Assembly (NCBI GenBank): GCA_964552195.1 | Contig: CAZKFM010000001.1 | Span: 258,796 to 322,795 of the forward strand | Direction: 5' to 3' | From: an uncultured Flavobacteriaceae bacterium | GTDB taxonomy: Bacteria; Bacteroidota; Bacteroidia; Flavobacteriales; Flavobacteriaceae | DNA length: 64,000 nucleotides | Shown here: positions 1 to 64,000 of the stretch, piece by piece | Numbering within the stretch: the stretch's first letter is position 1 | Layout of the letters: the number at the start of each line of letters is the position of its first letter | Position numbers and translations under genes: made by a program | The notes under the pieces: model-generated | Told to the model about the DNA's origin: nothing | Seen by the model: the letters and a program-made list of their open reading frames with translations, nothing else | The model's database searches: none

Positions 1-29
1 CGGGATCATTTCACCCTGCTGGCCTAGGC

Positions 30-1715
30 CTAGTCTTCCCTGCCTGGAACGGAAAGCGTCCTTCGTTCTGGTTCTTCCGGAGGCTGCTCTCCGGTCGGGT
101 CGAGTATAAACGTCTCATTTTGCTCCCAATTGGCCCGAAGTTCGATATAGCCTGGGTAGTATTTGACCATTTCAGGTTGGATTCCCTTCAGGAAATCTCC
201 CGGGTCCCACTCCTGGTTTCCATTGGTGTCATAGACGATTCGCACTCCGTACTGCCCGGGTGGCATGTTGGGAAAGTCGAAGCGGGTCTCACCGGTGGAG
301 TATCTTGTCAAAATGGGTCTATCCTCTTTGTTAGTCAGTTCCAGTATAAGCGGAAACTCGGGCGAGCCTTCCAGATTGAGCATCAGGTTCCCCACTTCGG
401 CAAATCCCGGGGTTTTTATGGAGAATTGCAGGGTGTCGTTCACCGCACTGAAGAAATCCGTTATGGCTCCAGGCAGTGCGGCAATGCGGTAAGAGGTCGC
501 TGGGGCTCTTTCGAAATCAAAATCCACCCGGTTTTTCATCGAGTCCAGAGTGATTTGAGCTTGAATCGGAATACTGTCACTTTGCAATACCAGGAATTTG
601 GAAACATCCAGGCTGTCGATCGGGGTGTTGGCCGTAATTCGGAAGTTGTCGTAATAGGGGAGTGCGGAGGGGTAGTTGGGGGCTAATTGCAAGCTGTCAT
701 TGGGAACATCCCGTCTTCGCACTACAAAGGTGTCTATCTGCTGAATGCCAGGATTCCTGACCAGGAACTGAATGGTGTCCCAATCGAAGGTGGTCATGTA
801 GAAACGGAGGCTGTCGGCTTCCGCCTCAGGCATTATTCGGGTCCTGACACTGTCGGGTAGTGCCGGGCTGGGTTCTACGATCAATGAATCTACCCTGCCC
901 AGATACCCGAAAAGTACCTGGTTCTGGGATACCAGGGAGGGTGTGTTGGCCCTGTAATCCGGTATCTGCTTCGATAACTTCAGGAAGAGCGGCTCCTTAT
1001 AAGGAACCTCGATAGTATCACTCAGGAAGCCTATGCGGTCCTGCAAGGGATCGAACAGGTTGTTGTCGTTGTCGTCTCGAAGGGCCACTACCCGATACTT
1101 GCCCGCTCGTATGTTCCCTATGCGGAAGGTGGACGTACTGTCGGAGGTGCTGCCGATATAGTTGGGCAACTCCTTGTAAATAATGGAATCGGTATAGGTG
1201 GAATCCACCCGGTACAGCATGATGCTGATCAGCGGATCTACCTTCCGTTTGTAGGCATCGGAAACGATACCTTTTATTTCCAGGGAATCCAGAACTTCTC
1301 CTGTGCTGAAAACGAAGGTGTAAAAGGGAAAGGGGTTACCTTCATTATTGTCCACTATGCTCTGTCCGAAGTTGATGGAGTAGGTTGTATTCTCAGCCAG
1401 CGTGTCCATCAGGGTTATTTCTACCGACCGGGATGCCGTACCCTGGGGTTTGATGATGGGCTTGTACTTTTGGGGAGGAGAAATCACAAGTTGTTTGTCG
1501 ATGTCGTTGAGCTTGACGAATTCGTCGAAGTCCAGCACAATCTCATTACCCTTGAAATTTCGGGTGTAATTGGCAGGATCGGCCTTCAGCAGCACAGGTG
1601 GCTCCTCGTCCACCGGTCCCCCGGTAGGAGTACCCCGACGTGCGCACTGTACCGTCAGGAATACAAGCACTACGCTCCATATGAGAGGAATAATGACCGG
1701 GCACCTTTTTTTCAT
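30..1715 (-). CDS. Ig-like domain lipoprotein (hypothetical)
   Basis: 561 aa ORF with an N-terminal signal/lipobox-like sequence (MKKRCPVIIPLIWSVVLVFLTVQC). The fold looks beta-rich. No catalytic motif recognised. Confidence 0.5.
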   Translation of the reverse strand: MKKRCPVIIPLIWSVVLVFLTVQCARRGTPTGGPVDEEPPVLLKADPANYTRNFKGNEIVLDFDEFVKLNDIDKQLVISPPQKYKPIIKPQGTASRSVEITLMDTLAENTTYSINFGQSIVDNNEGNPFPFYTFVFSTGEVLDSLEIKGIVSDAYKRKVDPLISIMLYRVDSTYTDSIIYKELPNYIGSTSDSTSTFRIGNIRAGKYRVVALRDDNDNNLFDPLQDRIGFLSDTIEVPYKEPLFLKLSKQIPDYRANTPSLVSQNQVLFGYLGRVDSLIVEPSPALPDSVRTRIMPEAEADSLRFYMTTFDWDTIQFLVRNPGIQQIDTFVVRRRDVPNDSLQLAPNYPSALPYYDNFRITANTPIDSLDVSKFLVLQSDSIPIQAQITLDSMKNRVDFDFERAPATSYRIAALPGAITDFFSAVNDTLQFSIKTPGFAEVGNLMLNLEGSPEFPLILELTNKEDRPILTRYSTGETRFDFPNMPPGQYGVRIVYDTNGNQEWDPGDFLKGIQPEMVKYYPGYIELRANWEQNETFILDPTGEQPPEEPERRTLSVPGRED

Positions 1716-1763
1716 GCCGTAAAGTAACGGATTATTGGGCTTTCCTTCGATGGGAATCCCGGC

Positions 1764-2468
1764 CTAACGATCGGAGACTACAGCCATGCATAGCATGTGA
1801 ATCGAACGCGCCCCGGCCTCCTCAAGTAGGCGCGCACAAGTGTGCAGGGTAGCCCCCGTAGTGGTTACATCATCTATGAGCAGCAGGGATTTCCCCCTGA
1901 TGTCCACTTCTGGATTCCATCGGTATTCGGTGAGGCCCTTCTTCCAGCGTTCCGACTTGACTCGTCTGGACTGAGTCTTGGCTTTTTCGCTGCGCAACAG
2001 GGCATAGGGCAGGTAGGCCACGCTCAAGAGGAGTGCCAGCTCGCGGCCGAACCGGCTCAGTTGATTGTATCCTCGTTTTCGCAGAGTAGTCTTGGAAACA
2101 GGCACGGGGACGACCGCTTCCAGTTCGCCTGATAACAGCTCAATGCCCGAAGACTCCCAGGCCCACTGGGCAAAGAAGGTACCCAGTTCGGGGTGGTTGT
2201 GGTATTTAAGCGCATGCAGCAGCTTACGTGCCATTCCACTGTCAGAAAAATGCATCAGGGCCACACATTTTCGCACAACCGGAATATGGCAGTATTCGAT
2301 GTCCAGTGCATTTTCTTCGATGAAGGTTTGACGGGTCAGGGGCAGTTGGTGGCGGCACCGGGTGCATAAATGTACCTCTCCTCCGGATAAAATCGCATTA
2401 CATCCAAAACAGGCCGGGGGTAAAAGGAGGTTGTAGAAGGGGTTTAGTATCTTTGATCGAAGGGTCAA
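1764..2468 (-). CDS. comF: ComF family protein (phosphoribosyltransferase domain)
   Basis: N-terminal C-x2-C...C-x2-C zinc-finger pattern (CFGC...CTRC). C-terminal PRTase signature LLLIDDVTTTGATL. Confidence 0.75.
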   Translation of the reverse strand: MTLRSKILNPFYNLLLPPACFGCNAILSGGEVHLCTRCRHQLPLTRQTFIEENALDIEYCHIPVVRKCVALMHFSDSGMARKLLHALKYHNHPELGTFFAQWAWESSGIELLSGELEAVVPVPVSKTTLRKRGYNQLSRFGRELALLLSVAYLPYALLRSEKAKTQSRRVKSERWKKGLTEYRWNPEVDIRGKSLLLIDDVTTTGATLHTCARLLEEAGARSIHMLCMAVVSDR

Positions 2469-2475
2469 ATGGTGT

Positions 2476-3402
2476 TTGTTTAAGCCAGACAGGCCTGGTA
2501 TTCAGATGAGTGTAACCCAAGACAGACTAAAGTTTCAGATCACGATCGCCGTACTGATGGGGGCGATACTCGCGTTGCTGATCGGCTTCTACTACCGCTA
2601 TTCCACGGACAAGAACCAGATCCGCTACCTGGAGGACGAGAAATCACGAGTGGTTCAGGAACTCGCCAAGATCAAGGCGGATGTGGATCGCTACGCTGGG
2701 CTGAACGAGGTCTATAAGCTTGAGCTTGAGGATTCAAAGGAAGAGGTGTCAAAACTCCTGGATTCGGTTGGCAAATTAAACTTCACCATTGCAGGTTTAA
2801 GGCGGGATCTGAGATATTTTAACCGCTTACGGAAGCGGGTGGACAGCTTGCAGCTGGCCAATCAGGTGCTGATGGACAGGTTAGGCGATGTGGTGGTCGA
2901 TTTCAAGGAACTCGAGCAGGAAAACAATACATACCGCAGACGTCTTGGCCTGGACAGCCGCTCGGGCAGACTGGGCAATATTCCCCTGGAATTGGGAATA
3001 ACCGAGGGTGAGCTTACCGCGCTCGACTTTTCGGGAGCAGAAATCTCCGCCTACAAATTGAATCTGGGCAGGCCCGTTTCCACCGATCGGGCGTCAGATA
3101 CCCGTAAGCTCAGGGCCTGCGTGAGCATCAGCGAAAATTCCCGGGTGCGTAACCGAATCCAACGATCCCTGTTCATTCAGTTCATGGCTCCGGACTCGAC
3201 GGTTATCATCGAGGACGGCAGGGGAATCCAGATGGGAACGCATACCTTTAGCCGAAAAGTGGACATCACCTATACCGGTGACAAGATCGATGTATGCGAC
3301 GCCATTGACATACCGGAAGCTACCCTGGCCGAGGGAACCTATACCCTTCACATATACGAAAACGGCCTGCGCCGGGTAAGCACCGAAATCCAGCTTAAAT
3401 AG
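2476..3402 (+). CDS. hypothetical membrane-anchored coiled-coil protein
   Basis: One N-terminal TM helix (ITIAVLMGAILALLIGFYY), then heptad-like charged repeats (KIKADVDRYAGLNEVYKLELEDSKEEVSKLLDSV). An internal ATG at 2506 could be the real start. Confidence 0.45.
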   Translation: MFKPDRPGIQMSVTQDRLKFQITIAVLMGAILALLIGFYYRYSTDKNQIRYLEDEKSRVVQELAKIKADVDRYAGLNEVYKLELEDSKEEVSKLLDSVGKLNFTIAGLRRDLRYFNRLRKRVDSLQLANQVLMDRLGDVVVDFKELEQENNTYRRRLGLDSRSGRLGNIPLELGITEGELTALDFSGAEISAYKLNLGRPVSTDRASDTRKLRACVSISENSRVRNRIQRSLFIQFMAPDSTVIIEDGRGIQMGTHTFSRKVDITYTGDKIDVCDAIDIPEATLAEGTYTLHIYENGLRRVSTEIQLK

Positions 3403-3437
3403 GGGGCAGTTAGGGGCATTAATTCTATTTTTGCCCC

Positions 3438-5012
3438 ATGAAAAATTCCGAAGACACCTTCAAAAAGGTAATCTCTCATGCCAAGGAGTACGGCTTCATC
3501 TTTCAGTCCAGCGAGATCTACGACGGATTGAGTGCCGTGTACGATTACGGGCAGATGGGAGCCCTGCTCAAAAACAACATACGGGAGTATTGGTGGAAGG
3601 CCATGGTACAGCTGAACGAAGAGATCGTCGGCATAGACGCGGCGATTTTCATGCACCCCACCACCTGGAAGGCTTCCGGCCATGTGGATGCCTTCAACGA
3701 CCCCCTTATCGATAACAAGGATTCCAAAAAAAGGTACCGGGCCGATGTGCTGGTAGAAGACTATGTGGCCAAGATCGAAGGCAAGATCGAAAAGGAGATT
3801 GGTAAGGCTGCCAAACGCTTCGGTGATGACTTCGACCGCGGGCAATTCCTCAGTACAAACAAACGCGTACTGGAATACAGGGAAAGAGCCGAGGGCATAC
3901 TCAAGCGACTCGGGCAATCTCTGGAGAAGGGTGACCTGGAAGATGTAGGCGATCTGATCGAAGAACTGGAGATCGTCTGTCCCGTTTCCGGATCCCGAAA
4001 CTGGACCGATGTCAAACAGTTTAACCTGATGTTCGGAACCCGGCTGGGAGCTACTGCGGATACGGCCATGGACCTGTATCTAAGGCCAGAGACGGCTCAG
4101 GGAATATTCGTCAATTTCCTGAACGTCCAGAAGACCGGTCGCATGAAAATACCGTTCGGTATAGCTCAGACCGGTAAGGCGTTCAGAAATGAGATTGTGG
4201 CGCGACAATTCATTTTTCGCATGCGGGAATTCGAGCAGATGGAGATGCAGTATTTCGTTAAACCTGGGAGTCAGAAGCAGTGGTACGATAAGTGGAAAGA
4301 GCAGCGCCTTCGCTGGCATCTCTCGCTGGGAATGGGCGAGGAGAATTACCGGTTTCACGATCACGAAAACCTCGCTCATTACGCCGATGCCGCTGCGGAT
4401 ATCGAGTTCCGGTTCCCATTCGGATTTAAAGAACTCGAGGGGATCCATTCGCGTACCGATTTCGACCTGAGCAGCCATGAGGAATATTCCGGAAAGAAGC
4501 TGCAGTATTTCGATCCCGAGGAGAACGAAAGCTATGTGCCCTACGTGGTGGAGACCTCTATTGGCCTGGATCGAATGTTCCTGGCGATTTTCTCCAATTC
4601 CCTGCAGGAGGAAGAACTCGATAATAACACGAGCCGTGTGGTACTGAGATTACCCTCTGTACTTGCGCCTTACAAGGCTGCTGTGCTCCCTCTGCTCAAG
4701 AAGGACGGACTGCCCGAGATAAGCCGGGAGATCGTCGAAAGCCTGAGGTGGGAATTCCCCGTGCTCTACGACGACAAGGACACCGTGGGCCGTCGCTACC
4801 GCCGTATGGATGCCATCGGCACCCCGTATTGTGTAACCGTCGACCACCAGACCCTGGAGGACCGTACCGTTACCCTGAGGGAACGGGATAGCATGGAACA
4901 AGTGCGTATTCCAATAGACGAGATATCCAAGAGGCTACAGGAATCGGTTTCTCTTAAGAGCTGGCTGGGCAGGATGAAGGAAGTTAGTCATCCCGAATTA
5001 GCGAATGGATAG
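3438..5012 (+). CDS. glyQS: glycine--tRNA ligase (class II, alpha2 type)
   Basis: 524 aa. N-terminus FQSSEIYDGLSAVYDYGQMGALLKNNIREYWW and class-II motifs are typical of GlyRS. Confidence 0.9.
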   Translation: MKNSEDTFKKVISHAKEYGFIFQSSEIYDGLSAVYDYGQMGALLKNNIREYWWKAMVQLNEEIVGIDAAIFMHPTTWKASGHVDAFNDPLIDNKDSKKRYRADVLVEDYVAKIEGKIEKEIGKAAKRFGDDFDRGQFLSTNKRVLEYRERAEGILKRLGQSLEKGDLEDVGDLIEELEIVCPVSGSRNWTDVKQFNLMFGTRLGATADTAMDLYLRPETAQGIFVNFLNVQKTGRMKIPFGIAQTGKAFRNEIVARQFIFRMREFEQMEMQYFVKPGSQKQWYDKWKEQRLRWHLSLGMGEENYRFHDHENLAHYADAAADIEFRFPFGFKELEGIHSRTDFDLSSHEEYSGKKLQYFDPEENESYVPYVVETSIGLDRMFLAIFSNSLQEEELDNNTSRVVLRLPSVLAPYKAAVLPLLKKDGLPEISREIVESLRWEFPVLYDDKDTVGRRYRRMDAIGTPYCVTVDHQTLEDRTVTLRERDSMEQVRIPIDEISKRLQESVSLKSWLGRMKEVSHPELANG

Positions 5013-5726
5013 TCAGCTCTGGTCCTTACGAATAAGCCCCAGGATCTGGTCGATTCCCTGAATGGCACGCTTTACATTCACGTTACCGGAACCGTAGTTG
5101 TCTCGATTTAGTATCAGGATTCGAACGGCATTGGTTTTTTCAAAAAACTCGTCCTGGTCCTTCAGGTATAAGTGCTTCTTGAATCTAAAATCAGCGACAT
5201 GCTCGTACATGAGCGGTAACCACTCCGCATTAAAGGAGTATTCTATGTCCTCCAGACCCTCGATAAGCAGGTCCGCCTCGTCGTCGTAGTACTCGCCCAG
5301 CAGCCGTCTGAGCTTTTTGTCTTTCAGGTTTTCGAGTCCCCGGGATTTCAGGGCCTCATAGGAATTGGTAATCGGCCTGAAGCGTTCGAACTTGACCACA
5401 TCTCCCAGCCAGAGGGGAACGCTGTCCGGATTGGAAAGCCTCATGTCCCGATTGCTCAACTTTTCGGAAGAAGTCACCGCCCTGTCAAAACTCTCCGAAA
5501 TGGCCAGAAGCGAGGCCCTATCCTCACTGAGGTTTTCCTGGATCTGCTGGAGGATTTCCCTCTCGAAGGCTCGGTTTTTTCGATTTTCATTAAGATTGTT
5601 GAGCTGAAGCGCGATCAGGATTCCGATTACCACCAGGATGATTTCGCCTATGGCGTAGGCCGCGTATTCGCGGGCTTTACCGGATTCTATCAGCCGCTTT
5701 CGGATAAGACGAAGAAAGTGGAGCAT
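5013..5726 (-). CDS. DUF6090-like membrane protein
   Basis: N-terminal motif YAIGEIILVVIGILIALQLNNLNE is typical of a Flavobacteriia paralog family. Single TM helix plus a soluble domain. Confidence 0.5.
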   Translation of the reverse strand: MLHFLRLIRKRLIESGKAREYAAYAIGEIILVVIGILIALQLNNLNENRKNRAFEREILQQIQENLSEDRASLLAISESFDRAVTSSEKLSNRDMRLSNPDSVPLWLGDVVKFERFRPITNSYEALKSRGLENLKDKKLRRLLGEYYDDEADLLIEGLEDIEYSFNAEWLPLMYEHVADFRFKKHLYLKDQDEFFEKTNAVRILILNRDNYGSGNVNVKRAIQGIDQILGLIRKDQS

Positions 5727-5742
5727 AAAAGGTTTTTTAGGA

Positions 5743-7110
5743 TTAATCCAGTATCAGGATCTCGTAGGGCTCTAGTACCAGGCTCGCCTCAATGGTGCGT
5801 TCACCCGCGTTGAGGACATCGGTCCATATTCCCTGCAGGCCGACGGGTATATTAAGGGTTTCCTGCCGGTTGCGAATGTTGGCGATGAGCAGGACCCGAT
5901 CTCCATCCTTTTCTTTTTCTAGGCAAACCACATCGGCATCGCGATACAGTGCGTTCTCACCTGTACGTGCTACCTCCGGAGCATTGTAAAAGGTCAGCAT
6001 ATCCTGATAATCCTGTTTCATGTCTTGATTGGCGTCCCAATCGATCACCGAATTTGAAAAGAAGGGTATGTTAGTTGATGCACCCACTTCTTGGCTCCCA
6101 TAAATGAGGGGAGCCCCTCCGGTAAAGATGGCAATTCCCGATGCCGTGGTTGCTCCGGCCGTACCACCGAAGAAGGAGACCGGAGTGGCATCCCATGCGG
6201 ACTCATCGTGATTGGTAGTGAAGCGGATCCAGTTCTTGCCCTGAGGGATGCCCGTATACTCTCTATCATGTGCGGCATACAATTCTTCCACGGACTGTCC
6301 TGCAAAACTTCGCTTCAGGGCATCGTAAAAATCCCAACCAAAGGCCAGATCGAAACCGGAGCTAAAGTGATCATTTCGGGCTCCTTCGGCAAAAAGTATG
6401 AAATCGCGGCCTTCAATGGATCGGATCTCCGAAGCCACATTGCTCCAGAAATCTGCGGGGACTCCATCGGCATAATCGCAGCGAAAACCGTCCACATTGG
6501 CGGTATACAGCCAGTAGAGCATGGCATCCAGCATGGCTTCGCGCATGTCCTGATTACCGTAATTGAGATCCGCCACGTCCAGCCAGTTGGTGCCGGGGGG
6601 ATGAACAATATTTCCATTGGAGTCGGTGGTATACCAGCCCTCGTTCTCTATCCAGTCTGTGTCCCAGGCGGTGTGATTCGCCACCCAGTCCATGATCACC
6701 GCCATGCCTCGGGCATGGGCCTCGTCGGTTAGCCTTCTGAGGTCTGAAAGCGTGCCGAATTCCGGGTTTACGGCCTTAAAATCCCTCACACAGTAGGGCG
6801 AATTCACCGTCTTTTCTAACCCTATGGGATGTATCGGCATTAACCATATAACGTTTACACCCAGTGCTCTGATCTCATCCAGCCTGTCAATTACGCCCTG
6901 AAGGTCCCCCCCTGGGCTGAACGCCCTGAGGTTCACTTCGTACATGACTACATCCTCGGGGTCTGGGACTCCGTTAAAGGGGGTGCCGCATTGGGCATAG
7001 GTAGTCTGCTCCGTTTTGACTTCTCCCGTGCTGTCAGTGGTGTCCTGACAAGATAGAATAAGGAGCAGCAGCAAGCCGGACAGGGCATGGATGTATCCTT
7101 TGTGAATCAT
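5743..7110 (-). CDS. alpha-amylase family glycoside hydrolase (GH13) lipoprotein
   Basis: GH13 conserved regions: VNVIWLMPIHP, GMAVIMDWVANHTAWD, DGFRCDYADGVP, FTTNHDESAW. Lipoprotein signal LLLLLILSCQ. Confidence 0.8.
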   Translation of the reverse strand: MIHKGYIHALSGLLLLLILSCQDTTDSTGEVKTEQTTYAQCGTPFNGVPDPEDVVMYEVNLRAFSPGGDLQGVIDRLDEIRALGVNVIWLMPIHPIGLEKTVNSPYCVRDFKAVNPEFGTLSDLRRLTDEAHARGMAVIMDWVANHTAWDTDWIENEGWYTTDSNGNIVHPPGTNWLDVADLNYGNQDMREAMLDAMLYWLYTANVDGFRCDYADGVPADFWSNVASEIRSIEGRDFILFAEGARNDHFSSGFDLAFGWDFYDALKRSFAGQSVEELYAAHDREYTGIPQGKNWIRFTTNHDESAWDATPVSFFGGTAGATTASGIAIFTGGAPLIYGSQEVGASTNIPFFSNSVIDWDANQDMKQDYQDMLTFYNAPEVARTGENALYRDADVVCLEKEKDGDRVLLIANIRNRQETLNIPVGLQGIWTDVLNAGERTIEASLVLEPYEILILD

Positions 7111-7154
7111 CTTTTCAAGGGATTTTATTCATTCTCAAATTAGGTAAATTACCC

Positions 7155-9230
7155 TTACCAACGGATACCCGCGGTCAGTGAGCCCCAAAAGTTCAGGGGT
7201 TCTCCCGGGTAAAAGTAGCGCGGAGCACTTCCTCCGAATCCAACCGCATTGACGACGAAGGACCGGGCATAGGTTACATCGAACAGGTTATTTGCGCCTA
7301 AATCAATCCCGAATGTCCAACCGTTGGGCAGTGTCCTCCGGTAGGCGAAACGAATCCGGTCCAAATGGTAGGCCTCCGTATAATCGGTATTGGCATCGTT
7401 AAGGGCAATCGGGTCATTGTATTCGTGGGTCCAGGTGAGGCTGTAGCCGTTTGGATGTTCCCAGCGGATGGCTCCGTTCAGATAGTGTTTGGGCACACCG
7501 GGCAGGGTATTGGTACTGTAGTCGATTTCCCCATCGACGAAATCCCGAAATCTAAAATCGCTGAAGGTATAAGATACGCGTGGGTACCACTGCGAACTGC
7601 CGGTCTTGCCAAGCTGACCACTCAGGCTGGCTTCCAGTCCCCGGTGTCGTGTCTCCCCGGCATTGATGCCAATGAACTGATCTTCGTTGAAGCGACGTGC
7701 CACCAGCAAATCCCGAACATCCATCTGGAAAACGTTTAAGCTGAATTGCCATTGCTTCAGGCTTCGCTGGTAACCCAACTCGTAGCTCAGTCCTTTTTCC
7801 TGTTGTATGTCGGGATTAAGTACCCCCTCCGGTGTCAGTGCCTCCTCGAGGCCCGGATTGGAAAATCCCTGACCCACCCGGACATAGGCGAGACCCCGAT
7901 CCCACTGCTTGAGAACTTCCAATTTGGGAAGCAGCACAGGGTTGAAGTCCCTTCGGATAGTCCCGTCCGTGGCATTTTCGCCTGAGAAATTCCGGAACTG
8001 ATACCGACTGAGATTGGCTGTGAGTCCCCCCGAAACCATCCAGCCCGCTACCAGATTCCACTGGAGGCGGGCAAAACCGAAATGCACATTTCTGTATTCG
8101 CGGTTCCTGCTGAGGAGTTCCCCCTGCAGGCTTCCTTCTACGCCCGAAGGATCTTCAAGGGTCTCGAAGGTATTCCAGCGATACAGGTCGTTGTAGGACT
8201 CCAAGCCCACGGAGTATTCCCAATCTTCTGATTTGCGGCTGAGTTCAAGACGCGCCCCGTACGACTGGGTAATATCGGTGAGCGTATTGAAGGGGCGCAC
8301 TTCGTAATGATCTAGATAGGAGTAAAATAACGCGCTCTTCAGCAGGTAATACCCTCCCAGGTACCACTTGTGATAAATTCCGGCCAGCAGGTATTGATTC
8401 TGTTCAAATCCCCGTACGGCCAGCCAGTTCGCTGCGGCCTGTTCCGGATTTTGAAGGAAATCCTGCTGATTCAGTGAACTGGGTATCTGTGCAAAGTAGT
8501 CGATGTAGTTGACCAGGAAGCCCAGGCGTGAACGCTCCCCGGTCAGGTGTTCTCCCTGTGCAAAGAGCCCGGTTCGATCGAATTGACTGTTTTCCCTGTA
8601 ACCCAGGGACTGGAGGCTGTTGAAACTCAGGGCCAGCTGACTGCGATCGTCCAGGTAACGGTAGCGGCTGTGGTTCTTGAACAGGCTATAGGATCCCAGG
8701 GTGGTTTTCGATGTAAACTGCCTGCCTGGTTCCGTAACGGGCATGCTCTCCAAGAGCAGCACGCCTCCAAGGGGACTCCCGAAACGGTTGCCGTAAGGGC
8801 CCTTGATCACCTCTATACTGGCGAGATTATCGAGGTCGAAGGCTTCGATCACGGAAACGCCGGTGCCATTGGTAACTGGGATACCGTTGTAGTACATTCT
8901 GAGTTTATCCGTACCAAAAGGGGTCCGGGCTCCGATTCCCCGTATGCTGATCCGGTTGGTGTTGTAAGCCCCGCTTTGAAGGAAAAGCCCGGGTACCGTA
9001 TTGAGTACCCCGGAGTAGTCTACGGGCGAAAATTCTGCTATGGCCTGCGCACTCGCCACTTCCGTCGGGGTTATGCCCCCATATGAAGTCCTGGGACGTC
9101 TTTCCAGAATAACCACTTCCGCTAGCTGTATGCTGTCCGGAGGGGTTGTGGTCTGAGCCGAAGCCGGAAGCAGCCAAAACAGCCCGAGGAGCAGGGGTAT
9201 TCGTATCTGCAAACTTGGGGTGCGCGGCAT
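7155..9230 (-). CDS. TonB-dependent receptor
   Basis: Signal peptide, plug-domain motifs (ISIRGIGAR, YYNGIPVTNG), a long beta-barrel region, and a C-terminal aromatic residue (W). Confidence 0.8.
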   Translation of the reverse strand: MPRTPSLQIRIPLLLGLFWLLPASAQTTTPPDSIQLAEVVILERRPRTSYGGITPTEVASAQAIAEFSPVDYSGVLNTVPGLFLQSGAYNTNRISIRGIGARTPFGTDKLRMYYNGIPVTNGTGVSVIEAFDLDNLASIEVIKGPYGNRFGSPLGGVLLLESMPVTEPGRQFTSKTTLGSYSLFKNHSRYRYLDDRSQLALSFNSLQSLGYRENSQFDRTGLFAQGEHLTGERSRLGFLVNYIDYFAQIPSSLNQQDFLQNPEQAAANWLAVRGFEQNQYLLAGIYHKWYLGGYYLLKSALFYSYLDHYEVRPFNTLTDITQSYGARLELSRKSEDWEYSVGLESYNDLYRWNTFETLEDPSGVEGSLQGELLSRNREYRNVHFGFARLQWNLVAGWMVSGGLTANLSRYQFRNFSGENATDGTIRRDFNPVLLPKLEVLKQWDRGLAYVRVGQGFSNPGLEEALTPEGVLNPDIQQEKGLSYELGYQRSLKQWQFSLNVFQMDVRDLLVARRFNEDQFIGINAGETRHRGLEASLSGQLGKTGSSQWYPRVSYTFSDFRFRDFVDGEIDYSTNTLPGVPKHYLNGAIRWEHPNGYSLTWTHEYNDPIALNDANTDYTEAYHLDRIRFAYRRTLPNGWTFGIDLGANNLFDVTYARSFVVNAVGFGGSAPRYFYPGEPLNFWGSLTAGIRW

Positions 9231-9232
9231 TT

Positions 9233-9766
9233 TCAGAACCGATAGCCGAGAGAAAGACCCACTCGGAACATGAAGGTGTCCTGATTCCGTTTTGGGTTGA
9301 GGTTTCGTCCTACGCCTCCGAATCCTTCAATGACAAAGCGTCCGCTGGGATTCACGTATTTAACCCCTCCGCTTCCACCGAGTGCAAACGAGGTGTACTT
9401 CTGGTCTACCGTTGGTATTTCCTCATCTTCTCCGGTGTAGTAGAGGCCGAATACCTCGACAAAGGGGCCATTCCTGCGCTGACCGAAGTAAGCTCTTCCC
9501 AGTCCCCCGATTCCGAATCCGCCGTTAAAATCGGTTTTATCATTGTCAAAATACCCGGTGAGACCTATACTCATATCGCGGGAAATGTAGTACTCATAGG
9601 CGGCTTCTACAGTTCCGGTAGCTAGGAACAGACCCATATTGAATCGGAGTTCCTGTCCGCTGTCGCCGGGTCCGTACTGGGCATGCAGCTCAGTCATGCT
9701 GCCAGAGAGCAGGCAAAACAGGCCTAGGGTCAGAATTCCGCGAATCAGCTTGGGAAATTTCATCAT
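9233..9766 (-). CDS. small outer-membrane beta-barrel protein
   Basis: Signal peptide MMKFPKLIRGILTLGLFCLLSGS. Alternating hydrophobic beta-strand pattern, ends in F. Lies 2 bp upstream of the TonB-dependent receptor. Start taken at the second ATG. Confidence 0.5.
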   Translation of the reverse strand: MMKFPKLIRGILTLGLFCLLSGSMTELHAQYGPGDSGQELRFNMGLFLATGTVEAAYEYYISRDMSIGLTGYFDNDKTDFNGGFGIGGLGRAYFGQRRNGPFVEVFGLYYTGEDEEIPTVDQKYTSFALGGSGGVKYVNPSGRFVIEGFGGVGRNLNPKRNQDTFMFRVGLSLGYRF

Positions 9767-9888
9767 CGACTTTTTTGGGTTGTCCGATCGCAGATCTTTC
9801 CAAATGGGGTCTGCGATCAATCAATTTCAAAAGTAACCAATACTGCCTACAGAATTTTCCTTATGGGTATTTTTGCCAAAAAATTGAG

Positions 9889-10653
9889 ATGGTCGTCATA
9901 TCCTATAACGTAAATGGCATACGCGCCGCTGCCAAAAAAGGGTTCGCGGATTGGTTGCGCGCCGCTAATCCGGACGTGCTCTGCCTGCAGGAGATCAAAG
10001 CCCTGGAATCGCAAGCACCGGTGGAGGATCTTAAAGCCCTGGGATATGAACACCAGTACTGGTTCCCCGCTGAGAAAAAAGGATATAGCGGTGTTGCCCT
10101 GCTGAGTAAGACCGAGCCGGACGAAGTCGTCTACGGAACCGGCATTTCATATATGGATCAGGAGGGGCGAAACCTGCGAGCCGATTTCGGAGACTTGTCC
10201 GTAATGAGCCTGTATCTGCCTTCGGGAACGCATACCGATCGCCTTTCGCTTAAATTCCAGTACATGGATGACTTTCTGGATTATGTTACGGAACTGCGCA
10301 AGTGCCTGGAGGGACTGGTGATCTGTGGCGACTACAACATATGCCACCGGCCCATTGACATACACGATCCGGTACGCAACAAGAAGGTCTCCGGCTTCCT
10401 TCCCGAGGAAAGGGAATGGCTGGGGCGCTTTGTCGATTCCGGTTTTATCGACAGTTACCGTCATTTTTACCCGGAGGAACCGCACCAATATACCTGGTGG
10501 AGCTACCGGGCTAATGCACGCGCCAACAACAAGGGATGGAGGATTGATTATGCGATGGCGGATGAGCGTCTGGGTGGACGACTGCAGCGGGCACAGATAT
10601 TACCAGAGGCGCATCACAGTGACCATTGCCCCATTTTATTGGAAATCGAATAG
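9889..10653 (+). CDS. xth: exodeoxyribonuclease III
   Basis: MVVISYNVNGIRAA...LCLQEIK N-terminus and a C-terminal SDHCPI motif of the EEP/ExoIII family. Start moved to the ATG at 9889; the ORF track begins at an upstream TTG. Confidence 0.85.
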   Translation: MVVISYNVNGIRAAAKKGFADWLRAANPDVLCLQEIKALESQAPVEDLKALGYEHQYWFPAEKKGYSGVALLSKTEPDEVVYGTGISYMDQEGRNLRADFGDLSVMSLYLPSGTHTDRLSLKFQYMDDFLDYVTELRKCLEGLVICGDYNICHRPIDIHDPVRNKKVSGFLPEEREWLGRFVDSGFIDSYRHFYPEEPHQYTWWSYRANARANNKGWRIDYAMADERLGGRLQRAQILPEAHHSDHCPILLEIE

Positions 10654-10657
10654 TCAG

Positions 10658-11698
10658 ATGAGGTACAATTTTTTGCCCCATACGAACATCAGGGTAAGCA
10701 AGATATGTCTGGGAACTATGACCTGGGGCCGTCAAAACACGGAACAGGACGCCTTTGAACAGATGGATTACGCCTTGGATCAGGGCGTGAATTTCTTCGA
10801 TACGGCCGAGCTCTATCCGGTCCCGGCCGTTAGAGAACTCTACGGGGTAACCGAGGAGATCATCGGAAAGTGGTTGGCCGACCGGGGAAAGCGGGATTCT
10901 GTAGTGCTGGCCTCGAAAATAGCAGGTCCGGCACCATTTACCCGCCATATCCGCACCACGGGTTACCGGCCGGACTCCATAAGAGAGGCCGTAGAATGCA
11001 GCCTTCGCCGTTTGCGAACTGATTACATAGATCTGTACCAGCTCCACTGGCCCGAGCGAAATACCAACTATTTCGGGAAGCGGGGCTTCGAATGGGACCG
11101 GGACGAAGAATGGAAGGACAACTTTCACGAAATCCTGCTTACCCTGTCCGAGTTGATCGCAGAAGGCAGGATTCGCTATGTGGGGGTATCCAATGAAACG
11201 CCCTGGGGGCTCATGCGTTTCCTGGAAGAGCACAAGGCGCATCCCCAACTGCCCCGCGTACTGACCATTCAGAATCCGTACAGCCTGCTCAACCGCCTGT
11301 ACGAGGTGGGACTCTCTGAAATTGGGATGAGATCTCAGGTTTCGTTGCTCCCCTATTCCCCACTCGGATTTGGGGTACTAAGCGGCAAATATCTCGGAGG
11401 CAAAGCTCCTCAGAAGGCACGGATTACCCTGTTCCCCAATTACAACCGCTACAGCGGGACGCGTGCGGTAGAGGCCACCCAGAGGTATTACGATTTGGCG
11501 AAAAAACACGGGCTGTCTCTGGCTGAGATGAGCCTGGCCTTTGTCAATACGCGACCATTCGTCTGCAGTAATATCATCGGTGCGACCAGCATGGAACAGC
11601 TCCGGGAGAATATCGGAAGCATTAACCTGAAGCTCGCACCCGAGGTTCTCAAGGGAATAGAGGATATCCATCAGGGAGTCCCCAATCCCGCTCCCTGA
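10658..11698 (+). CDS. NADP(H)-dependent aldo-keto reductase (Tas-like)
   Basis: SKICLGTMTWG, FFDTAELY, IDLYQLHWP and GVSNE AKR motifs. The ATG at 10658 immediately follows the xth stop. Confidence 0.85.
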   Translation: MRYNFLPHTNIRVSKICLGTMTWGRQNTEQDAFEQMDYALDQGVNFFDTAELYPVPAVRELYGVTEEIIGKWLADRGKRDSVVLASKIAGPAPFTRHIRTTGYRPDSIREAVECSLRRLRTDYIDLYQLHWPERNTNYFGKRGFEWDRDEEWKDNFHEILLTLSELIAEGRIRYVGVSNETPWGLMRFLEEHKAHPQLPRVLTIQNPYSLLNRLYEVGLSEIGMRSQVSLLPYSPLGFGVLSGKYLGGKAPQKARITLFPNYNRYSGTRAVEATQRYYDLAKKHGLSLAEMSLAFVNTRPFVCSNIIGATSMEQLRENIGSINLKLAPEVLKGIEDIHQGVPNPAP

Positions 11699-11711
11699 CC
11701 CGAACATGGCG

Positions 11712-13076
11712 TCATCGTTGTGGAAACAGGGAAGTGACCAGATCTGAGACGGTGCGCAAGGGGATGACTTCGATGGATTTGTGATTGCCTTGTATACGAG
11801 CCGAGGCCGAGAGATAGAACCGCTGAAATCCCAGTTTTTCCGCCTCAGATATACGGGCATCCAGGCGCTGGACTTCACGAATCTCTCCGGCCAGTCCTAC
11901 TTCTGCGGCAAAGCAACTTCCTGGGGGAAGGCTGATATCCGCATAACTGCTGAGTATGGCGGCGATCACTGCCAGATCCATAGCCGGATCATTGAGCTGA
12001 ATCCCGCCGGTAATGTTCATGAAAACGTCCTTGGCCCCCAAAGCGAACCCTGCCCGCTTCTCCAGCACGGCTAGCAGCATTTGAAGGCGCTTAACTGGAA
12101 ATCCTGTTGAGGAACGCTGAGGGGTTCCATACACGGCTGTGCTGACCAGGGACTGCAGTTCGGCGAATAGGGGCCGGACGCCTTCCAGGGTCGAGGCCAC
12201 GGCGGTTCCACTGAGCTGTTGGGCTTGTCTGGAGAGGAGCAGTTCTGATGGATTTTGAACTTCCCTCAGGCCGCTGCCCTGCATTTCAAAGATGCCCAGT
12301 TCCGAAGTACTGCCGAAACGGTTTTTCAGCGATCGCAATACCCGGAATCCATACTGCGCGTCACCCTCGAATTGCAGAACGGTATCGACCATGTGTTCCA
12401 GGAGTTTGGGACCTGCTAATCCCCCTTCTTTGGTGATATGTCCCACCAGGATAACCGCCGTATGCGTTTCTTTGGCGAACCGGATCAATTCGGCCGAGCA
12501 CTGCCGGATCTGGGAGACGCTGCCAGGAGGAGCCTCAATCAGATCGGAGTACAGCGTCTGTATGGAATCGACGATTACCAGGCGGGTATCCAATTCCTCG
12601 ATTTCCCTGAGTATGTCCTGTGTACGGGTCTCGGCGAGTATGTAGCACTCCTCGCTTCGATATTTTAACCGATCTGCCCGCAACTTGATCTGTCGCTGAC
12701 TTTCCTCACCCGAAACGTAGAGAGTACGAGCGCCGAACTGCACCGCGAGTTGCAATAGCAGGGTGCTCTTGCCGACTCCCGGTGCTCCACCCAACAGGGT
12801 TACGGATCCGGGAACCAGTCCGCCTCCGAGTATGCGGTCGAATTCGTCTATTCCCAGTGCGATTCGTTCTGTGCTGTCTCCCTTGATCTCATTCAGCGGC
12901 AGGGTTCCGGCCTTTTCCGATGACTTGCGGGATACCGGATGCATATGGGCAGCCGGACTCCTCAGCACCTCCTCGACTATGGTGTTCCAGGATTTACATG
13001 AACTGCACTGTCCCATCCATTTGGGGAACTGTGTGCCACAACTCTGACAGTAGAAAACGGATTTGGCTTTGCTCAA
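11712..13076 (-). CDS. radA: DNA repair protein RadA/Sms
   Basis: N-terminal zinc finger CQSCGTQFPKWMGQCSSC, Walker A GAPGVGKST, KNRFG motif, and a C-terminal Lon-like domain. Confidence 0.9.
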   Translation of the reverse strand: MSKAKSVFYCQSCGTQFPKWMGQCSSCKSWNTIVEEVLRSPAAHMHPVSRKSSEKAGTLPLNEIKGDSTERIALGIDEFDRILGGGLVPGSVTLLGGAPGVGKSTLLLQLAVQFGARTLYVSGEESQRQIKLRADRLKYRSEECYILAETRTQDILREIEELDTRLVIVDSIQTLYSDLIEAPPGSVSQIRQCSAELIRFAKETHTAVILVGHITKEGGLAGPKLLEHMVDTVLQFEGDAQYGFRVLRSLKNRFGSTSELGIFEMQGSGLREVQNPSELLLSRQAQQLSGTAVASTLEGVRPLFAELQSLVSTAVYGTPQRSSTGFPVKRLQMLLAVLEKRAGFALGAKDVFMNITGGIQLNDPAMDLAVIAAILSSYADISLPPGSCFAAEVGLAGEIREVQRLDARISEAEKLGFQRFYLSASARIQGNHKSIEVIPLRTVSDLVTSLFPQR

Positions 13077-13176
13077 GGATCAGGGGTTTGGTAAGGGATC
13101 TCCGCTAAAAAAAAAGCGTTCATTCCGGTGGATCCGAAAGTAAAAGTACGACGCAAAACCGAAGTGCAGAAGCGGA

Positions 13177-14316
13177 CTATTCCTCCTGATTTTTAAGCGC
13201 TGCAATTTTGAGATAAGCCTGCTCCCTGGTAAATACTGAGATTTCGTTTTCAGTATAGGCCCTTCCATAGGCCTTGAGGGCCTTGCGATGGTCGCCATCC
13301 CTTTCGTAGATTTCACCCTGCAGGAAATGGGGCATCATGGTGTCCGGAAATAGTCTGCGGGCCTCCTTGAGCAGGAACTTCAGGGATTCCAGATCCCCCT
13401 TTTCCCGGCTGGCATGGTATACGGCCATCAGGTCACTCAGTTCGTAGTCCTTTTCATAACCGAGTAATTCTTCAAGCGTGCTGTATTTTTCCAGCAGATA
13501 GGTATAGACGGGTTCTTCCAGCGAAAGCATTTCCTCCTCGTATTCGCGAGGGGTTATGGGACGGAAACGGCGGAATACGTTGTCGAAGGCCTTGCCCATG
13601 GCATGAGCGGAAATGGAAGTGTGGTCCGGGGACTCGTACTGATCGAAGAAATAGGTAAGCTGTTCGCGCTCCAGGGACGAGACGGCACGGTCCAGCTGCA
13701 GTATTCGATTGCGGTCTTCGGTCGGCGCTTTTTCCAGAACCAGATTGTAGATGAGTTTCTGATCCAGGGCGTTCAGTCGTGAGGGTACCCGGATTTCCAT
13801 ATCTTCAGCCAGCACCGGCGAGATGAGCAGGTAGGAAGTGAAGAGCGAACGATCCTCGAATAAGAAGTAGTTTCCAAAGTTTGCTGTGATGTCGTAACCG
13901 ATGAACATTCGAAACGGAGCCGTACTGAACCGGTCCTCGAATGAAGGGAGGAGTTCACTGACGATGAAATTGTAAAACTTCATCGAACGTTCGGTGGGGA
14001 GGCCGGTGGACGGCTCGGAATCACAATCATACCAGCGAAGGTCGAATTCACCTTGCTTGATTCCGACTATAATGGACTCGGGCACGCGGTAAAATCTGGA
14101 GTAGAAGCGTGCGTTAGACACGACCAGATCGAAGAGGTATTCCGCGTCCAGCACCAGTATCAGCGAGTACTTTCGGGATGAATCGTAATCCTCCGGCAGG
14201 TAATACACCAGGTCGCGCTGCTGTTGCAACTGGAAAGAATCGAAGGATTCTTCCTTGACCTGAGCCTGAAAAGCACTGGCGGTAAGCAAAAAAATCAGGG
14301 TGTAAAATTTCCTCAT
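13177..14316 (-). CDS. secreted alpha/beta-hydrolase (putative esterase) with C-terminal TPR-like region
   Basis: Signal peptide MRKFYTLIFLLTASAFQAQ. The N-terminal region is esterase-like. The C-terminal 80 aa look like helical repeats. Confidence 0.5.
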   Translation of the reverse strand: MRKFYTLIFLLTASAFQAQVKEESFDSFQLQQQRDLVYYLPEDYDSSRKYSLILVLDAEYLFDLVVSNARFYSRFYRVPESIIVGIKQGEFDLRWYDCDSEPSTGLPTERSMKFYNFIVSELLPSFEDRFSTAPFRMFIGYDITANFGNYFLFEDRSLFTSYLLISPVLAEDMEIRVPSRLNALDQKLIYNLVLEKAPTEDRNRILQLDRAVSSLEREQLTYFFDQYESPDHTSISAHAMGKAFDNVFRRFRPITPREYEEEMLSLEEPVYTYLLEKYSTLEELLGYEKDYELSDLMAVYHASREKGDLESLKFLLKEARRLFPDTMMPHFLQGEIYERDGDHRKALKAYGRAYTENEISVFTREQAYLKIAALKNQEE

Positions 14317-14328
14317 AAGCCCGGCAGG

Positions 14329-15288
14329 CTACCTGAGCTGCCTGCGGTAAAGGAACGGCAACAAGGCAAAGGATATTGTTCCAAGTGACACAACCATAAT
14401 GGTTTGGCTAATCCAAATGATCCAACCCAGGGCGGAACCCGAATTCGAGTCCACTCCGAATAGAGCCAGTGCATATCCAACGGCAACCGGATAGAGACCG
14501 ATTCCACCGTTGGTAGTCGTCATGGCGAATGCACCCGCAATGAAGCCGGTCAGTATGGCGGGGACGGATATGCCGGAAGTCTCAGGCAGTGCGAATTGCA
14601 GCACCCAGAACATGCCTATGTAACAGGTCCATATGAACAGGGTATGCCCCAGGAATTCCCAACGTTTCTCCATTTTCATGATGCTTCCTATGCCCTGCAC
14701 TAGACCGTCCAGAAAGCCCAGAAATTTCTTTGCCAGGGGGTGTTTACTGCCCCGAAGAAAGCGAATCGTTAGAATCAGTCCTGCTATGCCGGCCAGACCC
14801 ATGATAAGCAGGAGTAAAAGGCCCCAGCTCTGTTCCCGGAAGTAGTCGTAGAGCAGACCGGTCTGAAGGACCACAGCGATGACCACCACGACCAGCAGCA
14901 GAAACAGATCGATGATGCGTTCGGTAACTATGGTTCCGAATCCTTTTTCGAACGGAACACCTTCGTAATTGCTCAGGGCCGTTGCCCGGAGCACTTCACC
15001 GGACCGGGGAATGCCGAGATTGGCGAAATAGGCAATCATGACCATGAGGAAATTACCGGTAATCCTGGGGCGGTAACCCAGGGGTTCCAGTAGATAATTC
15101 CAGCGTATGGCCCGGGAAACATGACTGAGTATCCCCAGTAACACAGATACCGCAACCCAACCCGCCGGGGCATGGGTGATGTGGTACCAGATCTGAATGC
15201 GGTCTTCCTCGGTAGTGGAGCGGTACCAGAGCAGAAGCACGGCTATCCCTATGGCAATAGGAACGAGTATTTTTGCGACCTTCTTCAG
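14329..15288 (-). CDS. flippase-like (lysylphosphatidylglycerol-synthase TM region family) membrane protein
   Basis: Conserved LSHxSRAIRWNYLLEPLGY motif and multiple TM helices. The first canonical start (GTG at 15240) would cut off the first TM helix. The in-frame upstream sequence LKKVAKILVPIAIGIAVLLLWY is conserved-looking, so I extended the 5' end to a CTG at 15288 with low certainty. Confidence 0.6.
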   Translation of the reverse strand: MKKVAKILVPIAIGIAVLLLWYRSTTEEDRIQIWYHITHAPAGWVAVSVLLGILSHVSRAIRWNYLLEPLGYRPRITGNFLMVMIAYFANLGIPRSGEVLRATALSNYEGVPFEKGFGTIVTERIIDLFLLLVVVVIAVVLQTGLLYDYFREQSWGLLLLLIMGLAGIAGLILTIRFLRGSKHPLAKKFLGFLDGLVQGIGSIMKMEKRWEFLGHTLFIWTCYIGMFWVLQFALPETSGISVPAILTGFIAGAFAMTTTNGGIGLYPVAVGYALALFGVDSNSGSALGWIIWISQTIMVVSLGTISFALLPFLYRRQLR

Positions 15289-15298
15289 TTCGGGAGTA

Positions 15299-15649
15299 TT
15301 AGGCCAGTCGGTTGTCTTCTTCCCTGGGAAAGACCATGCTCGGCTTGAACGTCTTTGCCTCTTCTGTGGTCATCCAGGCGTAGGCAATAATGATCAGCAC
15401 ATCGCCTACGGCTACCTTTCGGGCTGCAGCACCGTTTAGGGTTATTTCACCTGAATTTCTGGGACCCGGGATCACATAGGTTTCCAGTCGTTCGCCGTTG
15501 TTGTTGTTCACGATCTGTACCTTTTCGCCGTCCATGAGGTTAGCGGCATCCATCAAATCCTCGTCTATGGTAACACTACCAATATAGTTGAGGTCTGCGC
15601 CTGTTACGCGGACCCTGTGCAACTTGGATTTAACTACATTTATCAACAT
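15299..15649 (-). CDS. panD: aspartate 1-decarboxylase
   Basis: [29 protein letters not shown]...GERLETYVI is a typical PanD pro-enzyme with the Gly-Ser cleavage site. Confidence 0.9.
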
Positions 15650-15662
15650 ATCGCCTGGGCAA

Positions 15663-16511
15663 TTAATTTAAAGCAATGTTGTCTATCAGCCGAACTCCTT
15701 CGAGCCTAACGGCGATAAACGCTCTGTATTTCAGTGTTTTCTGTTTCTTTAACGCCGGGGTAAGGGTTTCTGTATCGGCGATCTCGAAGTATTCCAGTTC
15801 CATCCCGTCCTCACCACTGAGCTGGCTTTCCACCCACTGGCGAATCCAGCCCGGCTCCTTACTGCCAAATTTGAGTTTGGCTCCTTTGAGCAATTCGAAA
15901 ATCGAACCTGCCTTATCCCTTCCTCGTTCACTTAGTCGCTGATTTCGCGAACTCCTTGCCAATCCGTTGGCTTCTCGTTCAATGGGGCATCCTACAATAT
16001 CTATACCCAATTTCTTCTGCTGCACCATTTTACGCACAATCATCAGCTGCTGGTAGTCTTTTTCACCGAAATAGGCCCTGTTGGGTCGAACCAACCGGAA
16101 TAACTTCTCAACCACCGTAGCTACCCCATCGAAATGCCCTGGCCGGTGCACCCCTTCCATGGATTTCTCCAGGCCGTCGAAGTGGTACGCGTCCGATCGT
16201 GGTCCTTCCGGATAGAGTTCCTCCTGAACGGGCGCAAATACCACTATGTCCTCCGAGAGTTCCGACAAAAGACCGATGTCGGCCTCCAGCGTTTCCGGAT
16301 ACGCTTCGAAATCCCCGGGATCGTTAAACTGAGTGGGATTAACATATATGCTAACCACCGTAACGCGGTTCTCGAAGAGCGAACGACGTACCAGGGAAAG
16401 ATGTCCGAGATGCAGGGCGCCCATGGTAGGAACCATGCCAACGGAAGCTCTCCTGCCCCGTCGTTCATTCAACATTTCTTCCAGTTCTTTTTTGGAACCG
16501 ATAGCCTTCAT
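15663..16511 (-). CDS. panC: pantoate--beta-alanine ligase
   Basis: [18 protein letters not shown]-like motif and [10 protein letters not shown]. Start taken at MKAIGSKK. Confidence 0.9.
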
Positions 16512-16611
16512 TGTCAGTTGTAAGGGCTCGCAAAAATAGCACAAATACTGGTAAACCGTGAATTTTTTGTACTTTTGCCGCTATGTTTCGGCACAGGTAA
16601 AACCTCTACTT

Positions 16612-17427
16612 ATGAATGGCAAAAGGATATTGTTTGTTTCCTCTGAACTGGTTCCCTACTTACCCGAGAATCAGGTTTCGCTCATGTCTTACGAGGCCCC
16701 TCGTATGGTTAACAGCAGCGGAGGGCAAATTCGCATCTTTATGCCCCGGTACGGGAACATTAACGAGCGCAGGCACCAGCTGCACGAGGTTATCCGCCTT
16801 TCAGGTATGAATTTGGTAATCAACGACATGGATATGCCTTTGATTATTAAGGTGGCCTCTATTCCCAGAGAACGCATACAGGTATACTTCATTGATAATG
16901 AGGAATACTTCAAAAGAAAGGGAACCTTGCGGGACCCTAAGGGCGAACTCTATCCGGATAATGATGAGAGGGCTATATTCTTTGCCAAAGGTGTGGTCGA
17001 AACGGTAAAGAAACTCAACTGGTCTCCGGATATCATTCACGTACATGGCTGGTTATCCTCCCTACTGCCGTTATACCTGAAAGAATTCTATGCCAACGAG
17101 CCACTTTTCGTTCAGAGCAAGATCGTCACTTCGGTTTATGGACCGGGATTCGAAGGAACCCTGGACGAAGGGATGATGGACAAAATACTGTTCGATGGCA
17201 TCGATAAGGACAAAGTAAGTGTGCTCGAAACTCCAGACTATAATAATCTGTTAAAGGTCGCAGTCGACTTCTCAGATGCCGTTATTTTAGCCTCAGAAGA
17301 TGTTCCGGAGGATTTGAAGAACTACGTCGAGGGTATGGATAAGCCGGCCCTGTCGTATGTTCCCTTCCAGGAAACGGAAGAGGCCTATTCAGAATTCTAT
17401 AAGACGGAGGTTTTAACCAGCATATGA
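16612..17427 (+). CDS. glycogen/starch synthase-like protein (GT5 N-terminal domain only, 271 aa)
   Basis: KRILFVSSELVPY N-terminus resembles the GlgA N-domain. The C-terminal GT1 domain is absent. The stop overlaps the next gene's start (ATGA). Confidence 0.7.
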   Translation: MNGKRILFVSSELVPYLPENQVSLMSYEAPRMVNSSGGQIRIFMPRYGNINERRHQLHEVIRLSGMNLVINDMDMPLIIKVASIPRERIQVYFIDNEEYFKRKGTLRDPKGELYPDNDERAIFFAKGVVETVKKLNWSPDIIHVHGWLSSLLPLYLKEFYANEPLFVQSKIVTSVYGPGFEGTLDEGMMDKILFDGIDKDKVSVLETPDYNNLLKVAVDFSDAVILASEDVPEDLKNYVEGMDKPALSYVPFQETEEAYSEFYKTEVLTSI

Positions 17428-19286
17428 GGGCTAAAAATGGGTTCGGAATCCTGATGGGATTCCTGATACTGGCAGGTACAATTATGTCCTGTGAAGAAGA
17501 AGAAATAACCCTGGGTCAGGGGGTAATAGCAGGAGACCCGTTCAGTACAGGCCAACAGGCCTATGAGGTGAAGGCGTACAACCGATCTCTGCAGGCGGTA
17601 CAGACCAATAAACTGCCCCTATATCAGTTGGGGACTTACCCCGACGCGGCATTCGGTGACTTGCAATCCCGCATCATTACTCAGGTCCAATTGGTAAACG
17701 TGAATCCCTTTTTCGGGACACGCCGGCAGGATTTCGAAGAGCTGACCGATACTACAGAGCCCAGGGATACCATAAACGAGAATGAGACGGTAAAGGAGGT
17801 CTTTCTTTACATTCCATTCCTTCAACCTACGGGTTCACAAAGAGATACCGATAACGACGGGGTCAGTAATGACCTGGATGCAGAGCCTGATAATCCAGAG
17901 AATGACAGCGATGGAGATGGCCTGACCAATGCAGAAGAGCGCATAGCGGGGTCCGATCCGCTCAATCCGGATACCGACGGGGATGGAATCACTGACGATG
18001 AGGACGACGATACCCAGGTAAACAATTTTGCCCGGAGGCTTGAGATTGACAGCATATATGGAAACCGGGAAGTGACCGCACAACTTCGGGTCGAAAAATC
18101 GACGTATTTCCTCAGGGATCTCGATCCGACCAATAATTTTGAGACTGCCCAGGACTACTATTCCAATCAGGATATATCCGGGTTTGTTGAACCTACACCA
18201 CTGTACGACGGCCCCATTACGATCAGCGATGAGCAAATCGTCTTCTTTCAGGAGGACGACCCGGAGACCGAAGAAGATGAATCTCTGATCATTGACGCCG
18301 CCCGAACCCTGAATCCCGGGATACGAGTTCCACTAAACAACGAGGTTTTTCAGCGTGACATACTTGATATGGAGGGGAGTTCGGAACTGCTAAGTCGGTC
18401 AAATTTCCTGAACTGGTTCAGGGGCTTACAGATTTCACTGGATTCACCGGAACCGCTGTATATGCTGCTCGATCTGACCCAGGCCGTTATCAGCATATCC
18501 TACGAATACGACGTCTTCAACAGCAATGACACCTCAGACGATTTTACCGATGACTTTATAGATAAGGATGAACGTTCCTTCAATCTCAGGTTGCTAACGG
18601 GTTCACAGGCCTCAATAACCGGTAACGCTACGAATACCTACGTTCAAACCCCTGCTTCGGCCGAGGTACTTACTGCGGCAGGCAGCCAGGAGGAGGCCAG
18701 TCGTTTGTACATCAAGGGAAGTACCGGGAACTTAGGACAACTCAGGCTTTTTGGGGAGGACGGTACCGACGAGGACATCATCGAGGAGATCCGGTCCAAC
18801 AATTGGATTATTAATGAGGCCCGACTGCGGGTGCCTGTGGACAAGCAGGCACTTAGCGCTTATGGCATCACCCGGGTTCCCCCCAGGTTATACCTGTATA
18901 ATGCGCGAACGAATCAGCCACTTTACAATCCCATAACCGAGCTGTCCTCTTCCAATTCCCCTCTTGGGATATTCCTGAATTACGACGGACTTCTAGACGA
19001 AGACGATGGAGTACAGGACGCTATTTACGAATTTCGAATAACCGATTTTATCAACGACATCATAATTCGCGACTCGATTAATGATCCCATCGGGATAACC
19101 GCTACGGCGGATATCGGCATCATCGCTACCGATAAGGCACTCACCAGCGACCCTTCCGTGACGGAGGATTATCCCGTTATGGCGGCGATAACCCCCTTGA
19201 GTACGGTGTTGTTTGGTTCGGCGGTGGAGGAGGAATACCGCGATAAGCGAATACAACTGATATTGTACTATACCGAATCGGAATAG
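17424..19286 (+). CDS. DUF4270 family lipoprotein with thrombospondin type-3-like Ca-binding repeats
   Basis: Lipobox LILAGTIMSC. Conserved partner of the short glycogen synthase in Bacteroidetes. Aspartate-rich DxDxDG repeats at aa 143-198. Confidence 0.6.
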   Translation: MRAKNGFGILMGFLILAGTIMSCEEEEITLGQGVIAGDPFSTGQQAYEVKAYNRSLQAVQTNKLPLYQLGTYPDAAFGDLQSRIITQVQLVNVNPFFGTRRQDFEELTDTTEPRDTINENETVKEVFLYIPFLQPTGSQRDTDNDGVSNDLDAEPDNPENDSDGDGLTNAEERIAGSDPLNPDTDGDGITDDEDDDTQVNNFARRLEIDSIYGNREVTAQLRVEKSTYFLRDLDPTNNFETAQDYYSNQDISGFVEPTPLYDGPITISDEQIVFFQEDDPETEEDESLIIDAARTLNPGIRVPLNNEVFQRDILDMEGSSELLSRSNFLNWFRGLQISLDSPEPLYMLLDLTQAVISISYEYDVFNSNDTSDDFTDDFIDKDERSFNLRLLTGSQASITGNATNTYVQTPASAEVLTAAGSQEEASRLYIKGSTGNLGQLRLFGEDGTDEDIIEEIRSNNWIINEARLRVPVDKQALSAYGITRVPPRLYLYNARTNQPLYNPITELSSSNSPLGIFLNYDGLLDEDDGVQDAIYEFRITDFINDIIIRDSINDPIGITATADIGIIATDKALTSDPSVTEDYPVMAAITPLSTVLFGSAVEEEYRDKRIQLILYYTESE

Positions 19287-19493
19287 TGGTGCGCCGATTG
19301 CTGAATTTCTGACTCCAATGCAACCTTAATGCCGCTTAGATTATGTGCTACAGGGTGGTGTCGCATACCATTCCCATGAATTCTTCGTTATTTTTTCAGA
19401 TTGCGTACAGCAGTGTGTTGTACTATGCATATTTTTGGGGATTGATCGGGTTTTAATTCCTTGATTTTTAACTGCTAACTAACTCGGGCCAGT

Positions 19494-21341
19494 ATGTGTG
19501 GAATAGTTGGATATATCGGACACAGGGATGCCTATCCCATTTTGATTAAGGGCTTGCAACGCCTGGAATACAGGGGCTATGACAGTGCCGGAATCATGCT
19601 TTTTGAGGATAGTGAAATCGCCCTGACCAAGACAAAGGGAAAGGTGGAGGATTTGAAGAAGTTGTCCGATGAAAAGGGACATGTACATGGCACCCTGGGG
19701 ATCGGTCATACGCGCTGGGCAACCCACGGAGCGCCTAACGACATCAACGCGCATCCCCATATTTCCAATTCGGGTGACCTGGTCATGATTCACAACGGAA
19801 TCATTGAAAACTATGGGTCCATTCGACAGGCACTAACCAATCGCGGCTATACCTTTCAGTCCGAAACCGATACGGAGGTTTTGGTGAACCTGATCGAGGA
19901 GATCAAAAACAAGGAGGGGGTCAAGCTCGGCAAGGCCGTTCAGATTGCCCTTAACGAGGTGTACGGTGCCTATGCCATAGTGGTTTTCGACCGAAACAAG
20001 CCCGACGAACTGGTAGTGGCCAAATTGGGTAGTCCGTTGGCCATCGGAATAGGAGAGGAAGAGTACTTTGTGGCTTCCGATGCCTCTCCCTTTATCGAAT
20101 ACACCAACAATGCGGTTTATCTGGAAGACGGTGAAGTGGCCATTATCCGCCCGGGCAAAGAGATTAAGCTGCGCAAGGTGGAGAACGACGAGATCGCCTA
20201 TCCCGATATCCTGGAACTCAAGATGAGCCTGGAGGAAATCGAAAAGGGAGGCTACGATCACTTCATGCTCAAGGAGATTTATGAACAACCACGAGCCATA
20301 CAGGATACCTATAGGGGACGTCTGCAGGCCGATAAGGGTCTGATCAAGATGTCCGGGATAGACCAGAATTCTGAACGTTTTCTGGCCGCACCCCGTATAC
20401 TGATAGTGGCCTGCGGGACTTCCTGGCATGCCGGCCTGGTGGCCGAGTACATATTCGAGGATCTGGCGCGTATACCGGTTGAGGTGGAATACGCCTCTGA
20501 GTTCCGGTACCGGAATCCCGTGATAAATATAGACGACCTGGTGATTGCCATTTCCCAATCCGGAGAGACTGCAGATACTCTGGCCGCCATTAAACTGGCC
20601 AAGGAACGCGGAGCCTTCGTATTCGGGGTCTGTAATGTGGTGGGCTCTTCCATAGCACGGGAGACGCATGCGGGGGCCTATACCCATGCCGGACCCGAGA
20701 TCGGAGTTGCCTCGACCAAGGCATTCACCACACAAATCACTGTGCTGCTCATGATGGCTCTTAAGCTCGCTAAAGAAAAGGGGGTCTTTTCCGATTCCCG
20801 CTTCCATGAAATTCTTACCGAATTGGAGGGTATACCGGAGAAGGTCGAAAAAACCCTGGAATCCAACGATTTGGTTAGGGAAATCGCCGAAGTTTACAAG
20901 GACTCGGCCAATTGCCTGTATCTCGGAAGGGGCTACAACTTTCCTGTTGCCCTGGAGGGTGCTCTTAAACTAAAGGAAATCAGCTACATCCACGCCGAAG
21001 GCTATCCCGCCGCAGAGATGAAGCACGGGCCTATCGCCCTAATAGATGAGCAGATGCCCGTAGTGGTGATCGCCACCCGTAGGGGTCATTACGATAAAGT
21101 TGTTAGCAACATACAGGAGATCAAATCCCGTAAGGGTAAGATCATTGCCATCGTCACCGAAGGTGATATCACGGTCCGCGACCTGGCGGATCACGTTATC
21201 GAGATTCCGGAGGCCTCCGAATGCCTGACGCCCCTGCTCACGACCATTCCCCTTCAGCTCTTATCTTACCATATCGCACTGATGCGTGGCTGTAATGTGG
21301 ATCAGCCCAGGAACCTGGCCAAATCGGTTACGGTGGAGTAG
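19494..21341 (+). CDS. glmS: glutamine--fructose-6-phosphate aminotransferase
   Basis: MCGIVGYIG N-terminal nucleophile Cys, two SIS domains, and a C-terminal KSVTVE. Confidence 0.95.
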   Translation: MCGIVGYIGHRDAYPILIKGLQRLEYRGYDSAGIMLFEDSEIALTKTKGKVEDLKKLSDEKGHVHGTLGIGHTRWATHGAPNDINAHPHISNSGDLVMIHNGIIENYGSIRQALTNRGYTFQSETDTEVLVNLIEEIKNKEGVKLGKAVQIALNEVYGAYAIVVFDRNKPDELVVAKLGSPLAIGIGEEEYFVASDASPFIEYTNNAVYLEDGEVAIIRPGKEIKLRKVENDEIAYPDILELKMSLEEIEKGGYDHFMLKEIYEQPRAIQDTYRGRLQADKGLIKMSGIDQNSERFLAAPRILIVACGTSWHAGLVAEYIFEDLARIPVEVEYASEFRYRNPVINIDDLVIAISQSGETADTLAAIKLAKERGAFVFGVCNVVGSSIARETHAGAYTHAGPEIGVASTKAFTTQITVLLMMALKLAKEKGVFSDSRFHEILTELEGIPEKVEKTLESNDLVREIAEVYKDSANCLYLGRGYNFPVALEGALKLKEISYIHAEGYPAAEMKHGPIALIDEQMPVVVIATRRGHYDKVVSNIQEIKSRKGKIIAIVTEGDITVRDLADHVIEIPEASECLTPLLTTIPLQLLSYHIALMRGCNVDQPRNLAKSVTVE

Positions 21342-21582
21342 ACGGTTGTTTCGACCAACCTTCTCGAAATCGAGGGCTCACTTCTGAGTATAACTGTGGG
21401 GATATGGCCGTGTTTGGAAAGAATTCACTCTCCTGAAACGGGCACGAAAACGGAATCGCTAACGTTTTGTTAGAGAATTCTTTCGTAAGCGGTTTGCATT
21501 TTACGAAAACGTTATTTTCCTTCGTGTAGAAATACAGATTTACAGTATATTGCCCGATAAGCTAACTTAAACTAGTTCAACA

Positions 21583-24402
21583 ATGAAAAAACTAATTTTC
21601 AGTATGCTGGCCCTGCTCGCGACCATGGGCCTTTTTGCGCAAACCCAGATACAGGGTAAGGTAGTGGACCAGAATGGTCAGCCCGTTCCGGGAGCTAATC
21701 TTGCCGTAGTCGGGCTGGCCGAAGGAGCGGTGGCCGATTTCGATGGAAATTACGCCCTGAATACCAGTGCCGATCTGCCTTTCGACCTGATAGTTACCAG
21801 TATCGGTTATAAGGAGGTTCGGGTAACCATCACTTCCGCAGGAAGGCAGTCCGATATCGTCATGGAGGCGGCGAGCACCCAATTGGATGAAATCGTTATT
21901 TCGGCCTCCCGTACACCGGAACGTATATTTGAATCTCCGGTTTCCGTGGAGCGCTTTGGAATCAAGGACATACAAAACACCTCCGCAGCCACATTTTACG
22001 ACGGGCTGCAGAATCTGAAAGGGGTAGATATCAACACCAACTCCCTGACCTTCCAGTCGATCAATACCCGTGGATTCGCCACCTTCGCCAACGTGCGCTT
22101 CATGCAGCTGGTGGATGGAATGGACAACTCCGCGCCCGGTCTGAACTTCGTACTGGGTAACCTGGTCGGTGTTTCCCCTCTGGACCTGCAAAGCATCGAG
22201 ATCCTTCCCGGTGCCTCTTCCGCCCTTTACGGAGCGGGGGCCTTTAACGGTATCCTGTTTATGCAGAGCAAGAATCCTTTCGAAACCCCTGGTATCAGTG
22301 CTTACTACAAACGCGGCATAACCGAGCAGGAGGCCGCCGGTGTAAATGACTATTGGGACTTCGGTGTTCGTGCTGCCTATAAGTTCACCCCCTGGCTGGC
22401 CGCCAAGGCAAACATTTCGGTACTCAGGGGTGAGGACTGGCATGCCAATAATTTCATAGACGTGAATAATCCCGGAGCCGACCGCAGTAATCCGGCTTAT
22501 GATGGATTGAATATATATGGGGATGAGGTAGCCACCTTGCTGAACTTCGACCAGTTGGCAGGTCTTCCCAGCGGGACCCTGGGATCGGCAGTGGTCTCCC
22601 GTACCGGATATACCGAGCAGGAACTGGCGGATTACGGTGCACAGAGTCTGAAATCTGATTTTGCCGTGCACATCCGTCCCTTCGAGGACGATCTGGAGGT
22701 GATCTGGAACAGCCGCATCGGAAGCGGTACCACCATCTACCAGGGTGCGAACCGTTACTCTGTTACCGGGTTTACCCTGCAGCAACACAAGCTCGAAGTG
22801 CGCAACGACAACTTCTTTATACGCGGATATGTGGTTTCTGAGGATTCCGGAGATTCATACGACACGCGTTTCGCAGCGATCAATACCAACCGCCAGTGGA
22901 AAGGCGATGAGCAGTGGTTTACTCAGTATGCAGAGACTTATATCGGTGCCCGTCTGGGAATCGGATCCGGAGTCCTGGCCTCGGATGAACAGGCTCATGC
23001 CGCAGCCCGTGCGGTAGCAGACCAAGGGCGTCTCATACCAGGAACCCCCGAGTTCCAGCGTGCCTTTGACCGGGTGATTCAGGATGGTGACCTGACAACC
23101 GGAGCGAGGTTTATCGATAACACCAAGTTCCGGCACGTAAACGGAAATTACAATCTGGCTCACCTCATTGACGACTGGGCCGACATACAGGTTGGAGGAT
23201 CGTTCCGGGAGTATGTATTGAATTCTCAGGGCACCATATTTACTGATTTTGATGGCCCTATTACCTACAATGAATACGGAGCCTATGTACAGGGGCAGAA
23301 GAAGTTTGCCGACGATCGCGTGAAGCTTACCGCCTCCGTTCGCTACGACAAGAACCAGTTCTTTGACGGCTTTCTTTCCCCGCGTTTCGCCCTGGGTGTG
23401 ACCCTGGGTGAAAACCGTAACCACAACCTCCGTATCTCTGCTCAGCAGGGATTCAGAAACCCTACTACTCAGGACCTCTTTATCGGTCTGGATGTAGGAG
23501 CCGGTATCCTGGTAGGATCCGCACCGGATAACCTCGACAGGGACATCCGTAATTTTGGTCTTAATCCTACGGGTACAGGTTCCCTGCTTAATGGTGGAGC
23601 AACCAGCGTCGAGATTCGTGGTCGAGCCGCTTACGAGAACTCCTTTACAGCGGCTTCGGCTCAGGCATTTGCCGCCCAGGCTGCTCAGGGTAATTTCAAT
23701 CTCGCCCTGTTGGAAATTGCCAATCCTGACCTGATTCAGCCTGAGGAGATTACCACTTTTGAAGGGGGATACAGAGCCCAGCTGGGTGCCTTTACCATAG
23801 ATGCGAGCGCCTACTATAATATCTATAACAGCTTTGTTGTACTGGAAGATGTAGTAGTTCCTCTTTACGGAGACGTAAACCTGACTCAGACCATCCCAGG
23901 AACCCAGACCCCTTTGGCTGTAGCGGCATTGGGCAACGGCGACTTCCAGGGCTATCAGACCTACACCAATTTCGGTGAGGAGATCAAGTCTTACGGAGCC
24001 GTGGTTGGGGTAGATGTGGCCCTGCCGCATAATTTTAATTTCGGTGTGAATTACACATTCAATGAGTTGGATTTCGACCGGGCACGTTTCCCAGATTTCC
24101 AGACCAACTTCAACACTCCCGAGCACCGTGTTAAGGTGTCTCTGGGTAATGAGGAAATTGTGAAGAATGTCGGATTCCAGGTGAACTACCGATGGAGTGA
24201 CGAATACCTGTGGGAAGCCAGTTTTGCCACTGGTCGTATTCCATCCTTCTCGGTGCTGGACGCTCAGGCGAACTTCCGCATACCCAAGTACAAGGCAGCC
24301 CTTAAGGTGGGTGCCTCCAACCTGCTGAACGAAGAGTATGTAACCGCCTTCGGAACGGGTAATATTGGAAGGATTGTTTACGCCTCCCTGACCTTTAATT
24401 AG
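21583..24402 (+). CDS. TonB-dependent receptor (SusC/RagA-like, carboxypeptidase-regulatory-like N-domain)
   Basis: Signal peptide, CarbopepD_reg-like start (QIQGKVVDQNGQPVPGANLAV), plug motifs, 939 aa barrel, C-terminal F-x-N. Confidence 0.8.
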   Translation: MKKLIFSMLALLATMGLFAQTQIQGKVVDQNGQPVPGANLAVVGLAEGAVADFDGNYALNTSADLPFDLIVTSIGYKEVRVTITSAGRQSDIVMEAASTQLDEIVISASRTPERIFESPVSVERFGIKDIQNTSAATFYDGLQNLKGVDINTNSLTFQSINTRGFATFANVRFMQLVDGMDNSAPGLNFVLGNLVGVSPLDLQSIEILPGASSALYGAGAFNGILFMQSKNPFETPGISAYYKRGITEQEAAGVNDYWDFGVRAAYKFTPWLAAKANISVLRGEDWHANNFIDVNNPGADRSNPAYDGLNIYGDEVATLLNFDQLAGLPSGTLGSAVVSRTGYTEQELADYGAQSLKSDFAVHIRPFEDDLEVIWNSRIGSGTTIYQGANRYSVTGFTLQQHKLEVRNDNFFIRGYVVSEDSGDSYDTRFAAINTNRQWKGDEQWFTQYAETYIGARLGIGSGVLASDEQAHAAARAVADQGRLIPGTPEFQRAFDRVIQDGDLTTGARFIDNTKFRHVNGNYNLAHLIDDWADIQVGGSFREYVLNSQGTIFTDFDGPITYNEYGAYVQGQKKFADDRVKLTASVRYDKNQFFDGFLSPRFALGVTLGENRNHNLRISAQQGFRNPTTQDLFIGLDVGAGILVGSAPDNLDRDIRNFGLNPTGTGSLLNGGATSVEIRGRAAYENSFTAASAQAFAAQAAQGNFNLALLEIANPDLIQPEEITTFEGGYRAQLGAFTIDASAYYNIYNSFVVLEDVVVPLYGDVNLTQTIPGTQTPLAVAALGNGDFQGYQTYTNFGEEIKSYGAVVGVDVALPHNFNFGVNYTFNELDFDRARFPDFQTNFNTPEHRVKVSLGNEEIVKNVGFQVNYRWSDEYLWEASFATGRIPSFSVLDAQANFRIPKYKAALKVGASNLLNEEYVTAFGTGNIGRIVYASLTFN

Positions 24403-24426
24403 GCTTTATTTCAATAGTGATATATC

Positions 24427-24458
24427 AGCGGCCGCCATGAGCGGCCGCTTTCTTTTTG
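24427..24458 (+). terminator. rho-independent terminator after the TonB-dependent receptor
   Basis: agcggccgc-catga-gcggccgct perfect 9-bp GC-rich stem followed by TTTCTTTTT. Confidence 0.7.
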
Positions 24459-24551
24459 CCTTTTGAGACAAAAGTCAGAGCTAACCCTTTTCAATTTTGG
24501 TCGAAGTGTTTTTCCTATGGGGGGAACTTTCTATCTTTGCTGCCAATTTAG

Positions 24552-26108
<1,557 letters not shown>

Positions 26109-26127
26109 GGCCCCTGAAAGCACAGCT

Positions 26128-26406
26128 ATGTACTTAGAAATTGTCAGCCCTGAGGCGACCCTGTTCAAAGGAGAAGTAGAGGCAGTAACCGTGCCCGGGG
26201 TACTGGGTGAGTTCCAGATCCTCAACAACCACGCGCCTATTATTTCCCTGTTGACCGAAGGTGGAGTAAGAATCAAGGGCAGCGTAGAGCCCAGCGCGGA
26301 ATTTCAGGATCGCTTTCGCAAGGATGCCTCTGGAAAATTTGTGCTGGATATCCGAAGCGGAACGCTGGAATTCAAGGATAACCGCTTGGTGATACTGGCG
26401 GATTAG
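26128..26406 (+). CDS. atpC: F0F1 ATP synthase subunit epsilon
   Basis: 92 aa. MYLEIVSPEATLFKGEVEAVTVPGVLGEFQIL is a typical epsilon N-terminal beta-sandwich. Immediately follows atpD. Confidence 0.85.
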   Translation: MYLEIVSPEATLFKGEVEAVTVPGVLGEFQILNNHAPIISLLTEGGVRIKGSVEPSAEFQDRFRKDASGKFVLDIRSGTLEFKDNRLVILAD

Positions 26407-26461
26407 AACGATGGATTTCGGATCCTGCTAAACAGGGCCATCGCGCCCGAATACCTGGCGT

Positions 26462-27592
26462 ATGGATCTTCCGGATAATCTCAGAAATTTACTTCAGAAG
26501 CGAAAGGAAGAAGGAACCCTGCGAAAGCTAGAGTCCCCGGGGTCGTGGATAGCTGATTTTTCTACCAACGACTACCTGGGCCTGGCACGCCACCCGGTGA
26601 GAATTCTGCCATCTACCCCCCATTCGGGTTCTGGTGGATCGCGACTCCTCGGTGGAAACAGCAGGGAAATCGAACTTTTGGAACGTGAGCTCGCCCAGTA
26701 TTATGAGGCCCAGGCGAGTCTGGTCTTTAACTCGGGCTACGACGCTAATCTGGGCTGTCTTTCGAGCATTCCCCAGCGGGGAGATCTGGTCTTTTTCGAT
26801 GAGCTGTCACACGCTAGTATACGGGATGGTCTTTCGCTTTCCCGCGCCAAAACGGTCAAATTCGCACACAACAATCTGGACGATCTCAGGCAACGAATAC
26901 GCCGTACCCGGGATAAGGGCACTTTCGATCAGGTTTATGTGGTAACAGAATCGGTTTTCTCCATGGACGGTGATCGGCCCGACCTGAAAAGACTGTTGGA
27001 ACTCTGTACGGAACAGAATGCCCTTCTGATCCTGGACGAAGCTCACCGCTGGGACCTCCACGACCGGGCCGCTGAGCGTTTGGATTACCCCGGGCATCCC
27101 AATCTGTTCCTTCGACTGGTGACCTTCGGCAAGGCCCTTGGACTTCACGGTGCGGCAGTACTGTGCGGAAGGGATCTCAGGGAATACCTGATAAATTTTG
27201 CGCGCAGTTTTATCTACACTACGGCCTTACCCCCGGGCCTGTCAACCCAACTGAGTCAAATTCACCGGCTAGCCCGGGAAGGACAGCTTCAGCCTAGAAT
27301 TGAATCGCTGAGACGGGTTATTGCATTTTTTGGAGAGCAGGCCCGAAGGCGCGGACTGAGCGATCGAATTATCGAATCCCAATCGGCTATTCAAGGCCTG
27401 ATTATTGGCGATCTATCGCGTACCAGGGAACTCGCCGAACTCCTGAAGGAAAGGGGATATTTCCTTAAGCCGATCTACTCGCCTACCGTACCCGCAGGAA
27501 CCGAGCGCCTGCGCATTTGTTTGAATTCCTTGCATACTTTTGCAGAGTTGGAACGGCTGTTGGACATCACGGCCGAATACCTGTCGAAATGA
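26462..27592 (+). CDS. bioF: 8-amino-7-oxononanoate synthase
   Basis: PLP-dependent alpha-oxoamine synthase family: Lys motif TFGKALG and GxSRLLGGN. First gene of a coupled bio cluster. Confidence 0.8.
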   Translation: MDLPDNLRNLLQKRKEEGTLRKLESPGSWIADFSTNDYLGLARHPVRILPSTPHSGSGGSRLLGGNSREIELLERELAQYYEAQASLVFNSGYDANLGCLSSIPQRGDLVFFDELSHASIRDGLSLSRAKTVKFAHNNLDDLRQRIRRTRDKGTFDQVYVVTESVFSMDGDRPDLKRLLELCTEQNALLILDEAHRWDLHDRAAERLDYPGHPNLFLRLVTFGKALGLHGAAVLCGRDLREYLINFARSFIYTTALPPGLSTQLSQIHRLAREGQLQPRIESLRRVIAFFGEQARRRGLSDRIIESQSAIQGLIIGDLSRTRELAELLKERGYFLKPIYSPTVPAGTERLRICLNSLHTFAELERLLDITAEYLSK

Positions 27593-28215
27593 AGCTTTTT
27601 GTTACGGGCATTTCCACCGAGGTGGGAAAGACGGTCTGCAGTGCCATCCTTACGGAGGCTCTTTTTGCGGATTATTGGAAGCCGGTGCAGGCCGGGGATG
27701 TAGATTATGGAGATAAGGACCGAGTATCCGGCTGGATTTCGAACAACGCGAGCACCATTCATCCGAATTCCATTGCCCTGCGTTTTCCCATCAGCCCCCA
27801 TGCCTCGGCCGGCTTGCAGGGAGTCGAATGTCATCTCGGCCTGATTCGGGAGCCCGATGCCGCTAACCACCTGGTAATCGAAGGAGCCGGAGGCCTGCTC
27901 GTTCCGCTTAATGAACGCGAGACGATAGCGGATCTGATCCGTCCGGATTATCAGGTAGTATTGGTTTCCCGGCACTACCTGGGGAGCATTAATCATACCC
28001 TGCTCAGCATTAACCACCTGAAGGCATTGGGACATACTCCCTGGCTGGTCTATAGCGGTAACGAACATCCCTCTACCGAAGGAATCATAGCGGTGCATAC
28101 AGGAGTAACCGTTCTGGGAAGGATTGATGAGGAAATCGTTATCGACCGGGAAGTCGTCAAGAACTACGCGGAGCGGTGGAGGCCGCGACTGGAGGAGTTG
28201 ATGTCCACGCGATAA
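27588..28215 (+). CDS. bioD: dethiobiotin synthetase
   Basis: MKLFVTGISTEVGKTV P-loop at the N-terminus. The ATGA overlap with the bioF stop indicates translational coupling. Confidence 0.8.
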
Positions 28216-28232
28216 TCGGCAAGGAACCGCAC

Positions 28233-29519
28233 ATGAAAGAAACGCTGTTAAACAGGGACAGGGAGGTGCTCTGGCACCCGCTTACACAACATAAGACTCA
28301 CAAGGGGTTCGTCGCGCTGGAACGAGCCCAAGGTGCCCGGATGTGGGATACGGACGGGCGTATGTTTATCGATGGAATCTCTTCGTGGTATTGCGCGGTA
28401 TACGGTCACTGCCACCCTCGAATTCAGGAAGCTGTCCAGAAGCAGTCAAGTCAACTCGACCAGGTCGTATTCAGCAGTTTTACCCATGAGCCAGCGGTGC
28501 GCCTGGCCGAAGCGCTGATCGAGCTGCTGCCTGAAAATCAGGCCAAGGTTTTCTTCTCGGATAATGGCTCTACGGCAACCGAAGTCGCTATTAAACTCAG
28601 TCTGCAGTATCACTTCAATCAGGGGAGACGCAAATCTGTGCTCCTGGCCTTCGAGGACGGCTTTCACGGCGATACCTTCGGAGCCATGTCGGTCTCGGGC
28701 CTCTCGGTATACAACGGCCCCTTCGAAGACTTCTTCCTGAGGGTGGAACGCATTCCACTGCCTACTCCTGAAAACATAAATGATGTCCTTAGCACGCTCG
28801 AGGAAATACTGTCGACCGGAGAAGTTGCCGCATTCATTTACGAACCCGTTGTACAGGGTGCTGCCGGCATGAAAATGTATCAGGCCTCCCTGCTCGACCG
28901 CATTCTTAAAAAGGTTCATGCCCACGGTGCCCTGGCCATAGCCGACGAGGTCATGACGGGCTTTGGTAAGACGGGCGAACTCTTCGCCTCGAATTACCCC
29001 ATGGAGCAGCCCGACCTGATTTGCCTGTCCAAGGCTCTGTCTGCCGGTATGCTACCCCTGGCAGCTACTAGCTGTACTTCCGAAGTGTTTGCCGCATTTT
29101 ACGATGATTCCTTGTCGAGGGGTTTCTTCCACGGTCATACCTATACGGCCAATCCCGTTGCCTGTGCCGCCGCCCTTGCCGGTCTGGAACTTCTTGGATC
29201 CGGTGAGATACAGGAGGGCATCAGAAGAATAAGCCGGTCTCATGCCGAATTTCACCTGGAAATGGAGGAACATCCCCTGGTCCGTAACTCCCGCCATTTG
29301 GGTGTGATTTACGCCATGGAGTGCGCGGTGGACATGGAGCGCTATGGCCCCGTACGCGATAAGTTATATCAATACTTCATGGATAACGGGGCTTTTTTAC
29401 GACCCCTGGGGCCTACAGTCTACCTGCTGCCGCCTTATGTCACCACACCCGATGAGCTCGAAACACTCTACGGGGTAGTACGAGGTGCTCTCCAAATGCT
29501 ACAGGACGATGAGCTCTGA
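28233..29519 (+). CDS. bioA: adenosylmethionine--8-amino-7-oxononanoate transaminase
   Basis: Class-III aminotransferase motifs (WHPLTQ, ADEVMTGFGKTG). Confidence 0.85.
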   Translation: MKETLLNRDREVLWHPLTQHKTHKGFVALERAQGARMWDTDGRMFIDGISSWYCAVYGHCHPRIQEAVQKQSSQLDQVVFSSFTHEPAVRLAEALIELLPENQAKVFFSDNGSTATEVAIKLSLQYHFNQGRRKSVLLAFEDGFHGDTFGAMSVSGLSVYNGPFEDFFLRVERIPLPTPENINDVLSTLEEILSTGEVAAFIYEPVVQGAAGMKMYQASLLDRILKKVHAHGALAIADEVMTGFGKTGELFASNYPMEQPDLICLSKALSAGMLPLAATSCTSEVFAAFYDDSLSRGFFHGHTYTANPVACAAALAGLELLGSGEIQEGIRRISRSHAEFHLEMEEHPLVRNSRHLGVIYAMECAVDMERYGPVRDKLYQYFMDNGAFLRPLGPTVYLLPPYVTTPDELETLYGVVRGALQMLQDDEL

Positions 29520-30681
29520 GCCCATAGTTATCACGGGATTCGCTTCCATATCCCCCTTAGGGGAAGGGCTGGATGAAGCCTGGGAATCCTATGCTCTGGA
29601 CCGTCACTTCCTCAGGAACCAGCCGTACGGTGGTCAGCGCTACTGGGTGGGATCCCTTCCGGCTCATGTGCATTCCGCAGTGCAGTCCATAAGGGAGCGC
29701 GAACCGGATTACGCTGGCCTGGACGACACTGTACTGATGGCCATTTATACGGGCAGGAAGTTGCTCCCTGAACTCAGTGGATTTCGTCCCGGACGGGTGG
29801 GGATTAATCTGGGTTCTTCCCGAGGTGCCACGCGCCTCTTCGAGCAGTATCACACCGATTTTCTGGCGGGAGCACAACTATCCCCACAGGTGTCACCGGT
29901 CACTACTCTGGGAAACTTAAGCAGTTGGCTTGCCCACGATCTGGGTCTTCAGGGCCCCGCCATGAGTCACTCCATCACCTGTTCGACCGGATTGCACGCC
30001 GTACTTAATGCCGTTGCATGGATACGGTCGGGCCTTTCGGATGCCGTACTGGCCGGAGCCAGCGAGTCCCCGCTCACCGCTTTTACCCTGGCGCAGATGA
30101 AGGCATTGAAAATCTATACCTCCCTGGAGGGGGACTACCCCTGCCAGTCCCTGAACCTGGATAAAGACAGAAACACCATGGTGTTAGGCGAAGCCGCCTC
30201 CCTGGCACTGCTAACGAAAAGCAGAAGTCGGGATGCACTCGCGCGTATCGACGGACTGGGCTTTGCGACTGAGCCCCTTCAGCACGCGGTATCTCTTTCG
30301 TTGGATGCCATTTGTTTTCAACGCTCCATGGAAATGGCCCTGCAGGACGCGGGAATTGGTTCGGGGGAGATCGACGTGTTGGTGATGCACGCCCCGGGTA
30401 CCCGGCTCGGCGATCGGTCTGAGCACCAGGCGGCCAGGGAAGTATTTCGTAACAAGTTGCCGTTCCTGACTACTCATAAGTGGAAACTCGGTCACACCTT
30501 CGCAACTTCGGGTCTGCTTGGGATGGAGATGGCCCTGCTTATGCTCAGGCACCAGAAAACGATCCCGGTTCCCTTCACTCCCGAACAGCGACCTCCGGCC
30601 GGCATTCGAAGGGTCATGGTCAACGCGGTAGGATTCGGTGGAAATGCAGTGAGTCTTGTACTGAGTACACCGGATTTATAG
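29509..30681 (+). CDS. beta-ketoacyl synthase (FabF/FabB-like KAS, Cys-His-His) in bio operon
   Basis: Active-site Cys in SHSITCSTGL, His in HAPGT, His in KLGHTFATSG. The start overlaps the bioA stop by 11 nt. Confidence 0.75.
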   Translation: MSSEPIVITGFASISPLGEGLDEAWESYALDRHFLRNQPYGGQRYWVGSLPAHVHSAVQSIREREPDYAGLDDTVLMAIYTGRKLLPELSGFRPGRVGINLGSSRGATRLFEQYHTDFLAGAQLSPQVSPVTTLGNLSSWLAHDLGLQGPAMSHSITCSTGLHAVLNAVAWIRSGLSDAVLAGASESPLTAFTLAQMKALKIYTSLEGDYPCQSLNLDKDRNTMVLGEAASLALLTKSRSRDALARIDGLGFATEPLQHAVSLSLDAICFQRSMEMALQDAGIGSGEIDVLVMHAPGTRLGDRSEHQAAREVFRNKLPFLTTHKWKLGHTFATSGLLGMEMALLMLRHQKTIPVPFTPEQRPPAGIRRVMVNAVGFGGNAVSLVLSTPDL

Positions 30682-30699
30682 TAATTTTCAATAAAAATT

Positions 30700-31275
30700 A
30701 TGGACGGCTTCTTGGATTTGACATTGATCGAGCAGATCTACTGGACTGCTGCCATTGCCGGCACCCTCTTGCTCGGGATATTGCTGGTGATGACGTTGCT
30801 GGGAGGCGACATTGCCGATCCGGGAGATACGGACGCCACCATAGCCGCCGATACCGGCATAGATTTCCAGTTTCTTTCCTTTAAAAACCTGGTAGGGTTC
30901 TTTACCATATTCGGATGGTCGGGACTGGCCTGTCTGGATTCCGGCATGTCTACCGGTCTTACCGTGCTGATATCCGGGGTCTGCGGTGCCCTCATGATGC
31001 TGGTAATGGCATCATTGTTCTATTACCTGAGCCGGATGCAAAGCAGTGGCACCCTGAAATACCGCAATGCAGTGGGCCAGATCGGGGAGGTATATCTGAC
31101 CATAGGGGAGCAGCGCAGCAGCATAGGTAAGATCAGCATAGTGGTACAGGGCCGCCTTTTGGAGCTCGACGCCATTACGGATGAAATCGCGCCTCTGGTG
31201 CGCGGAAATATCATCAAGGTCAAGGAAGTGACCGAAAACGGCATTTTCATCGTTGAAAAATTAAAGCAGGAATAA
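30700..31275 (+). CDS. YqiJ/NfeD-like inner membrane protein (OB-fold C-terminus)
   Basis: Three N-terminal TM helices and a C-terminal beta-rich domain. Immediately upstream of, and abutting, the flotillin gene, as in the yqiJK pair. Confidence 0.5.
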   Translation: MDGFLDLTLIEQIYWTAAIAGTLLLGILLVMTLLGGDIADPGDTDATIAADTGIDFQFLSFKNLVGFFTIFGWSGLACLDSGMSTGLTVLISGVCGALMMLVMASLFYYLSRMQSSGTLKYRNAVGQIGEVYLTIGEQRSSIGKISIVVQGRLLELDAITDEIAPLVRGNIIKVKEVTENGIFIVEKLKQE

Positions 31276-32726
31276 TGGAATACATACCCTGGCAGTTAGG
31301 CGGCGGAGCTGGCGTCTTCGGAATCGTTACGGCGGTGCTCTTCATCTTCGTGATTATCATATACTTTATCCGTCGCTATAAGCGCTGTCCTTCCGATCGG
31401 ATACTGGTCGTTTACGGTAAGGTGGGATCAGGCAGCTCGGCCAAGTGCATACACGGCGGGGCTTCGTTTATTTGGCCGGTATTCCAGGACTACGAATTCC
31501 TGGATCTGACTCCCATGTCCATAGAGGTAGACCTGGTCAATGCGCTGAGTAAGCAGAATATCCGGGTCAGTGTCCCCTCTCGCTTTACCATAGGGATATC
31601 CACTGAGCCGGGTATCATGCAGAATGCCGCGGAGCGTCTTCTAGGGCTGGGCCTGTCCGAGATACAGGACCTGGCCAAAGAGATTATCTTCGGTCAGTTG
31701 AGATTGGTGGTGGCATCCATGGATATCGAGGAGATCAACTCTGACAGGGACAAGTTTCTGGCCAATATCTCTCAGAGTGTGGAGTCGGAACTGAAGAAGG
31801 TGGGGCTCAAGCTAATCAACGTAAACATAACCGATATAGTCGATGAGTCCGGGTATATCGAGGCTCTGGGTAAGGAGGCGGCCGCACACGCCATCAACGC
31901 CGCGCGTAAATCGGTCGCCGAGAAAAACCGAGACGGTTCCATAGGGGAAGCCAATGCGGTCCAGGACGAACGTACCCAGGTCGCCGCGGCCAATGCCCGC
32001 GCGGTAGAAGGGGAGAACCTCGCCAAGATCGACGTGGCCCAGTCCGATTCGCTCCGAAGGCAACGCGAGGCGGAAGCCGAGCGTGCGGCCATTGCCAGCG
32101 AAAAAGTCCAGACCGCCCGAGCCCTGGAAGAATCCTACGCGGCAGAGCAAAGCGCAGAGGAGGCCCGGGCAGATCGGGAGCGGAGTTCACAAATGGCCGA
32201 TGTAGTTGTTCCCGCGGAAATTGACAAGAAGAAAGTGGAGATCGAAGCCGAGGCGGAAGCCGAGAAGATCCGGCGCAGGGCAAAGGGAGAGGCGGATGCC
32301 ATACTCTTTAAGGCCGAGGCCGAGGCCAAAGGAATTTTTGAGGTATTGACCAAGCAGGCTGAGGGCCTTGACCGCATCGTTAAGGCGGCCGGAGACAGCC
32401 CTAAGGATGCTGTACTGCTCCTTATAGCCGAGAAGTTGCCCGAGCTGGTAGAAAAGCAGGCCGAGGCCATTAAGAATATTAAGATCGACAAGATCACCGT
32501 CTGGGATTCTGGGGAGGGAAAGGATGGAAAGGGTTCCACTGCGGGCTTCATTTCCGGACTCTACAAGTCTATTCCACCGTTAGAGGATATGTTTAACCTG
32601 GCCGGAATGGAACTTCCGGAATACTTGAAAGGAAAAGAGCGTGTTACTGAGCAGCCCGGTACCGACGGGGAATCATCGGATCCGGAGGGCCCCACCTCGG
32701 ACGACAAGCCTTCTCGCCCTGATTAA
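31275..32726 (+). CDS. flotillin/SPFH-domain protein (YqiK-like)
   Basis: N-terminal TM helix, SPFH domain, a long Ala/Glu-rich coiled coil (EAEAEAEKIRRRAKGEADA), and a flotillin C-terminus. Confidence 0.8.
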   Translation: MEYIPWQLGGGAGVFGIVTAVLFIFVIIIYFIRRYKRCPSDRILVVYGKVGSGSSAKCIHGGASFIWPVFQDYEFLDLTPMSIEVDLVNALSKQNIRVSVPSRFTIGISTEPGIMQNAAERLLGLGLSEIQDLAKEIIFGQLRLVVASMDIEEINSDRDKFLANISQSVESELKKVGLKLINVNITDIVDESGYIEALGKEAAAHAINAARKSVAEKNRDGSIGEANAVQDERTQVAAANARAVEGENLAKIDVAQSDSLRRQREAEAERAAIASEKVQTARALEESYAAEQSAEEARADRERSSQMADVVVPAEIDKKKVEIEAEAEAEKIRRRAKGEADAILFKAEAEAKGIFEVLTKQAEGLDRIVKAAGDSPKDAVLLLIAEKLPELVEKQAEAIKNIKIDKITVWDSGEGKDGKGSTAGFISGLYKSIPPLEDMFNLAGMELPEYLKGKERVTEQPGTDGESSDPEGPTSDDKPSRPD

Positions 32727-32798
32727 CTTTTGGCTTTATGAGATCTGTGCTGGCCTATATGGGTGATTCTGCCTAATTTTAAATTCTAATTTAACCGG

Positions 32799-33881
32799 AT
32801 GAACCACACACCTGACCCGCTCTCTAAAGAGCAGATCATAGAGATCTATAATACTCCCCTGATGGAATTGGTGTACCGCGCTGCTACCGTGCACCGCGAA
32901 CATCACGATCCCAATAAGATTCAAAAATCCACCCTGGTATCCATCAAGACCGGGGGCTGTCCGGAGGACTGCGGGTACTGCCCTCAGGCCGCCCGCTACC
33001 ACACCGACATCGAGGGCAACGGCCTGATGACGGTTGAACAGGTGAAGGACCGGGCATTGAAGGCTAAAGAAACCGGCAGTTCCCGCATATGCATGGGGGC
33101 CGCCTGGAGAAATGTCAAGGACGGGCCCGAATTCGAACAGGTACTCGATATGGTGCGTACAATCAACAAGCTGGATATGGAAGTGTGCTGTACCCTCGGG
33201 ATGCTGACCCAGCGTCAGGCAGAGCGTTTGGAAGAAGCCGGTCTGTACGCCTATAACCACAATCTCGATACCTCAGAGGAGTATTACGAAGAGGTGATAT
33301 CGACTCGGGGCTATCAGGATCGTATCGATACTATCAACAATGTCCGAAAAACCAATATAACGGTCTGTAGCGGTGGCATCATTGGAATGGGGGAATCCCT
33401 GGAAGACCGTGCCGCGATGCTTCATACCCTTTCCTCGTTTAATCCGCCGCCGGAATCGGTACCCATCAATGCTCTCGTAGCGGTAGAGGGTACGCCCATG
33501 GAAGACCAAAAGCCCCTGGATATTTGGGAGATGGTCCGCATGGTGGCAACTGCACGCATTGTCCTTCCCAGGACGCAGGTACGGCTTTCGGCCGGCAGGA
33601 ACGAGATGAGCCACGAGGGACAGGCATTATGTTTCCTGGCAGGGGCCAATTCCATTTTTGCCGGAGAGAAGCTGCTGACCACGCCAAACCCGGAAGAGGA
33701 TTCGGACATGAAACTTATACGTGCCCTGGGACTGGGACTCCAACAGCCGTTCGAACAGCACCCTCAGCGCCCATCCGTGGAAGCCGAGGATTCCCGTCTC
33801 GAGCCACTGAATGAGAAGCCGAGGTGGACCCGCCCCGATCACAAGATCGAGAGGAACGAAAAGGCCCGGTTAAAAAGGTAA
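32799..33881 (+). CDS. bioB: biotin synthase
   Basis: Radical-SAM CPEDCGYCPQ motif and YNHNLDTS. Carries a roughly 40 aa charged C-terminal extension. Confidence 0.9.
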   Translation: MNHTPDPLSKEQIIEIYNTPLMELVYRAATVHREHHDPNKIQKSTLVSIKTGGCPEDCGYCPQAARYHTDIEGNGLMTVEQVKDRALKAKETGSSRICMGAAWRNVKDGPEFEQVLDMVRTINKLDMEVCCTLGMLTQRQAERLEEAGLYAYNHNLDTSEEYYEEVISTRGYQDRIDTINNVRKTNITVCSGGIIGMGESLEDRAAMLHTLSSFNPPPESVPINALVAVEGTPMEDQKPLDIWEMVRMVATARIVLPRTQVRLSAGRNEMSHEGQALCFLAGANSIFAGEKLLTTPNPEEDSDMKLIRALGLGLQQPFEQHPQRPSVEAEDSRLEPLNEKPRWTRPDHKIERNEKARLKR

Positions 33882-33916
33882 ATTGCGTACCTTGTTTTCT
33901 CTTTTTCATTAGAGTT

Positions 33917-34798
33917 ATGGCTGGTTTATCGCTCCAAGACGTACCCAGGGTAGGAATGCTGTCCAGGGAGGAATTCCTAGAGGGCTACTTCAAGCCACAA
34001 AAGCCAGTGGTGCTGACCCGACAGTTCGGTCACTGGAAGGCCGTGCAGAACTGGAGCCTGGACTACTTCAAGAAGATAGCCGGGGATATCATGGTGCCTC
34101 TGTATGACGACCGACCGGTCTCTGCGGATGAGAAATTCAACGAGCCCCATGCCCGCATGCGCATGGACGAGTATGTCGACCTGCTGAAGTCCGAACCTAC
34201 GAAGTACCGTATTTTCCTCTGGAACCTGCTCCGCGAAGTCCCTGAACTCCAGAACGATTTCGATTATCCTGACCTGGGATTGAAGCTCCTTAAGGGGCTA
34301 CCCATGCTGTTCTTCGGTGGCATGGACTCCTTTACCTTCATGCACCACGACATCGACCTGGCCAATATCTTCCATTTCCACTTCGATGGGGAGAAGGAGT
34401 GCATACTCTATCCTTTGGAGGAGGGCAAGTATCTGTACAGAGTCCCTCATTCCCTGATAACACGGGAGGATATTCAGTTCGATAAGCCCGACCTTAAGAC
34501 CTGGCCCGCATTAAAAAATGCCAAGGGATATCGCGCCCGGCTTAAGCATGGAGAAATGCTGTACATGCCCGAGGGGTACTGGCATTACATGAAATACCTG
34601 ACCCCCGGCTTTTCGATGAGCCTCAGGGCACTGCCCCGGAAACCCAATCACCTGGCCCAGGCGGTGTACAATGTATTTGTTATGCGCCATTACGACAACG
34701 CTATGAGGCGATGGAAGGGACAGCAGTGGCTGGACTGGAAAAACGAAGAGGCGATCAAACGAACCCGTCCTTACGAGAGGAACCGGAAGATTGTCTGA
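33917..34798 (+). CDS. cupin-like/JmjC-domain protein (putative Fe(II)/2OG oxygenase)
   Basis: Cupin_8-like. Candidate HxD...H triad (FMHHDID ... YWHYM). Start set to the ATG at 33917. Confidence 0.6.
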   Translation: MAGLSLQDVPRVGMLSREEFLEGYFKPQKPVVLTRQFGHWKAVQNWSLDYFKKIAGDIMVPLYDDRPVSADEKFNEPHARMRMDEYVDLLKSEPTKYRIFLWNLLREVPELQNDFDYPDLGLKLLKGLPMLFFGGMDSFTFMHHDIDLANIFHFHFDGEKECILYPLEEGKYLYRVPHSLITREDIQFDKPDLKTWPALKNAKGYRARLKHGEMLYMPEGYWHYMKYLTPGFSMSLRALPRKPNHLAQAVYNVFVMRHYDNAMRRWKGQQWLDWKNEEAIKRTRPYERNRKIV

Positions 34799-35321
34799 CG
34801 AATTCCTGTATGAGATCAGGCTCCCAGCCCCGGTATGTCAGGTAGTTCCAGAATTTCTTTTTAGATTGAATTTCGGAGTCCGGTTGGAAGGAGTCCCATG
34901 CCCTTGAGGCTACTTCCCGGAATCGCATACGGTACTCTTCCTCCACTAATTCCTTGAGGCCACTGCGAATAGTATAATCGCTCAGACCGCGGGCTTTGAG
35001 TTCCATTTTTATGCGTAATCGACCCCAGTTTTTCTGACTGAATTTTCCCCTCACGAAGGCTTTACTGAAGCGCTCCTCGTTTAGGAAGTTCTCCGAGATC
35101 AGCTTTGCTATGATGTGGGCCCGAGCATCGCCGTGCATGCCCATTTCCCGGAGTTTCCGCTCTACTTCCTGATGACAACGCTCCTGAAAGCTACAATAGC
35201 GCTGTAGTCGTTCCAGCGCCTCCTGAACCGTAAAGTGCTTCTTTGCTCTCAAAAAAACTTTTGCGCCAAAGGTAAAGCGGTTATTCGGCAGTTCTCCTGC
35301 GGTAAACAAAAAACCCCGCAT
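34755..35321 (-). CDS. recX: regulatory protein RecX
   Basis: Three-repeat helical RecX pattern (LQRYCSFQERCHQEVERKLREMG...). The annotated ATG lies inside the rng terminator hairpin, so the true start is probably the downstream TTG near 35240. The 3' end overlaps the convergent JmjC gene by 44 bp. Confidence 0.7.
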   Translation of the reverse strand: MRGFLFTAGELPNNRFTFGAKVFLRAKKHFTVQEALERLQRYCSFQERCHQEVERKLREMGMHGDARAHIIAKLISENFLNEERFSKAFVRGKFSQKNWGRLRIKMELKARGLSDYTIRSGLKELVEEEYRMRFREVASRAWDSFQPDSEIQSKKKFWNYLTYRGWEPDLIQEFVRQSSGSSRKDGFV

Positions 35322-35352
35322 CCTTTCGGTGGCGGGGTTTCAGACCGGTTGT
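35322..35352 (-). terminator. rho-independent terminator downstream of rng
   Basis: On the minus strand: CCCCGC-caccgaaaggat-GCGGGG followed by TTTTTTGTTT. Confidence 0.65.
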
Positions 35353-36912
35353 TTAGGCCGGACGTACGGTTTTGCCTTGCTTATCTTTAAAACGGTATTC
35401 TAAAAACTTATAGGCATCCCTCGGCAGGATGCGGATCCAACGCTTGTATCGGAAGAACCACTGTATCTGGATGGAAGGCAGGCCGCTTTTGAGATAGGCG
35501 GCTATAAAGGGATGAATGTTAAGCGTTAATCCCTTGCTTTGTTTACCTTTTTTAGCATCTATGATGCGTTCCAGATCGTGATGAATCTGATCGATGATCG
35601 CGATGGGAGCCTCTATTTCGGCCCCGGGACCATCCGGATTAGCCTCGCTGGTTTTAATATTCATCTCCGGTCTCACACGCTGCCGGGTGATCTGAACCAG
35701 GCCGAATTTACTGGGGGGAAGTATCTTGTGCTTGGCGCGGTCATCTTCCATCTCCTTACCGAGGTGATCGAATAATTTGCGTCTGTGTTCACCCTTCACC
35801 ATGTCGATGAAGTCGATTACGATAATCCCTCCCATGTCCCTGAGGCGTAATTGTCGTGCGATCTCGGTAGCCGCAAGCATATTGACTTCCAGTGCGGTGT
35901 CCTCCTGGTTCTTGGCCCGGTTGGATCGGTTTCCACTGTTTACGTCAATGACGTGCAGCGCCTCAGTATGCTCGATAACGAGATAGGCGCCCCGGCTCAT
36001 GGAGGCGGTTTTGCCGAATGAGGTTTTGATCTGTCGTTCAATTCCGAATTTTTCGAAAATGGGGGTGGCTCCTTGATAGTGTTTTACTATGGTTTCCTTA
36101 CCCGGCGCAATTTCCATCAGGTACTCGCGTATGTTGTCACACAATACTTCGTTGTCTGAATGAATGCCGGTGAAACTGTCGTTGAATACATCGCGGAGAA
36201 TGCTTGAAGCCCTGTTCACTTCGACCAGGACTTTCGACGGCGGTTTTGCTTTCACAAGTAAATCGCACATCTCTTTCCATTTTTCGAATAGACTGGACAG
36301 GTCTTTGTCGAGTTCGGCCACCTTCTGACCCTCGGCAACGGTTCGGATAATCACACCGAATCCCTTGGGTTTAATGCTGGTTACCAATCTCTTAAGGCGT
36401 TCTTTTTCTCCCCTGTTTGAAATCTTCTGCGAAACGGAAACCCGGTCCGAAAAGGGAACCATCACCAGATATCTGCCCGCGATGGACAATTCCGAACTGA
36501 TGCGTGGGCCCTTGGTGGAAATGGGTTCCTTAACAATTTGAACGAGTATGGATTGGTTAGCTTTGAGTACCTCTGTAATACCTCCGTTCTTGTTAATGTC
36601 TTTCTCGTTGGGGAAATTTTCCAGGGAATAATCCTTAATCTTTCCCGATCGTACTCCCCTTATAAACGTCAAAAGGCTCCTGAGCTGCGGGCCCAGGTCG
36701 TGATAATGAAGGAAGGCGTCTTTTTCGTATCCGACGTTGACGAACGCTGCGTTCAGGCCGGATACCGGTTTACGGATCTTCGCGAGGAAAATGTCTCCCA
36801 CGGAGAATGCGTTCTGCCCTTCTTCCTTGTGTAATTCTATAAGTTTTCCGTCTTTAAGTAAGGCAAAATCGACCGTATCTTCCTTGGTTCGAATTATTAA
36901 TTCACTACTCAC
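35353..36912 (-). CDS. rng: ribonuclease E/G family protein
   Basis: S1 domain at the N-terminus. Catalytic-domain motifs (VIDFIDM, GLVQITRQR). 519 aa with no long scaffold tail, so RNase G-like. Confidence 0.85.
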   Translation of the reverse strand: MSSELIIRTKEDTVDFALLKDGKLIELHKEEGQNAFSVGDIFLAKIRKPVSGLNAAFVNVGYEKDAFLHYHDLGPQLRSLLTFIRGVRSGKIKDYSLENFPNEKDINKNGGITEVLKANQSILVQIVKEPISTKGPRISSELSIAGRYLVMVPFSDRVSVSQKISNRGEKERLKRLVTSIKPKGFGVIIRTVAEGQKVAELDKDLSSLFEKWKEMCDLLVKAKPPSKVLVEVNRASSILRDVFNDSFTGIHSDNEVLCDNIREYLMEIAPGKETIVKHYQGATPIFEKFGIERQIKTSFGKTASMSRGAYLVIEHTEALHVIDVNSGNRSNRAKNQEDTALEVNMLAATEIARQLRLRDMGGIIVIDFIDMVKGEHRRKLFDHLGKEMEDDRAKHKILPPSKFGLVQITRQRVRPEMNIKTSEANPDGPGAEIEAPIAIIDQIHHDLERIIDAKKGKQSKGLTLNIHPFIAAYLKSGLPSIQIQWFFRYKRWIRILPRDAYKFLEYRFKDKQGKTVRPA

Positions 36913-37174
36913 TACGAATCGATTATATACCTAAAGGAACGAATCCCTCAAGTGTTTAGTTAAACAATAAGGCAATGCAGTAACACGGAGACTATTCTCC
37001 TGTGTTAATGCGGGTCAACATGTCAAAGAACTTATGTATAAACGAAAGAATGTTACTTCTTCTTGTGTCGGTTAGCTCTCCTCCTCTTTTTTCTTTTGTG
37101 AGTCGCTACCTTATGTCTTTTACGCTTCTTACCACTCGGCATATTTCACTTCTTTAAATAAATATTCAGCTCTC

Positions 37175-37474
37175 TTACTCGCTACCGTTAACCTGAACGT
37201 TGGTCTTTACGCCTTCGACAAACACCTTGGCGGGCTTGAAAGCAGGGATGTTATGTGCGGGTATCTTTATGGTAGTATTCTTGGAGATGTTCCTTCCGGT
37301 TTTTTCGGCCCGGGTCTTGATGATGAAGCTGCCGAAGCCTCTCAGATACACGTTGTCTCCGTTCTCGAGAGAGGTTTTTACTTCTTCCATGAATGATTCC
37401 ACAGTTGCCTGGACATCACCTTTCTCGATGCCTAATTTTTCTGATATTTTTGATACAATATCCGCTTTAGTCAT
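37175..37474 (-). CDS. HU family DNA-binding protein
   Basis: MTKADIVSKISEKLGIEKGDV...VYLRGFGSF HU/IHF fold. Carries a roughly 10 aa C-terminal extension. Confidence 0.85.
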   Translation of the reverse strand: MTKADIVSKISEKLGIEKGDVQATVESFMEEVKTSLENGDNVYLRGFGSFIIKTRAEKTGRNISKNTTIKIPAHNIPAFKPAKVFVEGVKTNVQVNGSE

Positions 37475-37568
37475 TGTGATTTGATTTTTAGGGATGCAAA
37501 TATAGACATTAAAACGGTAGTTATTGCTAACCACCTTACATTAAGATACATAAAGAGCCCGCTTTAGC

Positions 37569-38615
37569 ATGCAAAATGAGGACTTCGCCACCGTTGTGGT
37601 GGACTGGTACCTGAGGAATAAAAGAGAACTGCCCTGGAGACATACCACAGATCCCTACAAGGTCTGGTTGTCCGAAATCATGTTGCAGCAGACGCGAGTC
37701 GCCCAGGGACTGCCGTATTACGAGCGATTCCTGAAGGCGTATCCCACCGTCTCCGATCTGGCGTCTGCGACTGAAGAAGAAGTTCTTAAAGTCTGGCAGG
37801 GCCTGGGCTATTACAGCAGGGCGCGTAACCTGCATGCCACCGCCCGGTATGTAGCCGGAGAGCTCGGGGGCATTTTCCCCGGGAACTACCAAGGCCTGCT
37901 AAGGCTCAAGGGCGTGGGTCCTTATACAGCTTCCGCTATAGCTTCCTTCTGCTACGGGGAAGTGGTCCCTGTTTTTGATGGTAATGTTTACCGGGTGCTC
38001 AGCCGGTATTTCGGGCTCAGAGAGCCGATAAACGGCACAGCCGGCCGGAAGGCTTTGGAGAGTTTAGGACGCAAGCTATGTCCCCAGGAGGATATAGCAA
38101 ACTACAATCAGGGGATTATGGAATTCGGTGCCCTTCAGTGCAAACCTAAATCACCCGATTGCGGTAACTGCCCGCTATCTAACGGCTGTCAGGCCCTGAA
38201 ACAGGACATGGTAGCCGAGCTTCCAACGAAACTCCGAAAATCTCCGGTGAAGAGGCTTGTTTACAATTATTTGGTATTCAGAGACAGCAGGGGATTCACC
38301 CGACTGGAGCAGCGCAGAACCGATGGGATCTGGCCTGGCCTTTATCAGTTTCCGCTCTGGGAAACCGAGATGAGAAAGAAACCGGAGGATGTTGCTCACC
38401 ACCTGGCTGAATCACAGGGTCTGCAGGCGGGATACATAGATCTGCTGGATTCAGTGGTACATAAACTCTCACACAGGCACATAGAGGCAGACTTCTGGTT
38501 GGTCTCTTTTCCGGGTTACCTGAACGGTGAGGAATGCCTGGCCTGGGAGGATCTCGAACGGTTCCCTGTGCCTGTGCTTATCGAGCGTTTCCTGGCGAAG
38601 GCTGATTTTGATTAA
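37569..38615 (+). CDS. mutY: A/G-specific adenine DNA glycosylase
   Basis: HhH-GPD motifs (LPGVGPYTASAI), 4Fe-4S cluster C-x6-C-x2-C-x5-C (CKPKSPDCGNCPLSNGC), and a C-terminal NUDIX-like domain. Confidence 0.9.
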   Translation: MQNEDFATVVVDWYLRNKRELPWRHTTDPYKVWLSEIMLQQTRVAQGLPYYERFLKAYPTVSDLASATEEEVLKVWQGLGYYSRARNLHATARYVAGELGGIFPGNYQGLLRLKGVGPYTASAIASFCYGEVVPVFDGNVYRVLSRYFGLREPINGTAGRKALESLGRKLCPQEDIANYNQGIMEFGALQCKPKSPDCGNCPLSNGCQALKQDMVAELPTKLRKSPVKRLVYNYLVFRDSRGFTRLEQRRTDGIWPGLYQFPLWETEMRKKPEDVAHHLAESQGLQAGYIDLLDSVVHKLSHRHIEADFWLVSFPGYLNGEECLAWEDLERFPVPVLIERFLAKADFD

Positions 38616-38634
38616 ATTTGTCTAATTGCTAATT

Positions 38635-39093
38635 ATGACTGGAACACTAAATAAGGTAATGCTCATAGGGCATCTCGGGGACGATGTCAAGATGCACTAC
38701 TTTGACGATAAGAACTGTATTGGGCGATTTCCCATAGCTACCAACGAATCGTATACCAACCGGCAGACCGGGGAGCGGATCGATCAGACCGAATGGCACA
38801 ATATTGTCGTGCGAAACAAGGCCGCAGAGACCTGCGAACGCTACCTGAAGAAGGGCGACAAGGTGTATGTAGAAGGCAGGCTTAAAACCCGTCAATGGCA
38901 GGGAGAAGACGGCCAAACCCGATATACGACGGAGATACACGTACAGGACTTCACCTTCCTTACCCCCAAGAATACGGAAGGTTTAGGGAATTCCGGTGAG
39001 TCTGTCGGCCGAAACAGCGAGTCCCGGATGGAAAGTCCGAGACAACCTGCGCAAACTGAGGAGAGCTCCCCTGAGGATGACCTTCCGTTTTAA
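38635..39093 (+). CDS. ssb: single-stranded DNA-binding protein
   Basis: OB-fold (NKVMLIGHLGDD...WHNIVV), disordered tail, and the canonical acidic C-terminal tip DDLPF. Confidence 0.9.
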   Translation: MTGTLNKVMLIGHLGDDVKMHYFDDKNCIGRFPIATNESYTNRQTGERIDQTEWHNIVVRNKAAETCERYLKKGDKVYVEGRLKTRQWQGEDGQTRYTTEIHVQDFTFLTPKNTEGLGNSGESVGRNSESRMESPRQPAQTEESSPEDDLPF

Positions 39094-39115
39094 GCACTAA
39101 CGTAAAGCACCCGGA

Positions 39116-40450
39116 TTGAAACCTCCCCCTTTAGCGGCAGTTTGGGCATCCCTGACGGATGTGGGGCCACTGATGGCAGAGTCTGTCGTACTTGTAATAA
39201 TGCTGGCCTGTTCGGCACTGATCTCCGGGGCTGAGGTGGCATTTTTCGGATTGGGTTCTACTGAAATCAAAGCTCTCGAAGAAGAGGAGTCGACACGGGG
39301 GAAGCTGATCGTTCAGCTCTTGGCCCGGCCCAAGAAATTGCTGGCGACTATCCTCATCGCCAATAATGCGGTGAACATCGGAATCGTGTTACTGTACAGC
39401 CGTGTGGGATCTGTATTACATGTGAGTGACACCTATCGATTCCTCGACCTGGTCAAGTACAATACCCTGATCGATATCACCGTTGCCACCGTATTGATAC
39501 TAACTTTCGGAGAGATATTGCCTAAGGTATATGCCAATCGCAACCGACTGGCTTTTAGCACTTTTATGAGCGTGCCGGTCTTCGTGCTGGACTGGTTGTT
39601 TTCGCCACTGACCCTGCCATTGAGAAAGAGTATGATCTTCATTCAGAACCGACTGGGACGTAGGCCCATTCAATTTGGGGTAGATCACCTTTCGCATGCG
39701 CTGGAATTAACCTCAGAAGGCGACACTACCCACGAGGAAAAGAAGCTGCTCGAAGGAATCGTGACATTTGGGAATACCGATACCAAACAGGTAATGCGCC
39801 CCAGAATCGACATCTTCGCGCTGGAAGAGGACATGCCGTATTCGCAGGTGCTCAAGGAAATCGTCGAACAGGGATATTCCCGTATACCCGTATATTCTGA
39901 CAATATAGATCATATAAAAGGAGTGTTGTACGTCAAGGATTTATTACCCCATATCGAAAGAAAGGACTTTGATTGGGTCTCTTTGATACACGAACCGTAC
40001 TTTGTGCCCGAGAACAAGAAGCTGGACGACCTGCTGCTGGAGTTTCAGGAACAGAAAAAGCACCTGGCAGTGGTCGTGGACGAATACGGAGGAACCTCGG
40101 GCATAGTAACCTTGGAGGATGTGATCGAAGAGATAGTAGGGGATATCAGCGACGAATTTGATGACGAGGAGCTGCACTTCTCCAAACTGGACGATTACAA
40201 CTACGTATTTGAAGGCAAGACTACCCTGAAGGATTTCTACAGGGTTACCGGTTTGGAGGATGCCGAGTCCCTGTTTGAACAAAAAAAGGGGGAATCGGAG
40301 ACCATAGCCGGCTTTGTACTCGAACTGGCCCAGGGATTTCCCAAGCGGGGAGAGACGATACAATTCGAATCGTACCGTTTCGTGGTGGAAAGCCTGGACC
40401 GAAAGCGACTTAAACAGATAAAGGTCACCCTGCCCCATGAAAAGAAATAG
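39116..40450 (+). CDS. gldE: gliding motility-associated protein GldE (CNNM/CorC-HlyC family, TM + CBS pair + CorC)
   Basis: DUF21 TM domain, tandem CBS domains, and a CorC_HlyC C-terminus. Conserved ssb-gldE-gldD synteny. The ORF begins at a TTG; the first ATG is at 39173. Confidence 0.8.
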   Translation: MKPPPLAAVWASLTDVGPLMAESVVLVIMLACSALISGAEVAFFGLGSTEIKALEEEESTRGKLIVQLLARPKKLLATILIANNAVNIGIVLLYSRVGSVLHVSDTYRFLDLVKYNTLIDITVATVLILTFGEILPKVYANRNRLAFSTFMSVPVFVLDWLFSPLTLPLRKSMIFIQNRLGRRPIQFGVDHLSHALELTSEGDTTHEEKKLLEGIVTFGNTDTKQVMRPRIDIFALEEDMPYSQVLKEIVEQGYSRIPVYSDNIDHIKGVLYVKDLLPHIERKDFDWVSLIHEPYFVPENKKLDDLLLEFQEQKKHLAVVVDEYGGTSGIVTLEDVIEEIVGDISDEFDDEELHFSKLDDYNYVFEGKTTLKDFYRVTGLEDAESLFEQKKGESETIAGFVLELAQGFPKRGETIQFESYRFVVESLDRKRLKQIKVTLPHEKK

Positions 40451-41009
40451 CTGGTTGCTGCTGATCCTGCCCTTACTGATGATAACTGTGTCTTGTAATG
40501 ACGATCGTCCCGTCCCTAAGCCCCGGGCTTTACTCCGCTTGGATTTTCCTGAACCGGCTTATGAGGCCTTTGAAAACATGAAGGGATGCGGCTTCGCCTT
40601 TTTGAAAAACTCGCTGGCCGCCGTGCGGACAGAAGAGAATTGCAGCATGGAGATTTCCTATCGCGGGATGAAGGGGACTATCTTTCTGACCTATAAACCT
40701 GTAGAGGGCAACCTGCAGAGCCTGCTCAGGGATGCCCAGAAACTCTCCTACGAGCATATGTCCAAGGCCGATCGGATAACCGAACAGCCTTATGTTAATC
40801 CCGAAACCGGCGTTTACGGTATGTATTACGAGGTTAGTGGGAATGCCGCCTCCCAGTCGCAGTTTTACGTCACCGACAGCAGCTCGCACTTTTTGGCGGG
40901 AGCTCTCTATTTCGAGTCGGTGCCCAATTACGACTCCATACTACCCGCTGCCCAATACCTGAGGGACGATATACGCGTGTTAATGGAGAGTATACAATGG
41001 AATCCTTAG
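40437..41009 (+). CDS. gldD: gliding motility lipoprotein GldD
   Basis: Lipobox LLMITVSC. 190 aa. Overlaps the gldE stop by 14 nt. Confidence 0.85.
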   Translation: MKRNSWLLLILPLLMITVSCNDDRPVPKPRALLRLDFPEPAYEAFENMKGCGFAFLKNSLAAVRTEENCSMEISYRGMKGTIFLTYKPVEGNLQSLLRDAQKLSYEHMSKADRITEQPYVNPETGVYGMYYEVSGNAASQSQFYVTDSSSHFLAGALYFESVPNYDSILPAAQYLRDDIRVLMESIQWNP

Positions 41010-41015
41010 ACGGAT

Positions 41016-41429
41016 TTATTCGGCAAGCAGGGAATCGGCCCTCCTGAAACTTTCTTCGTACAGGCTCCTCAGCCCAACCACTTTTTCCAGTTGAGGATCG
41101 ACCTGATCCAGCTGCTCTGGTGTTAATGGGTCAGTGCTGGTCAGGGTACCCGCATACCAGTCGCTGTATTCGGTCATCCAATCCATCATGCCATTATACG
41201 CGCTGTCCAGTTCCCGTATCGATTCCAGATAGGCCTTGTTCTGTTCCGTAGAATCTGCCCGGGCCTGTAGGGCCTCTATCTTTTTGGAGATGACCGTGGT
41301 CTTTGGCATGATCTCGTCGTGTACGTCCATCATTTCTGCCAGCTTTTCACGGGCCTCTTTCTGTTCCTGGTCTACCTGACCACAAGAGGCAACCAGAGCC
41401 AGGCTAATAGCAGATATCAATAGTCTCAT
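41016..41429 (-). CDS. hypothetical helical lipoprotein
   Basis: Signal plus lipobox (LALVASCGQ). Predicted all-helical. No recognisable motif. Confidence 0.4.
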   Translation of the reverse strand: MRLLISAISLALVASCGQVDQEQKEAREKLAEMMDVHDEIMPKTTVISKKIEALQARADSTEQNKAYLESIRELDSAYNGMMDWMTEYSDWYAGTLTSTDPLTPEQLDQVDPQLEKVVGLRSLYEESFRRADSLLAE

Positions 41430-41464
41430 TTCGCTAGTTTGATGCAAATTTAGGGAACAAAAAA

Positions 41465-41486
41465 GCCGGGTCGAAAGACCCGGCTT
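41465..41486 (-). terminator. rho-independent terminator downstream of the M16 peptidase gene
   Basis: agccgggtc-gaaa-gacccggct. A-run upstream and T-run downstream on the minus strand (TTTTTTGTT). Confidence 0.7.
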
Positions 41487-41507
41487 AAATTGTTTGGTGA
41501 GGACGGT

Positions 41508-43577
41508 TTATTTGAAGTCGGCCTCGCTTACCCCTTCGTTGATCTTAATCTCGGAAACGCTGAAGTCTATGGCCTGCGGACCGGCAACCTGCGTCAGTAC
41601 ATAAGGAAATTTCACCCCCTCGACTTCTTTGTAGTCCTTGTACTTGATGGTCACCTTTACTTTCTGGCCCATGGCTTCCTGCTCTTCTACGGTCTGAACC
41701 TTGTAGCCCGTTTCCACATCGTAATAATACTCCTTACCCTCGTACTTGATCAGGTAAGCGTTGTTGCCGTCAACTTTGGCAATCTTCTCTAGGGTAGCAC
41801 CACCATTGGCGACCCACTCAGTTTCAGGGAAAATAGTGGACTCGGCTTTCATGGAAGCCAGCTGATCCTCGTTGAGTTCCATCTTACGGCCCTGAACCAG
41901 CATATATCCGCCTTGACCATCGAATACCTGCTTAGTATAGGGAGTGCCCTGCAGTTTTACCTCCTGCATGAACTGGCTGTCGCTCCCCTTTTTCATTTCC
42001 ATATCCAGGGTCATCCCCTGAACACTGGCCTGTGCATAAACGGCATAAGTATCCACCGCAGCCAGTTTCTCGGCACCGCCGATGGCATTAATGTAGCTGT
42101 TCAGCACGGTTTCTGCGGTGACTCCTTCTGGGATAGCAATTTCAAACTCGGGCTTATCGATTCGGTTGGCGTACTTGTCAAAGTAAAGCACAGGAACCTT
42201 CTTCCCTTTGTACTCCATCATTTCGAGTTTATCGGCCACATCGGCGCCTTTACCCACCACTACAATGCGCAGCTTATCGGTGTCGAAATATTTCTTGGCA
42301 GCCGCGGTTACCTCCTCAACGGTTACCGCGTCCAGCCTGGAGAGGTAGGTTCGGTAGTAGTCCTCCGGCAGGTTTTCGGTAATGATGTTCAGTGCATAGT
42401 TGGCCACCGTTTGCGGTTGCTCCAGGGAGTTAATAAACTGTCCCTTAAGCTCCGTCTTGGCCTCCTGCAATTCTTCTGCTGTTACGGGCTCCGATGTAAT
42501 ACGGTCGATCTCTTGAACGATCTGCACGACGGCACTGTCGGTTACCGCATTTCTTACCTGAGCCGTAGCCGTGAAAATACCGGGGGTGTACTTATTCGAA
42601 GAGATGTTCGAGTAGGAGCCATAAGTGTAACCCTTGTCTTCGCGCAGGTTCTTGAAGAGGCGGGCATTGGCTCCTCCTCCGAGGATTTTGTTGGCCAGTC
42701 GGGCTGCCAGATAGTCGGGATCGTTTCGCTTGAGTTCCATCAGTCCCTGAACGGTAATTACGGACTGAACGGCGTCGGGCATATCAACGAAATTCGTCTG
42801 ATTGTACTGAACCTCCTTGGGCATCGCGAAAGACTCAACCAGGGGTGCCGCCTTGGTCCAGGGAGTGAAGTACTTTTTGACCAACTTGCGCGCATCCTTA
42901 AACTCGATATCTCCGACGATCACCAGGTAGGCGTTGGCGGGTACGAAATAGTCGCGATAAAACTTCTGAACATCTGCCAGGGTAACGGAATTCACGGATT
43001 CTTCGGTCAGGTATTCGCCGAAGGGGTGCTCCACGCCGTAACCGAGGGCTGAGTTCACCCGACTCGATACCGCGCTGGGATCCTTTTCCTGAGACTTGAG
43101 TCCCGTAATCAGCTTCTCCCTTTCCTTCTCCAGTTCTTCTTCCGAGAATATGGGATTGATTGCCGCATCCGCCAGCAGCTCCATGATGCGCTCGGTATAC
43201 TTCGACAAACTGGAAGCAAAAGCGCTCTGCGAACTGATGTTCAGGCTAGCCCCCAGGAAATCAACTTCTTCGTTGAAGTCGTCCTTGGGTATATTGGTGG
43301 AACCGTTGCCCAAAAGCGAGGACAGCAAGCTGGAAACACCGGCCTTTTCTCCCTCTACTATGGGTGCATTGTCTAGTGAAAGTTGAATGGTCACCCTGGG
43401 AAGCTTGTTGTTTTGCACAACCAGCACCTTAAGTCCATTCTTCAACTCAAAGGTTTGAGGTTGCGTAAGGTTAATAGTGGGTTCAGGCCCGGCTTCCGGC
43501 ACCTTTGAACGATCGATCTGGCTCCAGCCCAGCAGGGGGAGTAGCGCAATGGCTATATAAAGAAATTGTTTTTTCAT
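41508..43577 (-). CDS. M16 family peptidase, large probably non-catalytic subunit-like (secreted)
   Basis: Signal peptide. Insulinase-like tandem domains without an HxxEH motif. 689 aa. Confidence 0.75.
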   Translation of the reverse strand: MKKQFLYIAIALLPLLGWSQIDRSKVPEAGPEPTINLTQPQTFELKNGLKVLVVQNNKLPRVTIQLSLDNAPIVEGEKAGVSSLLSSLLGNGSTNIPKDDFNEEVDFLGASLNISSQSAFASSLSKYTERIMELLADAAINPIFSEEELEKEREKLITGLKSQEKDPSAVSSRVNSALGYGVEHPFGEYLTEESVNSVTLADVQKFYRDYFVPANAYLVIVGDIEFKDARKLVKKYFTPWTKAAPLVESFAMPKEVQYNQTNFVDMPDAVQSVITVQGLMELKRNDPDYLAARLANKILGGGANARLFKNLREDKGYTYGSYSNISSNKYTPGIFTATAQVRNAVTDSAVVQIVQEIDRITSEPVTAEELQEAKTELKGQFINSLEQPQTVANYALNIITENLPEDYYRTYLSRLDAVTVEEVTAAAKKYFDTDKLRIVVVGKGADVADKLEMMEYKGKKVPVLYFDKYANRIDKPEFEIAIPEGVTAETVLNSYINAIGGAEKLAAVDTYAVYAQASVQGMTLDMEMKKGSDSQFMQEVKLQGTPYTKQVFDGQGGYMLVQGRKMELNEDQLASMKAESTIFPETEWVANGGATLEKIAKVDGNNAYLIKYEGKEYYYDVETGYKVQTVEEQEAMGQKVKVTIKYKDYKEVEGVKFPYVLTQVAGPQAIDFSVSEIKINEGVSEADFK

Positions 43578-43580
43578 GAC

Positions 43581-44900
43581 TTACTTGGATTCAGCGGATT
43601 TTGGAAGGTATTCGAGTTCGAGTCTTTGGTTGTTGTTCAGGTATTCACGTGCGACCCTCTGCAGGTCCTCCCGGGTAATGGACCGATAGATATCGATCTC
43701 CGTGTTAATCAGGTTGGTATCACCGTAGAACATCCAGTAATCGGCCAGGGACAAGGCGATACCCTGTACGCTGGAGTTAGAAGTAACGAAGTCGTTCTCG
43801 AAGATGTTCTGCAGCTTTTGGAAGTCACGCTCTGAGATCAGTTCATTCTGTACCTTAACGATCTCTGCATCGATCTCCTTCTGCAGGTCTTCCAGTGAAG
43901 TTTCGCCTACCGGCAGTGCGAAAATAGCGAAGACGGAATAGTCTTCCTGCGCCTGGTTAAAGGCCGCTACCTGCAAGGCCATCTTCTTCTCATCGACCAG
44001 CTTCTTGTAAAGTACTGAACTCTTCCCATCACTTAGGTAGGTGGAAAGCATCTGTAGCGCATAAGCGTCGCGCTCCTTTTCACCGGGCGTGCGATACGCC
44101 AGTACCATAGCAGGGATCTGAATGTTGGGATCGTAAAAAGTGTCATTAATCGTTTCGGTGATGGGGTTCTCTACGATCTTCTGTCGGGTAATGGGTTCTC
44201 CTTTGGGGATTTCCGCAAAGTAGTCCTCGACCAGCTTCTTGGTCTTTTCGATATCGATGTCTCCCGCTATAACCAGGGCCGCGTTATTGGGCACGTAGTA
44301 GGTGTCCCTAAAGAACTGAAAGTCTTCCAGTTGACCACTGGCCAGATCTTCCAGCAGTCCTATGGTGGTGATCTTGTAGGGGTGTTTTTCGAACATATTG
44401 TCGGCCACCTCTGAGAAAAGCTGGCCATAGGCACTGTTGTCGTAGCGAAGACGCTTTTCCTCCTGAACCACCTCACGCTGGGTGTTTACACCAATGGTGT
44501 CGATCACAGGATGGAGCATGCGCTCCGATTCCAGCCAAAGGCCAATTTCCAGTTTGTTGGAAGGTACCTGTATGTAGTAGTTGGTTACATCGGAGGTAGT
44601 AAATGCGTTCCAGTTGCCTCCTATGGCGCTGGCGATCTTCATGAATTCACCGCGTCCGATATTCTTGGAGCCTTCGAAAAGCAGGTGCTCGAAGAAGTGG
44701 GCATAGCCACGCTTACCGGCTTTCTCGTCTTTACCACCGACGTGGTACATCACATTAACCATTACCGTGGGTACACGGTTGTCCTGATGCAGGATTACGT
44801 GGAGTCCGTTGTCTAAGTCGTACTCCTCAAACGAAACCTGCTGGGCGCTCAGTGTGGCCACCGCCAGACAGGTTAGCATTGCGAAATAAAAAGATTTCAT
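43581..44900 (-). CDS. M16 family zinc peptidase (pitrilysin-like, secreted)
   Basis: Signal peptide. Inverted zincin motif HFFEHLLFEG (HxxEH). 439 aa. Only 3 bp gap to the downstream M16 paralog. Confidence 0.8.
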   Translation of the reverse strand: MKSFYFAMLTCLAVATLSAQQVSFEEYDLDNGLHVILHQDNRVPTVMVNVMYHVGGKDEKAGKRGYAHFFEHLLFEGSKNIGRGEFMKIASAIGGNWNAFTTSDVTNYYIQVPSNKLEIGLWLESERMLHPVIDTIGVNTQREVVQEEKRLRYDNSAYGQLFSEVADNMFEKHPYKITTIGLLEDLASGQLEDFQFFRDTYYVPNNAALVIAGDIDIEKTKKLVEDYFAEIPKGEPITRQKIVENPITETINDTFYDPNIQIPAMVLAYRTPGEKERDAYALQMLSTYLSDGKSSVLYKKLVDEKKMALQVAAFNQAQEDYSVFAIFALPVGETSLEDLQKEIDAEIVKVQNELISERDFQKLQNIFENDFVTSNSSVQGIALSLADYWMFYGDTNLINTEIDIYRSITREDLQRVAREYLNNNQRLELEYLPKSAESK

Positions 44901-45007
44901 AATTGAATTTTGGAATGAAAATTATGGATAAATCCCTACTTCCTTACTATTAAGGGAGTAAAGAAAACGTTGCGAATATACGATGAGAACCCATGGAAAG
45001 CACTAAT

Positions 45008-45304
45008 TTAAAAACGCTGGTCGAGTTCCTGCTCAATCAGCCGTCGACGACTTTTTGTCTCCGCCATCTGGGTGACCGTAAAATATCCGCCCAGGGTTAT
45101 GAAGAGCATGGAGATTTCCGGTTGGTCAGGTTTGGACCAGGCCACTATCAGGATGGCAGCCACCCAGCACAGGGCCGGTATCAGGGTGTATTTCCAGAGA
45201 TTTTGCTTGGCGCGTAAGAGCTGCTCCCGCTCCAGCTGGGCGTAATGGGATTTGTAATTCCGCCTGCCCAGGGCACATTTCAAGTAGTTGGCAAGTTTCT
45301 GCAT
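45008..45304 (-). CDS. hypothetical small membrane protein
   Basis: 98 aa with two hydrophobic segments. Lies in the 650-bp gap upstream of rplU. No homology recognised, so it could be spurious. Confidence 0.3.
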   Translation of the reverse strand: MQKLANYLKCALGRRNYKSHYAQLEREQLLRAKQNLWKYTLIPALCWVAAILIVAWSKPDQPEISMLFITLGGYFTVTQMAETKSRRRLIEQELDQRF

Positions 45305-45491
45305 GTGTGGTTTTTAGAATTAGCCAATTAATGAGTAGCACAATCTGCATTTTTGTTACAGTCTCCGATGTGATTTTTTATTTTGGATAATTGCCAAAGG
45401 GTTATGGAGCAGTGTTTCTTCCAGCTGTCCGAATTTCAAGGACTTAGGTTTGTTCGGGGTCTCCATTTTTATGCCCTGAATTTTAGGGTGA

Positions 45492-45499
45492 ATTCGATT
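45492..45499 (+). promoter_or_regulatory. Bacteroidetes-type -7 promoter element (TATATTTG) upstream of rplU
   Basis: Exact match to TAnnTTTG about 54 nt upstream of the rplU ATG. Confidence 0.35.
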
Positions 45500-45552
45500 A
45501 AATGAAGTATATTTGCCCCCGCTAAGAGCGAAAACGTTCCAAATAGTTTTTT

Positions 45553-46095
45553 ATGTACGCAATTGTAGAGATGGCAGGGCAGCAGTTTAAAGTTGCTAAA
45601 GACCAAAAAGTGTACGTTCACCGTCTGGACAGTGAAGAGGGCAAAAAAGTTACCTTCAACAAGGTACTCCTCCTCGACGACCAGGGTAGCGTCACTGTAG
45701 GCGCCCCGGTCATAGAAGGTGCAGCCGTGGAGGCAAAAGTCGTCAAGCACCTGAAGGGAGATAAAGTGCTCGTCTTCAAGAAAAAACGACGCAAAGGATA
45801 TCGCAAGAAGAACGGACACCGTCAGGCACTGACTGAGATCGTGATTGAAGGAATCGTTGCCAAGGGAGCGAAGCCCCAGAAGGCGGAAGTTAAAAAGGCC
45901 GTTGCTAAGAAAGAAGAGCCCGCCTCAGCCCCTAAGAATGAGGCCCCTGTCGCAGCAGAACAGGCTTCTATTGCCTCAACGGATTACGAATCCATGACCG
46001 TGGCTCAGCTCAAAGAAGTGGCCAAGGAAAAGGGGATTAGCGGAATCTCTTCCATGAAGAAGGCCGAGTTGATAGAAGCGATTAAAAATAGTTAA
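45553..46095 (+). CDS. rplU: 50S ribosomal protein L21 with long C-terminal extension
   Basis: bL21 core ([14 protein letters not shown]...GHRQ) of about 103 aa, followed by a 77 aa Lys/Ala-rich tail ending in a Rho_N/SAP-like helix-hairpin. Confidence 0.85.
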
Positions 46096-46109
46096 AAAGT
46101 ACTCTAGAA

Positions 46110-46367
46110 ATGGCACACAAAAAAGGAGTTGGTAGCTCCAAGAACGGTAGAGAATCGGAGTCGAAACGGCTCGGAGTCAAGATATTCGGTGGACAGATGG
46201 CCACTGCAGGCAACATTATTGTACGCCAGCGCGGAACGGCGCACCATCCAGGAGATAACGTGTATGCGAGCAAGGATCACACCCTGCACGCCCAAATCGA
46301 CGGAGTTGTACGATTCCAGAAGAAAGCAGGTGGGAAGTCTTACGTTTCCGTAGATCCCGTCGAATAA
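46110..46367 (+). CDS. rpmA: 50S ribosomal protein L27
   Basis: [24 protein letters not shown] is the canonical bL27 N-terminus. Confidence 0.95.
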
Positions 46368-46391
46368 GATTTAGAGAATTAGAAGTTGAAA

Positions 46392-46424
46392 AAGGAGTGG
46401 TTTTAGGACCACTCCTTTTTTATT
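46392..46424 (+). terminator. rho-independent terminator after rpmA
   Basis: aaggagtggt-tttagg-accactcctt 10-bp stem followed by TTTTATT. Confidence 0.8.
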
Positions 46425-46444
46425 GTGGTTTTTCTTAACAGGAC

Positions 46445-48840
46445 TCAAAACTGGAAACGGTACCCGAAATCCGGAAAGAAACCGATCTGATTGACCTCGT
46501 TGACTTCGTTGGTGAGACGGTTGTACCGGCGTACGAATACGTTTTCATTGGCAGTTACGTTCTGCAGGTCGAAGTAGAACTGGTGAGAACGCTTCTTGTT
46601 GGGGCTGTTCAGGCGGATTCCGAATTTGAGGTCCCATCGGAAGTAGTCGTCGATCTGATCGGAGAAGGCCAGGTCCTCGCGAAGGATTTCGAAGCCAGCC
46701 TGTTGAGAGGCTTCCAGATCTATGGGGGTGAAGAACCTCCCTCCCGCACTGGAAATACGGGTATCTACAAAGAAGACGTTGCGACCTCCTCTGCCGAAAG
46801 GGAACTCCCGCCCCAGTAGCACATTCACTACCCTCTGGTTGTTGAAGGGGGTGTTGCGCTCGATTCCATCGCTGCCTTCATAGGTACTTTCAAAGAAGGA
46901 ACCGGTAAGCAGGGCATAGAATCCATTGCTGAAGAATTTTTCCACGGTGAGTTCGATTCCCCGATTCTGACCCGTACCTCCATTGATCAGCGATACACGG
47001 TCGTTCTGAAAGCCAAAGTCGGCTCCCTCGATCAGGCTGGAGTAGCTGGAGGGGAAGGATTCCACCGCGGCCCCCTCGATTTCCTGCAGATAACCCTCGA
47101 GCTTGACCCTCCAGTTGCGACCGATCTTCCAGTCGTACCCCAGTACCCAGTGTGTGCTCTGAACCATATCGAGGTTCCGATTAGTCTGTACGGGCTGTCC
47201 ACCCACATCCTCAATTAAAAAGAGCAATGGCAGGGGCACCGATTGGTGGTGGACGCCATAGCCCAGGTTTAGGGCCTTTGTGTCACCTAATTCCCACTTT
47301 ACGGCCGCACGGGGCTCCCAGGCGAACTCCTCATTAACGCTTTGGTAGATGCCATTGACTCCTGCATTAAGGGTAAGTCCCCGGGCGATTCGATACTGAC
47401 CCTGTACGAAGCCCTGTATCACCGATAGTCCTTCGTCTATGTCCCGGAAGGTGGTCAGGTCCGGATCTCCGTCTCCGTCCCGGTCGGGTTGTTCGTTCCG
47501 GTCTGCGAAGAAACCCTGAAGTCGGGTCTGTTCGTAGAGCAATCCTGTCCTCAGGGTAATTCGTCGGCTTAGCTTGGAGTTGATGAGGGTGGAAAAGCTG
47601 ATGCGGCTCTCGGAGTCGTCACCTTCGGTGTACTTGAGCATGCGTTCGTCCGGGCTGTCCTTGTCGATATAGCGGTCGGCCAGTACCTGGTTTCCGCTGA
47701 ATGAGTATCCGGCGATGGTTCTCCAATAGGTACTGCGGCCTAAAGCGATGCGGTGCTTGAGCCCTATAACTCCAAAGCGTGAATCCACGAAGAAATTTTC
47801 ATCCTCCGCGGCGAACAGGTCGTCTTCGTCGATCTCGTCCCCGAGGAATTCGATATCGGAGGTGCCCAATATGCCGAAAAGGGACAGGCTTCCGGCCTGG
47901 AAATCACCAAAATGAACATTGAAAGATAAGTCGCTGTAATTAGGCACGGCTGCCGTACCTCCGGCGCCTGCTCCCAGTAAACCGACCAGGGAGTAGCGTC
48001 CCGCAACCAGGAAAGATCCGTTGTGTTTACCCAGGGGCCCCTCGGCCATGGCCTCCACTCCGGTAAACACCCCGGTTTGCAGGGTGAATTCATAATCACC
48101 GGTATTACCCCGGCGGAAGCCCAGGTCGAAAACCCCACCCAGAGCATTACCGTACTCGGCCGGGAAGGCCGAAGTGATGAAGTCCGAGTTCTTGAGCAGA
48201 TTGGGGTTCAGTGCGGAGACCGGTCCCCCGGTGGTTCCCAGAGTAGAGAAGTGGTTCGGGCTGGGAATAGGGATACCTTCCAGTCTCCACAGCAGTCCGG
48301 TAGGGGAATTTCCGCGGACCACGATGTCGTTACGGCTGTCGTCCGGTGCCGAGACTCCGGCGAAATTGGCCGCCAAACGCCCCACATCGCTTCGGCCACC
48401 GGAGAACCGGGTCACTTCTTCTACACCAAACTGACGGGCCGATACCGTGGCCAGCTTGTTGTTGGGGACATCCTTGTTGGTATCCGGTGTGACCACTACC
48501 TCCCGGAGTTGGGTCAGGGACTCAATCAGTGCGACGTTTACCGCTACATCCTTTCCCGCCGTGACATTGAGTTCGGGCAGAGTCGAGGTCTCGTAACCGA
48601 TAAAGCTCACACGGATGCTCTGTCTGCCCAGGGGTACTTTCTCGAGCACAAAGCGGCCGTCCAGGTCGGTGATGACTCCGGTTGCCTCGGTGGTGTTGAG
48701 GAGCTCGACCGTTGCCCCGGCCAGGGGGTATTCGGATTGTTTGTCGATAACTACGCCCCGTATGGTTCCGGTCTGCGCCTGCAGGGGCCCCAGGAGCCCG
48801 ATGAGGATTATCATAATTAAGTTGCGTTCTAGATCTTTCA
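46445..48840 (-). CDS. TonB-dependent receptor (carboxypeptidase-regulatory-like N-domain)
   Basis: Start taken at the ATG for MKDLERNLIMIILIGLLGPLQAQ (signal peptide). CarbopepD_reg-like domain, plug, barrel, and C-terminal F. Confidence 0.8.
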
Positions 48841-49078
48841 TCTCGATGGTTTTTGACGGCAAGTAAAGGAGGGTATAGCTTGCAGCCGAGGCGAATCCTT
48901 TCAAACCGCATTAGGATAACACGAAGTGGCAAATCCGGGTTTAATCCGAAAAACCCGGATGTTTTAAGGCCCATTACGGTTTAGGGTGGAATTTGGACAA
49001 TTTAGCCGGGAGTTCGACGGGTCGGGCCCAGGGGTGCTGCCGAACTTTGGGGTTTTTGCGTAATTTGTCGGATACGCC

Positions 49079-50221
49079 ATGAAGGTATTCGCTGACATCA
49101 CATCTTATCTGACCCGGCGCTGGAAGGCCCTGTTGTTTCGCTTCCTGCTGGCCAATGTGGTTTTCCTGGCCGTAAAGCTGACCATGGACCATCAAGGCGA
49201 TGTCTGGGAGGAATTCTGGAGCAGTACAGCGGCCTTCTACTACTTTTCGGCCAACTTCCTTTTCCTGGTTTGCTGGGAAATCAACGATGTCTACCTGCGA
49301 AGGCAAACCATAAGGGGCGAGATGACGACCCGTTCCAGTCTTGAAATCGCAGGGAAGACCATGGCCTGGATTACCCTCTTCACCCTGGCGATCTACTACC
49401 TGGGGTTATTCCCTCTAAGGGATATGCTGGGCATTGAATGCCGGACGGTGAGTTATCGCGCTCAGTTCTTTACCGATGTCTTCCGCGCGCTATTACTGGG
49501 GTCAACGGTTACCTTCTTTAATATGTTCTACTATTCGCTGCGGCAGCGCGAGGAGCTCAAACGGCAAATGGAAGATCTGAGAAAGGAAATGGTGGCCTCG
49601 CAATATGCCTCATTGAAGAGTCAGATTAGTCCCCACTTCCTGTTTAACAGCCTGAATACACTGACTTCCCTGATGTATGAGGATAGGGATATGGCCTCGG
49701 ATTTCGTGTCCCGCCTGGCCTCCTCGTACCGCTACATCCTGGATAATCGGGAGTCCGACCTGGTAAGTCTGGAAAAGGAGCTGGGTTTCCTCGAGAACTA
49801 CACCTTCATGATGGAGGTGCGTCACGCTGACTCCGTTCGTATAGTCACCGATATGAACCTGGATACAGGCGAAGTGTTCCTGCCCACGCTATCACTGCAA
49901 ATGCTGGTGGAAAACGCACTTAAGCACAACTACTATTCGCGGCAGCATCCTCTGACCATCGAGATACGCAATTCCAGTAATAGTACCTTGCAAGTAACCA
50001 ACAACCTGAATCCGAGGGTAGGGGAAGAGGTGGAGAGCACGGGACTGGGGCTGGACAACATCCGAAAACGCTATTCCGTCTATACCCGCCAGGCGGTACA
50101 GGTGTATACCGATAACCGTCAGTACAAGGTTCAGATTCCACTGCTGAACCGGAATAACGAATCCATAAAACACCTGTTGCCTAAACCGAAAACCCATGTC
50201 CACAAAAGCCATAGTCATTGA
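49079..50221 (+). CDS. LytS/YehU-type sensor histidine kinase (multi-TM, His_kinase PF06580-like)
   Basis: Several TM helices, then the ISPHFLFNSLNTL phospho-acceptor region and an HATPase (LVENALKHN). Confidence 0.75.
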   Translation: MKVFADITSYLTRRWKALLFRFLLANVVFLAVKLTMDHQGDVWEEFWSSTAAFYYFSANFLFLVCWEINDVYLRRQTIRGEMTTRSSLEIAGKTMAWITLFTLAIYYLGLFPLRDMLGIECRTVSYRAQFFTDVFRALLLGSTVTFFNMFYYSLRQREELKRQMEDLRKEMVASQYASLKSQISPHFLFNSLNTLTSLMYEDRDMASDFVSRLASSYRYILDNRESDLVSLEKELGFLENYTFMMEVRHADSVRIVTDMNLDTGEVFLPTLSLQMLVENALKHNYYSRQHPLTIEIRNSSNSTLQVTNNLNPRVGEEVESTGLGLDNIRKRYSVYTRQAVQVYTDNRQYKVQIPLLNRNNESIKHLLPKPKTHVHKSHSH

Positions 50222-50963
50222 GGATGAGGCTTTCGCTGCAAAAAGGCTGATCAAGCTTATCGCCGACCTCTGCCCGGAAATCAAGGTGCTCGCCCATCTG
50301 GATTCGGTAGAGAGCAGTCGCAGCTGGCTGGAAGGCAACCCGATACCGGACCTTATCTTCCTCGATATACAGCTCAACGACGGTTACGGTTTCGACGTCC
50401 TGGATGCGCTTGAACGCCATCCTCCGGTGATCTTTACCACCGCTTATAACGAGTACGCCCTCAGGGGGTTCAAATACAACGGACTCGATTACCTGCTCAA
50501 GCCCATTGTAGCCGAAGAACTGCGGAAGGCCTGTGAAAAATTCAGCAGGCAGCGCGGCGAGCAGGGAACGGTAACCTACGAGATGGCCTCGGTGGAAGAC
50601 ATGAAGAAAATCTTTCAGAAGGAATACAAGCGCCGCTTCATGGTCAAGGTGGGCCAGCAGTTTAAATCCTTTCAGACTTCGAGCATATCCTACTTTAAAT
50701 CCGATGAGGGCGTGATATCCCTGGTGCTGCCTTCCGGCAAGGAATACCCCATAGAGTACAGCCTGGACCAGCTGGAGGAAATTCTCAATCCGCTGGATTT
50801 TTTCCGCGTAAACCGGGGCTGTATCCTGAGCATAGACAGCGTTCAGGAGGTCCATTCCTACTTCAACAGCCGCCTGCTCGTCAAGATCGATCCGCCCAGG
50901 GAGGAACCGGTAATCGTAGCCCGGGAGCGGGCCTCCAGGTTCAAGAAGTGGCTGGACACCTAA
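50196..50963 (+). CDS. LytTR-family response regulator
   Basis: REC domain (IVIEDE...LIFLDIQL) plus a C-terminal LytTR DNA-binding domain. The start overlaps the histidine kinase stop. Confidence 0.85.
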   Translation: MSTKAIVIEDEAFAAKRLIKLIADLCPEIKVLAHLDSVESSRSWLEGNPIPDLIFLDIQLNDGYGFDVLDALERHPPVIFTTAYNEYALRGFKYNGLDYLLKPIVAEELRKACEKFSRQRGEQGTVTYEMASVEDMKKIFQKEYKRRFMVKVGQQFKSFQTSSISYFKSDEGVISLVLPSGKEYPIEYSLDQLEEILNPLDFFRVNRGCILSIDSVQEVHSYFNSRLLVKIDPPREEPVIVARERASRFKKWLDT

Positions 50964-50968
50964 TAAAA

Positions 50969-51000
50969 TACCCCTTAACTGCCACCGCAGTTAAGGGGTA
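50969..51000. terminator. bidirectional terminator between the convergent response-regulator and ahcY genes
   Basis: taccccttaactgc-cacc-gcagttaaggggta perfect 14-bp stem. A-run on one side and T-run on the other. Confidence 0.8.
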
Positions 51001-51026
51001 TTTCAGTTTTTACTCTTCGGGAATCC

Positions 51027-52343
51027 CTAGTAGCGGTAGTACTCCGGCTTATAGGGCCCTTCGACCTTCACGCCTATGTACTCGGCCTGATCGGGCTTCA
51101 TCTCGGTGAGCTCCACACCCAGGCGTTCCAGGTGCAGGCGGGCTACCTTTTCGTCCAGGTGCTTCGGCAGGGTATACACCTCCTTGCCGTAGCGGTCGCT
51201 GTTGTTCCAGAGCTCGATCTGAGCCAGGGTCTGATTGGTGAAGGAGTTGCTCATCACGAAGCTAGGGTGGCCTGTGGCACAGCCCAGATTCACCAGGCGG
51301 CCTTCGGCCAGCACGATGATATCCTTGCCGTCTATGGTAAACTTGTCCACCTGGGGCTTGATCTCATCCCGGGTATCTCCGTAATTTGCCTTAAGCCAGG
51401 CCATGTCGATCTCATTGTCGAAGTGGCCGATATTACAGAGTATGGCCTTGTCCTTCATGGCTCGGAAGTGGCGCTCCTGTATGATGTCCTTGTTACCGGT
51501 AGCGGTGATCACGATGTCGGCATCCGAAATTACCGTTTCCATACGCTTGACTTCGTACCCATCCATGGCAGCCTGCAGGGCGCAGATGGGGTCGATTTCG
51601 GTTACGGTGACGATGGCGCCTGCCCCGCGAAAGGAGGCTGCGGTGCCTTTACCGACATCCCCGTAACCCGCAACGACTACGCGCTTACCAGCCAGCATGG
51701 TGTCCGTGGCACGGCGTACAGCGTCCACCGCACTTTCCTTGCAACCGTACTTATTGTCGAATTTGGACTTGGTAACGGAATCGTTGACGTTTATGGCTGG
51801 GATAGGCAGGGTGCCGTTCTTCATGCGCTCGTAGAGGCGGTGAACCCCGGTAGTAGTCTCCTCGGACAGCCCTCGTATACCTGCGGCCAGTTCGGGGAAA
51901 CGGTCGAAAACCATATTGGTTAGGTCGCCCCCGTCGTCCAGGATCATGTTCAGGGGCTGCCGATCTTCCCCGAAAAACAGGGTCTGCTCGATGCACCAGT
52001 CGAATTCCTCTTCCGTCATGCCCTTCCAGGCGTAGACGGGTATGCCTCGGGCGGCTATGGCCGCCGCGGCATGGTCCTGAGTGCTAAAGATGTTACAGGA
52101 ACTCCAGGTGACATCTGCGCCCAACTCAACCAGGGTTTCGATCAGTACGGCGGTCTGTATGGTCATGTGGAGGCAACCCGCTATACGCGCACCTGCCAGG
52201 GGCTTCTCGCTACCGTATTCCTCTCGGAGCGCCATCAGCCCGGGCATTTCGGCCTCGGCCAGTTCGATTTCCTTCCGGCCCCAGTCGGCGAGTTGGAGGT
52301 CTTTTACTTTAAAGGGTACATAAGGTACAGTGGTGTTGCTCAT
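51027..52343 (-). CDS. ahcY: adenosylhomocysteinase
   Basis: 438 aa. NAD-binding GYGDVGKG and conserved catalytic residues. Confidence 0.95.
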
Positions 52344-52442
52344 TGACTTTTTATTCTTTGTAGCTTCGCAATTACTTTGAACTCCAGACCTTAGTGGGTC
52401 GTTTGAGTTCCGGCAAAATTACAAATTCCATAAGGTTAGCCC

Positions 52443-53099
52443 GTGCCGGTATACAAAGATTTAACCATAGACGATCACAGTCGAGTCCTGATATGGAGGG
52501 TGGAGGAGAGCGAGGAGGAGCTGATCCGAAACATGCACTTCTGCCAGCATAGCCTGGAACGCCTAAAGGGAATGAAGTCGGGTGTTCACCGCAGGGCGTT
52601 TGCCAGCATCCGTTATCTGTTCAGAGAATTGGGATACGACGACAACGACGTCGTTTACAACGGGTATGGCAAACCGCAACCCAGGGATGGGTCGTATATT
52701 TCGATCACCCATTCCGGCATGTATACGGGCCTGATACATTCCACTGTCCGGCCGGTGGGTATAGACATCGAGCTCAAAAGAGACAAAATCTTACGGATCG
52801 CCAATAAATTCACCCGCTTCCATCACGGCATGGTCCCCGGCGGAGATGCTGAGGATTTCGAGCAAAGGCAAGTCCGGACGCTCACTGCCATCTGGGCAGT
52901 CAAGGAGTCCATATATAAGTTGTATGGAAAAAAGGGACTGAGCTTCCTGGACCATATTACAGCGGAAGAGGTGGTATTTGAGAATGGAATGGCCCGGGCG
53001 TCGGTGAATTTTGGTAATCGGAGAAGGGAGTTTGGCGCACGGGTGCTGGAGTTCGACGGTTATACCTGCGTCTGGGTGCTGGAGCCTGAAAAAGAATAG
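52443..53099 (+). CDS. 4'-phosphopantetheinyl transferase (Sfp/EntD-type)
   Basis: GKPQ...ISITHS and WAVKESIYK motifs of the PPTase superfamily. GTG start. Confidence 0.7.
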   Translation: MPVYKDLTIDDHSRVLIWRVEESEEELIRNMHFCQHSLERLKGMKSGVHRRAFASIRYLFRELGYDDNDVVYNGYGKPQPRDGSYISITHSGMYTGLIHSTVRPVGIDIELKRDKILRIANKFTRFHHGMVPGGDAEDFEQRQVRTLTAIWAVKESIYKLYGKKGLSFLDHITAEEVVFENGMARASVNFGNRRREFGARVLEFDGYTCVWVLEPEKE

Positions 53100-53102
53100 A
53101 CT

Positions 53103-53363
53103 ATGGAAGTATCGGTAGAGATTTCGCTATATCCCCTTAAGGAGGACTATGAGCCCCCTATTCAGGACTTTATCAAAGCCCTGCGGGAGTCGGGTCTGCG
53201 AATGATGGAGACCCCTCTCAGCACGCAGGTGTTCGGTCCTTATGATGAGGTGATGCGGGTGGTTACGCGGGAGATGCGGGAGACTCTAGGCCATCTGCCG
53301 GATGGAGTATTTCAGCTTAAAGTGGTGAGCGGTAACCGATCGGACTATGAGCCCGATTTTTGA
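53103..53363 (+). CDS. MTH1187/YkoF-family (DUF77) thiamine-binding-like protein
   Basis: 86 aa. The VEISLYPL...ESGL...TPLSTQVFG pattern matches the YkoF ferredoxin-like fold family. 3 bp after the PPTase stop. Confidence 0.65.
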   Translation: MEVSVEISLYPLKEDYEPPIQDFIKALRESGLRMMETPLSTQVFGPYDEVMRVVTREMRETLGHLPDGVFQLKVVSGNRSDYEPDF

Positions 53364-53979
53364 TTTCTTCCTGGATGCCTATGAAGGCCGCTCCGCCGAC
53401 CTGGTTGTCCTGGAAGCCCTGGCCTTCGTATTCGGTATCTGGAGCGTCTGGCTGGCGCGGTCGGAACACATCTGGGTGTATCCGACGGGTCTGATTTCCA
53501 CGGTGATCGTCACCTACCTTTTCTGGGTCGACCGGTTTATCGGCGATATGATGATCAATGCCTACTACAGCATCATGAGCATCTACGGCTGGTGGAACTG
53601 GCTTCGCGCCCGGGACGGGGTCCGGGTCTCCACCATCGGCATCAGCAGCAACAAGGAGCGATTTTGGGGAACCGGCCTTTTTGTACTGACCATGGTATTT
53701 ACCTATATGGTGTACCAGGGATTCGGCGTGCAACTCGACTGGACCAATTACGTGGATATCTTTACCTCGGGTATCTTTTTCACGGCCATGTGGTTCATGG
53801 CGCGCAAGCGGATCGCGAACTGGACCCTGTGGATAGTAGGTGACCTAATTACCGTACCTTTATACGCCTACCGCGGCTTTGGGATGCTTTCCCTGCAGTA
53901 CGCCATCTTTACCGTACTGGCCATATACGGTTTAATGGAATGGAGAAAACGCTACTACAGCAACCTTCAGACATCGTAA
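53347..53979 (+). CDS. pnuC: PnuC-family nicotinamide riboside (or thiamine, PnuT-type) transporter
   Basis: GIWSVWLARSEHIWVYPTGLIS and WWNW motifs of the PnuC family. About 7 TM helices. Overlaps the upstream ykoF-like gene by 17 nt. Confidence 0.85.
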   Translation: MSPIFDFFLDAYEGRSADLVVLEALAFVFGIWSVWLARSEHIWVYPTGLISTVIVTYLFWVDRFIGDMMINAYYSIMSIYGWWNWLRARDGVRVSTIGISSNKERFWGTGLFVLTMVFTYMVYQGFGVQLDWTNYVDIFTSGIFFTAMWFMARKRIANWTLWIVGDLITVPLYAYRGFGMLSLQYAIFTVLAIYGLMEWRKRYYSNLQTS

Positions 53980-54521
53980 AAGTGGTCCTATTCGGACCGG
54001 AATCCACGGGCAAGACCACGCTGGCCCGAGAGCTCAGCGAACACTACGACGAACCCTGGGTGCCGGAATACGCCCGGGATTTCCTACAGCGAAAATGGGA
54101 TGCCGAAAAGGAAATCTGCAGCAAGGAGGATCTCATGGATATCGCACAGGGACAGATCCGGCACGAGAATGAACTCGCCGCGCGAAGCCGGCGACTGCTG
54201 GTATGCGATACCGATCTGTTGGAGACCCTGGTGTATTCCGAACTCTACTTCGATGGATACGCCCATCCGGTCTTGCGGGAAGCGGCCCTTAGCAACACCT
54301 ACGACCTCTATTTCCTTACCGATATAGACGTGCCCTGGGAGGAGGACGACCTCCGCGACCGGCCGGATGATAGGGAGGAATTCTTCCTGGCTTTCCGGGG
54401 GGCATTGGAGCAAAGCGGTAGGAAATTTGTTACTTTGAGCGGGGGACGCGAACAGCGCCTTCAAACTGCCATTTCAACAATTGATCATCTACTCAATACG
54501 ACCTATGGAACTCACGGATAA
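53940..54521 (+). CDS. NadR C-terminal-domain-like kinase (ribosylnicotinamide kinase-type P-loop ATPase)
   Basis: Walker A GPESTGKTT and the PEYARDF motif resemble the NadR RNK domain. Overlaps the pnuC 3' end. The real start may be internal. Confidence 0.6.
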   Translation: MEKTLLQQPSDIVKVVLFGPESTGKTTLARELSEHYDEPWVPEYARDFLQRKWDAEKEICSKEDLMDIAQGQIRHENELAARSRRLLVCDTDLLETLVYSELYFDGYAHPVLREAALSNTYDLYFLTDIDVPWEEDDLRDRPDDREEFFLAFRGALEQSGRKFVTLSGGREQRLQTAISTIDHLLNTTYGTHG

Positions 54522-56040
54522 CGACAAGAAACTCCTCAGTGAAAAGGGCATAACCGAACAGCAACTGGCCCGGCAGGTGGAAATGTTTGAAAAAGGGGTG
54601 CCCTTTGTAAACCTGGCCGAAGCCGCGACAGTGGGCAACGGCATTTTCCAATTCGATGAGCAGCAACAATCTGCTTTAAGGGAGCAATTCGACAAACTCA
54701 GGGAGGGCAAGTCCCTGCTTAAGTTTGTTCCCGCTTCCGGGGCCGCTTCACGTATGTTCAAGGCGCTGTTCTCCTTTCTCGATGCCTATGAGCCCGAAGA
54801 AGAGGAGCTGGATGCCTATTTCGAAAGAACCGGAGATAAGGCGCTGAAGCAGTTTAAGGAGGGCTTGGAGAAGTTTGCGTTTTACAGCGATGTACAGGAG
54901 CGTATCGCAGGCAGCTACCAGACGGAAGGGGAACACCTGCATCGATTCGTAGCCGAAATCCTCGGGGAGACGGGCCTGAATTACGGTTTCTATCCCAAGG
55001 GGATGCTGGCCTTTCACCGATACGGAGACCGCAATGTGACCCCCTTCGAAGAACACCTCAAGGAGGCTGCCCGCTATGCTGAGGCCAATGGTACGGCCCG
55101 GGTACATTTCACCATTTCGCCCCAGCACCAGGAGCTCTTCACGGCCGAGCAGGAACGCATACAAGATCGCCTGAGCGAGGAAACCGGCAAGACCTTCGAG
55201 ATTTCCTTTTCGTATCAGAAGCCCTCTACGGATACGGTAGCGGTGAACATGGACAACACCTTCTTCCGGCAGGAGGACGGCAGCCTGCTCTTCCGGCCCG
55301 GTGGACACGGCGCCCTGATCGAGAATCTGAACGAGGTCAATGCCGATATGGTTTTTATAAAGAATATCGACAATGTGGTTACGGAAAGGGACTTTCCCGA
55401 CACGGTGGACAACAAGAAGATGTTAGGAGGACTGCTGCTCAGCATACAGGAGCGTGCCTTCGAACACGCCCGCTGGCTGGATGAGGGTTCCGGTGGAGAG
55501 GATCACCTGGAGGAGTGCCGGTTGTTTATGGAAACGGAGCTTAATGTCCGCATACCCGGCGAATACAGCACTCTGGACGAGGCGGGCAAGCGAGGACTTC
55601 TGAAAATCCTTATCGATCGCCCCATCCGGGTCTGTGGCATGGTAAGAAACGAGGGAGAACCCGGCGGGGGCCCCTTCTTTATTCACGGAACGGACGGCTC
55701 GGTTTCCCTGCAGATCATCGAATCTGCCCAGATCGATACCGACAATCCTGCCCAGAATCAGATCCTGCAGGGGGCTACCCATTTCAACCCGGTGGACCTG
55801 GTCTGCGGGATGAAGAATTACAAGGGTGAGCCCTACCACCTGATGGATTATGTGGATATGGGCCAGGCCTTTATCGCCTACAAGACCAAGGACGGCAAGG
55901 ATCTCAAGGCACTGGAACTCCCCGGCCTATGGAACGGGGCCATGGCGAAGTGGAACACCATCTTCGTTGAGGTTCCCCTGAGCACCTTTAACCCCGTTAA
56001 GACCGTCAACGATTTATTGAAGCCGGCGCATCAGGCGTAG
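54505..56040 (+). CDS. DUF4301 family protein (UDPGP-like nucleotidyltransferase motifs)
   Basis: 511 aa. The start overlaps the kinase stop. Gly-rich VPASGAASRM and PGGHGAL motifs resemble the UDPGP (PF01704) nucleotide-binding and catalytic loops. Confidence 0.55.
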   Translation: MELTDNDKKLLSEKGITEQQLARQVEMFEKGVPFVNLAEAATVGNGIFQFDEQQQSALREQFDKLREGKSLLKFVPASGAASRMFKALFSFLDAYEPEEEELDAYFERTGDKALKQFKEGLEKFAFYSDVQERIAGSYQTEGEHLHRFVAEILGETGLNYGFYPKGMLAFHRYGDRNVTPFEEHLKEAARYAEANGTARVHFTISPQHQELFTAEQERIQDRLSEETGKTFEISFSYQKPSTDTVAVNMDNTFFRQEDGSLLFRPGGHGALIENLNEVNADMVFIKNIDNVVTERDFPDTVDNKKMLGGLLLSIQERAFEHARWLDEGSGGEDHLEECRLFMETELNVRIPGEYSTLDEAGKRGLLKILIDRPIRVCGMVRNEGEPGGGPFFIHGTDGSVSLQIIESAQIDTDNPAQNQILQGATHFNPVDLVCGMKNYKGEPYHLMDYVDMGQAFIAYKTKDGKDLKALELPGLWNGAMAKWNTIFVEVPLSTFNPVKTVNDLLKPAHQA

Positions 56041-56060
56041 GCGAAAAATCGTGATTTGAG

Positions 56061-56101
56061 CTCCCGGCGGGCCTAAGCAAGGGTTTTCCGGGAGGTTTTT
56101 T
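56061..56101 (+). terminator. rho-independent terminator after the DUF4301 gene
   Basis: ctcccgg...ccgggag stem followed by GTTTTTTC. Confidence 0.65.
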
Positions 56102-56164
56102 CATGGAGTGACGTTTGCCTTGCCGGGCCATTTGAAGTCTTTTTAAGTGCGTATATTTGCAGCT

Positions 56165-56245
56165 TGAACACAGGGGTGCTTGCTCACGGCAGGCTGAGAT
56201 TATACCCGAAGAACCTGGGCGGATAATGCCGCCAAGGGAGTTGTT
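56165..56245 (+). ncRNA. TPP riboswitch (THI element)
   Basis: GGGGUGC...GCUGAGAUUAUACCCGAAGAACCUGGGCGGAUAAUGCCGCCAAGGGAG matches the thiM-type aptamer blocks CUGAGA / UACCC / ACCUG / GGAUAAUGCC / AGGGA. Lies 66 nt upstream of the TonB-dependent receptor ATG. Confidence 0.85.
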
Positions 56246-56310
56246 ACCGACGTCTTCTTCAGGTCAGGATTCCTTCCTTCCACGCTTATCGCCCCGCTAA
56301 TCTTAGGAAA

Positions 56311-58497
56311 ATGAAGTATGCACTCGCTGCCGGCTTGCTGCTAGGTACCCTGGCATTTACTCTGGCTCAGGAGCAGAAAGTGACTAAAGACACCTTAGAG
56401 CCCTTACGCGTAAACCTGAACGAAGTGATCCTGTTCGCGACCCGGGCCAGTCAGCGTACCCCGGTTACGTTTACCACCATACGGGCCAAAGAGATTCAGC
56501 CCCTCAATCTGGGCCAGGACCTTCCCCAGCTATTGAATTACTACCCATCCGTAGTAGCCACCAGTTTCGACGGTACCGGTGTGGGGTACACGGATATACG
56601 GGTAAGGGGATCGGATAATTCCCGCATCAATGTTACCATTAACGGCATTCCCTACAACGATGCGGACAGCCAGACGACCTTTTTTGTCAACCTGCAGGAT
56701 TTTGCCTCTTCCATAGGCTCTATACAGTTGCAAAGGGGAGTGGGTACTTCGACCAATGGTGCGGGGGCCTTCGGAGCAAGCCTGAATATAGAAACCCAGC
56801 CGCTGTCCGTGGTGCCCTTCGCCGAACTGGCGACCAGTGCGGGCAGTTTCGGTACCCAGAAATACACCCTTCAGGCAGGAACCGGCGTACTAAACGATCA
56901 CTGGAATGTCAATGCCCGGCTTTCCCGTATTCGTTCCAACGGCTTTGTGGATCGCGCCTTCGCTGATCTTCGATCGTATTTCGTGCAGGGGACCTACCGG
57001 GATAAGAATACCCTGGTCAAGGGACTGGTATTCGGCGGATCGGAACGCACCGGCCTGTCGTTTATCGGCCAGGACCGGGCAGGGCTCGATCGGGACCGGC
57101 GGTTTAACCCCGACGGACTGTTCGTCAATGCCGACGGGGAGACCCGCTTCTATGAGGACCAGACCGACAACTACTGGCAGGACCATTATCAGCTGCATTT
57201 TACTCAGGGCTTCAATACGCGCTGGAACGCCACCCTTTCCCTGCATTACACCAACAGCCGCGGCTACTTCGAACAAATGAACGACGATGCCTCCCTGGAC
57301 TTCTACCGGCTGGGGACTGCCGACCTGCCCGGGCAGACTGCGGCTACCGCCGACCTTGCCAGCCGTCTTCATCTGAATTCGGAGTTCTACGGCTTGGTCC
57401 ATCAGATCAACTACCGGAGCGATGAGGTGACGGCCACATTCGGGGGGAGTTACCAGCGCTACGATGGGAATCAGTTCGGAGAGGTTATCTCCCTCGACCA
57501 GGGTATTCTGCCTGAGCGACCCTTTACGTTTTACCGCAATACCAGCCGCAAGCGCGACTGGAATAATTTCCTGAAGGCCACCTGGGACAGGGACGACTGG
57601 TCCCTGTTCGGGGACTTGCAATTTCGCCGGATTACCTACCGGGCGGAAGGATCTCTCTTCGATCCGGCTTCCGTACTCGAGGTGGACGAGGTATATAATT
57701 TCTTCAATCCCAAGGCCGGGCTGAGCTATAATCCCGATCCGGACACCAGTTTTTATCTGTCCGTGGCCCGGGCTCAGCGGGAACCCGCCCGTGTGGACTT
57801 CGAAAACGGAAATCCCGAGCCCGAAAAGCTCTGGGATTGGGAACTGGGGACCCGACTTCGCAGGGAAAAGATTCAGTTGCAGGCTAACCTGTTTTTCATG
57901 GACTATTCCAATCAGCTGGTCCTTACCGGTGAGCGCGATCAGGGTGGGTTTCCTTTGCGCACCAACGTAGGAGAAAGCTACCGCTTTGGCCTGGAGGCCG
58001 ACCTGACCTGGAAGCCAACGCAGGATCTGGTCATTCAACCCAACCTCACCTGGAGCCGCAATCGCAACCGCGATTTCGTGGTCTCCCGAAACGGGGAGCT
58101 TGTCAATCTCGGAAATACGGCCATTTCCTTTTCGCCCGAGTGGATAGCCGGAAATCGGATAACCTGGACCCCTTTTCGGTACTGGTCGTTTACCTTCCTG
58201 AGCAAATTCGTCGGGGAGCAGTTCATGTCCAATACGGAAGAAGCCAACGCCCGCCTGGAAAGCTATTTCGTGAACGACCTTAACGTGCAATGGAGGGTGC
58301 CTCAGCGGATGTTTACCGCCCTGGAGATCACCCTGCAGCTAAACAATCTGTTCGACGTGCAATACGAGAACAACGGTTACTTCTTCACCTTTGATGTACC
58401 GAACGAAGGGGGCAATGGGGTCACCACACTGGATGGTAATGCCTTTTACCCACAGGCAGGAATAAATTTCCTGGCCGGACTGCGCATTCGGATGTAA
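56311..58497 (+). CDS. TonB-dependent receptor, TPP-riboswitch regulated (candidate thiamine or thiamine-precursor outer-membrane transporter)
   Basis: Signal peptide, plug motifs, 728 aa barrel. Directly downstream of the THI-box. Confidence 0.8.
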   Translation: MKYALAAGLLLGTLAFTLAQEQKVTKDTLEPLRVNLNEVILFATRASQRTPVTFTTIRAKEIQPLNLGQDLPQLLNYYPSVVATSFDGTGVGYTDIRVRGSDNSRINVTINGIPYNDADSQTTFFVNLQDFASSIGSIQLQRGVGTSTNGAGAFGASLNIETQPLSVVPFAELATSAGSFGTQKYTLQAGTGVLNDHWNVNARLSRIRSNGFVDRAFADLRSYFVQGTYRDKNTLVKGLVFGGSERTGLSFIGQDRAGLDRDRRFNPDGLFVNADGETRFYEDQTDNYWQDHYQLHFTQGFNTRWNATLSLHYTNSRGYFEQMNDDASLDFYRLGTADLPGQTAATADLASRLHLNSEFYGLVHQINYRSDEVTATFGGSYQRYDGNQFGEVISLDQGILPERPFTFYRNTSRKRDWNNFLKATWDRDDWSLFGDLQFRRITYRAEGSLFDPASVLEVDEVYNFFNPKAGLSYNPDPDTSFYLSVARAQREPARVDFENGNPEPEKLWDWELGTRLRREKIQLQANLFFMDYSNQLVLTGERDQGGFPLRTNVGESYRFGLEADLTWKPTQDLVIQPNLTWSRNRNRDFVVSRNGELVNLGNTAISFSPEWIAGNRITWTPFRYWSFTFLSKFVGEQFMSNTEEANARLESYFVNDLNVQWRVPQRMFTALEITLQLNNLFDVQYENNGYFFTFDVPNEGGNGVTTLDGNAFYPQAGINFLAGLRIRM

Positions 58498-58550
58498 GGT
58501 TGAGGTTTTACCGGGCTTCGTAATTTTAACCGGAACGCAAAGTCGAATTC

Positions 58551-59567
58551 ATGATGGAGATCTATCCGGCACTGAAGGCCGAAAAGCCCCTGTTTGACAA
58601 AACGCCCATTCGTTGGGGCATGATTGGTATAGGAGCGGTAACCGAACTCAAAAGCGCACCGGCCTATTATAAGAATCCGGGCTTCGAATTGGCCATGGTC
58701 ATGGGAAGAGATGCCCGTAAGGCGGCAGACTACGCAGCCCGGCACGGTATCTCCCGTTGGACCACCGATGCTGCGGAATTGGTCAACGACCCTGAGATCG
58801 ATGCCGTGTATATCGCTACCCCTCCGGATTCCCACCTGCATTACGCCCGTATGGTCGCCGAAGCCGGAAAGCCCTGCTGCGTCGAAAAACCCATGGCCCC
58901 CACCTACCGGGAAAGCCAGGAAATGTATGGCCTGTTTAAAGAACGCAACCTCCCCCTTTTCGTCTCCTACTACCGACGCTCCCTGCCGCGCTTCAATAAA
59001 ATAAGAGAAACTCTGGAATCGGGAGGCATAGGAACGCCGAGGCACATCCACTGGGTCAAGACCAAGCCTCCGAGCGAAGTGGATCTGAATCGCACATATA
59101 CCTGGAGGACCGATCCCGAGATAGCGCCGGGGGGTTACTTCGACGACCTGGCCTGCCACGGTCTGGACTTGTTTGCTTACCTGCTGGGGAATTTTGTCCA
59201 GGTAAGCGGACAGGTATGCAACCAACAGGGCTATTATCAGGCCCCCGATGCCATAACCGCCAGTTGGGTGCACCAGGGGGGAGCTACGGGCAGCGGGTTC
59301 TGGAATTTCGCTTCCGACGATTACCGTGATGAAGTAAAGATCTACGGTGAGCGGGGCACCCTGTCATTTTCGGTTCTCTATGAGGCCGCCGTCTGTCTGG
59401 AGTCCGGAGGAAAAACAGAAGAGTGGGAAATCGAAAACCCACATCACATACAGATGCCCCATGCCGAGAACCTGAGACGTCACCTCATGGGGGAAGCTGC
59501 ACACCCCTCGACCGCATACAGTGCGCTGCACTGCGGCTGGGTCATGGAAGAGATACTTCAGGACTGA
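58551..59567 (+). CDS. Gfo/Idh/MocA family oxidoreductase
   Basis: N-terminal Rossmann IRWGMIGIGAV and a GFO_IDH_MocA C-domain. 53 bp downstream of the TonB-dependent receptor. Confidence 0.8.
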   Translation: MMEIYPALKAEKPLFDKTPIRWGMIGIGAVTELKSAPAYYKNPGFELAMVMGRDARKAADYAARHGISRWTTDAAELVNDPEIDAVYIATPPDSHLHYARMVAEAGKPCCVEKPMAPTYRESQEMYGLFKERNLPLFVSYYRRSLPRFNKIRETLESGGIGTPRHIHWVKTKPPSEVDLNRTYTWRTDPEIAPGGYFDDLACHGLDLFAYLLGNFVQVSGQVCNQQGYYQAPDAITASWVHQGGATGSGFWNFASDDYRDEVKIYGERGTLSFSVLYEAAVCLESGGKTEEWEIENPHHIQMPHAENLRRHLMGEAAHPSTAYSALHCGWVMEEILQD

Positions 59568-59577
59568 GAAAGCGTAT

Positions 59578-60021
59578 TCAGTTCGTGACTATGAGGGTAT
59601 TGCCACTGGGAATCACATTGTAACGCAGCAGATCGTAGAATACCGAGCCGGTCTGGGGTCGGTTTGACATCTGCCCCGTGAACAGATTATATCGGTAGCC
59701 CTCACAGTTACACTCGACTTCTATGCCATTGATTCTCATGGTCGAACAATCGTTGGGCACATGGTTGGGGCAACTCGCTTCGTAAGCTTGGTAGAGATCG
59801 ATCGAGGTCTGCATGACAAATACCCCGCGCGTACCCACTCCATTGAGCCCTACATAGACGGGATTACCTATGGTGTTGAGCCCGTTATACAGGGGGAGGT
59901 TCAGGTCCAGGTCGATGCGAAAACTGATTTCCTGAAGGAAAGGGTTGCGGTTGGTTCGCTCGGTGGAACAGGCCGAAAGGCCTACTGCGAATAGGAGTAT
60001 CAGGATCAGGAACTTTCTCAT
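59578..60021 (-). CDS. hypothetical Cys-rich lipoprotein
   Basis: Lipobox LFAVGLSAC. Five further Cys residues (CPNHVPNDC, ECNCEG). Confidence 0.4.
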   Translation of the reverse strand: MRKFLILILLFAVGLSACSTERTNRNPFLQEISFRIDLDLNLPLYNGLNTIGNPVYVGLNGVGTRGVFVMQTSIDLYQAYEASCPNHVPNDCSTMRINGIEVECNCEGYRYNLFTGQMSNRPQTGSVFYDLLRYNVIPSGNTLIVTN

Positions 60022-60179
60022 ACTGTGAAGTTAAGTCGCAAATTTATCCTATCTTTGGTGGAAATCCTCGCGATAGATCATTATTGATGATACTGCGAGG
60101 ATTTTTGTATTATCTAATGCAGAGATCCGCCCCAACAATTCTGCAATCGGGCGGAACCCATTTAAACCGAGGTTGGAGT

Positions 60180-60656
60180 ATGAGTAAAGTGGCTTATTAC
60201 ACACAGGAAGGATTGAAGAAACTCAGGGAGGAACTCAACCAGCTTAAAGATGTGGAGCGTCCCAGGGCATCTCAGGCTATAGCCGACGCCCGGGATAAAG
60301 GTGACCTCTCGGAAAATGCCGAATACGATGCAGCCAAGGAGGCTCAGGGCCTGTTGGAGATGAAGATATCCAAGTTGGAGGAACTGCTGGCCAATGCGCG
60401 GCTTATAGACGAGTCCCAGTTGGATACCTCCAAGGCGCTCGTTCTATCCACAGTCAGGTTAAAGAATACGGCCAATGGACAGGAGATGAAATACACCCTG
60501 GTGGCCGAAAGTGAGGCCGATCTCAAGACCGGGAAGATCTCCGTGACTTCGCCCATAGGAAAAGGGTTACTGGGAAAATCCGTGGGGGACATCGCCGAAA
60601 TCCAGGTGCCTAACGGAACGCTCAAGTTCGAGGTTATCGAGATTACCCGAGTATAA
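60180..60656 (+). CDS. greA: transcription elongation factor GreA
   Basis: YYTQEGLKKLREEL coiled-coil N-domain with acidic DLSENAEYDAAKE tip, plus an FKBP-like C-domain. Start at the internal ATG. Confidence 0.9.
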   Translation: MSKVAYYTQEGLKKLREELNQLKDVERPRASQAIADARDKGDLSENAEYDAAKEAQGLLEMKISKLEELLANARLIDESQLDTSKALVLSTVRLKNTANGQEMKYTLVAESEADLKTGKISVTSPIGKGLLGKSVGDIAEIQVPNGTLKFEVIEITRV

Positions 60657-60676
60657 ACAACCGTATACCACTCAAG

Positions 60677-61087
60677 ATGTCAAGTATCTTCAGCAAAATT
60701 GTACAAGGCGAGCTGCCCAGTTATAAGATAGTCGAGGACGACCGATTCCTGGCCTTTCTGGATATAAATCCCAATTCGCCGGGACATACACTCTGTATCA
60801 CCAAGACGGAGGTGGACAAAATCTGGGATCTGGATGAGGAAACCTATACAGGCCTCATGCAGTTTTCACGTAAGGTTGCCCTGGTACTCGAATCTCAGAT
60901 TGCCTGCGAACGAGTGGGTATGTCGGTTATAGGCCTGGAGGTGCCTCACGTTCATGTCCATCTTATTCCACTGCGCAATATGGACGATGCCAGGTTTACC
61001 ACCAAGGCCAAGTTTACTGAGGAGGCTTTCGAAGATCTGGCCTCACGCCTTCAGCATGCCTACAAACAGCGCTACGGAACAGCCTAG
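60677..61087 (+). CDS. HIT family protein
   Basis: Histidine triad HVHVHLIP. Confidence 0.85.
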   Translation: MSSIFSKIVQGELPSYKIVEDDRFLAFLDINPNSPGHTLCITKTEVDKIWDLDEETYTGLMQFSRKVALVLESQIACERVGMSVIGLEVPHVHVHLIPLRNMDDARFTTKAKFTEEAFEDLASRLQHAYKQRYGTA

Positions 61088-62244
61088 GTTTCAGGCACCT
61101 TTTCAAAGGGCAGTGATATCTGCATGGTCGTGCCGGACTCTCCGGTTTGCAGTACCCGTATCCTGCCGCCATGATATTCCTCAACTATTCTCCGAACCAG
61201 GGAGAGTCCGAGTCCCCAGCCCCTTTCCTTGGTGGTGACTCCGGGATGGAAGATGCGTTTGACTATATCCTTTGGAATTCCGGAACCCGTGTCCCTAACG
61301 GTTATATGCGCCAGGGTGCCATTGACCTTGATATCCAGAAAGATGTCTCCCTTGCCTTTCATGGCATCGATACCATTTTTTACCAGGTTTTCGATACTCC
61401 AGCTATACAGGGAAGGATTGAGCGGGAGCATCAGATCCATAGGTTGGGCCTGCCAGTGAAACCTGACGAGCTTGGAGTGACGTTTTTCCAGATATGTCCA
61501 GGTTCTACGGGTCTCTTCAACGAGGTCACAGGTATGGAGCTTGGGAACGGAACCAATCTTGGAGAAGCGATCGGTTATGACCTGAAGGCGTTCGATGTCC
61601 TTATTGATTTCTGCCGGAATCTCCGGGGATATGTCTTCGTTTTTCAGGAGTTCCGACCAGCCCACCAGAGAAGTCAGCGGGGTTCCGATCTGATGTGCCG
61701 TCTCCTTGGCCATGCCTGTCCAGAGCCGGTTCTGCTCCGACATCTTGTTGGTCATGAAGAAGAAATACAGGACGGCACCGAAGAGGAAAACGATCAGTAA
61801 CAGGGCAATGGGGTAATACCGGAGTTGAGTAAGAACATCGGAGTTTCCGTAGTAGAGGGTAGCCAGGTATTCTCCTTTATAACTGAGTTCGAGGGGTTTA
61901 TTCTGGTCGGCGTAGGTCTTCATTTTCCTGATCAGTCGAAGGGAATCCCCGGCGATCTTATCGGGCAGGTTGTGGGAGCGGATACTTCCGTCTTTATTCT
62001 GAAGGATCATGGGGGTGGAGCTATTTTTTCGCAACACCTGTATGGGAAGGTCCCCCAGGTCCTGTTCCAGGGTTGATTGCATGAGCTCGGACTGTGCGGT
62101 GGCCCAGATTTCCATTTTCAACCGCTCCTCTTCCTTGAACTTCACGAAGAATTCGTTAGTGTTCCAAAGGATGAATACGACGATGGCAAAGGCAAAAAGG
62201 AGTAGCCAAAGCGTAGTGTTTCGATTGAGGAACCTCCACTTCAT
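61084..62244 (-). CDS. sensor histidine kinase (2 TM, HisKA + HATPase_c), orphan
   Basis: H-box AHQIGTPL and N/G1/G2 boxes (NLVKNGIDA, RDTGSGI, GWGLGLS). No adjacent response regulator. Confidence 0.8.
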   Translation of the reverse strand: MKWRFLNRNTTLWLLLFAFAIVVFILWNTNEFFVKFKEEERLKMEIWATAQSELMQSTLEQDLGDLPIQVLRKNSSTPMILQNKDGSIRSHNLPDKIAGDSLRLIRKMKTYADQNKPLELSYKGEYLATLYYGNSDVLTQLRYYPIALLLIVFLFGAVLYFFFMTNKMSEQNRLWTGMAKETAHQIGTPLTSLVGWSELLKNEDISPEIPAEINKDIERLQVITDRFSKIGSVPKLHTCDLVEETRRTWTYLEKRHSKLVRFHWQAQPMDLMLPLNPSLYSWSIENLVKNGIDAMKGKGDIFLDIKVNGTLAHITVRDTGSGIPKDIVKRIFHPGVTTKERGWGLGLSLVRRIVEEYHGGRIRVLQTGESGTTMQISLPFEKVPET

Positions 62245-62359
62245 CCTAACGATAAATTAAGGATATGGCCATGGTTGTTAAAGATACCTAAAAAGCCATT
62301 TTTCCAGAAATTACTTAGGTTGATGTTGTTAATTTGCATTTAAGAATGAAAGTGATAAG

Positions 62360-62740
62360 ATGGAAATTCAAGGCGTAGTCAAGCTGATAGAAGAGACAAA
62401 GACCTATGGAAGCAATGGCTTCCGTAAGCGGGAAATGGTGCTGACCACGGAGGAGACCTATCCCCAGCACATCCTAATCGAGTTCGTTCAGGACCGCACC
62501 GATTTACTGGACCCTTTACGCCCGGGAGACAAGGTGAATGTCAGTATCAATCTCAGGGGGAGGGAATGGACCAGTCCCCAGGGAGAAGTCAAGTACTTCA
62601 ATTCGATACAGGGATGGCGGATCGAGAAGGTGCAGAACGATGTTCCCGGACCTGAGGCTGCTCCACCTGCCCCGCCCATGAATACTTACGAATCCACCGA
62701 TAACGGAAACGACGAAGACTACGACGATTTACCTTTTTAA
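62360..62740 (+). CDS. DUF3127 family protein with SSB-like acidic C-terminal tip
   Basis: The MEIQGVVKLIEE...REMVLTTEETYPQHILIEF...GWRIEKV pattern is typical of DUF3127. It then has a Pro-rich linker and a DEDYDDLPF end. Confidence 0.6.
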   Translation: MEIQGVVKLIEETKTYGSNGFRKREMVLTTEETYPQHILIEFVQDRTDLLDPLRPGDKVNVSINLRGREWTSPQGEVKYFNSIQGWRIEKVQNDVPGPEAAPPAPPMNTYESTDNGNDEDYDDLPF

Positions 62741-62796
62741 CCCCCGCAGCCTTTAGCCGACGGCAGGTTGTGGGAAATCATAAGACGATCAAACCC

Positions 62797-63477
62797 ATGC
62801 GTGCAAAAGGTGAGAACATACGGATTCCATTCCTGGACGCTTTCACGGACTTTCCACCCGTCCATCAGGCCAACGAAATGGGCCTGCTTGCCATGGGAGG
62901 AGACCTGTCTCCCAAACGATTAATGGAGGCCTATCACAAGGGAATTTTTCCCTGGTTCAACCAGGACGAACTAATCTTATGGTGGAGCCCTGACCCTCGT
63001 ATGGTTTTGTTTCCTGACCGGATCAAGGTCTCCAAGAGTATGCGCAGGGTGATCCGTTCCGGACGATTCAGGCTTACTGAAAATAGCTGCTTCGATCAGG
63101 TGATCGAACGTTGTTCGGGGATTCCGCGGCATGGACAGGATGGCACCTGGATTACTGACAAAATGAAGGAGGCCTTTATTCGGCTGCATGAATTAGGCAA
63201 AGCCCATTCCTATGAAGTATGGGAAGGGGATGAACTGGTGGGAGGGTTGTATGGAGTCGATTTGGGACGTGTTTTCTGTGGAGAGAGCATGTTTTCCGAA
63301 GTGTCCAATGCCTCCAAGTTTGCCCTGATACAGTTGGCCAGGAAACTCAGTGATAAAGGGTATATGCTGATCGACTGCCAAAGTTATACGTCCCATCTGG
63401 AGGGCATGGGTGGCGAATTGATCCCGAGGGCGGAATTCATCGATTTCCTCAGTCGCAATCAGGATCCTGAGAAATAG
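62797..63477 (+). CDS. aat: leucyl/phenylalanyl-tRNA--protein transferase
   Basis: GLLAMGGDLSPKRLMEAYHKGIFPWF and the C-terminal GNAT-like region are typical of L/F-transferase. Start chosen at the first ATG after the TTG ORF start. Confidence 0.8.
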   Translation: MRAKGENIRIPFLDAFTDFPPVHQANEMGLLAMGGDLSPKRLMEAYHKGIFPWFNQDELILWWSPDPRMVLFPDRIKVSKSMRRVIRSGRFRLTENSCFDQVIERCSGIPRHGQDGTWITDKMKEAFIRLHELGKAHSYEVWEGDELVGGLYGVDLGRVFCGESMFSEVSNASKFALIQLARKLSDKGYMLIDCQSYTSHLEGMGGELIPRAEFIDFLSRNQDPEK

Positions 63478-64000
63478 GTAGCGATCTGCATATACAGGGG
63501 CATCCCCAGGGTAATATTGAATGGAAAGGTCACGGCCAGCGCCATGGGCACATACAGGCTGGGATTTGCTTTGGGAGCCGCGAGCTTCATGGCCGCGGGT
63601 ACAGCGATGTACGAAGCACTCGCGGCGAGGATGGCGAACAAGAAGCGGTTTCCCAGATCGTCGGTCACCCATTGGCTGACATAGGCAGTCAGACAGCCAT
63701 TAATCAGTGGCAGTATAATGGCGAAGAACAATGCGAATTTGCCCTTCTTCACGAAATCAGCTAATCGACGTCCGCTATTGATGCCCATATCCAAAAGAAA
63801 AACGGCCAGAAATCCTTTGAATATATCGGTGGTAAACGGCTTGATCCCTTCGGCCTGCTGATCACTGGCTACGAAACCAATGATCAGACTCCCGATGATC
63901 AGGAATACACTCCCATTGGTCAGTGAGTGGTGGAGAATTTTGCCCATCGGCTGTTTCTCTTCCTGGTCTTTCCTGTACAGGGACATCAGTAATACCCCCA
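63459..64000 (-). CDS. SbtA-like (DUF897) putative sodium-dependent bicarbonate permease, partial (N-terminus beyond window)
   Basis: Multi-TM C-terminal region running to the window edge. The apparent Met at 63986 is probably internal. Confidence 0.55.
   Translation of the reverse strand, partial: GVLLMSLYRKDQEEKQPMGKILHHSLTNGSVFLIIGSLIIGFVASDQQAEGIKPFTTDIFKGFLAVFLLDMGINSGRRLADFVKKGKFALFFAIILPLINGCLTAYVSQWVTDDLGNRFLFAILAASASYIAVPAAMKLAAPKANPSLYVPMALAVTFPFNITLGMPLYMQIATYFSGS

Follow-up and report, generated by a model that had tools for sequence, protein, structure and literature searches.

The PnuC, NadR-type kinase and DUF4301 genes of flavobacteria: DUF4301 as a UDPGP-fold nucleotidyltransferase and a possible partner in NAD salvage

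What does a 511-aa protein of the family DUF4301 do beside a PnuC-type transporter and a NadR-type kinase? The question arises from a window of 64,000 nucleotides, the whole stretch that was analyzed, from an uncultured Flavobacteriaceae bacterium (GCA_964552195.1, contig CAZKFM010000001.1, positions 258,796 to 322,795 of the forward strand), in which the plus strand carries pnuC (53347..53979), the kinase gene (53940..54521) and the DUF4301 gene (54505..56040). A first-pass annotation had read the three as a translationally coupled operon and had proposed DUF4301 as the missing nucleotidyltransferase of a nicotinamide riboside (NR) salvage module, or else as a nucleotide-sugar pyrophosphorylase.

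All three open reading frames were confirmed, as were their pairwise overlaps, of 40 nt between pnuC and the kinase gene (an overlap seen again in the distant relatives L020 and L082) and of 17 nt between the kinase and DUF4301 genes. We place the DUF4301 start at the ATG at 54505; a longer TTG start at 54481 is possible, but homologs of 509-517 aa align from residue 1-3, which favors the ATG. While the trio is real, the string to which it belongs is longer, with two genes packed as tightly upstream. The first gene of the string (52443..53099, plus strand) encodes an Sfp/AcpT-type 4'-phosphopantetheinyl transferase (PPTase; PF01648 ACPS, E = 1.2e-7) that is probably functionally unrelated to the module. 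After a gap of 3 nt follows a gene (53103..53363, plus strand) that overlaps the start of pnuC by 17 nt and encodes a small ligand-binding protein of 86 aa from the YqgV/MTH1187/YkoF family (PF01910 'Thiamine_BP', UPF0045; 30.6 bits against a cutoff of 24.9), which also matches PF07615 (E = 9e-4) and is named 'YqgV (UPF0045/DUF77)' in IMG. In 54 related loci the PPTase gene precedes the module, and in 48 the PF01910 gene stands directly 5' of pnuC; PcrB and ArfB genes join the same string in relatives, equally tightly, and in Aquimarina loci lacking pnuC and the kinase gene the PPTase gene stands directly upstream of DUF4301. The overlaps are thus there, but they are a poor sign of shared function: with PPTase, PcrB and ArfB genes, all unrelated, coupled in like manner, overlap alone cannot mark the trio as a functional unit, and little weight attaches to adjacency here.

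The identity of pnuC stood. Its 210-aa product is a PnuC-type facilitator of the Pnu family (PF04973, 162.5 bits, E = 1.3e-47) that scores 84.4 bits on TIGR01528, above the curated cutoff for the PnuC equivalog (42.45 bits), and weakly matches the PnuC structure 4qtn. Its ligand-binding motif, WTLWIVGD (aa 159-166), has the form WxxW(x)3(D/N); the role of this motif has been described, as has the way Pnu transporters work, by facilitated diffusion with a co-encoded kinase that traps the substrate metabolically (PMC5749112). The Asp of the motif (D166) is, in the thiamine-transporting PnuT, needed for thiamine binding (PMC5749112). About 40 of 45 orthologs end the motif in Asp (WxxWxxxD); the PnuC of locus L175 carries Asn at that position, and so does the NR-transporting PnuC of N. 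mucosa.

Could the locus serve thiamine, or a related compound, instead? A PnuT-like facilitator would then act with a TPP-controlled receptor; the vitamin would be bound by the PF01910 protein and phosphorylated by the kinase, and DUF4301 would attach a nucleotide to the result, making, for instance, an adenylated thiamine nucleotide. The Asp-ending Pnu motif invites this reading, as do the translational coupling of pnuC to a gene of a 'thiamine-binding protein' family, the YjbQ and PFOR genes near DUF4301 in L087-89, and a probable TPP (THI-box) riboswitch and TonB-dependent outer-membrane receptor immediately downstream. The aptamer (56162..56256, plus strand), the leader of the receptor gene, matches RF00059 over its full length (1-105), without the variable P3a stem, at 48.5 bits (E = 1.4e-7), below the gathering score of 54.3 bits; in 25 related loci a THI-box pattern lies just 5' of the receptor ortholog, in two of them overlapping its called start, and in one further locus the pattern was found with no receptor ORF called. 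The receptor (56311..58497, plus strand; Plug and TonB_dep_Rec_b-barrel domains), whose ligand is presumably thiamine or a thiamine precursor, has counterparts 3' of DUF4301 in 47 related loci, some directly next to it and others across about 5 kb of two-component-system genes. These likenesses recall the PnuT/TPK/TPP-controlled TonB receptor arrangements of Bacteroides and Shewanella, in which a WxxWxxxD Pnu facilitator is also found near such a receptor, but here the Pnu gene does not follow the riboswitch, the kinase belongs to the RNK (ribosylnicotinamide kinase) rather than the TPK/ThiK type, and a terminator stands between the units. This terminator-like hairpin with U-run (56061..56101, plus strand), at which the operon ends, has a folding energy of -28.9 kcal/mol (z = -3.26 relative to shuffles) and carries GUUUUUU immediately 3' of the stem; a consensus scan missed it because its stem is long and interrupted. 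No riboswitch was found ahead of the operon. The riboswitch and receptor are a transcription unit apart from the DUF4301 operon, and the receptor is a syntenic neighbor outside it, separated in many genomes by those 5 kb of unrelated genes. Against a thiamine module there also count the freezing of the whole region as one syntenic block in flavobacteria-type loci and the loci L173 and L175, where PnuC, kinase and DUF4301 are kept without PF01910 gene or receptor, and where the PnuC of L175 has the Asn. Known thiamine kinases (ThiK, TPK, ThiL) are unlike the present kinase, a close homolog of the NadR RNK domain. We consider a thiamine module very unlikely.

For the kinase, both proposals made at first sight were borne out, namely that it resembles the RNK domain of NadR and that NadR's NMN-adenylyltransferase (NMNAT) domain is missing. 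The stand-alone P-loop protein of 193 aa (PF13521 AAA_28, E = 3e-43) matches only the C-terminal RNK half of NadR, at positions 164-318 of TIGR01526 (E = 4.6e-29; 101.7 bits, short of the full-length cutoff of 341) and positions 232-408 of PRK08099, as well as the NadR RNK domains in the PDB (9x6f, E = 3.6e-14; 8x7f; 1lw7). It carries PEYARDF (aa 42-48), and its Walker A GPESTGKTT (aa 19-27), Walker B CDTD and lid PWEEDDLRD are kept in at least 40 orthologs. With Pfam and NadR models no NMNAT or HTH part was found in it, and CTP_transf_like/NadR-N matched neither the kinase nor DUF4301. By its sequence it belongs to the NadR ribosylnicotinamide kinase domain family (AAA_28) and is a predicted NR kinase. 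Does this leave a nucleotidyltransferase step 'missing'? The NMNAT domain is indeed absent, but NMN may also be routed via PncC and NadD, so an RNK-only kinase beside PnuC makes no pathway hole by itself.

DUF4301 had been called uncharacterized, which agrees with what we found: NCBIfam holds no annotation, no solved structure is detectable by sequence in the PDB, and the literature yields one incidental mention. Residues 5-510 match positions 2-507 of the 507 in the PF14134 profile (709.3 bits, E = 4e-213; gathering cutoff 27 bits). The motifs VPASGAASRM (aa 75-84) and PGGHGAL (aa 265-271) are present as first quoted and belong to a longer set comprising PASGAASRM (76-84), YPKGM (163-167), SYQKP (236-240), PGGHG (265-269), NIDN (287-290), PGGGPF (386-391), IIESAQ (404-409), HFNP (426-429), LELPGLWNGAMAKWNT (470-485) and FNPVKT (495-500). 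We compared the protein with UDPGP (PF01704) enzymes of the subfamilies UGP (3gue, 2i5k, 3r2w), UAP1/AGX (6tn3, 1jvd, 8yp3) and USP (3oh0); it is built of three parts, the central one a GT-A/Rossmann-like nucleotidyltransferase core that can be superimposed on those of UGP, UAP and USP. DUF4301 is a nucleotidyltransferase with a UDPGP (GT-A-like) fold. By score it stays outside PF01704, at 16.5 bits (E = 0.0036, residues 401-506 in the C-terminal part only) against a gathering score of 22; yeast Ugp1 (2i5k) in the PDB matched at E = 0.11-0.78, and a family profile of greater diversity (A2) matched no PDB chain. The HMMER alignment to Ugp1 is collinear, pairing PGGHGAL with PPGHGDL, NIDN with NGDN and FNPVKTvnDLL with FLPVKTCSDLL, and the motifs PGGHG, NxDN and FxPVK(T)xxDLL are at least 97% invariant across 147 homologs. 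Of the two loops likened at first to those of UDP-sugar pyrophosphorylases, PGGHG therefore has an alignment behind it, while the likeness of the Gly-rich loop is a reading by eye: PASGAASRM and YPKG were equated, without computed alignment, with GGxGT(R/S)(L/M)G...PK, to which they may correspond.

The fold by itself fixes only the reaction class, in which an NTP and a phosphorylated acceptor would give NMP-P-acceptor and PPi. Which acceptor, then? DUF4301 is 10-18% identical to the characterized UDPGP subfamilies and differs from them in two helical insertions of about 75 residues each, one (aa 86-160) splitting the nucleotide loop and one (aa 294-370) following NIDN, and in an invariant LELPGLWNGxMAxWN block with two Trp; W476, W483, F427, H426 and D431 are invariant and family-specific. 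Such distance, together with the sub-threshold PF01704 score, would suit another phosphorylated metabolite, such as ribose-5-phosphate (with ADP-ribose as the product), the 5'-phosphate of a different riboside or some uncommon sugar phosphate, with a kinase substrate other than NR. We think this unlikely, because nothing positive favors any particular acceptor and the kinase motifs closely match those of the NadR RNK domain. The HIGH-type (H/T)xGH and ISSTxxR motifs of NMN/NaMN adenylyltransferases (NadD, NadM, NadR-N, NMNAT) were not found; given its fold, DUF4301, if NAD-forming, would be an analog of these enzymes and not a member of their family. To our knowledge every characterized enzyme of the UDPGP fold acts on sugar-1-phosphates. 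N287, G387-388, E406 and N428 of DUF4301 presumably correspond to sugar-hydroxyl contacts in UGP/AGX structures, which we treat as a lead only.

If adjacency says little, does linkage in relatives say more? Among the 77 informative genome loci, 45 carry ThiBP-PnuC-kinase-DUF4301, all of them flavobacteria-type, and a 41%-identical relative (L082-84) also has the linked module. The trio occurs in at least three neighborhoods, L175 and L173 included, the latter beside PorQ, a response regulator and YqeY. Twelve kinase-DUF4301 fusion proteins of 681-709 aa, with the catalytic motifs kept in both domains, fall into eight separate 70%-identity clusters, and this is the sole fusion between adjacent gene pairs in module loci. 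Linkage to pnuC, on whose recurrence elsewhere the first-pass annotation had staked its proposal, is conserved in flavobacteria-type loci and reinforced by fusions in several separate clusters, but no pnuC/kinase linkage was seen in Bacteroidales or Cytophagales loci or in most other sampled lineages, and a diverse metagenome sample showed it in 6 of 59 informative loci. Fusions are scarce as well (nine of the 120 best DUF4301 clusters and one of the 120 best kinase clusters); five of the eight fusion-holding clusters also contain unfused members, and several fusions have unfused rather than fused proteins as closest relatives, so some may be neutral. Linked and stand-alone DUF4301 share 70 invariant positions and differ in three conservative group-specific columns only, so whatever DUF4301 does has to be of use where the module is lacking. 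Beside stand-alone DUF4301 we saw no NAD genes (nadD/E, pncA/B, nadV, Nudix). An isochorismatase in L087, considered as PncA, was rejected as not PncA-like.

The alternative that DUF4301 is a pyrophosphorylase of nucleotide sugars is a live rival and the main one, only slightly less probable than the reading we prefer. In that case DUF4301 would serve Bacteroidota as a housekeeping UDP-sugar pyrophosphorylase that uses UTP and glucose-1-phosphate and/or galactose-1-phosphate and supplies UDP-glucose, for example, to their eukaryote/archaeal-type GT3 glycogen synthase. Its adjacency to pnuC and the kinase gene, with an occasional fusion, would then be due to chance in a compact housekeeping string with overlapping reading frames, in which unrelated genes lie equally tight. 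The fold and full motif set are those of UGP, UAP and USP, one invariant active site is common to linked and stand-alone forms, and the family, met here on Bacteroidota-type contigs only, is large and widespread (2950 clusters at 50% identity; more than 598 species loci), occurring in gut Bacteroides and Prevotella, rumen bacteria and marine flavobacteria, with variable, housekeeping-type neighborhoods. A rumen metaproteome contained a DUF4301 protein from Prevotella, a finding more in keeping with an abundant central enzyme than with one of salvage. In Prevotella bryantii glycogen is made from UDP-glucose, and UDP-glucose pyrophosphorylase activity is present without glgC (PMC7935935, PMC4432691); Bacteroidetes all lack GlgC and have a GT3 glycogen synthase (PMC10395257, PMC11046441). 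Both facts favor this alternative. L044 has a true galactokinase gene immediately 5' of DUF4301 on the same strand, and L081 has genes for inorganic pyrophosphatase and glycogen phosphorylase immediately 3' of it, but these are single loci among about 110, a level near chance because these genomes carry many sugar genes, and no sugar context recurred in an 80-locus metagenome sample. Support for a lack of GalU-type enzymes in Bacteroidota came neither from a search of 2.3 Mb of loci, which has too little power for this, nor from the literature, which was uninformative. The sub-threshold UDPGP score, the failure of profile A2 to match a PDB chain and the two insertions indicate that DUF4301 is no plain UGP, and a sugar pyrophosphorylase leaves unexplained the fusions in eight clusters and the trio in its several neighborhoods.

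We prefer, at a probability of roughly 40%, an import-phosphorylate-nucleotidylate module that turns NR into NAD. A riboside, most likely NR, would diffuse in through PnuC; the kinase would phosphorylate its 5'-OH to give NMN, trapped in the cell; and DUF4301 would join AMP from ATP to the phosphate of NMN. For this we count the UDPGP match, the Ugp1 alignment, the 45 linked loci, the fusions, the RNK kinase without NMNAT and the PnuC equivalog; against it count the kept sugar-contact positions, the rarity of linkage in the metagenome sample, the fewness of fusions and the absence of NAD-gene neighbors. That DUF4301 is the nucleotidyltransferase of this module is plausible, in view of the flavobacterial linkage and the fusions, but most lineages are unlinked and keep every conserved residue. 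All homologs sampled would share one activity, and where no importer or kinase is adjacent DUF4301 would take NMN from other sources. A stronger claim, tentative and in our view doubtful, would make DUF4301 an adenylyltransferase for NMN (or NaMN) on a UDPGP fold, a non-homologous NAD-forming class of many sampled Bacteroidota lineages. Coupled, in several lineages by fusion, to a NadR-type kinase, it would with that kinase and PnuC restore NadR-style salvage through displacement of a domain.

Comparison with known systems shows what such a displacement would involve. As with NadR and PnuC, pnuC adjoins a kinase homologous to the kinase domain of NadR, and as in NadR some genomes fuse kinase and nucleotidyltransferase into one two-domain protein; kinase and DUF4301 together would do the bifunctional NadR job, the second enzyme being non-homologous to known NMN adenylyltransferases. 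DUF4301, however, has a GT-A/UDPGP fold instead of the HIGH-motif Rossmann NMNAT of NadR, NadM and NadD, the fusion order is kinase-transferase whereas NadR runs transferase-kinase, and there is no HTH here. The order transporter-kinase-nucleotidyltransferase, sometimes in one polypeptide, is also that of Bacteroides Fkp, zebrafish glucuronokinase/pyrophosphorylase (PMC3938481) and LicB-LicA-LicC for choline. Unlike in those systems, the kinase here is a P-loop, NMP-kinase-like RNK homolog with a riboside 5'-OH as its expected target. In Fkp, glucuronokinase and the Lic system the kinases belong to the GHMP or APH type, and their products are sugar-1-phosphates or phosphocholine.

With fold and reaction class fixed, a domain of unknown function becomes an assayable enzyme with a short list of substrates. 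If the acceptor is NMN, DUF4301 would be a structurally new adenylyltransferase for NAD biosynthesis, and reconstructions of NAD salvage in Bacteroidota, including the use of NR and NMN by gut bacteria, would need revision. If it is a hexose-1-phosphate, DUF4301 may be the so far unassigned enzyme that provides UDP-glucose for the glycogen pathway of Bacteroidetes, which is of the GT3 type and lacks GlgC. Either acceptor would close a true gap in the annotation of a phylum that matters in both ecology and medicine.

Five genes are tightly packed on the forward strand at 52443-56040, encoding a 4'-phosphopantetheinyl transferase (PPTase; 52443-53099), an 86-residue protein of the YqgV/MTH1187 family (53103-53363; PF01910, "Thiamine_BP"), a Pnu-family transporter (53347-53979; PF04973, 162 bits; TIGR01528, 84 bits against an equivalog cutoff of 42), a 193-residue P-loop kinase (53940-54521; PF13521, E 3e-43) and a 511-residue DUF4301 protein (54505-56040; PF14134, 709 bits), with successive junctions formed by a gap of 3 nt and overlaps of 17, 40 and 17 nt. 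The first-pass annotation had described three overlapping, translationally coupled genes for PnuC, a NadR-type kinase and DUF4301. Open reading frames, domain matches and the 40- and 17-nt overlaps bear this out, and every motif it quoted was found at the expected residues; the coupled string, however, begins two genes further upstream than it had supposed. The YqgV/MTH1187 gene, which overlaps the start of pnuC by 17 nt, accompanies pnuC in 48 related loci. A sigma-70 promoter scan, using a model ill-suited to Bacteroidota promoters, gave hits at chance level only, and Rfam returned neither a riboswitch nor any other match upstream of the operon. Just upstream of the AhcY gene, at 49079-50963 (forward strand), a gene for a histidine-kinase-like membrane protein is followed by an overlapping gene whose 255-residue product has the look of a response regulator, judged from ORF translations; this pair has no bearing on the module.

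The window transporter has the sequence features of PnuC and the window kinase those of the ribosylnicotinamide kinase (RNK) domain of NadR. The kinase matches the RNK half of NadR alone (TIGR01526 positions 164-318, E 4.6e-29), along with PDB entries 9x6f, 8x7f and 1lw7, in agreement with the initial observation that the NMN adenylyltransferase (NMNAT) domain is absent. The IMG label of a stand-alone homolog, P0273 ("NadR type nicotinamide-nucleotide adenylyltransferase"), is misleading, as this protein too is a kinase without that domain. It is established that Pnu transporters operate by facilitated diffusion, their substrate being trapped metabolically by a kinase encoded alongside (PMC5749112). 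The Pnu ligand motif is located at 53821-53844 (PnuC residues 159-166) and takes the form WxxWxxxD in about 40 of the 45 flavobacterial orthologs among loci L001-L080, with an Asn form in a few others of these loci and in L175. Its Asp form, at identical residue numbers, is common to the thiamine transporter PnuT (W159/W162/D166; PMC5749112), whereas the nicotinamide riboside transporter PnuC of N. mucosa has Asn where most flavobacterial orthologs have Asp.

Could the module, then, have a thiamine-related role? Besides the Asp form of the ligand motif and the PF01910 gene, a riboswitch and a receptor point in this direction. A strong hairpin with a U-run behind it closes the operon (56061-56101; -28.9 kcal/mol, z -3.3), and downstream of it there is a probable TPP (THI-box) riboswitch without the variable P3a stem (56162-56256, forward strand; RF00059, E 1.4e-7, 48.5 bits against a gathering score of 54.3). 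It was seen only by an E-value-mode Rfam search of the local region, the scan of the entire window at the gathering threshold giving zero matches. A TonB-dependent receptor gene follows directly (56311-58497, forward strand), and it is this gene that the riboswitch is predicted to control; in 25 related loci of flavobacteria type, the receptor ortholog has a THI-box pattern at its start. Against a role in thiamine metabolism stand the terminator, the RNK type of the kinase and the loci without riboswitch, receptor or PF01910 neighbors, and we consider such a role very improbable.

What kind of enzyme is DUF4301? The literature searched contained no characterization of the family and nothing under PF14134, the one mention being incidental, the detection of the Prevotella ruminicola protein in a rumen metaproteome (PMC7035244). 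The deposited name of one family member, P0014 ("NAD metabolism ATPase/kinase"), is misleading. In Pfam, DUF4301 has a match below threshold (E 0.0036) to the UDP-sugar pyrophosphorylase family UDPGP (PF01704), and PDB sequence searches, run with DUF4301 itself and with two profiles of the family, gave marginal matches to Ugp1 only, the most diverse profile giving none. In HMMER alignments, two stretches match yeast UDP-glucose pyrophosphorylase (Ugp1, 2i5k) in collinear order: in the first, PGGHGAL...NIDN of DUF4301 equates to PPGHGDL...NGDN of 2i5k, and in the second the C-terminal 100 residues, ending EVPLxTFNPVKTVNDLL, are opposite VVPRSRFLPVKTCSDLL of 2i5k. An AlphaFold2 model built with 34 homologs had a mean pLDDT of 79.4 and a pTM of 0.80, and in an independent Foldseek search the top 15 matches were UAP1/AGX chains (E 3e-8 to 1e-5, probability 1.00, ~540 aligned columns). 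Two structure-comparison methods and the profile alignment therefore support the UDPGP-like fold and motif correspondence proposed at the outset. DUF4301 has the fold and catalytic motifs of the UDPGP pyrophosphorylases but misses that family's sequence threshold and has large helical insertions of its own, at about residues 86-160 (inside the nucleotide-binding loop) and 294-370; since it falls under the PF01704 threshold, it is best seen as a remote branch of that fold in its own right. DUF4301 lies outside every NMNAT family: the HIGH-type fold was looked for and is absent. As modeled, the fold sets the probable reaction class, NTP + phosphate acceptor -> NDP-acceptor + PPi, but not the acceptor. 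This class would also suit an enzyme acting on some phosphorylated acceptor other than NMN or that of a UDP-hexose pyrophosphorylase, which we regard as unlikely.

The DUF4301 family is large, with more than 8000 word-index matches and 2950 clusters at 50% identity at E <= 1e-3, 1161 of them at 1e-30. We collected 176 loci from four sources: the 80 genome loci nearest the query, 80 metagenome loci ranked by their match to a distant member of the family, 12 reached via divergent representatives and 4 via three divergent fusion proteins. PnuC and the kinase are encoded directly upstream of DUF4301 in 45 of the 77 informative genome loci, all 45 being flavobacterial or flavobacteria-like by record title. 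The usual order is AhcY<>PPTase-(PcrB)-YqgV-PnuC-kinase-DUF4301-(ArfB)...TPP riboswitch-TonB receptor, and the same gene block is kept in a relative at only 41% identity (L082-84). In the other 32 (Prevotella, Bacteroides, Parabacteroides, Cytophagales, Lentimicrobiaceae, Prolixibacteraceae and Aquimarina) PnuC and the kinase are both absent within 8 kb. Among 59 informative loci of the diverse metagenome set the module is present in only six and a divergent RelA/SpoT gene, in keeping with Bacteroidales synteny, in 17, the remaining 36 having no recurrent partner gene of DUF4301. The co-occurrence with pnuC that the first-pass annotation had asked about is conserved in flavobacteria-type loci and absent from most other sampled lineages.

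Would DUF4301 be better explained as a housekeeping UDP-hexose pyrophosphorylase whose flavobacterial neighborhood is incidental? Such a role would explain why the family is so widespread and why sugar-type motifs are retained. Bacteroidetes have a GT3-type glycogen synthase and no GlgC (PMC10395257, PMC11046441), Prevotella bryantii produces glycogen from UDP-glucose and has measurable UDP-glucose pyrophosphorylase activity (PMC7935935, PMC4432691), and for the UDP-glucose step of glycogen synthesis an enzyme of UDPGP fold that occurs throughout the lineages sampled readily suggests itself. A search of the 2.28 Mb of collected loci with an E. coli GalU query gave no matches, but with an expected count below one this carries little information. 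In L044 (6778-9551) a true galactokinase gene is 50 nt upstream of DUF4301, and in L081 (8001-12908) DUF4301 is followed after 5 nt by an inorganic pyrophosphatase and then a glycogen phosphorylase; both contexts fit a sugar-nucleotide role, yet they are single-lineage, not recurrent and within chance expectation. A gene of the RelA/SpoT family of (p)ppGpp synthetases/hydrolases adjoins DUF4301 in 37 Bacteroidales-type loci (L034-L080, L116-L168); of the 34 analyzed by position, 32 have it immediately upstream in the opposite orientation. This may reflect no more than order-level synteny, or else a divergent promoter region common to both genes. Other neighbors of stand-alone DUF4301 are an SSF transporter (one locus), PurT, MFS, PagL, PanB, DAGK, CAT and PNGase F. 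None of these neighbors, GalK, the PPase with GlgP, SSF and RelA/SpoT included, was accepted as having statistical weight in favor of either hypothesis. An isochorismatase near DUF4301 in L087-89 was likewise dismissed as an NAD gene, not being PncA-like. The UDP-hexose role, a substantial possibility, leaves repeated kinase-DUF4301 fusions unexplained.

These fusions are 12 proteins of 681-709 residues whose DUF4301 domains form eight separate clusters at 70% identity, five of them shared with unfused proteins. Several are closer to unfused than to fused relatives (fused P0009 shares 87% identity with unfused P0022 and only 65% with the nearest fused protein), which suggests that fusion arose more than once. 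Three divergent fusions, with catalytic motifs kept in both domains, are each encoded directly after a pnuC gene: that of L173 adjoins T9SS PorQ, a response regulator and YqeY, with AhcY, PPTase and YqgV absent, that of L175 comes after a divergent 873-residue gene and that of L176 has ArfB downstream. Fusions are a small minority (nine among the best 120 DUF4301 clusters and one among the best 120 kinase clusters), but among adjacent gene pairs in module loci kinase-DUF4301 is the sole pair ever fused, and this link is the only association in our data clearly above chance. Overlap and conserved adjacency are weak evidence of function in this region because the clearly unrelated PPTase, PcrB and ArfB have junctions of the same kind in the flavobacterial string, overlaps or gaps of 1-40 nt; at 51027-56040 of the window and in L020 and L082, nearly all junctions are 1-nt overlaps, 1-3-nt gaps or 4-40-nt overlaps.

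We conclude that the best explanation, at a probability of roughly 40%, is an import-trap-activate module converting nicotinamide riboside to NAD. The gene identities, fold, motif conservation and linkage by operon and fusion are observed, whereas the substrates and the nucleotide used are inferred. Nicotinamide riboside would enter via PnuC by facilitated diffusion, the RNK-type kinase would trap it as NMN and DUF4301 would form NAD from NMN and ATP, making the kinase and DUF4301 together a functional equivalent of NadR with a non-homologous transferase. The logic of the trio resembles that of PnuC plus NadR, and its architecture that of Fkp- or LicABC-type salvage modules. When 55 module-linked and 92 stand-alone DUF4301 proteins were compared, 70 positions, every motif included, were at least 97% invariant in both, which suggests, at the level of sequence, the same activity with or without importer and kinase; functional sub-families were rejected, there being just three conservative group-specific columns. 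This shared conservation restricts what may be concluded from the linkage, as does the detection of the P. ruminicola protein in the rumen metaproteome. In lineages without the module, DUF4301 would serve NMN from other sources. The family might be, although we hold this to be somewhat doubtful, a Bacteroidota-wide class of NMN adenylyltransferase built on the UDPGP fold.

Follow-up and report, generated by a model that had tools for sequence, protein, structure and literature searches.

Within the window (the whole 64,000-nt stretch of DNA that was analysed), a transporter gene preceded by a THI-box lies between an upstream operon and a convergent gene. The upstream operon, which encodes a Thiamine_BP-like protein, PnuC, a NadR-like kinase and DUF4301, ends at an intrinsic terminator (56061..56101, + strand; stem CUCCCGG/CCGGGAG, then U6; dG -26.2 kcal/mol for the folded stretch 56051-56110). 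This terminator, already proposed in the initial annotation, isolates the riboswitch transcription unit. It is followed by a Bacteroidetes-type promoter (56131..56159, +), with TTTG at -33 (56131-56134), a 17-nt spacer and the -7 box TATATTTG (56152-56159), called by the Bacteroidetes promoter consensus; the predicted transcription start falls a few nucleotides upstream of helix P1 of the THI-box aptamer (56167..56245, +). Beyond the leader, or expression platform (56246..56310, +), the ATG at 56311 opens, as initially annotated, a 728-aa TonB-dependent outer-membrane receptor (TBDT; 56311..58497, +) with a signal peptide, a Plug domain (Pfam, 2.2e-11) and a 22-strand-type barrel (TonB_dep_Rec_b-barrel, 6.2e-32), which reached no specific NCBIfam cutoff. 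Also as annotated, the gene of a 338-aa NAD(P)-dependent oxidoreductase of the Gfo/Idh/MocA family (OXR; 58551..59567, +), an accessory gene of the locus, begins after a 53-nt spacer (58498..58550, +). A convergent gene taken from the list of open reading frames (59578..60021, - strand), encoding a predicted lipoprotein of 147 aa that matched no Pfam family, bounds the transcription unit on its 3' side, together with a variable slot behind the TBDT.

The aptamer was delimited by its match to Rfam family RF00059, a covariance model of our own, covariation and minimum free energy (MFE) folding. All THI-box blocks that had been listed at 56172-56240 are present, and they follow the order of the E. 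coli thiM aptamer: P1 (AACA 56167-56170 with UGUU 56242-56245), P2 (GGG 56173-56175 with CCC 56205-56207), P3 (56178-56194), J3-2 CUGAGA (56194-56199), P4 (CCU 56214-56216 with AGG 56235-56237) and L5 AUAAUG (56223-56228), all on the + strand, and the closing AGGGA. RF00059 aligned over its full length (model positions 1-105) to 56162-56256 at 48.5 bits (E = 1.1e-8 in a local search; E = 1.9e-6 over both strands of the whole window) and was the sole Rfam match in the window, on either strand, at E <= 0.5. The match is significant but lies under the gathering cutoff of 54.3 bits, which is why a default Rfam scan at that cutoff does not return the aptamer; our own model (R1) gave it 80.6 bits. 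P2, P3 and P4/P5 were recovered by an unconstrained MFE fold of 56166-56250. The window aptamer resembles thiM in having no P3a and differs from it in its weak P1, of 4 bp only, and many of its relatives, again unlike thiM, carry an extra hairpin ahead of the P1 3' strand. Across 33 aptamer sequences, 91.9% of cells were paired, as compared with 30-58% in slid controls, with covariation in P3 and P5; the covariation score was 0.240 versus 0.138 in shuffles (0/500 as high). The pyrimidine-sensing half was invariant among 70 parsed copies, and GGGGUGC, the CUGAGA T-loop, ACCC and the P3-docking L5 loop, with its UAAU, are all kept in the window. On these sequence grounds, we conclude that the THI-box at 56167-56245 is a real thiamine-type riboswitch element.

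The initial annotation described this element as a canonical TPP riboswitch of thiM-like order and spacing. The order holds, but the spacing is not thiM-like throughout, and the label "canonical" does not fit: base pairs take the place of the pyrophosphate-sensor loop, and the score falls short of Rfam's gathering cutoff. In the altered region (56217..56234, +), delineated by Infernal alignments, a tally of pairs in 70 aptamers and helix covariation, the equivalent of G60 (56217) is directly followed by a 5-bp helix GGCGG/CCGCC (56218-56222 with 56229-56233) and then by a lone A (56234), leaving no canonical 3x3 loop with C77/G78. The P4/P5 arm reads CCUG-G-GCGG-AUAAUG-CCGC-C-A-AGGGA in the window and CCUG-AU-CUGG-AUAAUG-CCAG-CGU-AGGGA in thiM (sequence verified), so that it is 2 nt shorter, one residue in J4/5 and one in J5/4, and every Infernal alignment we made placed 1-nt deletions at the consensus "AU" and "CG". 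The loss of one nucleotide per strand results from the replacement of the J4-5/J5-4 loop: in the 70 parsed copies, the A61-U62/C77-G78 loop of thiM has given way to two covarying Watson-Crick or wobble pairs (GC/GU/AU/CG and GC/AU/CG/GU). The replacing helix was 100% paired in the 33 sequences, with four pairs changed on both sides, and G60 and the single A in J5/4 were kept in 69/70 and 60/70 copies, respectively. All orthologous copies tested scored 33-48.5 bits with RF00059, under the gathering cutoff of 54.3 bits, and no match at the gathering cutoff was obtained across 13 loci.

This variant was found upstream of TBDT orthologues at 87 loci in Flavobacteriaceae, and orthologues of the transporter (44-51% identity) were always preceded by it where the upstream sequence sufficed. 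Our own model scored 33-99.7 bits in 86 orthologous loci, a second model search recovered the aptamer at 78/82 TBDT loci (the four misses had no upstream sequence), and it was present at the window and five genome loci and in three complete genomes. A TAnnTTTG box stood 13-15 nt ahead of the GGGG in 74/81 orthologous aptamers. This conservation indicates that the pocket change is a lineage-wide variant bound to the transporter gene, rather than a mutation of one copy, and supports control of the TBDT by the THI-box riboswitch. The TBDT is predicted to be an omr1/OMthi-type importer that would take up thiamine or one of its vitamers, or else a pyrimidine compound related to B1. The arrangement of the locus is like that of OMthi (BT2390) of Bacteroides thetaiotaomicron and marine omr1, Bacteroidota systems in which a TonB-dependent receptor lies directly 3' of a THI-box. 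TPP-type control of outer-membrane transporters in Bacteroidetes, as the initial annotation stated, is documented: in gut Bacteroidetes, 85/97 transport-associated TPP riboswitches precede OMthi, which contributes genetically to thiamine uptake (PMC5613172, bioRxiv 10.1101/867226), and omr1 with a nearby riboswitch has been reported in Flavobacteriales MAGs (PMC10881298). Unlike in the OMthi-pnuT-tnr3 (thiamine pyrophosphokinase) operons of gut Bacteroidetes, the TBDT gene here is followed by neither pnuT nor tnr3; it is mostly monocistronic, and the cargo behind it is an OXR, a THI5/ThiY-like or a 2OG oxygenase gene.

Transcription would start at the promoter immediately upstream of the aptamer, and ligand binding would repress the transporter when thiamine is sufficient. 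In the window, no hairpin with a U-tract was found between the aptamer and the ATG at 56311, in line with what had been noted before. Because no terminator is present, repression would probably act on translation initiation or mRNA stability, with the GGGG of aptamer P2 competing against a C-rich leader tract. In the window, this tract (CGCCCCG, 56290-56296), 19 nt ahead of the AUG, is complementary to the GGGGUG of the P2 5' strand; a CCCC tract occurred 26-33 nt ahead of the AUG in 68/84 orthologous leaders, versus 5.5 expected. The predicted GGGG:CCCC pairing probability averaged 0.84 in relatives but was 0 in the window construct, where the pairing was found only in the MFE structure of a longer construct. 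Enforcing the aptamer lowered the predicted start-site accessibility in 52/68 relatives, by a small amount (0.32 to 0.28), and raised it in the window leader, opposite to the majority (0.44 to 0.61). The competition is thus well supported in the relatives, whereas the leader in the window lacks such support. The aptamer lies ~65 nt from the AUG in the window (median 99 nt in orthologous leaders), compared with <5 nt in translational transport riboswitches of B. thetaiotaomicron.

To place the OXR, we compared slot architectures in 91 loci, 68 of them complete. The block from DUF4301 to HIT was syntenic as a whole, and the convergent gene was conserved next to the TBDT or the slot in 61 loci, directly after the TBDT in 38. 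An OXR followed the TBDT in 16/68 complete loci, from several genera, and 49/68 held none of the cargo genes tested. Other slots were empty or housed a THI5/ThiY-like pyrimidine protein (matching the FAMP-binding protein 3ix1 and also 4nmy), a Pnu transporter, a 2OG-Fe(II) oxygenase or unrelated genes (GH92, ABC-F ATPase, secreted T9SS proteins, DUF6978). Junctions were tight in F. maritima, where the THI5/ThiY-like gene begins 4 nt past the TBDT stop, in C. aggregata and in Maribacter. The architectures identify the OXR as variable cargo, an occasional passenger of the locus. The protein itself (Pfam GFO_IDH_MocA, 7e-24; C3 domain, 2.6e-20) has the N-terminal Rossmann and C-terminal alpha/beta domains of family members such as inositol 2-dehydrogenase IolG, 1,5-anhydro-D-fructose reductase and xylose dehydrogenase Gfo6, but fell far under the cutoff of every NCBIfam equivalog (best IolG, 103 bits versus 355), and its best PDB relatives, 6a3f and 2glx, reached only E = 1e-22. 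Its orthogroup, with no assigned function, spans Bacteroidota, Balneolales, Proteobacteria and Verrucomicrobiota at 43-60% identity; no characterised Gfo/Idh/MocA member is known to act on thiamine-related compounds.

What the aptamer senses can be read in more than one way. Its sub-threshold Rfam score and weak P1 might be taken as signs of a decaying, non-functional remnant, but the same variant at 87 loci despite only 44-51% identity of the transporters, the compensatory changes and the fixed distance to the promoter box make this extremely improbable, and we regard it as ruled out by conservation and covariation across loci. A less remote prospect, though one to which we give clearly below even odds, is an ordinary TPP sensor whose short P4/P5 junction is a neutral, lineage-specific change, with Mg-pyrophosphate held through, for example, G60 and the G/A mismatch. 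The near-invariance of G60 and of the single J5/4 A and the intact conserved blocks outside the junction fit such a sensor, and TPP makes physiological sense as the signal for repressing B1 uptake. However, the pyrophosphate/metal contacts of the canonical aptamer are G60, C77 and G78, the latter two being the only bases reported to hydrogen-bond pyrophosphate (PMC3764141, PMC7824784), and C77 and G78 have no conserved equivalent here. Moreover, variants of the P4-P5 core, "present in many bacteria" according to McCown et al. (2017, RNA 23:995, PMC5473149, citing Roth et al., in preparation), are reported to lose discrimination between thiamin, TMP and TPP, binding all three with similar strength (PMC5473149, citing unpublished work). 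By description, our variant is like theirs, with a changed P4-P5 pyrophosphate-binding core and the rest intact; the literature searched contained no sequences, consensus or gene associations for them. We favour a variant that keeps the pyrimidine half and L5/P3 docking, has two ordinary covarying pairs and a G/A mismatch in place of the Mg-pyrophosphate loop, and probably responds to the pool of thiamine/TMP/TPP or to a pyrimidine vitamer without phosphate, not to TPP specifically; since G60 is so widely kept, TPP binding through a re-shaped pocket could persist.

The initial annotation had also placed the OXR in the regulon, and this is supported in part: the gene shares the strand of the TBDT at a distance of 53 nt, and folding of the window spacer gave no terminator but a weak hairpin only. 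That a canonical TPP-specific riboswitch governs a two-gene operon, with the OXR as a genuine THI-regulon member that oxidises or reduces a thiamine-related substrate, is nonetheless unlikely. The 16 OXR-containing slots, the OXR starting 20-21 nt behind the THI5/ThiY-like gene in two loci (F. maritima and L106) and, in Maribacter, a different redox enzyme, the 2OG-Fe(II) oxygenase, overlapping the TBDT stop speak for it; the non-canonical aptamer and the 49 loci without tested cargo speak against it, and adjacency can be inherited because the whole block is syntenic. We consider it somewhat more plausible, if still short of probable, that the OXR has a housekeeping role unrelated to the TBDT and a promoter of its own, having entered a permissive slot on one or two occasions and been kept by synteny, the TBDT alone being riboswitch-controlled. 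The window spacer carries a promoter-like TTG (58500-58502), 18 nt and TAATTTTA (58521-58528), and most loci with an OXR have a conserved TTCGTAnnTTT[AG]-type, -7-like box ahead of its start. Cellulophaga (L025) has a terminator and a TACTTTTG box between the two genes, and strong hairpins separate them there and in L087, L162, L105, L119, L127 and L161, giving at least seven relatives with such elements. Slot OXRs group into one or two clades, the slot also takes clearly unrelated genes, and in five other lineages the OXR orthologues (43-56% identity) lie among unrelated genes and lack a THI-box; at orthologue loci outside the clade our own model found no variant THI-box, and an Rfam scan of 26 of these loci gave no TPP aptamer, nor were there thiamine neighbours. 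Yet the THI5-like/OXR junctions in F. maritima and L106 are too tight for a promoter, the window has no terminator, the -7-like motif close to the 3' ends of THI5 genes could just reflect coding for the conserved residues DLVF, and intercistronic hairpins are compatible with co-transcription. In the window, read-through from the riboswitch promoter probably extends into the OXR, which may additionally have its own promoter.

Taken as a whole, the explanation we prefer, with a probability of roughly 70%, is that a variant thiamine-family riboswitch controls the TBDT and that the OXR is a variable-slot gene between the transporter and the convergent gene. The OXR could possibly help to salvage a B1 vitamer in oxidised or reduced form, but such a redox step within the regulon is no more than a possibility, because the OXR is variable cargo, is separated from the TBDT by a hairpin and a promoter-like box in several relatives and has orthologues outside the clade without thiamine context. 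THI-box-controlled outer-membrane B1 transporters (omr1/OMthi) were already known in Bacteroidetes, and pyrophosphate-pocket variants had been mentioned once before, as unpublished work, in 2017 (PMC5473149), in an account that does not mention the exclusive tie of the variant to one TBDT orthogroup in Flavobacteriaceae.

In line with the initial annotation, every THI-box block that it placed at 56172-56240 is present in the window, within a TPP-riboswitch-like element at 56167-56245 (+). The RF00059 search that it proposed as a check returned zero matches in the default scan (gathering threshold), and in sensitive mode gave a significant match at 56162-56256 (model positions 1-105, 48.5 bits; E = 1.1e-8 when the local stretch alone is searched, and 1.9e-6 for both strands of the entire window with all 4227 Rfam families), RF00059 being the sole Rfam family with E<=0.5 across the 64-kb window. 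The label "canonical" has nevertheless to be dropped, since this score lies below the curated Rfam gathering threshold for RF00059 (54.3 bits) and the pyrophosphate loop is lost to base pairs. Among 13 orthologous loci no gathering-level match was obtained either; in E-value mode, five copies in relatives scored 33.4-46 bits and two more had E>0.01. The empty default scans of the window and of these loci thus reflect sub-threshold scores rather than absence of the aptamer. As to the expected helices, P2, P3 and the P4/P5 arm formed in an unconstrained fold of 56166-56250 and P1 did not: in the window P1 comprises 4 bp (AACA/UGUU) that are absent from the minimum free energy structure, Infernal flags non-standard P1 pairs in every copy, and in relatives the 3' strand of P1 seems displaced by an inserted hairpin.

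We collected relatives as 38 genome loci encoding orthologues of the Gfo/Idh/MocA oxidoreductase and 80 metagenome loci encoding orthologues of the TonB-dependent receptor (44-51% identity), to which five loci were added via exact-protein look-ups, and built a covariance model (R1) from 33 aptamer copies with a short P3. On its second run, R1 placed an aptamer upstream of the receptor gene in 78/82 loci, the remaining four being contigs with <250 nt of upstream sequence; it also detects the aptamer in the window, in five genome loci and in three complete genomes. As a general detector of TPP aptamers R1 was rejected, because it missed a canonical THI-box that a regular expression found in one of the loci (L059). 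Across the 33 aligned sequences, 91.9% of cells were paired as compared with 30-58% when partners were slid, seven pairs were altered on both sides, and the covariation score was 0.240 versus 0.138 for shuffled alignments (0/500 shuffles as high).

The pocket residues known from the literature were mapped onto these copies. In canonical aptamers the aminopyrimidine ring is read by G40, G42, A43 and G19, and G60, C77 and G78 position the metal-pyrophosphate, with C77 and G78 hydrogen-bonding it (PMC3764141, PMC7824784). The pyrimidine-sensor helix, consisting of P2/P3 with GGGGUGC, the J3-2 T-loop (U39-A43, CUGAGA) and ACCC, is invariant in the 33 aligned and in 70 parsed sequences, and three P3 pairs have changed on both sides. 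The pyrophosphate-sensor internal loop J4-5/J5-4, with its conserved G60, C77 and G78, is absent from the variant as such: in all Infernal alignments one nucleotide is missing at each of two places, the upper-case consensus residues "AU" of J4-5 and "CG" of J5-4, so that CCUG-AU-CUGG-AUAAUG-CCAG-CGU-AGGGA in the thiM arm (sequence checked against 5425 E. coli genomes) corresponds to CCUG-G-GCGG-AUAAUG-CCGC-C-A-AGGGA in the window. The positions of A61-U62 and C77-G78 have become two base pairs of variable identity, with one residue fewer per strand. In 70/70 sequences the two positions adjoining the G60 equivalent pair with the two positions before the J5-4 A, the first pair being GC in 54 copies, GU in 8, AU in 7 and CG in 1, and the second GC in 64, AU in 4, CG in 1 and GU in 1; the helix that incorporates them is 100% paired, with four pairs changed on both sides by formal count. 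Around this helix, ACCU is invariant in the 70 parsed copies, the G60 equivalent is G in 69/70, and a single A precedes AGGGA in 60/70. The L5 loop retains UAAU, being GUAAUG in 65/70, AUAAUG in 4/70 (window included) and GUCAUG in 1/70; in the thiM structure this UAAU makes the L5-P3 tertiary contact. The loop that reads pyrophosphate has therefore become an ordinary helix, while the half that reads the pyrimidine is invariant. As judged from sequence, the window aptamer belongs to a conserved variant that has been little documented, is without the canonical pyrophosphate pocket and is missed by default Rfam annotation.

Several copies depart from this pattern locally. The one copy in which the G60 equivalent is replaced (ACCUA for ACCUG) belongs to a 71%-identical relative of the window (L161:3620-3701). 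Many copies (e.g., those of loci L106, L095, L109 and L105) carry an extra small hairpin, such as GGCGAUAAUCGCC or UGCGCAAGGCGCA, between AGGGA and the presumed 3' strand of P1. Aptamers bearing this hairpin also have an invariant 5' AUCUCAAA, complementary to UGAGAU of the ligand-binding loop J3-2; the window, L161 and locus L001 have neither the hairpin nor AUCUCAAA.

Published mention of such pocket variants was limited, as far as our literature search reached, to one paragraph citing unpublished work: TPP variants altered in P4-P5 and the pyrophosphate core are stated to bind thiamin about as well as TMP and TPP (McCown et al. 2017, PMC5473149). The site of change is the same as in the group described here, a likeness by description, with no published sequences found for comparison, and the search found no later paper describing those variants. 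Neither did we find descriptions of a strict tie between a pocket variant and one TonB-dependent receptor orthogroup, of a systematic sub-threshold score, or of the cargo of the locus. A wider reading would be that this class of THI-box variants senses a non-phosphorylated thiamine compound (thiamine or HMP/AmMP/FAMP) rather than TPP and is dedicated to a vitamer-salvage locus of marine Flavobacteriaceae built around the receptor, its cargo forming an unknown route, including a redox step, from imported B1 degradation products to a usable precursor; we put the probability of this reading at roughly 0.25. Should the variant be a plain TPP sensor and the oxidoreductase a bystander, what remains would be an ordinary riboswitch-transporter pair of the omr1/OMthi type.

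Upstream, the terminator reported at 56061-56101 is real (a 7-bp GC-rich stem, then U6), and in 74/81 copies GGGG is preceded, at a distance of 13-15 nt, by a Bacteroidetes-type -7 box (TAnnTTTG); the window counterpart is TATATTTG at 56152-56159, with a separate TTTG 17 nt upstream. The distance from aptamer to AUG is ~65 nt in the window (median 99 nt in relatives), and the rule of Costliow et al. would predict transcriptional attenuation for distances >40 nt. Despite this rule we set attenuation aside, because in the window the aptamer is followed by no U-tract, as initially annotated, and no intrinsic terminator was found between it and the receptor gene. The leaders instead share an element, AAUAAUnnCCCCUUUUAUUCGU, which is complementary to the invariant AAAGGGG on the 5' side of P2 and whose CCCC lies 26-33 nt before the AUG in 68/84 leaders, compared with 5.5 expected from shuffles. 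Partition-function calculations gave a mean GGGG:CCCC pairing probability of 0.84 (>0.5 in 52/59 leaders), and enforcing the aptamer lowered accessibility of the start region in 52/68 leaders, just from 0.32 to 0.28. Because the CCCC is conserved, is predicted to pair with GGGG and lies in leaders most of which lose some predicted accessibility when the aptamer is enforced, we propose that P2 and the leader C-tract may compete, which would alter translation initiation or mRNA stability. The window leader runs against this trend: its C-tract is shifted (CGCCCCG, 56290-56296), its GGGG:CCCC pairing shows only in a longer construct, and enforcing the aptamer changes accessibility from 0.44 to 0.61. 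Since the effect is small in relatives and of opposite sign in the window, the accessibility model was not used for the mechanism of the window copy. The window carries only a diverged version of the AAUAAUnnCCCCUUUUAUUCGU element; in other leaders (e.g., L015:2808-2902 and L162:3626-3744) a short hairpin (CGUAA...UUACG) comes after the element and reaches up to the AUG, and GAAUAA/UUAUUC of orthologous leaders can form a stem presenting CCCC in its loop.

The gene under this leader is, as annotated, a TonB-dependent receptor: the reading frame that starts with the ATG at 56311 (56311-58497, +) encodes 728 aa, with Plug and beta-barrel domains (PF07715, PF00593) and an N-terminus, MKYALAAGLLLGTLAFTLAQ, that reads as a signal peptide. 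Its THI-box is immediately upstream and conserved across orthologues, as for OMthi and omr1, which bear out the statement that TPP-controlled outer-membrane transporters are known in Bacteroidetes: genetic evidence supports a part for Bacteroides OMthi (BT2390) in thiamine uptake, 85/97 transport-associated TPP riboswitches of gut Bacteroidetes precede OMthi, and omr1 was described "with a nearby TDP riboswitch" in Flavobacteriales MAGs (PMC10881298). The locus is a genuine pair of a riboswitch and a predicted transporter of this known type.

Gene order is conserved as DUF4301, (ArfB-like), THI-box, receptor, a variable slot, a convergent 147-aa gene, GreA and HIT. The convergent product (59578-60021, -; MRKFLILILLFAVGLSAC...) is a predicted lipoprotein that adjoins the slot in 61 loci and has no Pfam family, just a faint sulredoxin-like NCBIfam match (E=0.008). 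On the other side, an operon at 53103-56040 (+), syntenic with the THI-box and receptor in most loci, encodes an 86-aa Thiamine_BP/YkoF-like protein, PnuC, a NadR-type ribosylnicotinamide-kinase-like AAA_28 protein and DUF4301. AAA_28 and DUF4301 form one fused ORF (704-775 aa) in eight loci (L081, L097, L098, L103, L118, L132, L133 and L148), a fusion that suggests a joint function of DUF4301 and the kinase, perhaps in the salvage of nicotinamide riboside/NAD. The PnuC-family gene was considered as the inner-membrane partner for thiamine (PnuT) and rejected as the default reading, as its product passes the NCBIfam PnuC equivalog cutoff; the NadR-type kinase-like gene that follows it and the lack of an aptamer ahead of the operon further disfavour PnuT.

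The riboswitch unit can hold at most two genes in the window, because the convergent ORF begins 11 nt past the oxidoreductase stop. The second gene, a 338-aa Gfo/Idh/MocA protein (58551-59567, +), begins 53 nt past the receptor stop, as initially annotated. Among 91 receptor loci, 23 stop short of a readable slot and 68 are complete; 49/68 hold none of the tested cargo genes, 13 the oxidoreductase alone, two a THI5/ThiY-like gene and then the oxidoreductase, one a THI5-like gene, two unknowns and then the oxidoreductase, two a THI5-like gene alone, and one a 2OG-Fe(II) oxygenase, a second Pnu transporter, a THI5-like gene and GAF/PAS. The oxidoreductase thus occupies 16/68 complete slots; the receptor gene and the convergent gene are immediate neighbours in 38 loci, and other slots carry plainly unrelated genes (GH92, ABC-F, secreted proteins, DUF6978). 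The THI5-like protein matches FAMP-binding ThiY (3ix1) and 4nmy and leaves no room for a signal peptide, and look-ups via its homologues all returned to the same receptor locus. The accessory slot is variable, and thiamine-pyrimidine genes and two kinds of redox enzyme recur in it. In Maribacter sp. R77961 (L165:6415-12087, CP138991), the variant THI-box and receptor are followed by the 2OG-Fe(II) oxygenase, a different redox enzyme overlapping the receptor stop, and then by the Pnu-family gene, a candidate inner-membrane partner, the THI5/ThiY-like gene and GAF/PAS.

The initial annotation had a redox enzyme apparently co-transcribed from the riboswitch and so belonging to the regulon, and the loci bear on this in both directions. 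Tight junctions occur at the slots of L106, L163 and L164: the THI5-like gene of F. maritima starts 4 nt past the receptor stop and the oxidoreductase 21 nt past the THI5-like stop, L106 repeats this arrangement with a gap of ~20 nt, and the SRPBCC-like gene of C. aggregata runs into the start of the oxidoreductase gene behind it. The slot of this species (Costertonia aggregata, CP058595; L164:10001-13442) holds a THI5-like gene, a gene for a predicted lipoprotein (214 aa) and the SRPBCC-like gene (158 aa), whose stop shares ATGA with the oxidoreductase start; a 360-nt AT-rich gap after the THI5-like gene may hold another promoter. Evidence against co-regulation comes from Cellulophaga (L025), in which an evident terminator (AAAGGGAAUUCCA...UGGAAUUCCCUUUUUUU) lies between the two genes together with a TACTTTTG box; strong hairpins also lie 3' of the receptor gene in six loci (L087, L162, L105, L119, L127 and L161), and most loci have a conserved TTCGTAnnTTT[AG] box ahead of the oxidoreductase. 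In two of the loci with strong hairpins (L105:6165-6215 and L119:6180-6225) the -7-like box and the oxidoreductase start codon both lie within a perfect hairpin of 13-14 bp that has UUUUCAUUUUU behind it; the receptor transcript could terminate there, and a transcript from the internal box would be without the 5' arm. At the 3' ends of THI5-like genes, the -7-like box is weakened as proof of a promoter because TTAGTTTT there encodes the conserved residues DLVF. The 53-nt gap of the window has no terminator and does contain a -7-like box (TTG-N18-TAATTTTA, 58500-58528).

The oxidoreductase itself has the domains of its family, an N-terminal NAD(P)-binding Rossmann domain (PF01408, 85.3 bits) and family C-terminal domains (PF22725, 73.1 bits; PF02894, 34.2 bits), all over cutoffs. 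It reached no characterised NCBIfam equivalog (IolG, Gfo6, levoglucosan DH and others), the top one being TIGR04380 (103.1 bits; cutoff 355) and the rest further below, and its solved relatives are distant only. Its orthologues (43-56% identity) are spread over Flavobacterium, Balneola, Gamma- and Alphaproteobacteria, Verrucomicrobiota and other groups. At orthologue loci outside the clade, neither the regular expression nor the variant model found a THI-box, and no gathering-level RF00059 match occurred in the 26 scanned; one weak extra R1 match (22.3 bits) lies in L009, 4.7 kb from the oxidoreductase. The neighbours there, read from translations, are unrelated (KatG, GST-like, HtpX, ABC-F and others). 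Other RNA elements and repeats occur near some orthologues: Flavo-1 RNA (RF01705) directly after the gene in L010 (6965-7069), with a further occurrence in L013 (10282-10347), a cobalamin riboswitch upstream of it in L012 (2675-2867, -), and heptamer-like repeats (TCATCGT/ACATCGT/TCATTGT) just upstream in two Flavobacterium-type loci (L004, ~1520-1600; L010, ~5890-5970). A rough tree groups most slot oxidoreductases in one flavobacterial clade and gives the window group a long branch of its own; the 16 co-occurrences with the receptor thus reflect one or two events.

Recurrence in the slot alongside thiamine-pyrimidine genes, together with the tight junctions, speaks for the redox enzyme as part of the THI regulon, and the majority of slots that do without it, the hairpins and boxes in relatives and the lack of thiamine context elsewhere speak against it; the comparison decides membership neither way. 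In the window, read-through from the riboswitch promoter probably reaches the oxidoreductase gene, the chance that its expression responds to thiamine is slightly below even, and action of the enzyme on a thiamine-related substrate appears rather unlikely.

The 87 loci described here constitute a natural, populous group of TPP aptamers in which the pyrophosphate pocket is gone and the pyrimidine pocket is invariant, and which offers a ready test of a shift in riboswitch specificity. Salvage of B1 vitamers is an open topic in marine microbiology, and the cargo genes (THI5/ThiY-like, Pnu, 2OG oxygenase and Gfo/Idh/MocA) are candidate sources of its missing steps. Because these riboswitches score below threshold, pipelines that rely on Rfam gathering cutoffs are likely to overlook this B1-responsive outer-membrane transporter in many marine Flavobacteriaceae, and the missed aptamers would bias RF00059-based surveys of vitamin B1 auxotrophy and uptake (as in PMC10881298).
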